Source of the DNA: an uncultured delta proteobacterium
GTDB taxonomy: Bacteria > Myxococcota_A > Polyangia > Polyangiales > Polyangiaceae
Direction of reading: 5' to 3'
Assembly (NCBI GenBank): GCA_963841435.1
Contig: CAWJCS010000005.1
Span: 1,088,001-1,152,000 of the forward strand
Length of the DNA: 64,000 nucleotides
The notes beneath the pieces were generated by a model. The model was not told the origin of the DNA and searched no databases. It was given only the letters and a program-made list of their open reading frames with translations. Each line of letters begins with the position of its first letter. The first letter of the stretch is position 1. This document shows positions 1-64,000 of this stretch, in pieces. The translations under genes were made by a program, and so were the position numbers.

Positions 1-1274
1 GCCCCCATCACGGCAATCGAGGCCGTGGGCAGCGCCAGACACGCGTCCGGCTCGAAGGCTGGGCCACACATCGCGTAAAGGCCGGCGCCGTAGGCCTTTC
101 GCACGATCACGCTCAGCTTCGGCACCGTCGCTTCACTGACGGCCGCCACCATCTTCGCGCCCGCACGGATGATGCCCTGGCGCTCCACCTTCGTGCCGAT
201 CATGAAGCCTGGCACGTCGGCGAGGAAGAGCAGCGGCACGTTGAACGCATCACAGAGCCAGACGAAGCGCGCCGCTTTGTCCGCGCTGTTGACGAACAGC
301 ACGCCGCCGAGGTGCTTCGGCTGATTGGCCACGATGCCGACGACACGCCCCTCGATGCGGCAAAAACCCGTGATGAGCTCCTTGGCGAAGCGCGCCTTGA
401 GCTCGAGAAAGCTATCCTCGTCGACGAGCGCGTCGATCACCTGGCGCATGTCGAACGCCTTGTTTTCGTCGACGATGACGACGTCCTCGATACGCCGTGC
501 GTCGGGCTTCGGGGCCCGCGCCGGGGCCACGGGCGGGTCCGCGTCGCAGGTCTGCGGCAGGTAGCCGAGGTAGGCGCGACCGAACGCGATCGCCGCGTCT
601 TCGTCGGGCGAAAGCACGTCGCCACAGCCCGAAACGGCCGTGTGCATCTTCGCTCCCCCCATCTCCTCGAGCGTCACTTTTTCGCCGATCACCATCTCCG
701 CCATGCGCGGCGACCCGAGGTACATGCTCGCATTGCCGTCAACCATCGCGACAACGTCGCAGAAAGCCGGAATGTAGGCGCCGCCCGCCGCCGATGGTCC
801 GAACAGCAGGCACACCTGCGGGACGCGCCCGCTCAGCGCGACCTGATTGAAGAAGATGCGCCCCGCGCCGCGCCGGCCGGGAAACATCTCCGCCTGGTCG
901 GTGATGCGTGCGCCCGCCGAGTCGACCAGATAAAAGAGCGGGCAGGCGAGCCGCGACGCGGTCTCCTGGATCCTCAAGATCTTTTCGACGGTGAGCTTGC
1001 CCCAGGAGCCGGCCTTCACGGTCGAATCGTTCGCCATGACGGCCACGGTGCGCCCCTCGAGCGTGCCGGTGCCGGTGATCACGCCGTCGGCGGGCAGCTC
1101 GCCGTCCATCGTGCGCGCGAGCAGCCCGTCCTCGACGAACGAGCCGGGGTCGAACAGACGGGCGATACGCTCGCGCGCGAAGAGCTTGTTCTGTGCGCGG
1201 TTCTTGTCATGGTACTTCGCCGCACCGCCGGCGCGGGCCAGAGCAGAGCGCTCGCGAAGCTTGGCGTCATCCAT
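1..1274 (-). CDS. acyl-CoA carboxylase carboxyltransferase (beta) subunit, 3' end runs off the window
   Basis: Manual translation from ATG 1274 (MDDAKLRERSALARAGGAAKYHDKN...) gives carboxyltransferase motifs: ANDSTVKAGSW, DSAGARI, GPSAAGGAY, EGRVVGIVANQP, LADVPGFMIG, RKAYGAG. The frame stays open to position 1. Confidence 0.92.
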   Translation of the reverse strand, partial: MDDAKLRERSALARAGGAAKYHDKNRAQNKLFARERIARLFDPGSFVEDGLLARTMDGELPADGVITGTGTLEGRTVAVMANDSTVKAGSWGKLTVEKILRIQETASRLACPLFYLVDSAGARITDQAEMFPGRRGAGRIFFNQVALSGRVPQVCLLFGPSAAGGAYIPAFCDVVAMVDGNASMYLGSPRMAEMVIGEKVTLEEMGGAKMHTAVSGCGDVLSPDEDAAIAFGRAYLGYLPQTCDADPPVAPARAPKPDARRIEDVVIVDENKAFDMRQVIDALVDEDSFLELKARFAKELITGFCRIEGRVVGIVANQPKHLGGVLFVNSADKAARFVWLCDAFNVPLLFLADVPGFMIGTKVERQGIIRAGAKMVAAVSEATVPKLSVIVRKAYGAGLYAMCGPAFEPDACLALPTASIAVMG

Positions 1275-1353
1275 CGGAGCGACGAGGGTAGCGAAGGTCC
1301 ATCGCGAAGGACAGGGCGCGGGGCGATCGGCCCGGAACGCTCCTACCGCGCTC

Positions 1354-2238
1354 TCAGGACCCCGCCGCCATCAGCTCACGGAGCTTGGCCTCCACCTCGG
1401 CGAGGTGATCCGAGGAGTAACCCACGCTGACGTCGCGCACCGTCCCCTGCCGATCGAGCACGAAGAGCGTGGGCAAGGCCATGGCGCGGTAGGCGCGGCT
1501 CGTCCCTCCGTCCGGATCGGAGGCCACGGCGTAGTCGATGCCGAGCTCGACGCTCGCCTGAAGCGCGGACTCGGCCGGGTCGGTCGTGATGCCGATGACC
1601 GTGAGCCCACGCGCGCCGTAGCGATCGTGCCACGCGTTCAAGGTCGGAATCGCGAGGCGACAGGCGACGCACCACGACGCCCAGAAGTCGATGACCACGA
1701 CGCGCCCGCGCAGCTCGGTGAGATCGCTCGGCAAGCTGCCCTTGACGGTAGCGAGCGTTTGCCAGCGCGGCGCCGGTGCTCCGAGAAACTCCGAGCGCAT
1801 GAGCGCGTTCTGGTCGGGCCGTGCGTCGAGCGGCACGGCGAACAACCGCTCCGTCCCCGCGCGCAAAAGGCCGACGGGAAGACGCTCGCCGGGGTGGTGG
1901 AGCGACACGATGCGCACGACGTCCGCCGGGCCGAGCACGTTCTCGGCGGCCACGCTGACGATGACATCACCCGCCTGCAGACCGGCGCGTTCGGCGGGCG
2001 AGCCGCGAAGCACATCGCGAACGAGGACGCCCGGCTCACCGGGCGGGACGGCCGCGAGCTCGACGCCGAGCCATCCCGGCGCATCGGGATCGACCGCAGC
2101 GGCACCGGGCGCCGACTCGGGCGCCCTCCCGGCAGACATCGACGCCATCGGCATCGGCGACGCCGCGGCCACGGGTGGCGTCGCCCGACCGGCGCTGCAG
2201 CCGAGCGTGGCACCGAAGAGCGCGAAGAGCGCCGGCAT
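1354..2238 (-). CDS. PDZ domain + TlpA/redoxin family thiol-disulfide oxidoreductase, probable lipoprotein
   Basis: PDZ-like WLGV...VRDVLRGSPAERAGLQAGDVI, then DFWASWCVAC (CxxC) and ALPTLFVLDRQG. Lipobox-like TLGC follows the ATG at 2238. The start codon is uncertain. Confidence 0.85.
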   Translation of the reverse strand: MPALFALFGATLGCSAGRATPPVAAASPMPMASMSAGRAPESAPGAAAVDPDAPGWLGVELAAVPPGEPGVLVRDVLRGSPAERAGLQAGDVIVSVAAENVLGPADVVRIVSLHHPGERLPVGLLRAGTERLFAVPLDARPDQNALMRSEFLGAPAPRWQTLATVKGSLPSDLTELRGRVVVIDFWASWCVACRLAIPTLNAWHDRYGARGLTVIGITTDPAESALQASVELGIDYAVASDPDGGTSRAYRAMALPTLFVLDRQGTVRDVSVGYSSDHLAEVEAKLRELMAAGS

Positions 2239-2344
2239 GCGTTCGAGCCCGGCGACGACGCGATGAGCCACGCCTTCGTGGTACCATGTTGGCCTGATCC
2301 GCGCAGCCCGACACCACGTTCTGCGCGGCGTCGCCACCGCCACC

Positions 2345-2800
2345 GTGCTCGCCGCGTGCAGCCCAGCCCCGGCGCCGCCACCACCGGTGCGAGCCCCGGT
2401 GGCGCACCCCGCGCCGCGCCCGACGTACGCTCGATTCGAAGAAGCGCTCGCGTGGCCGCCGATCGACAGCGCTCCGTTCGAGGTTCAAGGTCACCCGCGC
2501 GCGCAGCCGCTCGCCCTCACGCACGTGAGCCCCGACGCTCGCGAAGCGTACGGAGCGCTCGTCACCGACGGCGCCCTGCCCGACGGTTCCGTCGTGGCGA
2601 TGGAGCACCGCGGCGCCGACGGAGTCACTCGCGGCACCGTCTACGTCATGGAGAAGCGCGACGGCGCGTGGAGCTACCTCGAGGTCGATGCGCGGGGCGG
2701 GGTGCTGGATCCGGCCCCCACGCGGTGCCCGATCTGCCACGCCGGCGCCGTCGCCGATCACCTCTTCGGACCGCCGCGTCGGAAACCGCCGCGGGAATGA
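2345..2800 (+). CDS. cytochrome P460 / cytochrome c'-beta family heme lipoprotein
   Basis: LAAC lipobox, LPDGSVVAME, VYVMEKR..WSY, and a C-terminal CPICH heme motif followed by DHLF. Confidence 0.65.
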   Translation: MLAACSPAPAPPPPVRAPVAHPAPRPTYARFEEALAWPPIDSAPFEVQGHPRAQPLALTHVSPDAREAYGALVTDGALPDGSVVAMEHRGADGVTRGTVYVMEKRDGAWSYLEVDARGGVLDPAPTRCPICHAGAVADHLFGPPRRKPPRE

Positions 2801-2871
2801 CTCTCGGCCTGAGGGCGTTTTCCCGAAGAGACCGGCTGGCGCCCATGGCGACCCCGGGCGGGCGGTCTTAC

Positions 2872-2911
2872 GTACAAAAAGAGAAGGCCTGATGGCTGTA
2901 CCCATCAGGCC
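2872..2911 (-). terminator. intrinsic terminator (minus strand)
   Basis: Perfect 10-bp stem GGCCTGATGG/CCATCAGGCC (2886-2895 and 2902-2911), followed on the minus strand by TTCTCTTTTT. Confidence 0.8.
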
Positions 2912-3055
2912 CCAAGGACCGATCCAGCGGAAAAGAAGCGGAAGGAAGACGAAGCAGTAAGGAAGCGAAAGGGAGGCGTCTTTGTGGGGCGCCTCATACG
3001 GGATCTCGCAGCGCACGGCGAGAAAAGAAGCGAGGCTTGCACGCCTCGATAAGTG
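2876..3055 (-). ncRNA. candidate small regulatory RNA (~180 nt)
   Basis: Lies between a sigma54 promoter and an intrinsic terminator. Contains three hairpins and a pyrimidine-rich tract, with no convincing ORF on this strand. Confidence 0.6.
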
Positions 3056-3065
3056 CCCCACTAAC

Positions 3066-3081
3066 TGCAGGGTCCGTGCCA
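3066..3081 (-). promoter_or_regulatory. sigma54 (-24/-12) promoter
   Basis: Minus strand reads TGGCACG-GACC-CTGCA against consensus TGGCACG-N4-TTGCW, with exact GG-N10-GC spacing. Confidence 0.7.
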
Positions 3082-3336
3082 CCCTGGAAGGGTTTCGCAT
3101 TTCCCTAGTATTTTCAGCGAGATGTACCTGGAACCGGTGCCGGATGGGCACTCTTCGATCGCTCGGCCCCTGGTTCTCGTGTCAGGGGGGTCCAGGGGGG
3201 CATGAAATCTTTTCCGAGCCCGCTTGCAGTGACGCTGGCGCGCGCCCCCTGCGCGCCACCTGGGGATAACCACCGGCCCCCCCGCGGAGGTGAGCCCCCA
3301 GCCGAGCGCACCGTGCTATGAGTCGCCCCCTTCCGA

Positions 3337-3410
3337 GCGCCCGTAGCTCAGCTGGATAGAGCACCGGTCTACGGAACCGGTTGTCGAAAGTTCGAATCTT
3401 TCCGGGCGCG
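3337..3410 (+). tRNA. tRNA-Arg(ACG), CCA not encoded
   Basis: GCGCCCG/CGGGCGC acceptor stem, D arm, anticodon arm CCGGT-CTACGGA-ACCGG, T arm GAAAG-TTCGAAT-CTTTC. Confidence 0.97.
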
Positions 3411-3830
3411 CCCGTAGCCACCAGGTGCGGCAGAGTCGACCCCCGTTGGCTCGACTCCTCGCCGATTCGACCTCCGTTCCGATCCGTGCGGCTCCGCAGC
3501 TCGACATGCGGTGACCACCGTCAGCGGGCCGACGGTTTCGAATCTTTCCGGGCGCGCCAGGCCACAGGGTCCGGCAGGGGCGGCCTCTGCAGCTCGACTC
3601 CTCGCCGATTCGACCTCCGTTCCGATCCGTGCGGCTCCGCAGCTCGACATGCGGTGACCAGCGTCAGCGAGCCGACGGTTTCGAATCTTTCCGGGCGCGC
3701 CAGGCCACAGGGTCCGGCAGGGGCGACCTCTGCAGCTCGACTCCTCGCCGATTCGACCTCCGTTCCGATCCGTGCGGCTCCGCAGCTCGACATGCGGTGA
3801 CCAGCGTCAGCGGGCCGACGGTTTCGAATC
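3391..3830 (+). repeat. tRNA-linked tandem repeat: 3 units (146/143/143 bp) plus an 8-bp partial fourth, each starting with the tRNA-Arg 3' end
   Basis: TTCGAATCTTTCCGGGCGCGCC occurs at 3391, 3537 and 3680, and TTCGAATC at 3823. Units 2 and 3 differ by about 2 nt. Confidence 0.95.
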
Positions 3831-3901
3831 GCGGGCATCGGCGTCGCGGCGTGTGGCCTCGCCGTCGAGCAATGCGGCTTCCCCCGCGTACCGCGACTTC
3901 G

Positions 3902-4927
3902 CTAGTTTTTCGGCAGCCAGGCCTCGATGAGACCGACCTCCGCGTCGGTGAGAACGCTGGCGGGAATTGCGGGCATCCACTCGGTTCGCTCCGACACGGG
4001 GATGGTGCCGTTGTTCGTGTGCCCGTCGCGAATGACGGCGAGAAACGCAGCGCCCTGCACATCGAAGGGCACCGAGTGGGCTACCATCACATAAGCATTC
4101 GTCGTTCCGCCGCGGCCTTCGGGACCGTGACAGTACCCGCAGTAGTCGGCGTACAGGTCCGCCCCCGTGGTCGGCTGGGGGAAGCCGCCGAGCCAAGTAT
4201 AGATGTCGTCGAGGATCGCGCTGGAGATGAGCTTCGGATCGACGGCCGGCATCGGATCTTTGTAGGGCACGATGGGCGTGTCGTCGCCGTTCTTCACCAT
4301 GAAGTCGAAGAGCTCTCGATTGGGGTGCCGGATTTCCGGCCCTCGGTCCTCGATGCCCTCGCCGTTGTCGCCGTGGCAGTTGCCGCAGCCGTAGTCGGGA
4401 TCGTTCCAAGCGCTCGTGCGATCCGTCGCGGGTTGCGCGCCGGCGGCACCCGCCGCGGCGGTGCCGGCGGCACCCGCCGCGCCTCCCGCCGCCAGGCCGC
4501 CCGAAGCGCCAGCGCCCGCCCCGCCGCTGGTCGCTCCGCCGCTGTTGGCTCCGCCGCTGCCGGCCCCGCCGCCGCTGGCCCCGCCGGTGCTGGCTCCGCC
4601 GGTGCTGGCTCCGCCCGCGGCCGCCCCAGTGCCCGCCGAGCCGCCGAGCCCACCGCTGTCACCACCGTTCGAGCCGCCAACGCCTGCCGCGGCGCCGGTC
4701 GCTCCCGTGAAGTCGCCAGCGGTGCCCGCCGTCGCGCCGGTGCTCGACCCCGCCGCCGCTCCGCCCGCGCCGCCGATCGCCGCCGCTCCCGCGCTCGCGC
4801 CCGGGGGCTCGGTCACTGCGTCGTCGCCCGAGCACGCGGGCAAAGCGCCGACGGCGAGTGGCCCGAGCGCGAGCAAGGCGGCGCGCAGCGAACGACGGGA
4901 GATCGGTCTCGGGGCGGTATCCTTCAC
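3902..4927 (-). CDS. diheme c-type cytochrome lipoprotein with Gly-rich linker
   Basis: GTG start after an AGGAG RBS, LPAC lipobox, Gly/Ala linker, and two CxxCH motifs (CGNCH, CGYCH), each followed by a distal MP. Confidence 0.85.
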   Translation of the reverse strand: MKDTAPRPISRRSLRAALLALGPLAVGALPACSGDDAVTEPPGASAGAAAIGGAGGAAAGSSTGATAGTAGDFTGATGAAAGVGGSNGGDSGGLGGSAGTGAAAGGASTGGASTGGASGGGAGSGGANSGGATSGGAGAGASGGLAAGGAAGAAGTAAAGAAGAQPATDRTSAWNDPDYGCGNCHGDNGEGIEDRGPEIRHPNRELFDFMVKNGDDTPIVPYKDPMPAVDPKLISSAILDDIYTWLGGFPQPTTGADLYADYCGYCHGPEGRGGTTNAYVMVAHSVPFDVQGAAFLAVIRDGHTNNGTIPVSERTEWMPAIPASVLTDAEVGLIEAWLPKN

Positions 4928-5472
4928 GGTGGCTCCTGGCCTCGCTCGCGAGCGGGAGCGGTCGCTGCGACGGAAGCTAGCACGCCGATCCGTCACGGCC
5001 CGGCTTCATCGCGATCGATGGAGTGTCACGACGGGGCAGGGATCAGGCTGCGCGTGATGCACCCGGCCGCTCGTTGCCGCTCGTTGGAAAAGTGAGAACG
5101 GCAACGGAAGGTCAGCGCGCGCCGTTCGGTGGTGGAGGCGCTTTCCGCCAACGCTGTCCTCCCTTGTATTCCGTGAGGCAAATCGGCAAGCTCCCGCCGC
5201 CGTCCCGACTCTCGCGGGGGGCGCGCGTCGAGCCGCGCGAGCTCCCCTCGCGGCGCGACGAGAATGCTCACGCGCCCGACGAGGATGTCGGGGAACAGCC
5301 CGCCCGGTCCGTCCCCGAAATCGTCCACGACCTCGCGCGGGGACGCCCTGTCGGCCGGCGACTTACGACGGCGTGTTGCAGATGGGCGTGCCGCCGCTAC
5401 GCATCGACAAGCCGAACGCGGAGAGCGCGCGATAAACGAGTTTCGCCTTCGCGTTTGCGGTACGGTCGCCCC

Positions 5473-5812
5473 ATGGCAACCAAGGCACAGGCCTTCCGCA
5501 GCAAGCAGCAGAGGAACGCGAAACCACCTCGGGCAAAGCGCCCGAAGCCGCCGAGGCGCGACTTGGTCGTCAACACCTCGAAGCCGGGGGTGAGCGCGAC
5601 CGACCGCAAAGCGCGCGGCACTGCCACGGGGCAAAGCAACGTGTCTGCGCGCGCGGAGCGCAAGGGCGGAGCGAAGCTCGAGCCGTTGAACGGGCGGCAA
5701 GCCCTCGCGAAAGTCGACGCGCAAGAGCGCGGGACGCTCCAAGCCTGTCGCAAGCCTCGAGCGGCGCGCCATTCGCCGCGCCCACGCCCCATCCAAGCGG
5801 GCAAAGCGCTAG
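5473..5812 (+). CDS. small, highly basic hypothetical protein (1-nt frameshift near 5692)
   Basis: MATKAQAFRSKQQR... Removing one G near 5692 continues the frame as GKPSRKSTRKSAGRSKP...KRAKR*, ending at TAG 5810-5812. Confidence 0.65.
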
Positions 5813-5896
5813 CCGCCACTCGGCGTTTTTCGAAAGAGCACGACGCGCCCTCGCCGGGTGCGAATCACGCGAAAGCCGTGTGCGCTCGCGAGCCGC
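5812..5896. repeat. 85-bp direct repeat, copy 1 (duplicate of the glycosyltransferase 3' end)
   Basis: Identical to 7423-7507 on base-by-base comparison. Confidence 0.95.
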
Positions 5897-6117
5897 CATC
5901 GCCTTGGCTCCTCCGTTGGACCCCCGTTTTTTCGAGGAGAAGCTCCGCGGTGAGGCGATTCGGGTTTCGGGGACTGTCGGGCTGGCTCCGGGCGCGCTCC
6001 TTACCTCGTGAGCTCCACCAGCGCTCAGACCAGCAGCCACGCCTGCAGCCCGTGAGGCAACCAGGCGGGCGCGTCCGCGAAAGCGCAACGTGCTTCGCGA
6101 CCTTGGCAGAACCGAGA

Positions 6118-7104
6118 TCAGGGCACGTCGTAGACGCAAAAGTAGTAGTCCGCGTGGCAGGCGTCTTCGATGCACACGCCGCAGTCGCAGTCGGCGTCCG
6201 ATGCGCACGCGCGCGCGGTGCAGCCGCGGTCGTGGTCGCACACGCGATCGACACCGCATGCCGCGTCGGACGCGCAGTGGCAGCCGTGAAGGTCGGCCCA
6301 TTCGGTGTCGGTCGCGCAGCGCAAGCCCTGGGGACAAGTGAAGGCGCCGTCGTCGCAGCGCTTGTAAACGCAGCCGTTCGGGTCCTTGTTGGGACCGGAA
6401 CCGCCGCAGACACGATCGTCCGGACAGCTGAAGCGGTCGATCGCGCAATCGGCGAGGGCGCAGCCGTGCGGGTCAACCGGCGGCCGGTCCGGCGCGCAGA
6501 CCCGGCCTCCGGGGCACGCGTAGCCGTCCGTGCAGGGCCGTGGTGAGCAATGACCGTCCTCTCCACAGACCTCGTCCGGCCCACAGGTCTCGTCGGCGCA
6601 ACGCGGCTCGCACATGGCTCCCGGACAGGGCCCCGGAAAGACGCAGAAGCCCTCGCCGCAGTCGGTGTCGGCGTGGCAGAGGTAGGTGCCGGTGCCACAG
6701 TTCCCGAGCATCGGCGGGGGCTCGGTCTGCGCGCAGCCGCGGACGTAGGAAGTGCCGCAATCTTCGGTCGTGCGACAGCGTTGCGCGGGCAGAGCGCTGC
6801 CCTTCTTGCAATCTCCGGTGCCCCCCTGCCCGCCTCGCGGCGCGACCGCCCCGGAGCCAGCCGTGCTCGAAGCGCCGGACCCGCCCACAGAGGCGGAGCC
6901 CGCGACCTCTCCCGAGCCCCCAGCGCCCGAGCCGCCGACTCCGGCCAACGCTCCCGCACCCGTGCCCGCCTGAACGACCGAGCCTCCTTGTCCGCCGTCG
7001 CCTCCGACATCACCGGTGGAGCCCTCGTGCGAGGAGGCCCCGCACGCCGCGACGAGCAGCAGGGCGACCGGGACGGCCCAGCGACGGGATGCTCGGGCGG
7101 TCAA
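6118..7104 (-). CDS. Cys-rich lipoprotein with Gly-rich linker
   Basis: Probable TTG start at 7104 (the ORF is open to 7197), LVAAC lipobox, Gly/Ser linker, and repeated C-x2-D-x-DC Cys-rich modules. Confidence 0.8.
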   Translation of the reverse strand: MTARASRRWAVPVALLLVAACGASSHEGSTGDVGGDGGQGGSVVQAGTGAGALAGVGGSGAGGSGEVAGSASVGGSGASSTAGSGAVAPRGGQGGTGDCKKGSALPAQRCRTTEDCGTSYVRGCAQTEPPPMLGNCGTGTYLCHADTDCGEGFCVFPGPCPGAMCEPRCADETCGPDEVCGEDGHCSPRPCTDGYACPGGRVCAPDRPPVDPHGCALADCAIDRFSCPDDRVCGGSGPNKDPNGCVYKRCDDGAFTCPQGLRCATDTEWADLHGCHCASDAACGVDRVCDHDRGCTARACASDADCDCGVCIEDACHADYYFCVYDVP

Positions 7105-7180
7105 CGGACCCCCCGACCGACGCGGCCACGCAGGACGACCCTGGCCCAAGTTGGCACACGCAACAGCATCCCTTGGGCCA

Positions 7181-7196
7181 AGCAAGAGTCCTGCCA
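7181..7196 (-). promoter_or_regulatory. sigma54 (-24/-12) promoter of the Cys-rich lipoprotein gene
   Basis: Minus strand reads TGGCAGG-ACTC-TTGCT, one mismatch to consensus, with correct spacing. Confidence 0.7.
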
Positions 7197-7416
7197 TTCT
7201 CTCGAGCGTGAACCCGCGCTCAACTCTCGCTCTCGGTTCGGCGGCGGGAGGACGACGGCGCGACAGAAGGCTCTCAAAACTCCCGGTGCCCGCTCGGTCG
7301 CTGGACCCGAGAGGCGAAGGACTCAGGGCAAATAGCGCTGAACGACCAACGCGCCTCGCCCGCGCGGACCGGTGTGAACCCTTGGCATCGGGCCGTCCGC
7401 GACCCGATGAGCCGAG

Positions 7417-8847
7417 TCAGCCGCCGCCACTCGGCGTTTTTCGAAAGAGCACGACGCGCCCTCGCCGGGTGCGAATCACGCGAAAGCCGTGTGCGCTCGC
7501 GAGCCGCGCCTGCCCCGAGCCCCGGCGCGTGATGACGTAGTTGTAGAGGGGGTTTTCGAGCAGCTCCTGATCGAAGAACGTCATCGGAATCGATGTTCCG
7601 AGCGCGAGGTACCCGCCCGTGAGGTAGGGGTCGTCGACGAACAGGCCAGTGGCGTCGGCGCGGTGACCGACCCACGCCTGCGCGTCGAGCACTGCCTGAC
7701 TCTGGTCGAAATCCCGGAGCCGGAGCCGCGCCCAGCCATCCGCGACCACGAGCCCGAGCGCGAGCAGCGCCCCGATGACGCGCGCTTCGGTTCGCCGCCC
7801 GCTCGCGAGCATGAAACGCGACCATCCGGCTGACGCTGCGATTAGCAGGTACGCCCAGGCGAGCACCACGAAACGCTCCTCCTTGTGCGGCTGACTGCTC
7901 AGCACGACGACCATTCCGAGCCCGGACACCACGAACGGCCAGGTCACGCGCAGCGCCGCCAACGCCGGAACGACGAGCAGCGGCAGAGCGAACGGCAAGC
8001 GCTCGAACGCGCGTACGAAATAGAAGGCAAAGGGCTCGACACCGAACTCGGTCGCCCGCGCCTCTACGAAGTTGAACTTCAAGTAGGCGACGAAGGAAGA
8101 CAGAAAGCCGCCCCACGTCGCGAGATCCAAAAGGCCGAATGCAACGACGGGGACCAGCGCCAGGCCCGCGAGTGTCGCAGCGTCGCGAAAGCGCCGCTTG
8201 GCGACGAGCCATACGAACGGCACGAGCGCGAGCGGGCCGTTCGCGATGCGAAGGCAAACGCCGAGGCCGAGACACAGGCCCGCGTAGCCCGCGCGGCGCC
8301 GGGACTCGACGCCGCGCTCTTCGATGGATTCGGCGGAAAACACGAGCCCCCAGACGAGCGCGAGCATCGAGCCGTTTTCGCTGAGCGTCTGCGGCGCGAA
8401 CTTCACGAGCAGGGGGAACGTCGCCACGAGCGCCGCGGCGACAAGCCCACCAACGAGCTCTGCGCTCTCGCCCGACACGGCGAGCTCGTTCGGTGACGCT
8501 CTCACCATCCAGGCGCCCGCCCTGCGCGCCGCGAAGACCAGGAGAAGGCTCGCGAGCGACCAATTGAGAGCGAGGAGACGCCCGAGCGTGCGACCCTCGC
8601 GAACGCCGACGAGCTCGAAGAAGGCGAGCCAGGCGCCGTGATACCCCGGCAACGCCCAAGACCGTAGGCCGTCGGCCCACTCCCACGTGCCGTACGCCAG
8701 GCCATGGAGGCGCTGCCAGGCCGGCTCGACGTACTGGAAGAACTGGTCGGCGTGCACGGGCGGCGCCTCGAACGCCGCAACGACGCGTACCCCCGCCGCC
8801 AAGAGCACGATGGCCCAGAAGAGTCGGTCGGCAACCGCGCGCTTCAT
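7417..8847 (-). CDS. GT-C fold membrane glycosyltransferase, Alg9/PIG-B (GT22)-like mannosyltransferase
   Basis: HADQFFQYVEPA..G..TWEW..GLRS and HKEERF motifs typical of PIG-B/Alg9, plus many transmembrane segments. Confidence 0.8.
   Translation of the reverse strand: MKRAVADRLFWAIVLLAAGVRVVAAFEAPPVHADQFFQYVEPAWQRLHGLAYGTWEWADGLRSWALPGYHGAWLAFFELVGVREGRTLGRLLALNWSLASLLLVFAARRAGAWMVRASPNELAVSGESAELVGGLVAAALVATFPLLVKFAPQTLSENGSMLALVWGLVFSAESIEERGVESRRRAGYAGLCLGLGVCLRIANGPLALVPFVWLVAKRRFRDAATLAGLALVPVVAFGLLDLATWGGFLSSFVAYLKFNFVEARATEFGVEPFAFYFVRAFERLPFALPLLVVPALAALRVTWPFVVSGLGMVVVLSSQPHKEERFVVLAWAYLLIAASAGWSRFMLASGRRTEARVIGALLALGLVVADGWARLRLRDFDQSQAVLDAQAWVGHRADATGLFVDDPYLTGGYLALGTSIPMTFFDQELLENPLYNYVITRRGSGQARLASAHGFRVIRTRRGRVVLFRKTPSGGG
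7423..7507. repeat. 85-bp direct repeat, copy 2 (within the glycosyltransferase 3' end)
   Basis: Identical to 5812-5896. Confidence 0.95.
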
Positions 8848-9437
8848 CGTCCGAACGCCTCGATCTCGTAGAGCACCACTCTGCTTCCCGGCTCGTTGGG
8901 AACGAAATCCACGCGGACCCCGAGCGCGTCCGGGCAATCGAGCGCGTGGGTCGAACGCTTCTTTCGATTCTTCCGCACGCGGATCGAGGGACCATGACCG
9001 CCTGAACGCAAGCAAGTGATCCGGAATTTTCGCACGGGTTGCTCTTCCTTTTCAACGTCGCTCACGTGCCTGAGGACGACCCGCTCGAGGTGGTGTGGCT
9101 CGCGAAAATCGAGCTCGACCCAGGGCACGGCATCGCCGACCTGCGACGCCCATTTTTCGTTCATCGTCGGCCGCGCCCGGCCGTCAACGAGGTAGGCAAC
9201 GTGGTGAAAGGCGTGCACGTCACGCTCCATCGAGCTCGCACGCAGCGTCGGGCCCGAAGCAAGCACGGCGAGGTGCGGATCGCCCGGCGACCAGCCCGCT
9301 TGGCGCGGGAGCGTCAGCTCGACGCTGGGCCGCGCGACGATGAAGCGCGCCAAGCCCACGAGCCAGCAGAATGTCAGGAGCGCGCCGGCAGCCGGCGCGA
9401 GAGCACCGGCCGTGCAGGGCCACCGGAACGTCGTCAT
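8844..9437 (-). CDS. membrane-anchored protein with a discoidin/F5-8 type C-like domain
   Basis: N-terminal TM helix, LVDG...KWAS...PWVELDF...VVLYEIEAFG. Its stop overlaps the ATG of the glycosyltransferase (ATGA). Confidence 0.6.
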   Translation of the reverse strand: MTTFRWPCTAGALAPAAGALLTFCWLVGLARFIVARPSVELTLPRQAGWSPGDPHLAVLASGPTLRASSMERDVHAFHHVAYLVDGRARPTMNEKWASQVGDAVPWVELDFREPHHLERVVLRHVSDVEKEEQPVRKFRITCLRSGGHGPSIRVRKNRKKRSTHALDCPDALGVRVDFVPNEPGSRVVLYEIEAFGR

Positions 9438-9493
9438 CCGCACCCAGTATCACGATCGACCCACGCAAGCGTGAGCAGTGCGCTGCGACCGGC

Positions 9494-10399
9494 TCAACAG
9501 ACGGGGCAGGCACAAGCGACGTAGTCCTCGGTCTCGGTACAACCGTAGGAGCAGGCCGCGAGGCAGCTACAGTATTTTCCCGCCGCGCATCCGTTTTGGG
9601 GCACGACGCAGGAGTATGACGCGAACTGGGCCTCGAAGACGATGCACACCGTGCCGTCGGGACACGCGGAGCAGTCGGTGACCTGACCGCAATCGGTGGC
9701 GTCGATGCAGGGCCCCCAGCACGGAACCGCAATGCCCTGCGAGACGACGCTCGGCACCTGACCCGGCGGGCAGCTGGGCGGCGCTGCTTCGCACCCCACC
9801 CGCCCGCGATCACAGCTAACGTCGAATCGGCAGCGACCCATGTCGCACGTCGGATGAACCTCGGTGAGACCAAGCTCGACGCAAGCGTCGCGCTCGCAGT
9901 CGAGAGCGCAAAAGGAGGGAGTTTTTTGGGGCTCCGAACGGCACCCGCAGCAGTCGCTGACGCGCACGCAATCCTCGGGCCCTTCGCACTCCCGTTCACC
10001 CGGTGGTGGCGTGATCACGCCGCCCGTGCCGCCCCCGGCCTGGCCACCGGACGCGCCGGCGTCGCCGCCGGTCGCTCCTGACACGCCACCCATGGCGCCC
10101 GCGCTACCGCTGCTTCCCGCTGTGCCGCCCGCCGTTCCCGCTGTGCCGCCCGCCGTTCCCGCGGTGCCGCCCGCCGTTCCCGCTGTGCCACCCGTCGTTC
10201 CCCCGGTGCCACCTCGGCCTGCGGTGGCGCCTCCAGAGCCGGCACCCACCGCGCCTGCCGTCACGCCGGCGGTGCCGCCCGACGCGCCGCTTCCCCGCTC
10301 GCTCGTCGACTTGCCGGCGCAGTGGAGCACGAGCGCGGCCAAGACGACGGCGAGGGCCAAACCCCGCACCCGTCGGTTCGATTGTCGCGCGCTCTCCAT
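9494..10399 (-). CDS. Cys-rich lipoprotein with Gly/Thr-rich linker
   Basis: GGAGG RBS, hydrophobic signal ending in Cys (LVLHC), GTAGGTA repeats (21-bp tandem near 10120-10200), and a Cys-rich C-terminus. Confidence 0.8.
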   Translation of the reverse strand: MESARQSNRRVRGLALAVVLAALVLHCAGKSTSERGSGASGGTAGVTAGAVGAGSGGATAGRGGTGGTTGGTAGTAGGTAGTAGGTAGTAGGTAGSSGSAGAMGGVSGATGGDAGASGGQAGGGTGGVITPPPGERECEGPEDCVRVSDCCGCRSEPQKTPSFCALDCERDACVELGLTEVHPTCDMGRCRFDVSCDRGRVGCEAAPPSCPPGQVPSVVSQGIAVPCWGPCIDATDCGQVTDCSACPDGTVCIVFEAQFASYSCVVPQNGCAAGKYCSCLAACSYGCTETEDYVACACPVC

Positions 10400-10537
10400 C
10401 GCCTCCCACTTTTCAGATTACCACACCGGCGCTCGGCGCCGGCGCACACCCGGCGGAAAACATCCATTATTACAGCACGTTGGCGCCTTTCGCGAGGCCG
10501 GTCGTCTAACCACCGAACCCCCGAAAGGAGACGATCC

Positions 10538-11119
10538 ATGACCACACCGATCCGCATCTTGGGCTTCGCCGGCAGCACCTACGTCCGCACCGCGCGCCTC
10601 GTCTGTCTCGAGAAGGACGTGCCCCACGAGCTCGTGCCGCTCGAGTTCGGCGCAGCGTCGCACGTGAAGGAGCACCCGTTCGCGAAGATGCCCGCGCTCG
10701 TGCACGACGACGTTCGCCTCTTCGAAACGCTCGCCATCGGCAGCTACGTGAACGATCTGGGCTCGGCGCCGAGCCTGCTCCCGGCGGCACCTAGAGAGCG
10801 CGCCGTCGCACTGCAATGGATCAGCGCCGCCATCGACTACGTCTACGACGACCTCGTGCGGGCCCTCCTCGCCGACACGCTCCCGGACGGCGCGCGGGCG
10901 AACGTCAATCGGACGCTCGCCGCGCTGGATGCGGGCATCGCATCGCGGCCGTTCTTCGCAGGGCGTGAGCTCTCCCTCGCGGATTTGTTTCTCGCGCCCA
11001 TGGTGGACTTCGCCGCGCGGAAGGAGCCCGAGCTCGCGCCACGCGAGCAGAAGAACCTCACGCGCTGGCTCGATACCATGCGCGCCCGCGCGAGCATGAA
11101 AGCGACGGCGGGCTCGTGA
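10538..11119 (+). CDS. glutathione S-transferase family protein
   Basis: AAGGAG RBS; STYVRTARL, HPFAKMPAL, LFETLAI and SLADL motifs. Confidence 0.92.
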   Translation: MTTPIRILGFAGSTYVRTARLVCLEKDVPHELVPLEFGAASHVKEHPFAKMPALVHDDVRLFETLAIGSYVNDLGSAPSLLPAAPRERAVALQWISAAIDYVYDDLVRALLADTLPDGARANVNRTLAALDAGIASRPFFAGRELSLADLFLAPMVDFAARKEPELAPREQKNLTRWLDTMRARASMKATAGS

Positions 11120-12069
11120 GCCAGGCCGTCGCGCGTCCGCTCGAGGAGCGGCGGGCCTCACGGCCGCGGGGAGCTTCTGCGTCCCGCGGCCGGATGCTAC
11201 GGTCCGAGCCCTTGAACGGACCTTCCGCACCCGGATCCAGCGAGGCCTCGCTCGTCGAGGCCGCACGCAGCGGCGATCGGGCGGCATTCGAAGCGATCTG
11301 TCGCGATGCCCGACCGAAGCTTCGCGGCGTTTTGAGAAAGCTCGTCGGGGATCCCGAGCAGACCGACGATCTCACCCAGGAAGCTCTGACCAAGGCGTGG
11401 ACCTCGCTCGCGAGGTTCGACGGGCGCTCCGCCTTTTCCACCTGGCTCTGCCGCATCGGCGTCAACCTCGCGCTCGACCTGCTGCGCGGGGAGAAGCGCT
11501 GGCGCGACCGCGCACAGGTCGCCTACGCGAACGAATGCACGCGCTCGCCAGAGCTCGGCATGGAGGTCGGCGGCACGCTCATGGCGCCGGACTTCCACTA
11601 CGACGTAAGCGAGCACATCGCCTTCTGCTTCCAATGCGTCGGACGGTCGCTCGCCCCCGAGCTCCAGGCGGCGCTCGTGCTGCGCGAGGTGCTCGAGCTC
11701 GGAAACCAGGAAGCGGCCGACGAGCTCGGCATCTCCGAATCGGTGCTCCGGCACCACCTCACCGAAGCGCGCGCCACGATGCACGCGTCGTTCGACGGCC
11801 TGTGCGCCCTCGTGAGCAAAACGGGCGTCTGCTACCAATGCAAAGGTCTACGGGAGGTGATCCCCGACCCCGTGAGACAGGGTGAGCCGGCGCCGGACGA
11901 ATTGCCCTTCGCGCGTCGATTGCAGATTTGGCGCGAAGCACCCATCGATCAGGGAAGATCGCAAGCCTTGCATGATCTTTTCTGGCGTCGCATTCGAGCA
12001 CAGGAACGCGACGGTGTTGGCTCGACCGAGCCCAGCTCCGACTGCGCGCCAGCTTCCGACAGTCGCTGA
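11116..12069 (+). CDS. ECF-type RNA polymerase sigma-70 factor with Cys-containing insert and C-terminal extension
   Basis: Region 2 (DDLTQEA...FSTWLCRIGVNLALD) and region 4 (ALVLREVLELGNQEAADELG), plus FCFQC and CALVSKTGVCYQC. GTG overlaps the GST stop. Confidence 0.88.
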   Translation: MSQAVARPLEERRASRPRGASASRGRMLRSEPLNGPSAPGSSEASLVEAARSGDRAAFEAICRDARPKLRGVLRKLVGDPEQTDDLTQEALTKAWTSLARFDGRSAFSTWLCRIGVNLALDLLRGEKRWRDRAQVAYANECTRSPELGMEVGGTLMAPDFHYDVSEHIAFCFQCVGRSLAPELQAALVLREVLELGNQEAADELGISESVLRHHLTEARATMHASFDGLCALVSKTGVCYQCKGLREVIPDPVRQGEPAPDELPFARRLQIWREAPIDQGRSQALHDLFWRRIRAQERDGVGSTEPSSDCAPASDSR

Positions 12070-12169
12070 CACATTGCGCTCTTTGCTGCGACCGCCGGTG
12101 GGGTGACGATTTTGCCGCTGGCCGGCGACACGTCTCGTCGTTGCAATGGCGTTGCAAACGGCAGAGCAC

Positions 12170-13378
12170 ATGCGCAACCAACACGGCGGCAGGACGCTTC
12201 GAACATCCACCTCGCTCGGCCTGCGAAAAGTCGGGCTATTCGCGGCGAGCATCGCCTTCGCGCTTTCGTGCGCCAGCGCGGACGATACGCCGGGCGGCTC
12301 GGGCGGGACGCAGGCGGCGGCGGGAGCGGCGGCGGTCGCGGGCGCCGGTGCGGGCGGTTCGCTTGCCGGAGGCAGCGGCGGTACCGCGGGCACCGGGGCG
12401 CCGCCAACGGGCGGCTCATCGGGCACCGCCGGCACCTTCGCGGGCAATGGTGGCGCTGGCGGCGCGGGCGCGGGCGCCGGTGGCGCGGGCGCGACGGGTG
12501 CGCTGGGCGGCACGGCCGGGCTCAGCGCGGGCCAAAGTGGGCAATCGGGGGCGGGCGCCGGGGGAGCGTCAGGGGGCACCCCGGCAAACGGCGGCAGCGC
12601 TGGTGCAGGTGCCGGCGGGGCCGGGGCGGGCGGCGTCGGCGGCGTCGGCGGCGCTGGAAACGGAGGCGCGAGTGGCGCCGGTGCGGGCGGCGCTGGAAAC
12701 GCCGGCGCGAGCGGCTCGAGCGGCAGCGGCGGCGCTCAGGGTTACGAGCCGTGCCCGACCACGGGCCCCTGCAAGATCCTGCCGCTCGGCGACTCGATCA
12801 CCTGGGGCATTCAGTACGACGGGGCGTACCGCGTCCAGCTCTTCACGCGCGCGGTCAACGACGGCCATTCGATCACCTTCACGGGCTCGCTCAGCAACGG
12901 GCCGAGCATGGCCGCCGGTCAGACCTTCCCCAAGAGCAACGAGGGCCACAGCGGCTGGACCATCGACCAGGACGCAGGGCTCATTCCGTCGCCGGCGCTC
13001 AACACGATACCGAACATCGTCACGCTCATGATCGGCACCAACGACGTGTACGCGCAGTCGGGACAGTCCACGATGCCCAATCGTCTCGGTAGTTTGATCG
13101 ACAAGATCACGGCCGCCGCGCCCGACGCGCTGCTCGTCGTGGCGAAGATCACACCGCTTGCGAACGCCAGCTGGAACGCGACCATCAAGACGTACAACGA
13201 CGCGATCCCCGGCGTCGTCGACACGCGCGTCGCCGCGGGCAAGCACCTGATGGTCGTCGACATGAACACGGGCTTCACCTCCGGGATGTTGAGCTCCGAC
13301 TCCATCCACCCGAACAAGTCCGGCTACGACTTCATGGGCAACGTCTGGTACGAGGCCATCAAGGACTTTTTGCCGTAG
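12170..13378 (+). CDS. SGNH/GDSL hydrolase lipoprotein (CE3-like esterase) with Gly-rich linker
   Basis: ALSC lipobox; all four SGNH blocks present (PLGDSIT, EGHSGW, IGTND, DSIHP). Confidence 0.9.
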   Translation: MRNQHGGRTLRTSTSLGLRKVGLFAASIAFALSCASADDTPGGSGGTQAAAGAAAVAGAGAGGSLAGGSGGTAGTGAPPTGGSSGTAGTFAGNGGAGGAGAGAGGAGATGALGGTAGLSAGQSGQSGAGAGGASGGTPANGGSAGAGAGGAGAGGVGGVGGAGNGGASGAGAGGAGNAGASGSSGSGGAQGYEPCPTTGPCKILPLGDSITWGIQYDGAYRVQLFTRAVNDGHSITFTGSLSNGPSMAAGQTFPKSNEGHSGWTIDQDAGLIPSPALNTIPNIVTLMIGTNDVYAQSGQSTMPNRLGSLIDKITAAAPDALLVVAKITPLANASWNATIKTYNDAIPGVVDTRVAAGKHLMVVDMNTGFTSGMLSSDSIHPNKSGYDFMGNVWYEAIKDFLP

Positions 13379-13394
13379 CCGGGGCGCGAGCCGG

Positions 13395-14461
13395 TCAGTA
13401 GCCGGCGATGCAGCGCCGCCCCAGCACGTCGAACACCGCGGCGGCGGCGGCCACAGCGCCGGACGCGCTGAAGACGAGGCCGTCCGCCGCGGCGTACTCG
13501 GGGTGGGCGGTAAAGACCGGGCGCAGGTCGATGAAATGGCACGGGAGCGGGGCACGACCGCACGCGTTTTCGACCTGCGGTCGGAGCACATCGAGGCCGG
13601 CCTTCACGTCAGCGTTGCCGACGGGATCGGCGTAGAAGAAATAGACCACCTGCTCGACGCCGTCGGCAGCGGCGCGAGTGAGCAGCGCCTCGAAGCCCGC
13701 AACGGCCGCGGTCACCGCGGGGCAGGTGGCGGTCGGCGCCGAGCCGCAGGGAACGTTGAGCACGTCGGTTTCTCCCCCGTCCATGACGATGAACCGCATG
13801 GCACCCTCGCCTCGAGCGGTCGCGTACTGGTTCTCGATGGAGAGCGACCCGGTCGCCAGGACGGACATCAGGTACGAGGAGTAGTCCCGCAGCTGCTCAC
13901 CGGACGCGAGAACGCCCGCGTCGACGAGCAGCTGCTCGAGCTCGGTGGTGAACGGACTCAGCTGGATGATCGAATCGCCCAAGACGACGAGCTCGGACGG
14001 GGCAGGCTGTGTCCCTACGCAGCTCGAAGGATCGCCCGCGTCGGGCGGAGGCAGCGGATCGCGCCGGCAAAAGCCGGATTGGCAGGTGAAGGCGCCCGCG
14101 AGGGGTCCGCAGTCCGCATCAGTGAGGCAGCTCACGTCGCAGACGCTCGCAACGTGCCGTCGCCGTCGCCGTCGAGACAGCGCCCCTCTGCGACGCGCGG
14201 CGCGAGCGGGGTGCACGCCGCGTTGGACGCGAGCGCCGCACATTCGGCGCTTCTCGCGCAAGGCGTCGTGCACACGCTGCACACGCAGCTCGCCTCCTCG
14301 CCGCAGGTTGCCTGACAGCTCGAAAGGAAGTGCGTTTCGCTGCCGTCGGGCGAGCCCGTCTCCTCCCCGCACGATGCCGTGGCAAGGAGGGGCGAAAGTC
14401 CGAAGAGCAGGCGGAACAGTGCTCGAGTGGCACCGGCACGAAAGCTAGTCGCCGCTGCCAT
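13395..14461 (-). CDS. Cys-rich lipoprotein with a C-terminal SGNH-like domain (1-nt frameshift near 14152)
   Basis: ATG 14461 after AGGAG, TASC lipobox, Cys-rich N-terminal half. It joins the frame containing VVLGDSI and DGGETDVL. Confidence 0.7.
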
Positions 14462-15434
14462 CGCTCTCCTCCTCGATGAGGCATTGACCCAGGTAGACGA
14501 TGACCTGCGTGGCCTCATCGGGGCTCCGATGCTCGGCATTGTAGCGCTCGATCTTCTCGCGCAGCTTGCCGACGCGCTGGCGCAGCTCGCCGAGCGTCTC
14601 GAACGCCTCGTCGGCGTGGGGGTGCCCCTGCCACACGTCGAGCGTATAGGTGCTGCCCCCGATGCGATCGGCCAGACTCGCGCTCGACCGTGCGAGCCCC
14701 AGGCGCGCCGTGACGGTGTTCACGAGTGCCCGGTAATGGTCGAACACGGCGGCTTCCCAGCCCACGGGCGCACCGAGCGGGACGAGCAGCGAGCTTGCGC
14801 GATACAGGCCGTCAGCGCTCGAAAGCACAATCCGACCCGCTTCCTCGAGTCGCACGAGCGCCAGCGAAAGCTCCCCCTGGTCGATGGCCTGGCTGGCGAG
14901 GTCAGCGAGACCCGTGGGGCCTTCGCGGTAGATGAGCGCCCACAAGAGCTCGTCGAGCCCCTCGTTTTTGCGCGTCTGACGCAGCCGCTCGAGCTCCTCT
15001 TCGGGCGTGATGCGATAGCTCACGGCCACGCCCCCGCCCGAAGCGGTGATGAGCCCGCTCTCGCTAAGGTCGTGGAGCACGGCACGGACTTGACCGTCGT
15101 CGTCCCCCGAAAAATGCCCGAGCACCTCCGTACGCGTCACGGTGCCACGGCCACCCACGTAGTCGAGCACGGCCACCCAGAGCGAGCGACCCTTTTCCGT
15201 CGAGCTCTCGGTGAAACGCTGGATCTTACGCTGGTAGGTGCGAAGGCCCAGCCCGAACATGTCCGCGCTGACCTTGCGGCTCACGCCCTGCCGCTCGAGC
15301 TCTCGCACGAGGTCGAGAAAAACCTGATTCGCGACGTGAGCGAGCGGCGCGCGCGTGCCGCCAGCGGTCGCAAGCTGAGCTATCAGGATCGTGGTCTGCC
15401 GGACGATGGCCTGAATCAAAAGCTCGACGGTCAT
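14445..15434 (-). CDS. conserved hypothetical protein, putative multi-HTH/wHTH regulator
   Basis: HTH-like GVSRKVSADMFGLGLRTYQRKI and two wHTH-like segments ending ESGLI and EAGRI. No TM helices. Confidence 0.65.
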   Translation of the reverse strand: MTVELLIQAIVRQTTILIAQLATAGGTRAPLAHVANQVFLDLVRELERQGVSRKVSADMFGLGLRTYQRKIQRFTESSTEKGRSLWVAVLDYVGGRGTVTRTEVLGHFSGDDDGQVRAVLHDLSESGLITASGGGVAVSYRITPEEELERLRQTRKNEGLDELLWALIYREGPTGLADLASQAIDQGELSLALVRLEEAGRIVLSSADGLYRASSLLVPLGAPVGWEAAVFDHYRALVNTVTARLGLARSSASLADRIGGSTYTLDVWQGHPHADEAFETLGELRQRVGKLREKIERYNAEHRSPDEATQVIVYLGQCLIEEESDGSGD

Positions 15435-15661
15435 ACGCGCGGCAGCGGTCCCAAGGGGTACCGCTTATTTTTTTTGCCACGCCTGAAACATGGAAGCGAC
15501 AGACTTGTCGCCCTCTCGTGGAAACTTGTCGCTTTCGGGGAATCTCTTGCCTTCCCGGCTGCATGCCGGGCGAGTCGCGGCCAAAGCGCGCGCCTCCGCG
15601 CCAGTTCGAAGAGCGTTCCCGCGGGCCCGGCGCGTCGCCAAAGCGCTCTAAGGCCGCCCGC

Positions 15662-16436
15662 TCATGCCGAGGGCGCTGCGCTGGTCCGAAACTCCCGCCA
15701 CCAGGCGCGCGCCTCGTCGAGCGTCCAAGGGGAGCGCCGCGCGCAGTCGGCCAGCGCGTCGTGGAGCTCTCGTGCCGACTGCGGTCGCTCGCCGGGAGCC
15801 TTGGCGAGACAGCGGAGCACGAGCGCTTCGAGCTCTTGGGGCAGCGGCGTGCCGAGCACCTCGCTCGGAGGAACCGGCGGCGTGTGGAGGTGATGGCCGC
15901 ACACGGCGAGCACACTATCGGCCTCGAACGGCGGTCGCCCCGTGAGCAGAAAATAGGCAACGCCACCGAGCGCGTAGATGTCGACGCGGTGGTCCCCCGC
16001 GGCGGGCGACACGATCGACTCCGGCGCCAGGTACTGCGGCGTGCCGGTGATGGCGTCGGTATGGGTGAGAGCGGGACCGGCCTCGGGCTCGAGGCTCTTC
16101 ACGAGGCCGAAGTCGACGAGCTTGACGGTATCGGGTGCCCCGCCACGTTCACAGAACAGCATGTTGGCGGGTTTCACGTCACGGTGAATGAGCCCGAGCG
16201 AATGCGCCTCCGAAAGGGCCCCGGCCGCCTGGAGCAAGATGTGGATCACGCGCGCCCCTTTCGGGCATCATCGCGAGCGTGAGCAGCAGGCCGAGCACGT
16301 ACAGACCGCCGAAGATGAGGAGCAGCACCCGCGCGTAGTCCGACACCCGCTGCGCGTAGAAGCGCTGCGTCTCTTCCTCGCTGGGGGCCGCGCCGGCTCG
16401 CAGCAGGGCGCGCTCGGCTTCGGGACGGCTGCTCAT
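15662..16436 (-). pseudogene. membrane Ser/Thr protein kinase with a large internal deletion
   Basis: An N-terminal TM fragment is joined out of frame near 16257 to the kinase C-lobe (HRDVKPAN, DFG, GTPQYLAPE, DIYALG). The Gly-rich loop and VAxK are missing. Confidence 0.8.
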
Positions 16437-16443
16437 CCACGCC

Positions 16444-17205
16444 TCAGTCGGTGATCGTCACGTTTTCGACGCAGAGCGGTGCCTGGCGGTGCGGGCAGCG
16501 GATGCGCACGTGAAAGTGATCGTCGTGGTCGCTCGCATTGCGTGGTTGATGCAGGAGCGCCGCGGCGTCGTCGACGTATTTGGCAAACAGGCGGTGGGAC
16601 GCGGCAAAACGCAGGAGCCTTCGGCGCAGGTGCGTGGCCACGAACACGTGCTGGATGGTCGCACGGTGGTCCTTGAGCCAGAGCTGCACGAGCAGCCAGT
16701 TTCGGTAGTCGTCGAACACGAGCCCGCTATCGTCCTTCGCCTTGCCGTTCTCGTCGAAGGCGACGAAATGATCGAGGGTTCTTGGCCGGTCGCGCCGGTC
16801 GCGGACGAAGAACCCGACGTCCCCGTCGCGACCGCTCTCGTGCGAGCGATGTCCGGCGATCGGCCCGCCGTATTTGTGCGACAAATCCCCCACGAGCAGC
16901 ACGGAGCCCGGCGACTGACGGGCGAGCTGGCGCGCGCTCCGCTCCAGCATGAGCACGAGCGCCGGGTGACCGTACGAGGCGCTGCCGCTGCCGCGCTTGA
17001 CGTGCAGCACCGTGTTCGAGCGCAGGCGCTTGCTCCTGAGCTGCCAGCCGTTGGTCGGCGACCCCACCGAAAGCGACATCAAGGTGTACGGGGAGCGACG
17101 GAAGGGCTGAGGTAGATCGAGGTTCGAGCGCGGGCTCGCCAGCGCCGGGCGAGGCGAAAGGCCCATCGAAAGGAGCAGGCAGAGAGCGAGGAGCTTCTGG
17201 AGCAC
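16444..17205 (-). CDS. mepA: penicillin-insensitive murein endopeptidase (MepA family)
   Basis: Signal peptide; GDLS..GG...HRSHESGRDGD and HDDHFHVRIRC zinc-binding motifs. Confidence 0.85.
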   Translation of the reverse strand: MLQKLLALCLLLSMGLSPRPALASPRSNLDLPQPFRRSPYTLMSLSVGSPTNGWQLRSKRLRSNTVLHVKRGSGSASYGHPALVLMLERSARQLARQSPGSVLLVGDLSHKYGGPIAGHRSHESGRDGDVGFFVRDRRDRPRTLDHFVAFDENGKAKDDSGLVFDDYRNWLLVQLWLKDHRATIQHVFVATHLRRRLLRFAASHRLFAKYVDDAAALLHQPRNASDHDDHFHVRIRCPHRQAPLCVENVTITD

Positions 17206-17406
17206 GGAACGGAAACGCTTCGGGCTTCTCCCTCTGAAACCCGCGACACGAGCCCAAACCATGCCCTAGGGGTTTTCCTCCAACAACCCCCAATTCGCGC
17301 CCCTTTTTTGTGCTTCTTTCGCGCTTCCTTCGCCATTCGGCGCCCCGCCCGCGTGCCCCGACGAGGCGACCTCGACGCTGACCCCGTGGCGTGCTGTCAT
17401 TTCAAC

Positions 17407-17820
17407 GTGAGGTCACGCGCGCCCCGCCGACCGCCCGCCGTCCCGGCGTGGCTCCGCGCGCTCGCGGCATTGGCGCTCGCACTGATCGGCGGCGAGCACG
17501 TCTTGCCGTCACTGCACTACGCGCTCGTGCGGCACGAGGTGTGCCCCGAGCACGGTGAGCTCGTGCACGTCGGGGAGGTCCACCACACGACGGCACGGCA
17601 CGGCCGCTCGACCCACCTCGACCGTGGCTTCGCCGAGGGGAGCGAGCACGCGCACTGCGGTTCACTCCCCGCGTCACATCAGCGCGCCGGCACCGTAGCG
17701 GTCGCCGCGGGGCGTCCGCTTCCCACGCTGCCCGTCGTCGGTGTCGTCGCCGTCGAACAAGAGACCGGTCCGTCCGCTCGCGTCCTTTCGTTCGCCCCCA
17801 AGCAGTCGCCGCCCGCCTAG
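17407..17820 (+). CDS. His/Cys-rich small exported protein ending APKQSPPA (DUF2946-like)
   Basis: Hydrophobic N-terminal segment, HEVCPEHGELVH, HAHC and a Pro-rich C-terminus, directly upstream of the metal-uptake operon. Confidence 0.7.
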   Translation: MRSRAPRRPPAVPAWLRALAALALALIGGEHVLPSLHYALVRHEVCPEHGELVHVGEVHHTTARHGRSTHLDRGFAEGSEHAHCGSLPASHQRAGTVAVAAGRPLPTLPVVGVVAVEQETGPSARVLSFAPKQSPPA

Positions 17821-17946
17821 CCGCGCGTCGTTCGCTCCGTTGCCGAGCTCTCGGGCCCAGGCCCTGACGAGCCGGCGCGCCGTGTGACGTCGTTCGTGCC
17901 TTTCATCGCTCGGAGCCGTGCTCCGAGCCTCGACTGCTGGGTCCCC

Positions 17947-19309
17947 ATGAAATTTCACCTCAATGCTTCGATCGTCGTCGCGCTCGCGGCGTGCGCGCGC
18001 CCCGCGTTCGCCGAGAGCGCGCCGCAGGACGACGTCTGGCCCGAGCCCGAAGGGCCGAGCCCCAAGCCCGCACCCGCGCTGCGACCGCCCGGCACGTTGC
18101 CGGCGAACGGGTCGCCTCCGGGGCCCGCCAACACCCCGCCGCCCTCCGACGATCTTTCGGATCTCGAGGCGGCGCTCGCTGCTGACCAGACCGAGGGCCC
18201 GCCACCGAGCGCGCCGGCGAGCGCGTCACTCCGGCGGAGGCGGCGTGCAATCGCTCAACCCCGATCTCTCGCTGATCCTCGACGCGGCGGCCGCGTGGTT
18301 CTCCGAGCCCGATCCACTCGAATCAGGCGATCACGACCCCGATCACACGGGGTTCGACTTCCTCGCGCTCGAGCTCTCCGCCGGAGCAGCGGTCGACCCC
18401 TACTTTCGCTTCGACGCCAACCTAGTGTTCGGACCGGACGGCGCCGAGGTCGAGGAAGCGTACGGCACGACGCTCGACCTGCCGCTCGGGCTGCAGGCGC
18501 GCTTCGGGCAAATGCTGAGCCGCTTCGGCCGCACCAACGCCACGCATCCGCACGCCTGGGACTTCGTCGATCAACCCTTCGCGCTCGGCAGACTGTTCGG
18601 CAGCGAGGGAAACCGCGGGCTCGGCCCCGAGCTCTCGTGGCTCACGCCGCTTCCCTGGTACGTCGAGCTCGTCGGCTTCGTCACGGAAGCGACGGGCGCG
18701 GACACGGCGCGAAGCTTCTACGGCGCGACCGATCACCGCGTGAGCTCGCTCGGCGACCTCCTGTCGGTCGCGGCCATCAAGCAGTTCTTCCCGCTCGGGG
18801 ACGACCTCTCGCTGTTCTTCGGCCTCTCCGGAGCGTTCGGCCCCAACGCCACGGGGCCCGGCAAACGCAGCGAAATCTACGGCGTCGACGCGTATCTGAA
18901 ATACCGCCCCATCAGCAGCGCGAGCGAGAGCGCAGGGTCCGTCAGCGTCGCGCTCACCAGCGAATGGATGTTTCGCCGTCGCGAGCTGCCGGGAGACGTG
19001 CTCGTGGACCTCAACGGCTACGCCCAGCTCGCGGCGCACGTGTCCAAGCGCTGGGGCATCGGCACGCGCTACGAGCTCGGCACGCCGAGCTACGGGCGCG
19101 ACGGCCACGTGTCGCTACGCGATCCGGTCGATCCCGACTGGACGGAGCGACGCGAGCGCATCGCAACCAACGTCACCTACTGGCCGACCGAATTCTCACG
19201 CTTCCGGCTGCAGGCATCGCGCGATCTGCCGGGGTTTCGCCCGCCGGCAAGCGCGCTGTTCTTCGCCGTGGAGCTCGTCACGGGCGCTCACGGTGCCCAC
19301 CCGTTCTGA
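17947..19309 (+). CDS. metal (zinc)-uptake associated outer-membrane beta-barrel (frameshift near 18228)
   Basis: Signal peptide from ATG 17947. The second frame has NPDLSLILD, ELS..AAVDPYF, FGRTNATHPHAW and the C-terminus GAHGAHPF. Confidence 0.8.
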
Positions 19310-19327
19310 TCCGTCGAGGACAATCCC

Positions 19328-20233
19328 ATGAAACACATCGTCGTCTTCCTGCTCACGCTGCTTTCGCTCTTCGTGACCGGCGCCGCACACGCGACGCTCA
19401 ATGTCGTGGCCACCACACCGGACCTGGCCTGCGTCGCCAAGGCGGTCGGCGGCTCACGCGTGAAGGTGACCGCGCTCGCCCTGCGCACGCAGGACCCGCA
19501 CTGGGTCGATGCGAAGCCGAGCCTCGCGCTGGAGCTCTCCAAGGCGGACCTCTTGGTGTTGACCGGAGCGGACCTCGAGATCGGCTGGTTGCCGGTTTTG
19601 CTCACGGGCAGCCGCAACGGCAAGATCCAGCGCGGCGCCCCCGGATACCTCGACGCCGCGACGCTCGTGAGCTTGCTCGAGGTACCGACCGGCAAAATCG
19701 ATCGGAGCATGGGGGACGTGCACCCGCTCGGGAACCCTCACTTCATGCTGGATCCACGGCGAGTCGAGCGCGTGGCCGTGGGCGTCGGCAAGCGCCTCGC
19801 CGAGCTCGACCCCGAGGGCCGCAGCACCTACCTCGAAGCCACGAAGCGCTTCGTCGCGGAGCTACGCGCGACCACCGCGGCACTCGGCGGGTCGATCCAG
19901 CGCCTCGAGGGAATGAAGATCGTGAGCTACCACCGCTCGCTGTCGTACCTCGCCGACTGGCTCGGCATGGTCGTGGTCGCGGAGCTCGAGCCGAGGCCCG
20001 GCATTCCGCCGAGCCCCAGCCACGTCGCTCAGGTGATCGAGCTCGCGCGGGCTCAAGGGGTCCGCGTGATCGCCCAGGAGAGCTGGTTCCCGACGAACGC
20101 GTCGAATGTCGTCGCCAGCAAGGTCGGTGCGCACCTGGCGCGACTGTCCGGCATGCCCGACTTCGCGGCGGGCCAGAGCTACGCCGCGTTCCTGCGCGAA
20201 ATCGTCGCACAGCTCAGAGGAGCGGGCGGGTAA
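19328..20233 (+). CDS. Zn/Mn ABC transporter substrate-binding protein (ZnuA family)
   Basis: VVATT, DPHWVDAKPS, GDVHPLGNPH, YH and EPRPGIPP motifs. Confidence 0.92.
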   Translation: MKHIVVFLLTLLSLFVTGAAHATLNVVATTPDLACVAKAVGGSRVKVTALALRTQDPHWVDAKPSLALELSKADLLVLTGADLEIGWLPVLLTGSRNGKIQRGAPGYLDAATLVSLLEVPTGKIDRSMGDVHPLGNPHFMLDPRRVERVAVGVGKRLAELDPEGRSTYLEATKRFVAELRATTAALGGSIQRLEGMKIVSYHRSLSYLADWLGMVVVAELEPRPGIPPSPSHVAQVIELARAQGVRVIAQESWFPTNASNVVASKVGAHLARLSGMPDFAAGQSYAAFLREIVAQLRGAGG

Positions 20234-20234
20234 C

Positions 20235-20990
20235 GTGCCCGGCGACGCGACGAACGGCGCCGGCGTGCGCCAGCCCCTGGTTCAGTGCCATGGGCTCGAG
20301 ATCGGCTTCGGCGAGCGCGCGCTGTTGCCCGCGTTCGACCTTTCGCTCGGACGGGGCGAGCTCTGGGTCGTGCTCGGGCGCAACGGCGCAGGAAAGACGG
20401 CCTTTTTGAAGACGATCCTCGGGCTTTGCCCGCCAGTCTCGGGCCGCGTCGAGCACCCGGGCGCGGGGTCGCTCCGGCTGTCCTACGCTTCGCAGCGAAG
20501 CGCCCTCGACGAGCTCTACCCGCTGACCGCCATCAACGTCGTAGCGCTCGGTGTCGAACGCGGCTGGTCGTTTCTCCGCCCGCGCTCGCGAAAGGAAGCG
20601 GCCCGCCGCGCGCTCTCGTTGCTCGACGCCGAACGGCTCGCCGAGCGACCGTATCGCCAGCTGTCGGAGGGCGAGCGCCAGCGCGTGCTTCTCGCGCGCA
20701 TCGCAGCCTCCGATGCCGAGCTCGCGTTCATGGACGAGCCGACCTCGGCGCTCGATCTCGTGGCGGAGCGCGCGGTCTTCCGCCTCATGCAGACTCTGAC
20801 GCGCGAGACCGGCGTCACGCTCGTCGTCGTGACCCATTCGGTGCGCTTTGCCATCGAATGCGCCGATCGCGCGCTCTTGCTCGACCGGGACACGCCCGCC
20901 GTCGTTTCGGGCACGCCGCGCGAGGTGCTCGCGCACGCCTCTTTCGAGCAAAGCTTCGGGACGACCATCGTGGAGCACCGCCATGTCTGA
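20235..20990 (+). CDS. Zn/Mn ABC transporter ATP-binding protein
   Basis: Walker A GRNGAGKT, signature LSEGERQR, Walker B FMDEPT, and VTH. Confidence 0.92.
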   Translation: MPGDATNGAGVRQPLVQCHGLEIGFGERALLPAFDLSLGRGELWVVLGRNGAGKTAFLKTILGLCPPVSGRVEHPGAGSLRLSYASQRSALDELYPLTAINVVALGVERGWSFLRPRSRKEAARRALSLLDAERLAERPYRQLSEGERQRVLLARIAASDAELAFMDEPTSALDLVAERAVFRLMQTLTRETGVTLVVVTHSVRFAIECADRALLLDRDTPAVVSGTPREVLAHASFEQSFGTTIVEHRHV

Positions 20991-21993
20991 CGGCACTCGG
21001 GCAAGCGCGGCGCCGGCCGCGCCCGCGTCTGGCGGCGACGACTTCGACGCCATCCTCGCGGCGCCGCCCCCATCGACAGGCGCCCGTGAACGCCCGGGGC
21101 TGGCCGCCCAGCGGGCAAAGGTCGGGGAGCCGGCAGCACCCGCTGCACGCGCCTTCGTCGAGGCGGCGCCGAGCCTGCGCGACTTCGCGGAGCATTGGGA
21201 TCTGTATCGCGACCCCGTGCTCTCCGGCACGCTCGCGGGGCTCGGGCTCGGGCTGCTCGGCGTGTTCGTCGTGCTGCGCCGCGCGGTGTTCGTCACGGCC
21301 GCGATGAGTCAGGCGGCCGGGCTCGGTGTGGCGCTCTCGTTCTTCCTCGCCATCCACGCCGGGCTCGAGGTGCCGCCCGTCGTCGTGGCGCTGCTCTTGA
21401 GCTTGCTCGTCGCGGCGAGCCTCGGGCGCTTTGGTCGCGCTCCCCGGGAGCTCGTCGTGGGTTTCGCGTACCTGGCCGCATCGGCGCTCGCCGTGCTGGT
21501 GGGCGCCGGCATCGGCCAGGAAGCGCACGACATCGCCGCCATCCTGTTCGGGACGGCCGTGCTCGTGCGACCCGAGGACGTGGCGCTCGTCGGCGCGGTG
21601 GGTGCCCTGACGGTCGCGTTCACGGTGGTCGCACGCCGCGGCCTCTTGTTCTCCGGTTTCGATCCCGACGGAGCTCGCGTGCAAGGTGTGCCGGTGCGCA
21701 CGCTCGAGCTCGGATTGTGGACGTTGCTTGCCGCGGAGGTGGCCGTCACGACGCGCGCGCTGGGTGCGCTGCCCGTGTTCGCGTTCGCGATATTGCCGGC
21801 CGTGGGGGCACTGTTCGCCGCTCGGCGCGCGCATGAGGCGCTCATCGTCGCCGCGCTGCTCGGGGCCATCTCGGGCGGCGCGGGGTACCTTGCGGCCTTC
21901 GTGCTCGATCTCCCCGTGGGCGCGGCGCAGGCGACGGTCGCGGTGGTCGGGGCGCTCTTGCTCGGCGCCGCCGGCAGGCTGCGCCGCGCCTGA
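20983..21993 (+). CDS. Zn/Mn ABC transporter permease (ABC-3/ZnuB family)
   Basis: LGVFVVLRR, ILFG, FDPDGARVQG and multiple TM helices. Confidence 0.9.
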   Translation: MSDGTRASAAPAAPASGGDDFDAILAAPPPSTGARERPGLAAQRAKVGEPAAPAARAFVEAAPSLRDFAEHWDLYRDPVLSGTLAGLGLGLLGVFVVLRRAVFVTAAMSQAAGLGVALSFFLAIHAGLEVPPVVVALLLSLLVAASLGRFGRAPRELVVGFAYLAASALAVLVGAGIGQEAHDIAAILFGTAVLVRPEDVALVGAVGALTVAFTVVARRGLLFSGFDPDGARVQGVPVRTLELGLWTLLAAEVAVTTRALGALPVFAFAILPAVGALFAARRAHEALIVAALLGAISGGAGYLAAFVLDLPVGAAQATVAVVGALLLGAAGRLRRA

Positions 21994-22001
21994 CGCGACG
22001 C

Positions 22002-23120
<1,119 letters not shown>

Positions 23121-23138
23121 TGCCCGAGCTCGCCCTGG

Positions 23139-23585
23139 CTAGGCCTCGGTGGGCGAGGCCATGCACTGCTTGACGGCCGCCGAGAGGTCAGCAAGCGAAA
23201 AGGGCTTGGCGAGGAGCCGAGCCCCGAGCGCCGTCACCCGTTGCTCGAGCACGGTATCGGGGAATGCCGTCATCACGATCAGCTTCGAGCCGAGCCGATT
23301 TTGTCGCCACGCCTCGACAACGTCGAGGCCGTTGTACGCGGGCATGTACACGTCGGCGACGACCAGCGTCGGCTCGGTTCGTGACGAGGCGGAATGTGCT
23401 TCGAGGGCCCAGAACAGCTCCCGCCCGTCGCTGACCTCCTCGACCTCGAAGCCCATCATCGAGAGCGCCAGGCGCAGCGTCCAGCGCTGCTCGGCGGAGT
23501 CATCGGCGAGCAGGACGGTGGGGCGAACGGCCGCACTCCGAAAGCGATCGCGACTCGGCGAGGATTCTTGAAAATCTGGAGCCAT
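23139..23585 (-). CDS. single-domain response regulator
   Basis: LLADD, ADVYMP, MTA and KPF receiver motifs. Confidence 0.88.
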   Translation of the reverse strand: MAPDFQESSPSRDRFRSAAVRPTVLLADDSAEQRWTLRLALSMMGFEVEEVSDGRELFWALEAHSASSRTEPTLVVADVYMPAYNGLDVVEAWRQNRLGSKLIVMTAFPDTVLEQRVTALGARLLAKPFSLADLSAAVKQCMASPTEA

Positions 23586-23696
23586 GCGAGAACAACTTTT
23601 CTTTGTGAGCGAGTATTCCGATCTGCGGCGACGTTCCTCTCCGAAATAAATGCGCTTTGAAGGCAAGCTGCCTGCCGAGGAAACAGCTCGGGAACC

Positions 23697-24581
23697 ATGT
23701 CGTTAATGCTCGTCTCCTCGCGGGTCGGCTCACGCTGGCAACTTGCAGTCGCAGCGTGCACGACTCTTTTGACCGCGTGCGGCGCCTCCGTCGACACCGT
23801 GCCTCCGCCTTTCGACTACGGCATGCCGTCCGGGTCAACCTCGGTCGGTGCGGCCGCGGGCGCGGGCGGAGCGGGCGGAGCGTCGGCGGGCGCGGGCGGC
23901 GTCTCGGGAGCGGCGGGGAATTTTTCAGCCGCAGCCGCAGCGGGCCTGGGCGGAGGGGGCGTGAGCGGCAGCGGCGGGCTCGGCGGAGCAGGCTATGCGG
24001 GGGTCGCCGGCTCCAGCGGCCTATCGAACGGCGGGCTCGGCGCGGCGGCGGGTAGCGCCGGCCTGGGGTCGAGTGGCGCGGGATTCGGCGGCAACGCGGG
24101 ATTCGGCGGCAACGCGGGATTCGGCGGCAACGCGGGATTCAGCGGCTCTGCGGGTTTTGGTGGGCCCACGGGCGGCGCCGGCCTCGGCGCGGGTGGGATC
24201 GGCGGTGCCGGCGCGGGGGCAGGTGGCGCGTCGGGCGCGAGCGGTGCCGGCGGCGCGACCGTGACGTTCGCCGAGGTCGCCGCGATCGTCGCGGCCAATT
24301 GTGCAACGACCACGTGCCACGGCGGCCGCGAGCGACCGAGCTTGCTCAACACACCGGCCCTCTACAATACGCTCACCGCGACGGTCGTGCGCCAGTGCGG
24401 CAGCATGCAGCTCGTCAAGCCGGGCGACGCCGCGAACAGCGCAATCATGGCGCTGCCTGCCCGTCAGTGCGGCACCTTCGTGATGCCCGAGGACTGCACG
24501 CCGGGTCAGAACCCCTGTCTTTCCGCCGCCGACATGGCGACGATCCAAGCTTGGATTGCGGCCGGGGCACCGAACCCGTAG
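23697..24581 (+). CDS. Gly-rich lipoprotein with a C-terminal cytochrome c-like domain
   Basis: LTAC lipobox, GFGGNA repeats (18-bp tandem near 24077-24140), and CATTTCH...VKPGD..NS...MP...IQAWIAAGA. Confidence 0.75.
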   Translation: MSLMLVSSRVGSRWQLAVAACTTLLTACGASVDTVPPPFDYGMPSGSTSVGAAAGAGGAGGASAGAGGVSGAAGNFSAAAAAGLGGGGVSGSGGLGGAGYAGVAGSSGLSNGGLGAAAGSAGLGSSGAGFGGNAGFGGNAGFGGNAGFSGSAGFGGPTGGAGLGAGGIGGAGAGAGGASGASGAGGATVTFAEVAAIVAANCATTTCHGGRERPSLLNTPALYNTLTATVVRQCGSMQLVKPGDAANSAIMALPARQCGTFVMPEDCTPGQNPCLSAADMATIQAWIAAGAPNP

Positions 24582-24691
24582 CGCACGCCCTCGGTGGAAC
24601 GGCGCGCCTCGATTCCTCATTTCGGCGATGGACCGAGGTCGCCTCAACCTGCTCCTGCCAAAGTCTGGCGGAGTAGGACTAGTCTCGCCGG

Positions 24692-24910
24692 GTGTCATTC
24701 GAGCCAGCGTCGCTGTTCGCCTCCTTTGCGGTGTCGGGCCTCGGCTTCGTGCTTTTCACCTACGGCAAGCGCATGGGTCGCCCGCCCCACCTGCTCGGCG
24801 GCATCGCGCTGATGATCTTCCCCTATTTCGTAGCGAGCGTCGGCTGGATGCTCGGCATCGCCGCGCTCCTTTCGGCGCTCGTCTGGCTCGGTTCGCGCGC
24901 CGGGCTGTGA
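24692..24910 (+). CDS. small membrane protein
   Basis: 72 aa with three hydrophobic segments and YGK...LMIFPYFV. Confidence 0.75.
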   Translation: MSFEPASLFASFAVSGLGFVLFTYGKRMGRPPHLLGGIALMIFPYFVASVGWMLGIAALLSALVWLGSRAGL

Positions 24911-24926
24911 CGCCGACCGGGGCGGC

Positions 24927-26505
24927 TCAGGGGGCGTGCGCTTCCATCTCGCTCGCTGCGAGCAGGATCGCGCAGAGACCGTGCGGCGAGTTCGTGAGCA
25001 GCGGCAGCTGGTTCAAGTAGGCGGCATAGTTGTCCTGCACCCCCATGCCGTGAACGGCTGCCGTGATGTTCGGTCGATTCTGGCCATCCTCGGTGACCTT
25101 GGTCTTCAACCCTTGCCAACCCTTGTCGGCGACGTCGAGGTAGGAGGCGTCGAGGTAGCCGCGCACGACACCTAGCTCGAGGGCGTAGACGAACATGCCG
25201 CTGCCCGACGACTCCAAGAAATCGTTCGTATCGCTGCCCTTGTCGACGACCTGGTGCCACAGCCCGGTCGCCGAGTCCTGAGTGTTCTCGAGGCCCTGCG
25301 CGAGGTCGACGAGCATCGTCAGCATCTCGTCGCGACGCGCCGTGCTCGTAGGCAGGTCGGCGAGGGTGTCGACCAGCGCCATCGCGTACCAACCGAGGGC
25401 TCGCCCCCAGATCTCGGGCGAGCGACCCGTCGTGGGATCGGCCCAAGTCGCCTTCTGACCCGACGTGGTGCCGTCCCACGCGTGATAGAGAAGGCCCGTC
25501 TGGGTATCCCGCACGTGCTTTGCGATCAGCAGCGTCTGCTCGACCACCGTGTCCGCGCAAAAGCTCCCACAGGTGCCAATCACGGCGCCGTAGCGGGCGA
25601 GGAACGGCTCGCCCATGTAGATGCTGTCGAGCCACATCTGGTTCGGGTAGGTCTGCTTGTGCCAGAAGCCTCCCTCCGAGTTGCGCGGAAAACCGTCGTA
25701 GAGGGCGCGCACGTTGTCGGCGGCCGTCTTGTACTTTTGGGCGCCCGTCTCGGCGTAAAGGAAGGGCAGGAGCACCGACGGCTGGATGTTGTCGAGGCTG
25801 TAGCCACTCGTGATCGTGATGGCACCTTGTGCGTTCACGAAGTTATCGACGTAGGCCCGAATGTAGTCGAGGTACTTTTGCGCGCGCGTGTAGCGGTAGA
25901 CCTGCTCCATCCCACGCAGCACGATGCCGTGGTTGTACTCGAAGCCCTGACTGGTGGTGATGTTCGACCGGATTGGGTGCGCGCGCGATGATGGCGTCGG
26001 CGAATCGCACCGCAAGCGAGCTCGTGTCGAGCACGCGCGTGTCGGCGGGCATGCCCGCCGCGCCCGAGGCTCCGCCGTCACCGGCAGCACCCGCCCCGCC
26101 CGAAGCGCCCGCTCCGCCGGCCGTGCCACCGCCCGAAAGATCGCCCGCGGATCCACCTGCCCCACCATCACCGGCACCTCCACCCGCAGCGCCGCCCCCA
26201 GCGCCGAGTCCGGCCGCACCGCCCTCTCCCCCCGCGGAAGCTCCCGCCGCGGAAGCTCCCGCTGCGGAAGCTCCCGCTGCGGGCGTACCCCCCGTTCCGG
26301 TTCCGGCTGCGCCTACCCCTCCCGTCGTGGCGCCGGTCCCCGCAGCACCCCCCTGGGGGCTCGCCCCCGCTGCGCCGGAGGTGGCTGCAGTCGCTGCGCC
26401 TCCGGCCACGGCTGAATCGTCACCGGTGCAAGCGGGGCTCAGTGTTCCGAAGAGGAAGCACGCGGCGAGCCACGGAGCTCCCACCCAGCGAATACCCGAG
26501 CTCAT
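24927..26505 (-). CDS. GH105/GH88 unsaturated glycuronyl hydrolase lipoprotein (1-nt frameshift near 25969)
   Basis: SPAC lipobox and Gly-rich linker, then YSLDNI, GGFWHK..YPNQMWLDSIYM, WGRALGW and ESSGS. Confidence 0.88.
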
Positions 26506-26698
26506 TTCCGCCTCGTCCAAGCTGCATGGATAGTTGCCAGGGGCCGCGCGGGGCAATCACGAACCGTCGGAGCGGACGGCGCCGCGCGTCCAAGTGCCGC
26601 GACGTTTTCCCCGCGCCTATCGCCAGGAAGCCCCAAAGCCCGCTTGGCGCGGCTGGCCGGAGTTTGGGCGCCCTGGGGAGCGTGATAGGGTCGAATGG

Positions 26699-27103
26699 AT
26701 GCCGAGCACGGACAGGCTCCGCGTGCTGATCGTCGACGACGACGCAACGGCCGTCATGACCGCGTCGGCGCTGCTCGAGGACGAGGGGCATACCGTCACC
26801 TCGCGCACCGAGGTTTTCGGGACGCTGGCGGTGGCGGTCCGCGAGCAGCCCGACGTGATTCTGATCGACATCGGCATGCCCGGCTTGCGCGGGGACCACC
26901 TGGCTCGCTTGATGTTCTCGGAGCAGCGCCTCCAGGGCACGTCCCTGGTTTTGCACTCGTCGCTGCCGGAGGCCCAGCTCTCCAAGCTCGCGAAGGAATG
27001 CGGTGCCACGGGCTTCATCGTGAAGACGGCCGACGGCCAAGAATTCTTGCGCGCTTTCCACACCCTGCTGTCGCGCCACACCGCTCGCCCCCAGAGTCGC
27101 TAG
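26699..27103 (+). CDS. single-domain response regulator
   Basis: [21 protein letters not shown] and FIVK. Confidence 0.88.
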
Positions 27104-29556
27104 CCACCCTGGGCGAGGCGCTCGAGCTCGCGTCGTGCCCGGGCGAGCTCGTCCGCCACCCGCGCCACGGCGGGGCCAGCGCCCTCGATCGCGCCCGCGC
27201 CCGCGCTGCGCTCGAGCTCCTCGCAGAGGGCGCTGAGCGGCTTGGCACCAAGGTTTCGGCTGCTGCCCTTCAACGCATGCGCGGCCTGCCGCAACCGCTC
27301 CGCGTCGCCTTGGCCCGCCGCCTCTCGCAGCGTCAACACCAGGCCGTCGGCGTCCGACGAGAACCGCGCCACGAGCTCGCGCACGAAGTTGGGCCGCGCC
27401 GGCGTCTGCAGGCGGAAGAGCTCGGCCGCGCGCGCCGGATCGACGGCCACGCGCGCCGGATCGACGGCCACGCGCTCGCGTTCCCCCGCGCACCAGCGCC
27501 TGAGCGCCACCTTCAGCGACTCGAGGTCGATCGGCTTGGCGAGCACGTCGTCCATCCCGGACGCGAGCGCCTCGGCGCGCACTTCCTGCGGCGTCCCCGC
27601 CGTCACGGCAAGAATGGGCACCCGGGCACGCCCCGAGCGCCCTTCGACTTCCCGCATGCGCCGAGCCGCTCCGTAGCCGTCGAGCTCGGGCATGTGGCAG
27701 TCCATGAGCACCGTGCAGTAAGGGCCGCCGGCCTCGAACGCTTGCACGACCTCGACACCGTTGCGACAAAGCTCGAGGGTGTAACCGAGCTCGTCGAGAA
27801 GCGCGCGCAACACCTCCTGATTGGTCGGGTTGTCCTCGGCGGCGAGCACCGTGCCGCGCGGCCCCGGCAGCGACAATCGATCGCGCCCCGACAAAAGCGG
27901 TGCGTGCGACGGTCGCCCCGCATTGCCCACGAGCTTGTGCAGTGCGCGCAGGAGCGCGCCGCGGCGCACGGGCTTCACGATCACCTCGATGCCAGGGTCG
28001 GCAGATTCCTCGAAGTCCTGAGCACGCACCAACAGCGCGATGCCGAGCTCCGAGAACCGCTCGCGTAGCGTCGAGGCAAGCTCCAGGCTCACCCCCGGCA
28101 CGTCAACGTCCAGCACGGCGGCATCGAAGGCACCGGCGCGCTCGAGCGCCGCTGCGACGCCAGCGCCCGCGTCGAGCGTCTCCTGCTCCACGCCCAACCC
28201 ACCGAGCGTGGACACGAGCTCGCCCCGATACGCGCTCGACACGAGGATCGCCACACGGGAGCCCGAGAGCTCGCGGCGTAGATCCACCGGCGGCTCGATC
28301 ACGTCGGTCTCGAGCTCGAACGAGAACTCGCTGCCGCGGCCCGTGTCGCTGTCCACCTCGATGCGCCCGCCCATACGGCGCACGAGCTCCTGGCTGATGG
28401 ACAGCCCGAGACCGGTCCCGCCGTAGCTCCTCGAGGAGTCGGCCACCTGATAAAACGACTGGAACAGACGAGCCTGAGCGCCCTTGGAGATGCCGATGCC
28501 GGTGTCGCGAACGCCGAACCGCACTCGGCAGCGCTCGGCCGTGCTCTCGATGACGCTCGCCGACAGGCAGATTTCCCCTTCGCTCGTGAACTTGGTCGCG
28601 TTGCCGAGGAGATTCGAGAACACCTGAAGCAGGCGCTGCGCGTCGCCGCGCACCGCCGCCGGCAAGCGCGAGTCGATGCTCGTGAAGAGCTCCACGCCCG
28701 GACGCACCTGCGTGGCAGCGAGCTCCGCGGCATCCTCGAGCACGTCGACGGGATCGACACGCTCTGATTTCAGCTCGAGCTCCCCAGCCTCGATCTTGGA
28801 AAGATCCAGGATGTCGTTGATCACACCGAGCAGGTGCTTGCCGGAACGCTGGACCGTTCGCACGAGCGATCGCTGCCGCGCCGCGAGATCGGTCCTCAGC
28901 AAGAGGTTGACGATACCGAGCACGCCATTGAGCGGCGTGCGGATCTCGTGGCTCGCGCGAGCCACGAACTCGCCCTTGGCCCTGCTGGCCGCTTCGGCTC
29001 GCTCGCGGGCGAGCTCGGTCCGGTGGTGTCGCTGCGAGAGCACGACGATCCAGAATGCAACGCCGGCGCCCAGGCCCGTGATGCCGAGCGCGATCTGCAA
29101 CGCCGTGCGACGGTTCTCCCGACTCTGCGCGCGAATGCCCTCTTCGGAATAGCCCACGACGACGGAGGGAAACTCCGACGCTGGCCGGACCGGCGCGACC
29201 ACGTGCAGGTCGCCGCCCTCGTCGAGGAGCGTCGTGCGCGGGGCGCCGCGCAGCGCGCCGAGCGGCTTTCCACTGCGCCGGATGGCCTCGAACAGGGCGC
29301 CGTCCGCGTCGAACACCGCCACGTAGGTCAGTCCCCGGTCGCGCGCTGCGCCCGTCAGGTACTCGCGCACGACCGCGTGGTCGTCGAACTCGAGGGCCGC
29401 TCCCACGCTGTACGCCGTGAGCTCCGCCACCGCGACCGCCTTGGCCTCGAGCGAATCGCGGAGTGCGCGCTCGCTCCGCCCCGGAAAATACAAGAACTCG
29501 AGAAGTGCGAGGCTCGCAAAGGCGGCCGAGATCAGGAGAAAGACGACGAGCCGCAT
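27100..29556 (-). CDS. hybrid histidine kinase (TM sensor, HisKA, HATPase, degenerate REC, REC, Hpt)
   Basis: [35 protein letters not shown] and AHALKGSS. Confidence 0.95.
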
Positions 29557-29650
29557 GCGAGCCCCACGCGGGGTAAAGCGATGCTACTCCGAGCGCCCCG
29601 CGGCGGACAGGCCGCCGCGCTCTAGCCCCAAAGGACTGCCAAAGTCGAGC

Positions 29651-30079
29651 CTAGAACGATCCCGCTGCGACCTGCGAGCGGAGCGCCGACCGATGCAGCG
29701 CTGTGAGCCGCTCGAAGCTCGCCAGGAACTCGCGCACGTTCGCCGTCTTCTGCACGGCACCGAGCGCTCCGGTCTTGGCGACCAAGAAGTCGAGCGCGCT
29801 GCTGTCGATGCTGGAGTGCAGAATCACCGCGGCGCCCAGCGTTCGTTCGTGCCGGCGCATGAGCTGGGCGAGCTCGCCGCCCGACAGCGCGGGCATCTGC
29901 ACGTCGAGCAAGACGAAGTCGGGTCTGACGGCAGCGACGTACTCGGTCGTGCCGAGCGCCTCCTCCCGCGTGTGCACTTCGTAGCCAGCGTCGGTCAGGC
30001 AGTCCTCGATGACGGCGAGCACCACGGGGTCGTCGTCGACGACAAGCACCTTCCCCCGGGAGTCACTTTGCTTTTCCAC
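29651..30079 (-). CDS. single-domain response regulator
   Basis: VLVVDDD, LLDVQMP, LHSS and VQK. GTG start after AGGA. Confidence 0.88.
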   Translation of the reverse strand: MEKQSDSRGKVLVVDDDPVVLAVIEDCLTDAGYEVHTREEALGTTEYVAAVRPDFVLLDVQMPALSGGELAQLMRRHERTLGAAVILHSSIDSSALDFLVAKTGALGAVQKTANVREFLASFERLTALHRSALRSQVAAGSF

Positions 30080-30171
30080 GTTGCTTCCTACGAGAACACA
30101 GCCGTTTAGCACGGCAGATGAAACGTGGTACTTAAGCCCCGGGCTGGGTGGGACGTTCCTTTTCGAGGCTA

Positions 30172-31659
30172 GTGCCCAAACTCCGCACCTCCGCTTTGCT
30201 GCTCGTCCTCGGGTTAGCGCTGCCCGCGCGTGCCCAGACCCCGGGCGCGCCACACCCCGGGACCGACGGCTCGACGCCTCCCACTGAGGATTCCGCCCCG
30301 AGCGCATCCCCCGTGGCCGGCTCGCCCGCTCCCGGCGTGGCTCCGGCATCCGATCGGACACCGCCTGATTCGCCCGCCGCCACCTCGATGACCACCGAGG
30401 ACAGCGAGGCGCGAGCGCGTACCGAGGCGCTGCGAAAGGAGGTCGAGCTGCTCCGGGCGCGCGTCGACGAGCTCGCCCTCTCGGGCGCCGAGAGCGAGAC
30501 GTTCGAGAAGCGACTCGAGCTCTACGGTTTCATGGACATGGGTGCGCAGCGCGTTTGGTCGGGCGCACGGGCCGCGACGACGGCGACGGGGTCTCCCCGC
30601 GCGCTCACGTTCGTGCTCGGCAATCTGAACTTCTACATCGACGCCATGCCGACGGCGGGTTGGCGCGCGCTCACGGAAGTGCGCATCACCAATTACCCGG
30701 ACGGTGCGCTCTACCACCCGGCAGTGCCCGCGCTCGGAGTTGACGAGGATCGCGGGGACACCAGGGTGTTCGACGTGACGGCGCCGGACCCCGGCTGGAA
30801 CGAGGTGCGCTGGGGCTCGATCGTTCTCGAGCAAGCGTGGATCCAGGGCACGGCGAGCGATCTCCTGAGTGTGCGTCTCGGCTACTTCCTCACGCCGTTC
30901 GGCATCTGGAGCATCGACCACGGTACGCCGACGCTGATCGCGCTCAATCGGCCGCAGTTCACGCGGGGCCGCTTCTACCCCGACCACCAGCTCGGCTTGC
31001 AGATCCTCGGCCAAAGCAGCGTGGACGCGTGGACGCTCGCCTACGTGGGCTACGTTTCCAACGGCAAGACCAAGGGCCAGCTCGACATGACCGACGACAA
31101 GTCGTTCGGCGGGCGCGTCAGCCTTTCGACGACGCGGCCCGTGCGGCTCTCGCTCGGCCTCTCCGGCTACGGCGGGCGCTACGGCGAGGTCACGACGAGC
31201 TCCCTCCCGACCGATCCGCTCGGCGTCGCGACCAAGGAGACCATCGCCTACCACCAGTGGGACGGTGGGCTCGACGTGTCGCTCGACATCGATGAGTTTC
31301 GCATGCGCATGGAGGCCGCGATCGATCGCGTGGAGTACGTGCCCGGTAAGCGCGAACAGGTCTACAACCTTCCGAACGTGTTGTGGCCGGATCGCACGAA
31401 TTTCGGGGTCTACTTGTTGGCGGCCTACCAGCTGCCCTGGCTCGGCCTCGAACCGTACGCCTCGGGCGCGCTGTTCCGCTTTCCGACGCCGCTGTCGGAA
31501 GCGGCCGTCATCCCTAGCGTGGGGCTCAACATCCACCTGAGCACCGAAGTGCAGGTGAAGACCGAGTTCGCGAGTGCCCACTTCTTCGACTTCGACGGGA
31601 CGAACCACTCCCAGCACGACACCTCCACGCTGGCGGCTCGTCTGGTCTTGGCGTTCTGA
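30172..31659 (+). CDS. outer-membrane porin-like beta-barrel protein
   Basis: Signal peptide (ARA-Q), Pro-rich linker, coiled segment, LYGFMD, RLGYFLTPFGIW and a C-terminal Phe. Confidence 0.75.
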   Translation: MPKLRTSALLLVLGLALPARAQTPGAPHPGTDGSTPPTEDSAPSASPVAGSPAPGVAPASDRTPPDSPAATSMTTEDSEARARTEALRKEVELLRARVDELALSGAESETFEKRLELYGFMDMGAQRVWSGARAATTATGSPRALTFVLGNLNFYIDAMPTAGWRALTEVRITNYPDGALYHPAVPALGVDEDRGDTRVFDVTAPDPGWNEVRWGSIVLEQAWIQGTASDLLSVRLGYFLTPFGIWSIDHGTPTLIALNRPQFTRGRFYPDHQLGLQILGQSSVDAWTLAYVGYVSNGKTKGQLDMTDDKSFGGRVSLSTTRPVRLSLGLSGYGGRYGEVTTSSLPTDPLGVATKETIAYHQWDGGLDVSLDIDEFRMRMEAAIDRVEYVPGKREQVYNLPNVLWPDRTNFGVYLLAAYQLPWLGLEPYASGALFRFPTPLSEAAVIPSVGLNIHLSTEVQVKTEFASAHFFDFDGTNHSQHDTSTLAARLVLAF

Positions 31660-31664
31660 GGCAA

Positions 31665-32123
31665 ATGACGAGCGGGCGTCGCGAGCTCTTGGTCTGGCTA
31701 GGCAGCCTGGCCTTTTCGGCGGTGGCGAAGGCCGCCACCCGGGACCTCGTCGTGGTCGTCCACCCGCGCGCGCCGACCGGCGATCTGTCCGACGTCGAGC
31801 TCGAAGGGATCTTTTTGACGCTGAGGCGCTTCTGGCGGGGCTCGCAAACCATCATTCCCTTCAATCTCGCGCCCCGCAGCGAGCCACGCGTGACGTTCGA
31901 CCAGGTGGTCCTGCAGATGGACGCCGACGAGGTCGCCCGCTACTGGCTCGATCGTCGTGTGCGCGGCGGCCCGCCACCCCCGCGTCAGGCACCCGATCCC
32001 GTCACGTTGGCGCGGCTCGTCGCGCGGCTCGAGGGGGCGATTGGCTATGCCCCCGCGGACACACCACTCGAGGGCGTGCGCGTCGTGGCCCGTGTTCGAT
32101 CAGGAAAGGTCACCCCCCCATGA
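31665..32123 (+). CDS. small periplasmic binding-protein-like protein (PstS-like fold)
   Basis: Signal peptide, LVVVVHP...L..IFL...W and VARLEGAIGY. Confidence 0.7.
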   Translation: MTSGRRELLVWLGSLAFSAVAKAATRDLVVVVHPRAPTGDLSDVELEGIFLTLRRFWRGSQTIIPFNLAPRSEPRVTFDQVVLQMDADEVARYWLDRRVRGGPPPPRQAPDPVTLARLVARLEGAIGYAPADTPLEGVRVVARVRSGKVTPP

Positions 32124-32515
32124 GCTCGTCCACCCTCGTCTCCCTGGTCGTGGTCGGCGCGGTCTTCCTCGGTTGCCACGATCAGTGCGACCCAGGCTAC
32201 ACCCTCGAGAACTACCTCTGCGTCGCCATTCCGGACGACACCGCCTCCGGAGGCGCCGCGGGCAGCGACGACGCGGGCGGCGGCGAGCCGGGCACGGGCC
32301 CCGCGAGCTGCGAGCCCAGTACGTTCGGCGCCGACTGCACGAGCAGCGCGGACTGCACCTGCGACAGCAGCTTCTGCGCTGCCTATCCCGGCGATGTGGG
32401 ATTTTGCACGCGCACGGGGTGCCTCGAGGATCCGAGCGTGTGCCCCACGGGCTACGGCTGCTTCGACATCTCCGCGCTGCAGCCCGGCCAGCCCTCCATC
32501 TGCACGCCGCCTTGA
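32120..32515 (+). CDS. small Cys-rich lipoprotein
   Basis: FLGC lipobox and many Cys residues. Overlaps both neighbours at start/stop codons. Confidence 0.75.
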   Translation: MSSSTLVSLVVVGAVFLGCHDQCDPGYTLENYLCVAIPDDTASGGAAGSDDAGGGEPGTGPASCEPSTFGADCTSSADCTCDSSFCAAYPGDVGFCTRTGCLEDPSVCPTGYGCFDISALQPGQPSICTPP

Positions 32516-34686
32516 TGAGCGCCCCGAGCCCCAGCCAGCCGCCGGCGGGCGAGCCCCAGCAGGCCGACCGAGCGAAGCCCGCGGCGACGGGCCGGCACCT
32601 GTTGCCGTCGACCTTTCGGCTCAAGCTCGCCCTCACCGCCTTCAACATCGCGGTCGTGGGGGCTCTGCTCGCGCTCGTGACGGGCCTCGTGTCGCATATC
32701 TTCTCCGAGCTCACCCCCAGCATCCACGCGGATCTCGAAGCCAAGGCGCGTCGCGGCGCGAGCGAGCTCATGCACGCCGCCGAGTACCCCATCGTGCTGC
32801 GCGAAGAGGCGCAGATCAGGCGACTGGCAGAGGCGTACACGAACGACCCCGACGTCATCGCGACGGTGATCACCGACGGCGAGGGGCAGGTGCTCGTCAC
32901 GACCGGCCAGGTCCCGCTGCCGATTCGGGCGCTGTTCGAGGGCACGGAAGGCAAGGTCCACGCGAGCTCCGGCGTGCTGACGGCCTGGGCCGAATCCGCG
33001 ATCGAGGGCGCCCCGGTCGGACGAGCTGCCATGGTGGTATCGACCGAGCGCGTGAACGCGGGCGCCAGGTTGAAGCGAGACATCATGCTCGCGGCGGCAT
33101 TCGGTGGCGTCCTGGCGCTGCTCGCCACGCTGGGGTTCGTCGGGCTGTACGTGGGGCCGCTCATCCGGGTGACCGTCAAGGCGTTCGAAGAGCTCGAGCA
33201 AGCCACCCAAAGCGCGCTCAAGGCGGCTCGCTTGAAGGGCGAGTTCATCGCCAACGTGAGCCACGAGATCCGCACGCCGATGAACGGCGTGCTCGGGATG
33301 ATCCAGCTCCTGCTCGCCACCGAGCTTTCCCGGAAGCAGAAGGGTTACGCCACGAAGCTTCGAACCTCGGCCAACGCTCTGATGAGCGTATTGAACGACG
33401 TCCTGGATTTTTCCAAGATCGACGCCCAGAAGCTCGAGCTCAGACCGCGACCCGTGAGCCCGAGCGCGCTGGTCAACGAGGTCGTGGAGCTCTTCCAGGC
33501 GCAGGCAGAGCTGAAGTCGCTCGCGCTGAGGGCCGAGCTTTCGGACAGCGTTCCCGACGGCGTGTTGCTCGATCCCGATCGGATGAGGCAGGTGCTGTCG
33601 AACCTCGTGGGCAACGCAGTGAAATTCACCGAGCACGGCTCGGTCACCCTGAGCCTGACGGCCAAGGAGCTCGGGCCCGGCCGCGTCGAGCTTTCCTACT
33701 CCATCAGCGACACCGGCGTCGGGATCCCGGAAGGCGGCGCGCCCGAGCTGTTCGAAGCGTTCTCGCAGATCGACGGCTCGCTCACGCGCCGCCACGGTGG
33801 CACGGGCCTCGGCCTCGCGATATCCAAACGCCTCGTGTCGCTCATGGGCGGCGAAATCTCGGTTTCGAGCGCGCTCGGCCAGGGAAGCGTGTTCACCGTG
33901 CGAGTGGCCGCCGACGAGGCGCCGCTTTCCCAAGTCCTCCCGCGCGCGTCGGAGGCGCCCGGTGCGCTTCGCGGCCGGCTTGCGGGGCGGGGTCGCTTGC
34001 TCGTCGCGGAGGACAACCCGGTCAACCGTGAGGTGCTCTCCGAGTTGCTCGCCGAGCTCGGCTGCGAGGCGACCCTGGTGGAAAACGGTGCGGAGGCCGT
34101 CACCGCGCTCGAAAACCACGAATTTTCGGCCGTGCTCATGGACTGCCAGATGCCGGTGCTCGACGGCTACGAGGCAACCCGCCGCATCCGCGCCGCGGAA
34201 AACGGGCGCCGCACGCCCATCGTCGCCGTGACGGCCCACGCCTTCCACGAGGAACGCGAGAAGACGCGCGCGGCGGGCATGGACGAGTATCTCACCAAGC
34301 CCATTGCCCTCGGCGAGCTCGCCGCCGTGCTCGACCGCGTGCTACCGAAGCGCGACCTCACGACAGAGACGAGCCTGCCGCCGCTCGACCCCACGCACCG
34401 CCGCGGCGCGTCCGTGGTGCGAGCGTTCATGAAGCACGTACCCGGCCAGATCGAGCGCATAAAGCGGGCGGTCGCGGGTGGCGACTCCCAGGACCTCGCC
34501 GCGGCGGCGCACCGACTCAAGGGAAGCTGTCTCGCCTTCGGAGCCACGCGGATGACCGAGGTGTGCGCGGCGCTGGAGGCGGGCGCCGCGGACCCCGCGC
34601 AGCTCTCGCGCGTGCTCGAAGTCGAATTCCAGAAGATCGTCGCGCTCACGCCGTCTGCCGACGAGCCGAGCGCGTCAACCGCTTGA
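32515..34686 (+). CDS. hybrid histidine kinase (2-TM periplasmic sensor, HisKA, HATPase, REC, Hpt)
   Basis: SHEIRTPMNG, NAVKFT, GGTGLGL, AEDN..MDCQMP..KP and AHRLKGS. Confidence 0.95.
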   Translation: MSAPSPSQPPAGEPQQADRAKPAATGRHLLPSTFRLKLALTAFNIAVVGALLALVTGLVSHIFSELTPSIHADLEAKARRGASELMHAAEYPIVLREEAQIRRLAEAYTNDPDVIATVITDGEGQVLVTTGQVPLPIRALFEGTEGKVHASSGVLTAWAESAIEGAPVGRAAMVVSTERVNAGARLKRDIMLAAAFGGVLALLATLGFVGLYVGPLIRVTVKAFEELEQATQSALKAARLKGEFIANVSHEIRTPMNGVLGMIQLLLATELSRKQKGYATKLRTSANALMSVLNDVLDFSKIDAQKLELRPRPVSPSALVNEVVELFQAQAELKSLALRAELSDSVPDGVLLDPDRMRQVLSNLVGNAVKFTEHGSVTLSLTAKELGPGRVELSYSISDTGVGIPEGGAPELFEAFSQIDGSLTRRHGGTGLGLAISKRLVSLMGGEISVSSALGQGSVFTVRVAADEAPLSQVLPRASEAPGALRGRLAGRGRLLVAEDNPVNREVLSELLAELGCEATLVENGAEAVTALENHEFSAVLMDCQMPVLDGYEATRRIRAAENGRRTPIVAVTAHAFHEEREKTRAAGMDEYLTKPIALGELAAVLDRVLPKRDLTTETSLPPLDPTHRRGASVVRAFMKHVPGQIERIKRAVAGGDSQDLAAAAHRLKGSCLAFGATRMTEVCAALEAGAADPAQLSRVLEVEFQKIVALTPSADEPSASTA

Positions 34687-34835
34687 CGCTGGCTTGTCCT
34701 CCGCCCTGACGGACGAGCGCGTCGCGCAAGCTGTCCGAAGAAGCGTTGGATCTGCTCTTTCAAGACTCACGAGTCTTGGCGGCGTGGCTTTGCCACGCGG
34801 CCTGCTCCTCTTTCCGGGCGATTCTCGGGCGGGCT

Positions 34836-35915
34836 TTAGAGGTATCTCGTGATGAGGTTTGGGCGCTCGATCTTCTTTCGGTAGTACCAGCGGCAGAGTG
34901 GGTACATGACGACGAGCAAGCAAATCCACACGAGCACGGCACCCCCGATGCCCATGCGCATCCGAATGATCGCCCGCGCCGGACCGAGCAGATAAAAGTG
35001 CACCACGTAAAAGAAGAAGGACACCCGCCCAAACGTGGCGAAGGGCAACAGGAACCGCGGCACCCCGTCCTTCGCTACGAAGTAGACGACCGTCAGCATT
35101 ACGAAGACCCAGGTGAACGCCCAGGTGAGAAAAGGGAGATCCGGCGGGTACTTGGCGAAGTACCAGAAGTCTCGGTGGCCGAAGCCGGAGTGCGGGTAAG
35201 CGTTGCCGAATCCCCCCGATAGGCGCACGCCGAAGAACAGAGCGAGAGAGAGCGCAGCGAGCGAAAGCCAGAGCTTGGGGCGCGGCCCGTTCACGAACGT
35301 GTCGCGACCGAGCACGAAGCCGAGAAAGACGATGCCGCACCAGGGCAAGATCGGATAGAGCGAGCGAAAATGCCCCTCGCGCACCGGCTCGTAGATCACG
35401 GCCCGGAGCGGCGTCGGCAATGCGGACGCGTCGATGAGCGGGTGCAGGAACAGAATCGCGAGCGCAAGCGCGGCGAACGGGAGCTGCGGCAGCCGCCTGA
35501 GCCATGCCGTCAAGATGATGCTCGCCCCGATCGAGCTCAAGACGACGAACGAGTAGTAGCCCCCGAACGCACGCGGCAACCCGCCGACGATCGCGTCTAC
35601 CAATAATAGCACGATGCCGCGCACGACGAGACGGTGCGTGATCACCCGAGGCTCGACGCCGCGAGCCTCTCGCGCGAGGCTCGTCCAGGCAATCATGAAA
35701 CCTGCCATGAAGAAGAACCCGGGAGCGACGGGTACGCCGGTGAAGCGCGCCAGGAACTCTCCGAGCGAAGCGGGAAAGGACGGTTCGCTCGCGTAGAGCT
35801 CCTCGCCCCCTCGGTTGGCGTTGTAAATGAGGGAGGCATGATCGAGCGCCATGTGCGCGATCAAAAGCCCGCGGAACAGGTTGACGTAACCCTCGCGGGA
35901 ATCGGCACCGGCCAT
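34836..35915 (-). CDS. DUF1624 / HGSNAT-like membrane acyltransferase
   Basis: FRGLLIAHMALDH, APGFFFMAG, YPILPW, KYPP and FFFYVVH; polytopic membrane protein. Confidence 0.8.
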   Translation of the reverse strand: MAGADSREGYVNLFRGLLIAHMALDHASLIYNANRGGEELYASEPSFPASLGEFLARFTGVPVAPGFFFMAGFMIAWTSLAREARGVEPRVITHRLVVRGIVLLLVDAIVGGLPRAFGGYYSFVVLSSIGASIILTAWLRRLPQLPFAALALAILFLHPLIDASALPTPLRAVIYEPVREGHFRSLYPILPWCGIVFLGFVLGRDTFVNGPRPKLWLSLAALSLALFFGVRLSGGFGNAYPHSGFGHRDFWYFAKYPPDLPFLTWAFTWVFVMLTVVYFVAKDGVPRFLLPFATFGRVSFFFYVVHFYLLGPARAIIRMRMGIGGAVLVWICLLVVMYPLCRWYYRKKIERPNLITRYL

Positions 35916-36019
35916 TTTGTGGGCGAGCCTATCACTGCTCCGCTCCGGCAGTGCTTTACCTCGGGCCCCCGCCTGAGGCAGGCTCTCGCTTGCTGCCGGC
36001 GTCGCCGGGGCGCCCCCCC

Positions 36020-37090
36020 GTGAGAGTTCTGTTCGACCTACTTCATCCCGCACACGTCCATCTGTTCAAGAACCTCAGTCGGGAGCTCGAACAACGGGGG
36101 CACGCGGTGCGCTTCACCTTGCGTGAGAAGGAGTGCGCGCGCGACCTCCTCGACGAGCTCGGCTTACCCTACGAGGTCCTCTCGACCCAGCATTTCGGCG
36201 CGGGCCTCGTCGGGGAGTTCCTCCAGCGCGGGGCTCGGCTGTGGCGGGTCGCGGCGCACTTCGAGCCGCATTTTCTGGCCGGGGTGATGGGGCCGACGAT
36301 TGCACCCGTGGGCCGCGCCCGGAGGCTGCTCGGCCGCAACCGTGCGAGGGTCGCGGTCTTCTACGGTACCGAGATCGCGAAGCTCACGAACTCCTTCGTT
36401 TACCCGCTCGCCGACTACGTGATCACGCCCGACTCGTACCAGGGCAAGGTGGGCTCGAACCACGTCACCTACCCCGGGTTCCACGAGCTCGCGTACCTGC
36501 ACCCTCACCGCTTCACGCCCGATCGAGCCGTCGTCGAAGGCCTGGGGATCGACACGAGCCAGCCCTACTTCGTCGTGCGCTTCGTCTCGTACCAGGCGAG
36601 CCACGACATCGGTGTCAACACGCTGCAGGCAGAGCGCAAGGTCGAGCTCGTTCGCAAGCTCGCCGAACGCGGACGGGTGCTCGTGAGCTCCGAAGCCGCC
36701 CTTCCTCCGGAGCTCGAGCGGCACCGCATGAAGATCCCCGTGTCCCGGATCCATCATGTGCTCGCGTTCGCGCGCATGCTCGTGGGCGAGAGTGCGACCA
36801 TGGCCTCCGAAGCGGCGGTGCTGGGCGTCCCCGCCGTGTACGTGTCCCTGTACGGTCGTGGCTTCACCGACGACCTCGAGCGCTACGGGCTCGTCAAGAA
36901 CTTCAACGGTCCACGCGTCAACGAGAACTGGGTCGCCGCGGTCGCCGAGTGGGAGGCGACGCCGAACCTCACCGACAAGATGCGGGAGGCCCAGGCCCGG
37001 ATGCTGAGCGAAAAGGTCAACCTCACGAGCTTCATGCTCGAGTTCTTCGAGCGCGAGTTCGAAAAGCACTTCCCCGACGAGCCCCGTTAG
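36020..37090 (+). CDS. DUF354 family protein (GT-B-like)
   Basis: FDLLHPAHVHLFKN, YPGFHELAYLHP and GESATMASEAAVLGVP. Confidence 0.85.
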   Translation: MRVLFDLLHPAHVHLFKNLSRELEQRGHAVRFTLREKECARDLLDELGLPYEVLSTQHFGAGLVGEFLQRGARLWRVAAHFEPHFLAGVMGPTIAPVGRARRLLGRNRARVAVFYGTEIAKLTNSFVYPLADYVITPDSYQGKVGSNHVTYPGFHELAYLHPHRFTPDRAVVEGLGIDTSQPYFVVRFVSYQASHDIGVNTLQAERKVELVRKLAERGRVLVSSEAALPPELERHRMKIPVSRIHHVLAFARMLVGESATMASEAAVLGVPAVYVSLYGRGFTDDLERYGLVKNFNGPRVNENWVAAVAEWEATPNLTDKMREAQARMLSEKVNLTSFMLEFFEREFEKHFPDEPR

Positions 37091-37193
37091 CGTCCCCGCA
37101 CATGGCGGCCCGCGCGCACCGCCGATTCCGCCTGCTCGGGTTGACGCGGAGGGCTTCTCCGCGTAACCCATGCTCCGGCTGAGGCCACTCTGC

Positions 37194-38165
37194 ATGCAAC
37201 GAAGCGTTCTGATCACCGGTGGGGCGGGGTTCATCGGCTCCAACGTCGCCCGGTACTTCGTCAAGGCGGGCTACTCCGTCCACCTCTACGACTCGTTCGT
37301 TCTCTACTCCTTGCCCGACCCGAACAAGGATCAACCGAACGTCGCGTTCCGACTCAAGGACATCTACCCGCAGATTCGACTGATCCGGGGCAACACGCTC
37401 GACAAGGACTTCTTGCGTCGCACGCTCACCGAAATCGCGCCCGAGGTGATCGTGCACATGGCGGCCATGCCGCTCGCCGCCGTGGCGATCGAGCACACCG
37501 AGGAGGCATTTCAGTTCATCCTCAACAGCACGCAGAACATCCTCGAGATCATGCGCGACCTGAACGATCCAGGCCGCATCGTCTACGTGTCGTCGAGCAT
37601 GGTCTACGGTGACTTCAAGGCACCCGAGGTTGACGAGGAAGACCACCCGAAGAACCCGAAGGACATCTACGGGGCGTTCAAGCTCGCGGGCGAGATCATC
37701 GTCTCGGCCTATTCGAAGAACTACGGTCTCGACTACGTGATGTGCCGGCCTTCGGCGGTCTACGGCCCGACCGACACCAACGCCCGCGTCGTCCAGAAGT
37801 TCATCCGCGCGGCGCTCGAGGGCAAACCGCTGCTCCTCGACGGGGATGGCAGCATGAAGCTCGATTTTACCTTCGTGGAAGACACCGCGCTGGCCATCTT
37901 CCTCGCCGCCACCATGCCCGAGGCGAGCAAGCGCATCTACAACGTGACGCGCGGTGAAGGTCGCTCGCTGAAGGAGCTCACGGAGATCATCGCGCGCCAT
38001 ATCCCCAACACGCGGGTGGAACACCGTGAGGTGCCGCGCTACATGCCCGTGCGGGGGACGCTGAGTATCGAGCGCGCCAAGAAGGAGCTCGGCTACGCGC
38101 CGCAGGTTCCGCTCGAAGAGGGTGTACGACGCTACGTCGAGCACCTGCGTAACAACCGCTTCTGA
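37194..38165 (+). CDS. NAD-dependent nucleotide-sugar epimerase/dehydratase
   Basis: TGGAGFIG, SSSMVYG and YGAFK (YxxxK). Confidence 0.93.
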   Translation: MQRSVLITGGAGFIGSNVARYFVKAGYSVHLYDSFVLYSLPDPNKDQPNVAFRLKDIYPQIRLIRGNTLDKDFLRRTLTEIAPEVIVHMAAMPLAAVAIEHTEEAFQFILNSTQNILEIMRDLNDPGRIVYVSSSMVYGDFKAPEVDEEDHPKNPKDIYGAFKLAGEIIVSAYSKNYGLDYVMCRPSAVYGPTDTNARVVQKFIRAALEGKPLLLDGDGSMKLDFTFVEDTALAIFLAATMPEASKRIYNVTRGEGRSLKELTEIIARHIPNTRVEHREVPRYMPVRGTLSIERAKKELGYAPQVPLEEGVRRYVEHLRNNRF

Positions 38166-38166
38166 C

Positions 38167-39273
38167 ATGAAGATCCCGTTCATGCGGATCGACCGCCAGT
38201 TCGCGACGCTGCGCGCGGAGGTCATGCCTCGCGTCGAGGCGATTCTGGAGAGCGGGCGCGTCCTGCAGAGCCCCGACATCGTGAAGCTCGAGCAGCGGCT
38301 CGCGGGGCTGCACGGGCTTTCCGACGGCGTCGCGACGAACAGCGGCACGGACGCCTTGATGTTCGCCATCGCCGGGCTCGGGTTGCCGCCCGGTAGCCGC
38401 ATCGCGGTCACGTCGATGACGTTCATCGCGTCCGCCTCCGCCATCGTCCACAACGGCTGCATACCGGTGTTCGTCAACGTCAACCCGGAAACCATGCTGA
38501 TGGACGCGGCGCAAACGCTCGACCTGATCCGCGCGCGTCGCGTCACGGCCGTCGTTTTGGTTCACCTGTACGGCCAGCTCCTCGAGCTCGACGAGATCGC
38601 GCGCGAGGCTCGAGCCCACGGCGTCAAGCTCGTCGAGGACGCGGCGCAGGCCATCGGCGCGACACGGCACGGAAAGCCGCCCGGCGCACACGCCGACGTG
38701 ACGTGCCTCAGCTTCGACCCGACCAAAGTCGTGGGGGCGTGCGGCTCGGGCGGCGCGCTCGTCACGAGCGAGAAGATCATCGCCGACAAGGCGCGCCTGC
38801 TCCGCTACCACGGGCACGCCGGCAATCGCGTCTACACGGTGCCCGGTTACAACTGCCAGATGGACAGCCTGCAGGCGGCCATCATCGACGCCAAGCTCGA
38901 CCACGTCGATGAATGGCAAGCACGCCGCGCGGAGATCGCGCGCGCGTTCGACGCGGGCCTCGCGGGGCTTTCCGGCATCGCGCGCGTCGTCACGCTGCCG
39001 GGCAACGTGCACAATCACCACAAGTACGTGCTTCACGCCGAGCGGCGCGACGAGCTCGTCAAGCACCTCGCCGAGCGCGGCGTGCAGACTTCCATTCACT
39101 ACAGCCTGCCCCTGCATCGCCAGCCCTGCTTTGCGCCATTTTCGGAGGGTGTCTCGTTGCCGAAGGTCGAGGCCGCCGCGGCCGACATCGTGTCGCTGCC
39201 GATGTACGCAGAGCTCACCGACGACGAGGTTTCCCACATCGTCGGCGCGACGCGCTCGTTCTACGGCGGCTGA
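38167..39273 (+). CDS. DegT/DnrJ/EryC1/StrS aminotransferase
   Basis: NSGTDAL, VHLYGQ, EDAAQA, SFDPTK and SLPMY. Confidence 0.93.
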   Translation: MKIPFMRIDRQFATLRAEVMPRVEAILESGRVLQSPDIVKLEQRLAGLHGLSDGVATNSGTDALMFAIAGLGLPPGSRIAVTSMTFIASASAIVHNGCIPVFVNVNPETMLMDAAQTLDLIRARRVTAVVLVHLYGQLLELDEIAREARAHGVKLVEDAAQAIGATRHGKPPGAHADVTCLSFDPTKVVGACGSGGALVTSEKIIADKARLLRYHGHAGNRVYTVPGYNCQMDSLQAAIIDAKLDHVDEWQARRAEIARAFDAGLAGLSGIARVVTLPGNVHNHHKYVLHAERRDELVKHLAERGVQTSIHYSLPLHRQPCFAPFSEGVSLPKVEAAAADIVSLPMYAELTDDEVSHIVGATRSFYGG

Positions 39274-39951
39274 TCGCCCGCTCGCTCGAGCTTCGCTGCC
39301 CATTCGATGCCGGCGGCGAGGTGGGCCAAGAACGCCGGCTCGTCGAAGAAAGCCGCTTCATGGCCGAGGCCCGTGTAAAACGCCCGGGCGCGTCCGACCT
39401 CGTGGCACCACGCGATCGGGTGGTCGCCGCCCATGCTCGCGTCACCCGGAGCGTAGCTCGACTCGTCGAGCGACAGCAGCACACGCACCCGTTGGCGCGG
39501 GCTTTCGTCGAAGGCGTACCATTCGTCTTCGTGGCTGAACGAGAGAGGGAGCCCGTGCGTCGCCGGATGCCCGGCATCGTCCACGACGACGGTCGCCGCC
39601 TGAACCTCCGGGTGCGCCCGGAAGCGTGCACCCAAGAGACGGCCGAACAGCGGCCAATCGTGCGCGGTATCGGCGGCCCCGTGGATCCCGACGAAGCCAC
39701 CGCCTCGCCCGACGAACCGCTCGAACGCGCCGCGCTGCTCGGGTGTGAGCACGGCGCCCGAGGTCGAACAGGAACGCCACAACGTCCAGCTCGGCGAGCC
39801 GCGCGTCGTCGAACGGCGCCGGATCGTCGCCGGTGCGAAGCGCCCAGCCGCGCGCGATGGCGAGCCGGGTGAGCGCCGAAACGGCGGTGTCCGTCAACGC
39901 GTGCCGATAGCCGAGCGTCTGCGTGAACAGGAAGACCGACGGTCCGCGCAC
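39261..39951 (-). CDS. ThuA domain protein (1-nt frameshift near 39768)
   Basis: FTQTLGYRH joins GGGFVGIHGAADT, DEWY, DHPIAW and FYTGLGH. Confidence 0.85.
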
Positions 39952-39953
39952 GC

Positions 39954-40847
39954 TCAGATCTTGCCAGCTCGACGCAGTCGCTTGGCCAGGCGCCGGCCCG
40001 CGTCTTCGGCTGCCGGATCGAGGAAGCGCACGTGGAAGTGCGTCGTGTGACCCCAGGCGTGCCGGATCAGCGTGTCCTTGTGTGGCGGCGATTCGAACAG
40101 GTGGTCCACGAAGTCCGCGGGTTCGCCGCTTGCCTTCGCGTAGTCGCGCAACAAGCTCTGGATCGAGCGATCCATGAACAGGTATTCGACGCCGCCGTCG
40201 GCGACGAGCGCCTTGACGAGCGCCCAGGTGAGCCGCCGGTCGAGATTCTTGGCGGTCGCGCGCGTGTACCACTTGGCGGGCGGGTCGTAGAAATAGCCGA
40301 CGTCGGCGTCGAGCCCGAGCTGGTGGCTGCGGTGGGGCCGGAGGTAGCCGCCGCGGCGCCGGCTCAGGTCGCCCACGAGCACGTCGGGCGCCTCGGGAAA
40401 CTCCTCGTGCAGCCGCCCGGCGGCGTCCTCGAGGAAGCGCACCGTCGCGTTCGTACCGAAGCTGTTGTCGTCGTCGACCATGACGCGGAGCCCCGGCATC
40501 GAGCGCAGCTCGACGCCGTTGATGAGCCGACCTCGGTTCGGTCTGCCGACGCAGATGGAGCCGAGCGACGCCGGGGGATCGAGTGCCACGCGATCGAGCT
40601 CGGTGCGCGAGAACGCGTCGAGTGGATGGCGCGCCGGCCGGATCACGATGGGGTCGAGCGCGATGGGACCGCTCGGCGCGGGCGCGTCGTCGGGCGCGAT
40701 GCCGAGCACGGGCGGCGCCGCCGACCGGGGAGCGGGCAGCTCGGGGGCGCGAGGCGACCGCCGAGAGCCCCCGGCGTTCAGCGCCACCGCCACGGCGCCC
40801 AGGGACACGACGACAGCGAGGCTCGAAGCGCGCAGCCCGAAAGACAT
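39954..40847 (-). CDS. penicillin-insensitive murein endopeptidase (MepA family), second paralog
   Basis: GRPNRGRLING, GDLS..GG..PHRSHQLGLDAD and HTTHFHVRF. Confidence 0.85.
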   Translation of the reverse strand: MSFGLRASSLAVVVSLGAVAVALNAGGSRRSPRAPELPAPRSAAPPVLGIAPDDAPAPSGPIALDPIVIRPARHPLDAFSRTELDRVALDPPASLGSICVGRPNRGRLINGVELRSMPGLRVMVDDDNSFGTNATVRFLEDAAGRLHEEFPEAPDVLVGDLSRRRGGYLRPHRSHQLGLDADVGYFYDPPAKWYTRATAKNLDRRLTWALVKALVADGGVEYLFMDRSIQSLLRDYAKASGEPADFVDHLFESPPHKDTLIRHAWGHTTHFHVRFLDPAAEDAGRRLAKRLRRAGKI

Positions 40848-40995
40848 GCCAACAACGACCCTAGCGCTACGCGACCCGCCCGGCAACGCCCGACGCCGCT
40901 CTTCGGTCCCACGTCGAGACGGGGCACGCGGCCTTTTTGCGCTTCGTACGCGCTTCGCAAGCTCTGAATTTTTGCAAGTGGCGCGGACGGCGCGC

Positions 40996-41971
40996 TCAGA
41001 ACCCGATACCGACGTTCAGGGAAATCTCGGTCGGGTACAGCCGCTGCGTCGAGCAGCCGGGTGAGACCGTCGAATCGTACGCGTACGGACAGCTTTGGAA
41101 GCCCACGGGAAGGACGTTCTGTGCGACGCGCGCATCGACGTAGAGACGCGTCGAAACGTCGCGGAAGAACATCATGCCGCCCTGTACGTAGCCCGCGAGG
41201 TTCGTCACGTCCGACGACATCAGGCGCGGCAAGATGCCGAAGCCGATGTACGGAGCCGACACGTCGTGCGTGAGATAAAAGCTTGCCCCGATGTCCGACC
41301 AGAGCCCGCCGTAGGCGAGATCCGATGTCGCGCCCGCGGGAACGGTGAAGCCCACACCGACCTCGAGGAAGTGGTTGTCGCCCTCGAGCTTCAAATCGAA
41401 TCCGAGGCTCATCTGGCTGCGGACACGTTTGGTCCAACCAATCGGGTAGATGAAGCTGCCCTTGAAGCCGGCGACTCGCGAGCTCGATACGCGGCGCGGC
41501 GCGATACCCTCGTTGGTCGTGACGTTGTCAACGCCGCGTACCTCGCGCACGTTCTGCTTTACGGTCAGCGCCTTGGCGAGGCGGTCGCTCGCTGGCTCGA
41601 ACGTCGTCGAGCCCCGACGCGGTGATCTTCGCGGAGTGAATCATCCTGCCGTTGGCGGCATAACGCGTCGCCGTGATCACGATGCGTGAATCCAGCCGCA
41701 CCGCGGTGACGTACAGGTACTCGGTGGCCTGGACTTTTCGGGCGACTTCTTCGTAGCTTCCCCCCTCGGCGAGCGCCTGCTTCACGCGGGCGGGCGGCAC
41801 GACGCGGTCCCTCGCTTCGATCTGATAGGCGGCCGCAACCATCTGCCCGATGGCGTCACCCTGCGCCGGCTCCAGATTCGTGGATTCGACCGGCAGCACC
41901 ATCACGGCGGCGAGCGCGCGCGGAACCCAAGCCAGCATGGCAAAGCCCAAGAGCAAGCCCTCGATTCTCAT
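40996..41971 (-). CDS. exported hypothetical protein, probable outer-membrane protein (1-nt frameshift near 41600)
   Basis: Signal peptide (ALA). Removing one T joins the frames as DDVEPASDRLAKAL. Beta-strand-rich C-terminus ending VGIGF. Confidence 0.7.
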
Positions 41972-42128
41972 GCTCACCTACTAGGCAACTAGCGGGCCAG
42001 GCGCGGGGCCGAGCAGCTCCTCGCGACTTTTTCGACGCATCTTCATCGATCCTGCGACCGGGGGCTTGTCGCCGCGGGCTCACACCGTGATCTTCGTGCC
42101 ACAGTGGGAGGATGTGGGTCGGCCCGGG

Positions 42129-44411
42129 CTAGCTCGGCAAACCGAGCGCCGGCACAACCTGGGTGATGCGCTCGCGCTCGGCGTCGCTGAGGCGAAAGGC
42201 AACGGCGACGCGCGCGTCGAGGGCCTCCTGTGCCGCGGCATCGACGCCGGAGGCGCGACTCGAGAGCTCGGCTCCGAGGCGCGAAAGCTCCTCGACGAGC
42301 GCGGGCGAGGGGGGACGAGGCGTACGGCGAAGGTGCTGCACTTTGAGCTGCGGCATGCCGTGCCGCGCGTCGCGATGGCGGACGTAGTGCAGCCAGCGAA
42401 TGGGAGTCGAGTTCAGGTACGCGACCAGGAACGTCGCCGGGTAGTCGGCGTCTTCGAAGCCTGCCAGGAGCGAGTTGCGGAACGCCACACCATCGGAGAG
42501 CGCGGCGAGCGGAGCGCGGGCCGTCTGTCGGACGACGAAGCGCACGCGCTCCCACTGCGCAGCCGAGCGCAGTCGCGAGCCGAACCAGCCTGGATCGGCG
42601 AACTGCGAAGGGCGGCGCAAGCGGAACGCCTCGATGTCCGCGCCACTCCTGAGCGGTACGGTGTGACGCTCGTCGGGGCAACCGGCGAGGTGAGTCGTGT
42701 CGTCACCCATGGACTGCAGGCCGCGTTCGCCGAACAGACGAGCAGGCAGCGGCTCGAGCGACAGCTTCTCGATCAGCGCGAGCGCGAGCGCGTCGAGGTC
42801 CGGCCGCTCGATCGGCCACGCCCGCTCGGGCACGTCGTAAAGCGGGCTCGCGCGACGCGTGGAAGCGAGCACCATGCAGGGCTGAAAGACGCCCTCGAAC
42901 CCGGCGTCGCCGAGATCGGCCAGCGTGGCGTCCGGCTCGCAGAGTCGGTCGTGCGCTCGGCGCGTCGGGGCGTAACCCGAGAGCTCGGACATCGAGCTCG
43001 GTAGCAATAGCCCGAGGCGACCGCCCGGGCGCAGGAGCGCGGCACTGCGCTCGACGAAGAGGCCCTGCAAGTTTCTGTACCCGGAGAAGCTCTCGAAGGC
43101 GCCGTAGGCCCCACGCAGCGGCGGCGCGAGGGGTTGCGCGGCGCGTCCGACGTACGAGATCCACGGCGGATTGCCGACGAACGCGTCGAAGCCGCCTCGC
43201 TCGACGACCACCGGTGAGAACGTCGCGCACCAGTCCACGGACGCCGCCGAGCGGGGCGCCGACGGAGCGGGCGAAACGGACGCTCTTGCCACGGTCGTTT
43301 GCGCGCGTGCCCTCGCGGCCTTCGGCGGCGTCGTCACCTTCGAGGTCAACGCCGCAGGCGGTCCGAGAAGCGACTCACCGACCGCCAGCCTGCCGCCCAT
43401 GAAGTCGAGCGGGAGCGCGCGGTCTCCAACGGCGAGCCAGAGTGCGAGCGCCGCTATCTCGACGGCCACAGCGTCGCGATCGACGCCGAACAGGCAGCTT
43501 TCGGCGACGCGCCGCCGGGCCGCGCGACGCGTCGCTTCGCTCGGCCGAGTCCCCTCTGCGGCAAGCAACCGCTCGGCAAGGAACCGGCACGTCGAAACGA
43601 GGAAAGCCCCCGTGCCCAGCGACGGATCGCACACCCGGAGCGCGAGGATCTCACCTGACGACGCGCCACTCGCGACGAGCGGGCCGAGCGCCAGGCCGAC
43701 GACGCGATCGGCGAGCGCGCGGGGCGTGTAGTGCGACCCCGAGCTTCGCCGACCCGCCGTGCTGCGCACGAGGGCGCGCCCGCTCGGAACCAGGCGCGCT
43801 CGTGCGCGCCTGCCAACGCTGAAGGCTCGAGCGAGCGCGTCGAGGTCGCGCGCCGCAGCGATCGCCCTGATCGTCCTCGGCTCCAGCGAAAGCCCGGCCG
43901 CCGCAAGCTTGCCGCAGCGGTCGGTGCCGGGCACTCGGACCAACGCTTCGAGCTTCACGGCGATCTCGGTGGCCGCTCCGCCCGCGGGCCGCTGCGAGGC
44001 GACGACTACCGTGAGCTCGGTCGCTCGTTCGACCAAGACCCCGAGCGTTCCCTCGTAGACACTCCCGATCTCCTCGGGCCCGAAATCACCGTTCGAGATC
44101 GCGGCGGTGCGACGAAGCGTCAACAACACGATACCGGCGGCCCTCGCGCCGTCCCGCGCTTCCCAAGCACCCGGGAAGAAGCGCGCGAAGGCTTCCTCGA
44201 GCGGCTCTTCGGCCAGACCCTCGTGTGCCGCCGCGAGGACGAACGCGGCACGCCCGACGGCGCGGGCGAGCGTTTCGCGCACTGGCTCGGTCCTCGCGTC
44301 GAAGAACCCCTCGAGCGCGCCTCCAGCCACCCCGAGCTGGTCCACGAGCGCTTCGAGCGCGTCGAGCCCAGCTGCTGCGAGGGCGGCGCTCCGCTGGGGC
44401 ACGCGTGCCAT
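42129..44411 (-). CDS. N6-adenine DNA methyltransferase, Eco57I/type IIG-like, no recognisable nuclease domain
   Basis: IGSVYE, RRSSGSHYTP, motif I DPSLGTGAFL, FGVD, motif IV GNPPW and TRD-like YLNS. Confidence 0.85.
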   Translation of the reverse strand: MARVPQRSAALAAAGLDALEALVDQLGVAGGALEGFFDARTEPVRETLARAVGRAAFVLAAAHEGLAEEPLEEAFARFFPGAWEARDGARAAGIVLLTLRRTAAISNGDFGPEEIGSVYEGTLGVLVERATELTVVVASQRPAGGAATEIAVKLEALVRVPGTDRCGKLAAAGLSLEPRTIRAIAAARDLDALARAFSVGRRARARLVPSGRALVRSTAGRRSSGSHYTPRALADRVVGLALGPLVASGASSGEILALRVCDPSLGTGAFLVSTCRFLAERLLAAEGTRPSEATRRAARRRVAESCLFGVDRDAVAVEIAALALWLAVGDRALPLDFMGGRLAVGESLLGPPAALTSKVTTPPKAARARAQTTVARASVSPAPSAPRSAASVDWCATFSPVVVERGGFDAFVGNPPWISYVGRAAQPLAPPLRGAYGAFESFSGYRNLQGLFVERSAALLRPGGRLGLLLPSSMSELSGYAPTRRAHDRLCEPDATLADLGDAGFEGVFQPCMVLASTRRASPLYDVPERAWPIERPDLDALALALIEKLSLEPLPARLFGERGLQSMGDDTTHLAGCPDERHTVPLRSGADIEAFRLRRPSQFADPGWFGSRLRSAAQWERVRFVVRQTARAPLAALSDGVAFRNSLLAGFEDADYPATFLVAYLNSTPIRWLHYVRHRDARHGMPQLKVQHLRRTPRPPSPALVEELSRLGAELSSRASGVDAAAQEALDARVAVAFRLSDAERERITQVVPALGLPS

Positions 44412-44483
44412 GACCGCACTTTATCGTGCCGGGCCAGCGGGCGGCTGCGGAGACTTGACGAGAGCGGGCGATTGTCCGAACTA

Positions 44484-45137
44484 GTGGACGTGTTCCGTTA
44501 CCTGGCCGTGCCGGTCGCGCTCGCTCTGGGCCTCCTTGCGTGCCCGGCCCGAGCACAGGAGTCGGACAACCAGGCGTGGGACGGCGGCTTCGACCTGAAG
44601 GCCGAGCGGCGTTCTAACGTCGTGCTCGGCTTTTCGGGGGGGCTCGTCATGGGAGGCGCGTCGGGCTACCCCAACGAAATTGCGAAGCTCGGCGACCCGG
44701 CCTACGAAGCGAAGACGGGGTTCGGCGTGGGCCCCGGCGGCGCGTTCTGGATCGGCGGCGCGCTCACCGACTGGTTTAGCGTGGGTGTGGGCGGCATGCT
44801 GCTTGGCGTGCACGGCAAGTCGGGCGATGGCTCGGGCGGCGCCTTCATCCTGCGCGTCGAAGCCTTCCCGCTCTACCTCGAGGGCGGAGGGCTCCGCGAC
44901 CTCGCTTTCTTCGCCGTGTTCGGCGCCGGCGGCTACACCGTTCACGGTGAGATGGGGCGCCGCGGCGAAGGCGGATTCACCTCCGTCGCGGGCCTCGGCA
45001 GCGCGTATGAGCTCTTTCGCTTCGGCCCGATTTCGATCGGCCCGAACGCCGAGTACGAGCTCATGCGCAGCCAGTCGGCGACCGCCCACCAGGTCACCCT
45101 CGGCGCGCGGGTGCTCTACTACGGCGGGCCCGGCTAG
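44484..45137 (+). CDS. exported hypothetical protein, probable small outer-membrane beta-barrel
   Basis: Signal peptide (ARA-Q) and Gly/aromatic amphipathic strands. Confidence 0.7.
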   Translation: MDVFRYLAVPVALALGLLACPARAQESDNQAWDGGFDLKAERRSNVVLGFSGGLVMGGASGYPNEIAKLGDPAYEAKTGFGVGPGGAFWIGGALTDWFSVGVGGMLLGVHGKSGDGSGGAFILRVEAFPLYLEGGGLRDLAFFAVFGAGGYTVHGEMGRRGEGGFTSVAGLGSAYELFRFGPISIGPNAEYELMRSQSATAHQVTLGARVLYYGGPG

Positions 45138-45188
45138 CTTCCCGCACACGATCCTCGAACGAGCTTTCCCCGGTGCTAGCCTGTGGGC

Positions 45189-47060
45189 ATGCCGTTCCGC
45201 AGCACCACGACCTTCTCGGGTCGCAGCATGGCCGGCGCCCGCTCCCTGTGGCGCGCCACGGGCATGGCCGACGCCGACTTCGAAAAGCCCATCGTCGCGA
45301 TTGCCAATAGCTTCACGCAGTTCGTGCCCGGGCACGTGCACCTCCACGACGTGGGGCAGCGCGTGAAGACGGTCATCGATGCTTCCGGCGGCTGGGGCGT
45401 GGAATTCAACACCATCGCCGTCGACGACGGCATCGCGATGGGCCACGGCGGGATGCTCTACTCGCTGCCGAGCCGCGACCTCATCGCCGACAGCGTCGAG
45501 TACATGGTGAACGCGCACGCCGCCGACGCGCTCGTTTGCATCTCGAACTGCGACAAGATCACCCCCGGCATGTTGATGGCCGCGATGCGTCTCGACATCC
45601 CCACGATCTTCGTTTCCGGAGGGCCCATGGAAGCGGGCAAGCTCGTCGGCACCCACGATCGCGACGGCAAGCCGCTGATCCGCAAGCTCGACCTCATCGA
45701 CTCGATGATCGCCGCCGGCGACGAGTCCGTGAGCGACGAGGAGCTCGGGCGCATGGAGCGCTCGGCATGCCCGACCTGCGGCTCGTGCTCCGGCATGTTC
45801 ACGGCGAACAGCATGAACTGCCTGAACGAAGCGCTCGGGCTCGCGCTGCCCGGTAACGGCACGCTGCTCGCCACGCACGCCCGGCGCTGGGAGCTCTTCG
45901 AGAGCGCCGGCAAGCGCATCGTCGAGCTCGCGCGCCGCTACTGGCTGGACGGCGATCGCAGCGCGACTCCCCGCGGAATCGCCACTTTCGAGGCCTTCGA
46001 GAACGCCATGACGCTCGACATCGCCATGGGCGGCTCGACGAACACCGTGCTCCACCTGCTCGCCATCGCAAAGGAAGCGGGCGTGCCGTTCGAGATGAAG
46101 GACATCGACCGCCTCTCGCGACGCGTGCCCAACGTTTGCAAAGTCGCCCCGTCCTCGCACCATCACGTCGAGGACGTCCACCGCGCGGGTGGCATCCTCA
46201 GCATCCTCGGCGAGCTCGATCGCGCGGGGCTCGTGCACCGCGACGTGCGCACCGTACACGGCGAGAGCATGGGGCACGCCATCGACGAGAACGATCTCCG
46301 CAGTGCCACGGTGACCGAGGCAGCGAAGGCGCGCGCGCTCGCTGCGCCCGGCGGCGTGCCCACCAAGCTCGCCTTCTCCCAGGACAGGTACTTCGCCGAG
46401 CCTGACGTCGATCGCGAGCGTGGTTGCATCCGCGATCTCGAGCACGCGTACAGCAAGGACGGCGGTCTCGCCGTCCTCTACGGCAACATCGCGGTCGACG
46501 GCTGCATCGTGAAGACGGCGGGCGTCGATGCGTCGATCCTCACTTTCGAGGGGCCCGCGCGCGTCTTTCACTCGCAGGAAGCCGCCTGCGACGCCATCAT
46601 GGCCGATCAGGTCCACTCCGGGGACGTCGTCGTCATCGTGTACGAGGGGCCGCGCGGTGGCCCGGGCATGCAGGAGATGCTCTACCCGACCTCGTTTTTG
46701 AAGGGAAAGGGCCTCGGAAAGGCCTGCGCGCTCGTCACCGACGGTCGCTTCAGCGGTGGCACGTCGGGCCTCAGCATCGGCCACGTCTCGCCCGAGGCCG
46801 CCGAGGGCGGCGCGCTCGCGCTCGTCGAAGAGGGCGACCCCATCCGCATCGACATTCCCAAACGCACCATCGATGTCATGGTCGACGAGGCGACGCTCTC
46901 ACGCCGCCGCGAAGCCATCCTGAAGCGCGGCAAGGACCCGTTCCGTCCAAACCGCGATCGCGTCGTGTCGACGGCGCTCAAGGCGTACGCGCTCATGACG
47001 ACCAGCGCCGCGCGCGGCGCCGTGCGCGACCTCAGTCAGCTCGAGCGGAAGAAGAGCTGA
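45189..47060 (+). CDS. ilvD: dihydroxy-acid dehydratase
   Basis: [36 protein letters not shown] and TDGRFSGG. Confidence 0.98.
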
Positions 47061-47244
47061 ACGCTCTCGACACCGCCTGTCGGCGCGTGTCGCAGCGAGT
47101 GGTCGCGTGTCGTGAAAGCCACGACCAATCCGGCGCGCACGTTCGGTTTGTCGTACCCGCATGTAGCCTGCATGCTATTTTGCAGGTACTCGGCAATCGT
47201 TTCTTTGGAGGCTGCCGAGGGTTCTCGTCGAAAGGGAGTGGAGC

Positions 47245-48504
47245 ATGCAACACCAGCACAAAAGAGGCCTTCGCATCTCCGTGGTGCTCGGCGCCGCGGC
47301 CGCCACGGCCGGCTTGTCTTGGGGCTGCGGCTCGGACGCCGACAACGCGCCCACCGGTGGCGCGCTCGGAGCACGCGGCGGCTCCGGTGGCTCGGGCGGC
47401 ACCATCGGTGTCACGGGCGGCTCGGCGGGTAAATCGTCGGGCTCGGGCGGCAGCATCGCGATTGGCGGCACGGGCAGCGGGGCCACGGGCGCAACCGGCA
47501 ACGTCGGCGGCATGATCCCGCCCGATGCGGAGTGCGCTTCCGTCTCGCGTCAGAGCAACAAGGCCGTCGTGGCGTTGCTCTTCATGGTCGATGTCTCGGG
47601 CTCGATGTACTGCACCGTCCCCGAGCCGAACCCCGACCAGCCCTGCACGGGCCATTCGAGCAGCCCCGATCAGGGCGCAGCGAGCTGGCGCTGGAACGAG
47701 GTGGTGCCGGCGCTCAAGGACTTCTTCAGCTCGCCGTCGAGCTCGGGCATGTGGGCCGGCATCGATTTCTTCTCCGGCGACGTGAGCTGCGACGCTGCCG
47801 ACTACGAACAGTCCAATCCCGAGATCGCCCTCCTGCCGGGCGCCGCCACGGCCATCAACGCCGCCATCGACCAGCAAGATCCGTCCGGCCAGACACCGAC
47901 CGTGCCCTCGCTCGAGGGCGCCACGCGTCACGCGCAAGCCTGGGAGGCGGCGCATCCCGATCACCAAGTCGTCATCGTCTACGCCACCGACGGCTACCCG
48001 CAGGGCTGCGGCAACGGCAACAACATCGGCAACGCCGTGCAGGTCGCCGCCGACGCCTACGGCGGGAGCCCCAGCATCCCCACGTACGTGCTCGGCGTCG
48101 GTCCGAACCTCGACGACCTCGATCGCATCGCCGCGAGCGGCGGCACCGACCAAGCGTTCCACATCGACACCTCGAGCGCGAACGTCACGGCCGCGCTGAC
48201 CGACGCCTTCAACTCCATCCGCAGCAACGTCGCCGTCGACTGCACCTACAATCTCCCCTCGCCACCCGCGGGCCAGACGCTCGATCTCCAGGCCGTCAAC
48301 GTGAACTACACGAGTGGCACGGGACAAGAGACGCTCGTCGGCTTCAACGCGAGCGCCAACTGCACCGAGGGCTGGCAGTACGCGAACGGCAACACGCAGA
48401 TCGTCCTTTGCGGCAGCACCTGCGACACCGTCAAGGCCGACCCCGGCGCCAAGATCGACGTAGCATTCGGCTGCACCACGATCGTCGTCGACGTCCCGAA
48501 GTGA
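47245..48504 (+). CDS. von Willebrand factor A domain lipoprotein with Gly-rich linker
   Basis: SWGC lipobox, MIDAS motif DVSGSM, TPT, ATDG and a Cys-containing C-terminal domain. Confidence 0.85.
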   Translation: MQHQHKRGLRISVVLGAAAATAGLSWGCGSDADNAPTGGALGARGGSGGSGGTIGVTGGSAGKSSGSGGSIAIGGTGSGATGATGNVGGMIPPDAECASVSRQSNKAVVALLFMVDVSGSMYCTVPEPNPDQPCTGHSSSPDQGAASWRWNEVVPALKDFFSSPSSSGMWAGIDFFSGDVSCDAADYEQSNPEIALLPGAATAINAAIDQQDPSGQTPTVPSLEGATRHAQAWEAAHPDHQVVIVYATDGYPQGCGNGNNIGNAVQVAADAYGGSPSIPTYVLGVGPNLDDLDRIAASGGTDQAFHIDTSSANVTAALTDAFNSIRSNVAVDCTYNLPSPPAGQTLDLQAVNVNYTSGTGQETLVGFNASANCTEGWQYANGNTQIVLCGSTCDTVKADPGAKIDVAFGCTTIVVDVPK

Positions 48505-48524
48505 ACGGCGGCCGCGGGGCGGCG

Positions 48525-49379
48525 TCAGCCGGGCTGAGCGAGCGCGCGTCGAAAGAACTCGGAGTGGACCGCGAGCCGCTCGACGTATTCCTCGATCGCG
48601 GCCCGCGCGCGGCTCGAGAGGCGGCCGAGCGGGACCACGTGCTCGTCCGGAACGTAGCGAAACGTGAAGTTGACGCGCCGCGTGCGAAAATCCGCGAGCT
48701 TCGGCGGTAGCTCGAGGCCCGCGCGGCGGTCCACGCGCTGGACGCGGTGCAGCGTCCGCTCCTTGTATGCCGGCCCGGCGAAGAGCTGCAGCGAGCCGTC
48801 GTCGAGCCACTGCGAAAGCACCGGCTCGTCGCGCTGGCCAATGCGCCGCGAAATCACGAACTGGAAGAGCGCACGCTCGCCGAGCGAGAGCGACGCCACG
48901 GGGCCCGGTTCGAAGTCACGGTGCTCACCGACGCGCGCCGAGTCGACCCAGCGGCCCTCTTCGAGCCGCCGGCCGTAGAAGTTGACGAGACAGGTATTGA
49001 GGCGAAAGCCGGGCGGCACGTAGCGCTCGGGAAAGAGCCGTCGCGCACGCTGCTCGGCGTCACGGGCGATGCGCGCGAGCACGGGCGGGAACGGCTCCGC
49101 CCGAACGCAGCGCTCCCGCGTCCCCCGCGGCGGCCGATAGTAGTCGAGACAGGCGAATTGCCAGCTCCCGAGCCAGTACACGGGGCGCAGCAAGCGCCGC
49201 TGGGCGCGTCCCGCCGGGGGCGCGCCGGCGTTCGGGTAGCGGTACTCCCAGATGGGGTACACGGTCCCGAGCCAGGCGAGGATGGCCTCGCGATCGGCGC
49301 GCGCGAGGTACCCAGGCTGGTACACGTGGCCGCCGGGATCGAGCGGGCGTGGACGCGGGTGCACGCGAGTTTCTACCAC
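48525..49379 (-). CDS. AlkB-like 2OG-Fe(II) dioxygenase
   Basis: CLVNFY, HxD (EHRD), VASLSLG, distal His (LHRV) and RVNFTFR. The start codon is uncertain. Confidence 0.85.
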   Translation of the reverse strand: MVETRVHPRPRPLDPGGHVYQPGYLARADREAILAWLGTVYPIWEYRYPNAGAPPAGRAQRRLLRPVYWLGSWQFACLDYYRPPRGTRERCVRAEPFPPVLARIARDAEQRARRLFPERYVPPGFRLNTCLVNFYGRRLEEGRWVDSARVGEHRDFEPGPVASLSLGERALFQFVISRRIGQRDEPVLSQWLDDGSLQLFAGPAYKERTLHRVQRVDRRAGLELPPKLADFRTRRVNFTFRYVPDEHVVPLGRLSSRARAAIEEYVERLAVHSEFFRRALAQPG

Positions 49380-49455
49380 TGCTTCGCCCGTCGGGTGGCG
49401 CCTCGCGATTGTTCTACGGCGGGCGCGCGTGGGGTCTCGCGCGACGGCTGCCCTC

Positions 49456-51060
49456 GTGCTCAACTCGGTCGCCGTGGGCACCCGTCGCGAGGCCTTCCGT
49501 ACGAACTACATGAGCGCGGATCGCCGCGTGCTGGGCCTCGCGCGCATCGCATTCGGCTTCGTGCTCGTCTACGATCTGATTCGGCGAGCGCGGGTGCTCG
49601 ACCTCCTCTACACGAACGAGGGGGTACTCCCAAACCATTTCGTGCTGTTCGAGCCTCAGGCTCGACCTCAGTTCTCGCTCTTGATGGGGTTTTCGACGCC
49701 CGCGGAGGCCCGCGTCGAGTTCGCGCTGATCTTCCTCGTCTACGCGCTCTACACGCTCGGGCTCTTCACGAAGCTGTCGCAGATCCTCGTGTTGCTCGTC
49801 TTCACGAGCCTGAACACGCGCAATCTCTTCGTCGAGGACGGCGGGATCTCGACGATGATCTCGTTTTCGGTGTGGAGCGTGTTCCTGCCGCTCGGGGACC
49901 GCTTTTCGCTCGATGCGCTCCGTCGTCAGGCGTCGCTGCCGAACCTCCGAGCGCGGATCCGAGCCCGGCGAGAGCTGCGGATGCCCGTCGTGTCTTTGGC
50001 CGTCCTGGCGCTCACCTTGCAGATCGTCGTCATTTATTGGCTGAACGCCGTGCACAAGACGGGGCCCACCTGGCGCCACGGGGAAGCCGTCCACTACGTG
50101 CTCTGGCAAAACCGCGTCACGACCCCGTTCGCCTGGTGGCTCGCACACCACGAGCCGCCGTATTTTTCCTGGCTCGCGACCAAGGGCACCCTGCTCGTCG
50201 AGTACACGATTCCGGTGCTCGTGCTCTATCCGGGTGTCGTTTGGACACGGGTGGTCGCTTTCGGGCTCAGCGTGGCGCTGCACGGCGGCATCGCGCTGCT
50301 CATGACGCTCGGGCCGTTTTCGTACGCCATGATGACACTCGTCTTGTCGCGCGTACCCGGCGACGCGCTCGACTGGGTCGCGAAGCGTCGTCCGCGGCAC
50401 CTCGCACGCGGTCTCGTGCGGCGCCGCGCCGCATGGACGGCCTGGCTCGCTCGCCGTGTGCCGCACGCGCCGGCGCCACGCCCTGCCGCCGTTCCGCTGC
50501 CGTGGGGAAAGCTCCGCGAGGGCACGGTGGCGTTCTTGATGGTGGCGGCCGGCGTGGAGCTCAGCCAGGTGAACCCCGGCGTCAGGCTCAAGCTGCCCCA
50601 GCCGGACTGGCTTCGCATGGTGGTGATGTATCCGCGGCTCACGCAACGCTGGAGCATGTTCGCGCCGCACGCGCCGACAGACGACGGCTTCGGTGTCGTC
50701 GATGCCGTCACGGCGGACGGACGTCACGTCAACCCGTTCACGGGAGAAGCTCCCGACTTCGAGGCCATGAACCGCGGACCGATAAAGGAGAAGATCGAGA
50801 CCGCGGACTACCTCTTCTCCGTCCACTTCCCCCCGAACGAGCGCTACCGCCGCGAGCTCGCGCGCTACATCGACCGCTATCACGAGCGCGAAGGTCTCGG
50901 CCCGAAAGACCGCATCGTCAGCTACGACGTTTACTGGGTGTCGCACGACTCGCCGCCCCCCGGCTCCGTCACGCCGGGCCCGCTGCGCCGCGAGCCGTTC
51001 CTGCGCAGCCGACACGGCCGTCTGCTTCAGATCCGTCCCGCCACTGAGGCGAAACCGTGA
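49456..51060 (+). CDS. HTTM domain membrane protein
   Basis: LGLARI, YTNEGVLP, FLPLG.RFSLD, Q..VIY..N..HK.G..W..G and Q.WSMFAP. Start lies between 49456 and 49510. Confidence 0.8.
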   Translation: MLNSVAVGTRREAFRTNYMSADRRVLGLARIAFGFVLVYDLIRRARVLDLLYTNEGVLPNHFVLFEPQARPQFSLLMGFSTPAEARVEFALIFLVYALYTLGLFTKLSQILVLLVFTSLNTRNLFVEDGGISTMISFSVWSVFLPLGDRFSLDALRRQASLPNLRARIRARRELRMPVVSLAVLALTLQIVVIYWLNAVHKTGPTWRHGEAVHYVLWQNRVTTPFAWWLAHHEPPYFSWLATKGTLLVEYTIPVLVLYPGVVWTRVVAFGLSVALHGGIALLMTLGPFSYAMMTLVLSRVPGDALDWVAKRRPRHLARGLVRRRAAWTAWLARRVPHAPAPRPAAVPLPWGKLREGTVAFLMVAAGVELSQVNPGVRLKLPQPDWLRMVVMYPRLTQRWSMFAPHAPTDDGFGVVDAVTADGRHVNPFTGEAPDFEAMNRGPIKEKIETADYLFSVHFPPNERYRRELARYIDRYHEREGLGPKDRIVSYDVYWVSHDSPPPGSVTPGPLRREPFLRSRHGRLLQIRPATEAKP

Positions 51061-51539
51061 GCGCGGAGCCGTCGGCGCTCGACCTCACGTGGATGACGGC
51101 AGCGCTCGCCGAGGCCGACCTCGCCCCTGGGCACGCCAACGTCCCGGTCGGCTGCATCGTCGTCGACGGCGACGGCAACGAGCTTGCCCGCGCGCACAAT
51201 CAGCGGGAAAAGGACGGCGACCCCACGGCGCACGCCGAGCTCCTGGCGCTTCGCGCGGCGTCGCGAAGGCGCGGGCACTGGCGGCTCGACGGCGCCACCG
51301 TCTACTCCACTCTCGAGCCCTGCCCCATGTGCGCAGGCGGGCTCGTCGCGGCCCGGGTCTCGCGGCTCGTCTTCGGCGCCACGGACCCGAAGGCAGGCGC
51401 TGTCGTGTCGCTGTTCTCGATCGGAGACGACCCCCGGCTCAACCATCGCATCCTCGTGACGCCCGGTGTCATGGCCGCCGAAAGCGCGGCGCGCCTGGGC
51501 GCCTTCTTCGCGAAGCTACGCGCTGCGGGGGAGCGCTAG
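51057..51539 (+). CDS. tadA: tRNA adenosine(34) deaminase
   Basis: VPVGC, DPTAHAE, TLEPCPMC, DPKAGA and LNHR. Confidence 0.9.
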   Translation: MSAEPSALDLTWMTAALAEADLAPGHANVPVGCIVVDGDGNELARAHNQREKDGDPTAHAELLALRAASRRRGHWRLDGATVYSTLEPCPMCAGGLVAARVSRLVFGATDPKAGAVVSLFSIGDDPRLNHRILVTPGVMAAESAARLGAFFAKLRAAGER

Positions 51540-51686
51540 CGAGCGCCCGCGGTTCCCAGAAATGCGCCCGAAACGCCTCGGTACGGGCTTCGCAGGCCCA
51601 GTCTTCGTAGACGCGCTCGGACGGTCGCCTGTGGGCACGCTTTGAGCTAGTCTCCGCGCCCCGTCCCTTACTCCTCGGAGAGAATC

Positions 51687-52760
51687 ATGAGCCAGCTCGG
51701 CAGCATTCAGACGCACCTCGGCGAAAAGGCCAGCTACTACCTCGAGCACGTCAGCAAGACGGTCCCCAAAGACAAGCTCCACCTGCCAAGCTCGAGCTTC
51801 GTGGACGACGTCTACTCGAGCTCCGACCGCAGCCCTCAGACGCTCCGGAGCCTGCAGGATCTGTTCTCGCACGGCCGCCTCGCCGGCACGGGATACATGT
51901 CGATCCTCCCGGTCGACCAGGGCATCGAGCATTCGGCGGGCGCGTCCTTCGCCAAGAACCCGGCCTACTTCGACCCTGAAAACATCGTGAAGCTCGCCAT
52001 CGAGGGCGGTTGCAACGCGGTCGCCAGCACGTTCGGCGTGCTCGGCATGGTGGCGCGCAAGTTCGCCCACAAGATCCCGTTCATGGTGAAGTTCAACCAC
52101 AACGAGCTTCTCACCTATCCGAACAAGGCCGAGCAGATCACCTGGGGCACGATCAAGCAGGCCTGGGAGATGGGCTGCACGGCCGTGGGCGCCACGGTCT
52201 ACTTCGGCTCTTCGGACGCCTCACGCCAGATCGTCGAGGTCTCGCAGATGTTCCAGCAAGCCCACGAGCTCGGGATGGCGACGGTGCTCTGGTGCTACCT
52301 CCGGAACAACGCTTTCAAGGTCGGCGGCGTCAACTACCATCTGGCGGCCGATCTCACGGGCCAGGCCAACCACCTCGGTGTCACGATGGGCGCGGACATC
52401 ATCAAGCAGAAGCTTCCCGAGGTGAACGGCGGCTTCAAGGCGCTCAACACGGGCGGGTCGTCCTACGGCAAGCTCGACGAGCGCATCTACAGCGAGCTCA
52501 CGAGCGATCACCCCATTGACCTTTGCCGGTACCAGGTCGTCAACTGCTACATGGGACGCGCCGGCCTCATCAATAGCGGCGGCGCCTCGGGCAAGAACGA
52601 CTTCGGCGAGGCCGTGACGACGGCCGTCATCAACAAGCGTGCGGGCGGCACGGGCCTCATCAGCGGCCGCAAGGCGTTCCAGCGTCCGATGGCCGAAGGC
52701 GCGAAGCTGCTCCAAACCATCCAGGACGTGTACCTCTGCAAAGAGGTCACCGTCGCCTGA
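51687..52760 (+). CDS. fbaB: class I fructose-bisphosphate aldolase
   Basis: [23 protein letters not shown] and [10 protein letters not shown], with a GGAG RBS. Confidence 0.96.
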
Positions 52761-52787
52761 CGCCGCCGGCGTCGGCCCGCCACCCGC

Positions 52788-55103
52788 TCAGAGCTCGCCT
52801 TCGGGCTCGAAGGGCTCGGCTTCTCCGCCCTCGTCGGGCCCGGGAGCGCCGAGCCCCGGTCCTGGTTGGCGAAACGCGACCTGCTCTTCGAGCCCGGCCT
52901 CGAGCTCCTCGTCCGTGATGCGCTCGATGCGCCGCGCAATGCCCATCAGCTTCTTCAGGTAACGCGACCAGCGCTCGCTGACGCGCCCGTCGGGCTCGAA
53001 GTGCTGCCGCGTCGGGTCCGGCAGGATCGACGCGAGGTAGAGCGACTGACCCAGCGTGAGGTCGCGCGCATCCGTGGCGAAGTAGTGGTCGGCCGCCGCC
53101 CCAATGCCGTACACGCCCGGACCGAGCTCCACCACGTTCAGATAGAGCGCCATGAGCTCTTCCTTCGTGAGTTGCTGCTCGAGCAGCATCGTGAAAAATG
53201 CCTCCTGGATCTTGCGCGCGAGCGTCTTCTCCGGCCCAAGATAGAGGTTCTTCGCGAGTTGCATGCTGATGGTGCTCGCGCCACGCACGAAGCGCCCGGC
53301 ACGCACGTCCTCCTTGATGGCTTTCTCGATGGCGCGGTAGTCGAACCCGCCGTGGCGGAAGAAGCCGCCGTCTTCGCACACGAGCACCGCCGTTTCCATG
53401 GACTTCGGGATGTCGTGGTAGGGGACCCAACCGGGCGTGGCGGGGCCGCTTTCGATCGTGACCGGTGAGCCGTCCGGGCCCTTCACGTCGCGCGACCAGA
53501 CGTGGCGGAAGCGATCCGGCGATAGCCCCGCTGGGATCTTCACGATGCGACAGTCGTTCTTCACGTCGAGGCGAACCTTCATCGCCTCGAGGTCCGTGGT
53601 GTCGACGTCAACGTCGTAGTGCAGTGAGAAGGTGCCTTCGAGCGCCATCCCGCCGAGCTCTGCGGTGAGGGCGGCGGGCAGCGCGCTCAGCATCGTCTCG
53701 CACGACGCGAGCGGCACGCCGCCTTTCGAACGCAAATGCAGCCGACCTGGGCCACGCGAAAGCTCGAGCGACGCGCCGAGCGTCAGCTCACCGAGCGAAA
53801 CCTCCGCGTCTTCTAGCGAGAGCTCGCTACCGTCGACGCTGACCTCGCCTGCGCCGCGAAAGCCGAGCCTCACGCCCCGGATCTCGCCGGGAGCGAGCGC
53901 CGGACGCAGCACGGAGAGATTCGCGAGCCGCCCGGAGCCTCGCGCGGAAATCTTCCCGACCTGTTCCGACAGCGTCAGCACGGCGTGCGCCTCGAGCGTC
54001 GCCGCGTGGGTGCGCATCAGCCCGAGCTCTCCGTCCTGCACGCCGAGCAACGACAAGGGGACGGGGCCGCCCTCGACCTCGAGCGTCGGGTCACCCGACG
54101 GTAGTGGGAGTCGCCCCCTGAGCGACAACGCCGTCCCGTGGTTGGCTCCTCCCATGCGGGGCGCGAGCACCACCGTCACCTGGGCAGCCTGACGGACGAC
54201 CTCCACGGTGCTCGGCCCGAAGCTCACGCGCTCTCCCCCCACACCGAGCTCCAGACGAACCTGTTCGACCTTGGCGCTCGCGCCTTCCGGCAAGGCTTGC
54301 GTCGCCGCCGTACGCAGCCAAGTGGCCACGTTCGCGGGGCTCGCCCCGACCGCCGGCGCCGCGGGCGCGGCCGCGCTGCCCGAAGCAACCGACGGCACCG
54401 CCTGGGAAGCGCCACCCGGCGCGCGGGGCGGGGCCATGGTCCGCGCTCCGGTCCCGAGGAGCTCCTCGGCATTCGCCCAGGCATCCACGCTCTGGGCGCT
54501 CGCGCCGCGCAGGCCGCCCGGCTCCCGCTCGGACCACTCCGCGCGGACGCCGCGAGCGCGAGCCCCAAGCCCGGGCCGCGACACGACCGCAAGGTCTGCC
54601 CCCACGGCGCTCGTGCCGCCGCCGCGCCGGAACGCGATCCCCCAGACGTGCGCCGCGCCCCCCGCCGGCAGCTCCGTCCACGTGAGCTCGACGCCATCGC
54701 CGACGAGCGCGCGGCCGCTCCCCCGCGCCCCGCTGCCCCCGGCGGGGCGCGCCACCGCGGCGCGCACGGCTTCGACGCTGCCCTGAAGCCGCACCCTGCC
54801 GCCGTGCACCTCGACGGGCCCGTCACCCAGGGGCACCAGCACGGCATCGAGCGACCCCTGAACGGCCCGAGCGCGCATGCTCCGCACCCGGAGCCCGAGC
54901 AGCCAGAGCCCACCGCGCCCCAACCGCACGCGCGCCACCTCGACGCTCAATCCCCGCGCCGCCGCGCGCTTCTCCAACTGGTAGCGCGCCACGGGACCGA
55001 CGACACCCACGCCGAGCCCCACCACGAACACGATGAGCAACGCGACGAAGCCGCGCTGGCGCGCCTTCCCAAGGTCCTTCCAGAGCTCTCCGAGGCGCGC
55101 CAC
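52788..55103 (-). CDS. monofunctional peptidoglycan transglycosylase (GT51) with a long N-terminal extension
   Basis: EDGGFFRHGG, GASTISMQLAKNL, RKIQE and YLNVVELG. N-terminal TM anchor; no transpeptidase domain. Confidence 0.88.
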   Translation of the reverse strand: MARLGELWKDLGKARQRGFVALLIVFVVGLGVGVVGPVARYQLEKRAAARGLSVEVARVRLGRGGLWLLGLRVRSMRARAVQGSLDAVLVPLGDGPVEVHGGRVRLQGSVEAVRAAVARPAGGSGARGSGRALVGDGVELTWTELPAGGAAHVWGIAFRRGGGTSAVGADLAVVSRPGLGARARGVRAEWSEREPGGLRGASAQSVDAWANAEELLGTGARTMAPPRAPGGASQAVPSVASGSAAAPAAPAVGASPANVATWLRTAATQALPEGASAKVEQVRLELGVGGERVSFGPSTVEVVRQAAQVTVVLAPRMGGANHGTALSLRGRLPLPSGDPTLEVEGGPVPLSLLGVQDGELGLMRTHAATLEAHAVLTLSEQVGKISARGSGRLANLSVLRPALAPGEIRGVRLGFRGAGEVSVDGSELSLEDAEVSLGELTLGASLELSRGPGRLHLRSKGGVPLASCETMLSALPAALTAELGGMALEGTFSLHYDVDVDTTDLEAMKVRLDVKNDCRIVKIPAGLSPDRFRHVWSRDVKGPDGSPVTIESGPATPGWVPYHDIPKSMETAVLVCEDGGFFRHGGFDYRAIEKAIKEDVRAGRFVRGASTISMQLAKNLYLGPEKTLARKIQEAFFTMLLEQQLTKEELMALYLNVVELGPGVYGIGAAADHYFATDARDLTLGQSLYLASILPDPTRQHFEPDGRVSERWSRYLKKLMGIARRIERITDEELEAGLEEQVAFRQPGPGLGAPGPDEGGEAEPFEPEGEL

Positions 55104-55195
55104 GCTGGCACATGGCGTAGCGCCGTCGCGCCACCGACGCGAACGTTGCCGCGCGCGGCCCAGCCGGGGCCCCGGCGTCTGCGCACCGCGGGCAC

Positions 55196-55231
55196 AAAAA
55201 AACGGCCTCGACGGGGTGCGTCGAGGCCGTT
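55196..55231 (-). terminator. rrn operon intrinsic terminator
   Basis: 12-bp stem AACGGCCTCGAC/GTCGAGGCCGTT followed by a T-tract on the minus strand. Confidence 0.9.
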
Positions 55232-55240
55232 GGTGAATTA

Positions 55241-55358
55241 ACCCGGCAGCGTCCTACTCTCCCACACAGTTGCCCGTGCAGTACCATCGGCTCCGAGAAG
55301 CTTGACTTCCGAGTTCGGGATGGGATCGGGTATGGCCTTCTCGATATAGCCACCGGAA
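55241..55358 (-). rRNA. rrf: 5S rRNA
   Basis: Conserved CCCGATCCCATCCCGAACTCGGAAGT, GATGGTACTG and GGGAGAGTAGG. Ends are approximate. Confidence 0.96.
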
Positions 55359-55587
55359 ACGTTGGGCATCCAGCTCAGCAGATGAAGGTGCTGCGCTCGG
55401 TTCGTCCGTGCTCACTCGCGCGCTCCGCGTCGAATCTCGAGGATTCGAAAGGGAGAACGCGGGCGAACTCGTGGGTCACCGGCCGCGACGCTCGCGCCTA
55501 TCGTCTTGCGACGACAACGCTCGAACGCGCAGGGGCGACCACCGCCCGGACTCCGGGCACTAGCTACAATGTTTGCCTTAGAGAATT

Positions 55588-58592
<3,005 letters not shown>

Positions 58593-58892
58593 TAATCCCT
58601 AAGGCACGCATCGAGCTGGTACCCGGAGTCCGTATGACGAACTCTTTGATTACCAGCGCAGCGCCGAAACGAAGCCGCTTCGCGCGGTTCTTCTTCGCTT
58701 CGATTGGGAACGGTCGCAGCAGCAAGGGCCTGCTTACGAACCGTCCTCTACCTTCAATCTTGCTAGCTTTGGACGCTTACGTTTCTATTGTGCTTAGAAT
58801 GTCAGAGAACCTTCGAGGCACGTGGCCTCCGCGGCGCTGCGTCCGCGAGCCGAACCTTGCGGTCCGGAGAAGACTTTTTTGGGTATCGGCGG

Positions 58893-58965
58893 TGGAGCTG
58901 ATCGGGATCGAACCGACGACCTCAGGCTTGCAAAGCCCGCGCTCTCCCAGCTGAGCTACAGCCCC
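58893..58965 (-). tRNA. tRNA-Ala(TGC), CCA not encoded
   Basis: GGGGCTGTAGCTCAGCTGGGAGAGC...TTTGCAA...GGTTCGATCC. Confidence 0.97.
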
Positions 58966-58980
58966 GAGGGTGGCTCGAGG

Positions 58981-59054
<74 letters not shown>

Positions 59055-59233
59055 AGGAGGCGGGGCGAAGCCCCGCCGAGAACCTATCCCGGGCAGTCAT
59101 TCTGCCCGCTTCGGTCCTTCAAAACTGAGTCCCATCACCCGCGCATCGAGTCGCTCCGGCTCTTAGCGATCTAGCCGGAGCTTCGCTACGTCGCGGGGCT
59201 TTGACCTAGGTGCCCATCCGAAACCGGATGGTG

Positions 59234-60797
<1,564 letters not shown>

Positions 60798-60986
60798 AGA
60801 TCCTTCGGCAAGCTCGACGGGGTTAGCCGCCGAACCGCCATGTGGCTCGCTATCTTCGAACTCGTTCGTCACGTCCGGGGAGAACGGACGAACGTTTTTT
60901 GTCTACCCGCGCGATTTCTCGCGGGGTGATGGGGCTCAGTTTTCAAGGATCGAGGGGAGAACCGCTCCTCCCGAACAGGGGCGCGG

Positions 60987-61015
60987 AACCTAGTCCCCAA
61001 ACCAAAACCTGTCAA
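60987..61015 (-). promoter_or_regulatory. sigma70-type rrn promoter
   Basis: TTGACA-17 nt-TAGGTT followed by a GC-rich discriminator CCGCGCCCC. Confidence 0.8.
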
Positions 61016-61076
61016 AGAGATTTCGAGAGGTTTTCTTGGCCGCCTGGCCGACTTACTCCGAACCGACTTATTCTAG

Positions 61077-61721
61077 TCACAAATCGCTCGCGAACCAGGC
61101 TCCGAGCGGCTCGCGAACCAGGGCAAACTCGAGACCATTCGCCATCCTCGCGCGGTAGGCGACCTCCCGCGCGGCGCGGCTGAAATTGGCGTGCCGGCCG
61201 AGGATGGTCACGGGCTGCCAACCCCCTTCGAGCCAGACCGCAATGGGGCGGTGCCGGTCGCCAGGGACCGTCTGTACGTCCACCCGGAGCCAGCGCTCGC
61301 CGTCGCCCAGCAGCTTCGTCGTTGGCAGACCCGCCTCATGCTCGATGGCGCGTGCCGCTTCGGCGACGACCCGGCGCGACACCTCGAAGCGGGAGCGGGG
61401 AAGCTCGAGCACGAGCGCGTAGCCCTCGGCGAGCGAGACGACGGCGAAGCTTCGCACGCCGGAGCGCACGAAGAGCTCCATGGCGTCCGCAAAGCCCGGC
61501 TTCGCGATGTCGTGAATCACGTCGAGGACGATGCGCCACTCGGCCGCCATGACCCGAATGGCGAAGGGGTCGCGATATCCCGCGTAGTCGACCGTCTCTC
61601 CCCCCTGGTCGACGAGCGCTGCGCCGGTGGCGCGCGTGCCCTCGCAGAGCCGCATGAGGATTCCGCTGAAGACGGACGGTTCCTGGTCACGCTGGGCGAG
61701 CGTTCGGCGGCCCGAGCTCAT
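61077..61721 (-). CDS. hypothetical protein with a roadblock/LC7-like N-terminal domain
   Basis: F..IL..L....ATGAALVDQGGETVDYAG pattern. Its start overlaps the upstream gene's stop. Confidence 0.6.
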   Translation of the reverse strand: MSSGRRTLAQRDQEPSVFSGILMRLCEGTRATGAALVDQGGETVDYAGYRDPFAIRVMAAEWRIVLDVIHDIAKPGFADAMELFVRSGVRSFAVVSLAEGYALVLELPRSRFEVSRRVVAEAARAIEHEAGLPTTKLLGDGERWLRVDVQTVPGDRHRPIAVWLEGGWQPVTILGRHANFSRAAREVAYRARMANGLEFALVREPLGAWFASDL

Positions 61722-62662
61722 GGCGTCACGCGAACGAACGCGGTGAGCGTCTCCGCGTCACGCGTCGATTCAATGGTCGTGGTCGCGCGGAGCTGCTGCT
61801 TGAGCTCGGCGAGAGCGTGCGCCGCGCGACGGGTCCAGATGGCGTCCTCGAGGAGCACGCGGCGCTCTTCGAGGCTCGGCCGATATGCGGGCAATCGCTT
61901 TTCGAGCAGGATGACGTGGAAGCCGAACACGGTTTCGACGATCGGGCTCTGCTCGCCAGGCTCCCCGATGGCGTGAGCGGCGTGCGCGAAGGTGAGGTCG
62001 AACTGGCCAAGCGGCTCCGGGCGCCCTTCCGCACCTTCGGCCGGATTGAAGGTGCGGCCGTCGGGCGTAACGAACGGCAGCCGTTCGGCTACAACCTCGA
62101 GATCGGCGGTGGAGAATTGCTGCGCGCGGGCGACGAACGCCTTCTGATCGCGAATGCCCGCGAGGGCTTTCTGGAGCTCCGTGGCCACGGCGAGCGCCCG
62201 CGCCCGCATTTCGGGTTTCTCGACGCGCACGACGGCATGCGTGGTCTTCACGCTGACGGGACGATCGAGCTCGATCCAGCGCTCGCGCGTCAGGGACACG
62301 ACCTCCTGGTCGGTGGGCGGCAACTTTCGGGCGTCGGCCCGGAGCCGCTCGAGCACGGCGCGCGCGAGCACACCGCGCTCGGCAACCGTGACGGCGGGGC
62401 CCATGGAAGCGTCGGCACGAGCACTCGCGGCGAACAGTGCGTCACTGATGGCGCGCTCGCGCGCGGGGCGCGCCGCGAGTCCCTGAGCGGCCGCGATCCG
62501 CGCCACGGTGGCGACGGTGATCTCGTCGTCGCCGACGAGGGCCGCAACCCCGGCGGGCAGCTTTTCGTGCTCGTGCGACGGAACGGCTCTGCCGCCGCTG
62601 CAGGCGACGGTCGAAGCGAAAAGGGGGCATGCGGCGAGCAAGCGCAGCCGCGCGCCCGTCAT
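61718..62662 (-). CDS. parvulin (PpiC-type) peptidyl-prolyl isomerase lipoprotein
   Basis: TVAC lipobox, THAVV and F..AAHAI..PGEQSPIVETVFGFHVI. Confidence 0.82.
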   Translation of the reverse strand: MTGARLRLLAACPLFASTVACSGGRAVPSHEHEKLPAGVAALVGDDEITVATVARIAAAQGLAARPARERAISDALFAASARADASMGPAVTVAERGVLARAVLERLRADARKLPPTDQEVVSLTRERWIELDRPVSVKTTHAVVRVEKPEMRARALAVATELQKALAGIRDQKAFVARAQQFSTADLEVVAERLPFVTPDGRTFNPAEGAEGRPEPLGQFDLTFAHAAHAIGEPGEQSPIVETVFGFHVILLEKRLPAYRPSLEERRVLLEDAIWTRRAAHALAELKQQLRATTTIESTRDAETLTAFVRVTP

Positions 62663-62859
62663 CGGCCGGACCTCGGGCGCAGCATGTCGGTGGCGGCTTT
62701 GAGCGCGAGCCCGCCCACGAGCAAGAGGTAGAGGGCCTGGAGATCCTTCTGAGCGCCGAGCGCGCGAACCCCGAGCACGAACGAAAGGCACGCTCCGAGG
62801 AACAGCAGCACGTTGACGACGTTCGCCACGATGGCCGCACGCACGCGCTGGTCAGACAC
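62659..62859 (-). CDS. small two-TM membrane protein
   Basis: 66 aa with an AGGAG RBS and two hydrophobic helices. Its stop overlaps the next start. Confidence 0.7.
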   Translation of the reverse strand: MSDQRVRAAIVANVVNVLLFLGACLSFVLGVRALGAQKDLQALYLLLVGGLALKAATDMLRPRSGR

Positions 62860-62910
62860 GAGCCGAGCTCCTAGCTTGCGCTCGAACGTCTGCGGACGGG
62901 GCGATTGCGC

Positions 62911-63621
62911 TCATCGGAAGGCCGCCCACACCAAGCCGAGCCCGAAAAGCACGGCGAGCAAAGCGCCCGGCACGGACGCCGCGTCGAGCCGGGCTTTGGG
63001 CGAGCGGAGCTCGTGCCTCAGCCCCTGGGCAAGCGCGATGCGGCCGGCGACCGCGAGGAGCAGCAGCGCGCAAGCGGTCGCCGCCGCGTGCGAGAAGAGC
63101 GCGTGCTCGGTGCGCTCGACGCGGAACGAAAGCGCACCGAGCGCGAGGGCGACACCGACCGCGACGACGGCGACCAGGACCCCCGCTCGGGGGGTATGGG
63201 CGCGCGGTGCGAGCGGAGCCCCCCGCGCGAGGCGCGGCGCGGTGTCGAACGAGGGCGAGCGCCCGGCGCGACCCCAGCCGAACGCGAACAGGAGCCAGGC
63301 GAGCGCTCCGGCTGCGGCCCGCGCGTGATCGAGACGATCGGGAGCGAGCTCCGGACGCAGCAGCGTCCACGAGACCGCGCAGCTGACGACGAACGCATAG
63401 AGCGCGAACACTCGGCTCGAGGCGGCGCGCCCACCCAGCGAGAAAAAGACGAGCACCAGCATGGCGAGCGCCACGCCGGCGGCAACACGCGGCACGAGCC
63501 CGCCGCCGGCCTGGCGCGCCGGCTCCGCGACCGTGATCAGCCAGGCGAACAGGCCCGGCACGAGGACGAGGGAGCGCGCTCCCGACGACGGCGACTCACG
63601 GGAAGGGCTCGACTCAGTCAT
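62911..63621 (-). CDS. polytopic membrane hypothetical protein
   Basis: About seven hydrophobic segments. Its start overlaps the end of pepA. Confidence 0.7.
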   Translation of the reverse strand: MTESSPSRESPSSGARSLVLVPGLFAWLITVAEPARQAGGGLVPRVAAGVALAMLVLVFFSLGGRAASSRVFALYAFVVSCAVSWTLLRPELAPDRLDHARAAAGALAWLLFAFGWGRAGRSPSFDTAPRLARGAPLAPRAHTPRAGVLVAVVAVGVALALGALSFRVERTEHALFSHAAATACALLLLAVAGRIALAQGLRHELRSPKARLDAASVPGALLAVLFGLGLVWAAFR

Positions 63622-64000
63622 GGCCGCGCGGCGAGAACGACTCGACCAGGCGCAGGAAGGTGAGCACCGGATGGCCGGTGGCGCCCTTCGGGTAGAAGCC
63701 CTTCGCGCGATCCGCGTACACGGGACCTGCAACGTCGCAGTGAATCCACGGGCAATCGCCGACGAACTCCTTGAGGAAAAGCGCGGCGAGGATCGAACCA
63801 CCGTAGCGGTCGCCCGTGTGCTTGAGATCGGCAATATCACTCTTTAGCTGCTCGGCGAGCTCGGCGAGCAAGGGCATGCGCCAGAACGACTCGCCGGCGT
63901 CGCGAGCGGCAGCGTCGAGCGCCCCGGCAAGCTCGTCGTCGGTGGCGTAGAACGCAGAGCACGTCTTACCCAGCGCAACGAGCGCGGCACCGGTGAGGGT
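63614..64000 (-). CDS. pepA: leucyl aminopeptidase (M17), C-terminal part only
   Basis: TLTGA..VALG, FWRMPL, LKSDIADL, GGSI.AALFLKEF and WIHCDVAGP. Confidence 0.92.
   Translation of the reverse strand, partial: TLTGAALVALGKTCSAFYATDDELAGALDAAARDAGESFWRMPLLAELAEQLKSDIADLKHTGDRYGGSILAALFLKEFVGDCPWIHCDVAGPVYADRAKGFYPKGATGHPVLTFLRLVESFSPRGHD

Follow-up and report, generated by a model that had tools for sequence, protein, structure and literature searches.

A stand-alone, non-coding small RNA (sRNA) gene of the sigma-54 type very probably lies on the minus strand of the window, the 64,000-nucleotide stretch of DNA analysed here. The sequence-only reading had proposed an undescribed sRNA at this place, and the comparison of homologous loci in the genus lent support to that proposal: a sigma-54 type promoter was found at 41 of 41 loci, a 5' hairpin at 41 of 41, a short invariant motif at 40 and a terminator at 39, and Rfam held no counterpart. 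Our verdict is that the gene would found an sRNA family that is new, although its kind is known. The conservation of its predicted boundaries, promoter, upstream site, motif and terminator is shown by the sequence comparison, from which we infer that the gene is transcribed and that its transcription depends on sigma-54 and an enhancer-binding protein (EBP).

No described sRNA was found for Polyangiales or Sorangium-type organisms in the titles and abstracts that our literature searches listed. The locus would represent a testable and cleanly delimited sRNA gene, complete from activator site and promoter to seed and terminator. It would offer an entry point to the sigma-54 regulon behind the candidate upstream activator site, and also to post-transcriptional control in a genome where neither Hfq nor CsrA was found. 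It could further show how an sRNA can diverge almost wholly and retain an eight-nucleotide motif together with its transcription signals.

Anatomy of the locus

The features of the locus and of the neighbouring genes are the following, in window positions:

3-1274, minus strand: carboxyltransferase gene, named by inspection of the translation
1354-2343, minus strand: gene of a PDZ/thioredoxin TlpA-like protein
2345-2800, plus strand: gene of a cytochrome P460-like lipoprotein of 151 aa with an invariant CxxCH, named from the nearest Atlas clusters
2874-3055, minus strand: predicted sRNA transcript of ~180 nt, its 5' end placed by promoter geometry and its 3' end by the terminator T tract
2874-2913, minus strand: Rho-independent terminator, a 12-bp stem (2913-2884) and T tract, from a terminator scan
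2916-2975, minus strand: largely unpaired C/U-rich tract that is 82% pyrimidine and holds GCUUC repeats (RNAfold and motif counts)
2958-2965, minus strand: invariant octamer CUUCCUUA, candidate seed or protein-binding motif, from a motif survey of 41 RNAs
2973-2995, minus strand: hairpin 3, GAGGCG / CGCCUC, kept in a 9-genome subclade only
3004-3023, minus strand: hairpin 2, UCUCGC / GCGAGA, kept in the same subclade only
3031-3048, minus strand: hairpin 1, 5'-proximal, CGAGGC / GCCUCG with a 6-nt loop (RNAfold)
3066-3081, minus strand: sigma-54 type -24/-12 promoter TGGCACGGACCCTGCA, with GG-N10-GC spacing
3170-3184, minus strand: upstream block 2, TGACA-N6-CCAG, candidate upstream activating site and genus form of the order-wide TGACA-N4-TGTC
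3202-3216, minus strand: upstream block 1, CGGAAA-AGA-TTTCAT, degenerate copy of the palindrome CTGAAA-N3-TTTCAG, candidate EBP or co-regulator site
3337-3412, plus strand: tRNA-Arg(ACG), from a permissive Rfam scan of 2000-4000

The promoter, three hairpins, C/U tract and terminator described by the sequence-only reading were every one recovered where it had placed them. The start of the RNA was put near 3055 from the promoter spacing, and the homologous RNAs at 41 genus loci span 155-258 nt. GCUUC does occur four times, as had been noted (plus-strand GAAGC at exactly 2935, 2951, 2962 and 3027); at least four copies per 182 nt were reached in 22 of 20000 mononucleotide shuffles. Both copies of a repeated 11-mer were also located, at 2930 and 3022. 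The GC content falls to 57-61% in the candidate region against ~70% around it.

The near-consensus promoter claimed for the locus proved sound: TGGCACG-GACC-CTGCA at 3081-3066 has its GG and GC 10 nt apart, as in the consensus TGGCAC-N5-TTGCW. Only 68 matches to the strict form TGGCAY-N5-YTGC were found on both strands of the 7.78-Mb genome, and no other of these 68 sites equalled the candidate locus in the pyrimidine content and the GCUU count of the sequence downstream, where it took first rank. A search for a paralogue in the same genome found none, as a GCUU-rich pyrimidine tract follows this one of the 68 sites and no other. The genome encodes one RpoN (a single PF04552 match, 220 bits) and has 52 PF00158 matches for EBP domains, 40 of them strong at E <=1e-35; no EBP gene (PF00158 match) was located within the window's range on the contig.

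Conservation within the genus

A BLAST search of 40 relatives retrieved only 3 homologues, all of the same genus, and in their alignment the conservation begins at the promoter and ends past the terminator. A covariance model built without the promoter (R1) found 9 strong full-length copies among 47 genus genomes. Covariance-model searching with default filters reached 12 of these 47 genomes and missed most members, and the family was recovered only by combining synteny with filters-off searches, using a second model (R2), of the loci beside the P460-like gene. This gene is present in 44 of the 47 genomes, a tally that includes one genome (G046) whose sequence was not analysed. With the filters off, R2 gave a weak full-length match beside the P460-like gene at 20 of 21 loci, and most of another 13 loci showed such a match as well. 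A 42nd genome (G054) has the composite pattern of palindrome and promoter and also the motif at the same locus, and the sRNA locus is kept in at least 42 of the 47 species of the genus. The RNA subclades can barely be aligned with each other (mean column identity 35%). Since these relatives are kin and not independent, a figure such as 41 of 41 is a measure of conservation and not a count of 41 separate events.

Outside the genus, R2 with default filters found no homologue in 150 other genomes of the family (147 of them from 88 other genera), a weak null because merely 16 candidates per genome were scored. A search for related loci that started from the TlpA-like alignment yielded nothing but generic thioredoxins of many phyla. 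The source is probably a Polyangiales-like myxobacterium, with which the Myxococcota-rich Atlas clusters nearest to the locus, the ~40 EBPs, the genomes of up to 16 Mb among family members and weak matches to a Polyangiales MAG and to Sorangium would agree.

At all 41 genus loci exactly one TGGCAY-N5-YTGC promoter stands directly 5' of the RNA, exact at 34 and with one mismatch at 7. Farther upstream, both blocks are better kept than the body of the RNA, and the conserved upstream block would look like an EBP site, on which grounds we treat it as a candidate. Of the 31 loci at which the palindrome of block 1 could be placed, 29 have its start 130-136 nt upstream of the promoter and the two outliers have it at 120 and 144 nt; the window copy begins 135 nt upstream. 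Block 2, which in the genus reads TGACA-N6-GCCAGG, sits 31-32 nt downstream of block 1. The loci differ in how far the palindrome stands from tRNA-Arg, with distances of 93-213 nt. The tRNA neighbourhood, which the sequence-only reading had taken as a guide to homologues, holds at most genus loci and fails at six, where no tRNA lies within 700 nt; three of these six keep the palindrome at 131-133 nt from the promoter. The fixed promoter distance, the variable tRNA distance and the persistence of the block without a tRNA indicate that it belongs to the sigma-54 promoter and not to the tRNA, and its reading as a tRNA promoter was rejected on these grounds. A composite of palindrome core and promoter matched once per genome in 25 of the 46 other genomes of the genus, each time at this locus, and gave none in the reversed control; the same pattern had 0 matches in 336 genomes from 88 other genera of the family.

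Structure and terminator

RNAfold, run on 3058-2872 of the minus strand, confirmed the three hairpins named beforehand, placing their stems at 3048-3031, 3023-3004 and 2995-2973, and also predicted the mostly unpaired pyrimidine tract and a long stem at the end. Their conservation is uneven. A hairpin beginning at nt 1-10 was predicted in 41 of 41 homologues, with stem sequences that vary between subclades and with modest shuffle z-scores (mean -1.2), whereas the conservation of hairpins 2 and 3, and likewise of the 11-mer repeat, is confined to the nearest 9-genome subclade. Within this subclade, compensatory changes were seen at one pair of hairpin 2 and at the closing pair of hairpin 3. For the terminator, where a 10-bp stem with a U-tract had been claimed, the scan gave 12 pairs followed by CTCTTTTTGT, and compensatory changes occur at 3 of 8 consensus pairs. 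A hairpin and T-rich tail end the RNA in 39 of 41 homologues, and the remaining two sequences ended before the terminator in extraction. Taken as a whole, the RNA folds with unremarkable energy (z = -1.44; 19 of 200 shuffles fold as well), so that structure alone would not suffice to make the case for an RNA gene.

Coding and cis-acting alternatives

It is extremely unlikely that the locus encodes a small protein or is a conserved DNA element that is not transcribed. The window copy does contain a 30-codon ATG ORF, and a long ORF of 371 aa (2036-3151, minus strand) formally spans the candidate; since no ORF is common to the homologues, we regard the latter as an artefact of high GC content. 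The earlier statement that the locus has no credible ORF stands, and a small-protein gene was rejected as a reading: from one to another of the 41 homologues the ORFs change in frame, length and sequence, 19 of the homologues have no ATG at all, the C/U tract has indels of lengths that three does not divide, and none of the ORFs has a Shine-Dalgarno-like purine run before it. Against an untranscribed element, the promoter, upstream site and terminator are kept in register, which argues for transcription. Slightly less improbable, although still very unlikely, is that the conserved sequence acts in cis, either as a 5' leader or attenuator or as promoter and terminator furniture of the tRNA-Arg and P460-like genes. 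Such a role could draw on three order-level loci (L297, L300 and L311) where a same-strand ORF begins 206-255 nt downstream, on hairpin 1, which with the following CUUCUUUUCU also scores as terminator-like, and on the convergent gene, which could share the terminator. However, the gene that follows is convergent both in the window and in the genus as a whole, the T tract is confined to the minus strand, and the upstream block follows the sigma-54 promoter and persists where the tRNA is missing. The candidate RNA runs towards the P460-like gene, with which it is convergent, and away from the divergent tRNA, and hence is a leader of no gene. The P460-like lipoprotein itself had no Pfam match, and the Atlas clusters closest to it consist of cytochrome P460 proteins and are commonest in Myxococcota.

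The C/U-rich tract and the invariant octamer

What the divergent RNAs of the genus share in sequence is chiefly the octamer. CUUCCUUA was found in 40 of the 41 genus RNAs and the 41st has CUUUCUUA. Its main aligned copy is located at +79 to +120, roughly 90 nt from the 5' end, and extra copies occur in a few RNAs. With a mean predicted unpaired probability of 0.70, the octamer exceeds the RNA as a whole, for which the value is 0.46. The C/U-rich body of the 41 RNAs has a pyrimidine fraction of 0.59-0.71, and each RNA carries 3-13 copies of GCUU and 0-8 of GCUUC at variable spacing. One genus homologue shows a tandem expansion of GCUGCUUC. The octamer resembles the anti-Shine-Dalgarno tail of 16S rRNA; the 16S 3' end of this genome reads GGAUCACCUCCUUUCU, with the tail CCUCCUUU. 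The complement of the octamer is UAAGGAAG, or UAAGGAGG if one G-U pair is allowed.

Similar loci across the order

Searching the order for a sigma-54 promoter followed, after 88-120 nt, by CTTCCTTA gave matches in 6 of 250 other genomes versus 5 matches in the reversed control, which by number alone is the level of chance. Five of the six matches are intergenic, C/U-rich and contain GCUU repeats, and the sixth is coding. In four of the five intergenic matches a terminator follows and TGACA-N4-TGTC lies 67-123 nt upstream of the promoter. When this palindrome was searched for together with a sigma-54 promoter 80-110 nt further on, 37 of 251 order genomes had 40 matches between them, spread over 12 families (a tally that includes one genome, G489, whose sequence was not analysed), and the reversed control had 0. 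Among the 30 palindrome-plus-promoter loci listed, automatic criteria classed 12 as sRNA-like and inspection added another 5, which are C/U-rich with an ORF start >200 nt downstream or absent. CUUYCUU was present in 16 of these 17 sRNA-like loci versus 1 of 60 control windows. Represented among the sRNA-like loci are families f1 (a second genus), f3, f8, f9, f18 and f22, to which the CTTCCTTA-pattern matches add f4, and the related module of TGACA-N4-TGTC and sigma-54 promoter stands ahead of similar RNAs with GCUU repeats in at least six other families. One order-level analogue contains five 16-nt tandem repeats.

Ten loci of the coding class begin, by inspection, with signal-peptide- or lipoprotein-like sequences, and include genes of vWA-domain, DUF2330 and beta-propeller proteins. 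Same-sense CUUCCUU was found in the 5' UTRs of two co-regulated secreted-protein genes; these appear by inspection to be orthologous and therefore count as one independent case.

When R2 was run on 19 order-level loci, a single match at E <0.01 was obtained and it was partial. Since the model scarcely recognises these distant RNAs, they are better called look-alikes than proven homologues. Their control region is probably homologous to that of the genus locus, judging from its sequence: block 2 of the genus would share its left half-site and spacing with the order-wide TGACA-N4-TGTC palindrome.

Mode of action

We propose that sigma-54 RNA polymerase would transcribe a trans-acting sRNA of ~180 nt from the minus strand, from ~3055 to ~2876, when an EBP bound at the conserved upstream site, ~90-135 bp upstream of the first base of the promoter, activates transcription. 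The sRNA would consist of a protective 5' hairpin, a mostly single-stranded C/U-rich body and an intrinsic terminator, with the invariant and accessible (G)CUUCCUUA, ~90 nt from the 5' end, as its functional core. This motif may pair with purine-rich Shine-Dalgarno-like sequences of mRNAs, either perfectly or through the form with one G-U pair, and such pairing would block or modulate translation initiation as long as the EBP is active. As a mechanism for the sRNA, base pairing with Shine-Dalgarno-like sites is favoured tentatively, at somewhat short of an even chance. We prefer it as the most economical reading of a single invariant octamer that is accessible and fixed in position.

TAAGGAAG occurs at 13 sites in the genome, one of which is the sRNA gene itself. 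Four of the 12 others lie 4-5 nt before the start codons of plausible genes, which encode a PhnD-like binding protein and a dCMP-deaminase-like protein (an 11-nt match each), a TetR regulator and MurJ. The 11-nt site of the dCMP-deaminase-like gene is not conserved, being exact in 1 of 30 orthologues. The 10-mer CTAAGGAAGC gave 79 matches genus-wide, 26 of them in sRNA genes; no downstream gene family was common to the 20 non-sRNA sites examined (19 of 52 in other genus genomes and the PhnD-like site of this genome). TAAGGAAG-N3-10-ATG is not enriched in the genus, with 92 matches versus 209 in the reversed control (a tally that includes G046, whose sequence was not analysed). An ABC ATPase gene, the sole recurrent gene with this arrangement (four close genomes), was discarded as a target, the site being absent in the genome under study. 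AAGGAAG was not found in the rRNAs. Of the suggestion that the RNA pairs with ribosome-binding regions, then, the Shine-Dalgarno-complementary motif is conserved and predicted to be accessible, but the genus searches yielded no conserved ribosome-binding target with perfect complementarity.

This last result would suit another reading of the same gene, as a protein sponge whose GCUUC, CUUCCUU and CUUAG motifs titrate a protein that binds single-stranded C/U sequences. We consider it possible although rather unlikely, and rank it next after pairing because of the variable multiplicity of GCUU-type motifs and because only motif composition is kept across the order. The motif family (GCUU, GCUUC, CUUAG), present in 3-13 copies of variable number and spacing, suits multivalent protein binding at least as well as a single seed. 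The tandem expansion in one homologue and the five tandem repeats of the order-level analogue point the same way, as do the recurrence of CUUYCUU in the sRNA-like loci across the order and the one independent case of same-sense CUUCCUU in the 5' UTRs of secreted-protein genes. However, no candidate protein emerged for the sponge, and neither Hfq (PF17209) nor CsrA (PF02599) was found in the genome, whose assembly is 95% complete, so that the absence of Hfq from it is not proof. GGA motifs are nearly absent (0-3 per RNA). Moreover, the homologue in one genome (G005) has 0 GCUUC and 3 GCUU, yet keeps a single CUUCCUUA at the same position, a pattern that makes one seed more likely than valency.

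Extended to the order, sequestration would imply a Polyangiales-like class of RNAs with sigma-54/EBP control and GCUU/CUUCCUU repeats, which would capture an RNA-binding protein specific for pyrimidine motifs in the manner of CsrB or CrcZ and would be co-regulated through TGACA-N4-TGTC with genes of secreted proteins and lipoproteins (vWA, DUF2330, beta-propeller). We hold this broader proposal to be distinctly unlikely; if true, it would amount to a new global post-transcriptional regulator pair.

Comparison with known systems

The RNA has no counterpart in Rfam 15: a permissive scan (E up to 10) returned no family at gathering threshold, and the sub-threshold matches on the candidate were noise (17.9 bits against a gathering threshold of 50, and 15.2 against 45). 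Pxr of Myxococcus xanthus is the one characterised sRNA discussed in the available text of PMC5684412 and PMC5568312, where it is reported from Cystobacterineae only. As described there, this myxobacterial sRNA has a predicted sigma-54 promoter, an upstream enhancer-binding region and a multi-stem-loop layout with a terminator-like stem (PMC5684412, PMC5568312), and its gene is flanked by the EBP gene pxrR/nla19 on one side and by an NADH dehydrogenase gene on the other (PMC5568312). As far as these descriptions go, the present RNA resembles Pxr in its sigma-54 promoter, upstream enhancer region and multi-stem layout ending in a terminator-like stem. It differs in lying between tRNA-Arg(ACG) and the P460-like gene with no EBP gene nearby, and in its long C/U tract, of which the available descriptions of Pxr make no mention. 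Pxr has a three-stem-loop fold; for the present RNA three stems and a terminator are predicted, but stems 2 and 3 are not conserved beyond the 9-genome subclade. The lack of sequence likeness to Pxr that had been remarked on was evident here too, the complement of the published SL1 probe having 0 matches in the genome at <=5 mismatches and in 0 of the 41 sRNAs at <=8 mismatches. Identity with Pxr is ruled out by sequence and by genomic context.

The upstream site, with CTGAAA-N3-TTTCAG and the TGACA block in the genus and TGACA-N4-TGTC in the order, could be matched to no known EBP. The CcsR or 'cuckoo' RNAs and RoxS/RsaE are sRNAs with a C/U-rich anti-Shine-Dalgarno seed: they expose one or more pyrimidine-rich motifs that complement ribosome-binding sites, and these motifs are C-rich and placed in hairpin loops. 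The present RNA is set apart from these, as they are generally described, by its mixed U/C motif, its long unpaired tract and the sigma-54 promoter predicted for it, and also by the lack of an Rfam match. Known sponges that the protein-sponge reading would parallel include CsrB/RsmZ, directed at CsrA, and the sigma-54-dependent CrcZ and GlmY, directed at Hfq/Crc and RapZ respectively. The present RNA does not fall in with the CsrB/RsmZ type, given its 0-3 GGA per RNA and a genome where no PF02599 match was found, nor with the Hfq-dependent or CrcZ type, as far as the 95% complete assembly without a PF17209 match can tell; the motifs of CrcZ are CA-rich, in contrast to the C/U-rich ones found here.

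The closest parallels in design are Qrr, GlmY/GlmZ and CrcZ/CrcY, none of which was matched in Rfam by the present RNA at E up to 10. In these systems an EBP site and a -24/-12 promoter precede a short RNA that ends in an intrinsic terminator, and the class has members that act by base pairing (Qrr) and members that sequester proteins (CrcZ, GlmY). Judged by the usual descriptions of these RNAs, the present locus shares their common design of EBP site, promoter, short RNA and terminator.

Neighbouring features in the window

A divergently oriented gene pair lies downstream of the sRNA locus, a tRNA-Arg(ACG) gene lies upstream of it, and the same window carries a complete rRNA operon.

1354-2343, minus strand: PDZ/thioredoxin TlpA-like gene, divergent neighbour of the lipoprotein gene
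2345-2800, plus strand: lipoprotein gene, 151 aa, with an invariant CxxCH
55241-60798, minus strand: complete rRNA operon (16S, tRNA-Ile, tRNA-Ala, 23S, 5S)
59242-60798, minus strand: 16S
58893-59054, minus strand: tRNA-Ile and tRNA-Ala
55587-58592, minus strand: 23S
55241-55357, minus strand: 5S

The 151-aa lipoprotein showed no Pfam match at an E value of 0.001; in the Atlas, the clusters closest to it consist of cytochrome P460 proteins from Myxococcota. The divergent arrangement of the CxxCH lipoprotein and TlpA-like genes was kept in the 28 genus loci checked. A 143-nt unit is repeated in tandem at positions 3391-3830 (3.1 copies, 93% matches), and the start of this array falls within the 3' end of tRNA-Arg(ACG). 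The array looks like either a duplicated tRNA 3' end or the repeated remains of attachment sites left by an integrative element.

Repeat expansions and other sites of the motif

In the order-level look-alike L280 (genome G407), the region about 130-215 nt past the promoter contains two copies of CUUCCUUA at a spacing of 17 nt, together with a 16-nt unit, CAGCCACTCTTATCTT, that is repeated five times in tandem; a terminator scan of this look-alike found none. The 3' part of the sRNA homologue L062 (genome G048) shows four tandem copies of GCUGCUUC at the position occupied by the terminator in other homologues, and the extracted sequence may end before the true 3' end of the sRNA.

Within the window, GCTTCCTT occurs on the plus strand in a short, seemingly intergenic C/U-rich stretch (about 17300-17340) that no strict sigma-54 promoter match placed among the sRNA-like sites. 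In G062, one of five genus genomes without a located sRNA, a CTAAGGAAGC match on a different contig (G062:C102:15547-15556) might represent the sRNA copy of this genome, situated at another locus.

The TGACA-N4-TGTC module upstream of secreted-protein genes

At several loci of order-level genomes (L288, L299, L301-L304 and L308-L310), TGACA-N4-TGTC and a sigma-54 promoter precede secreted-protein or lipoprotein genes, whose products comprise vWA/YfbK-like, DUF2330 and beta-propeller proteins as well as unknowns. Since this module is common to the sRNA-like loci and to secreted-protein and lipoprotein genes, it suggests a sigma-54 regulon tied to the envelope with the sRNA among its members.
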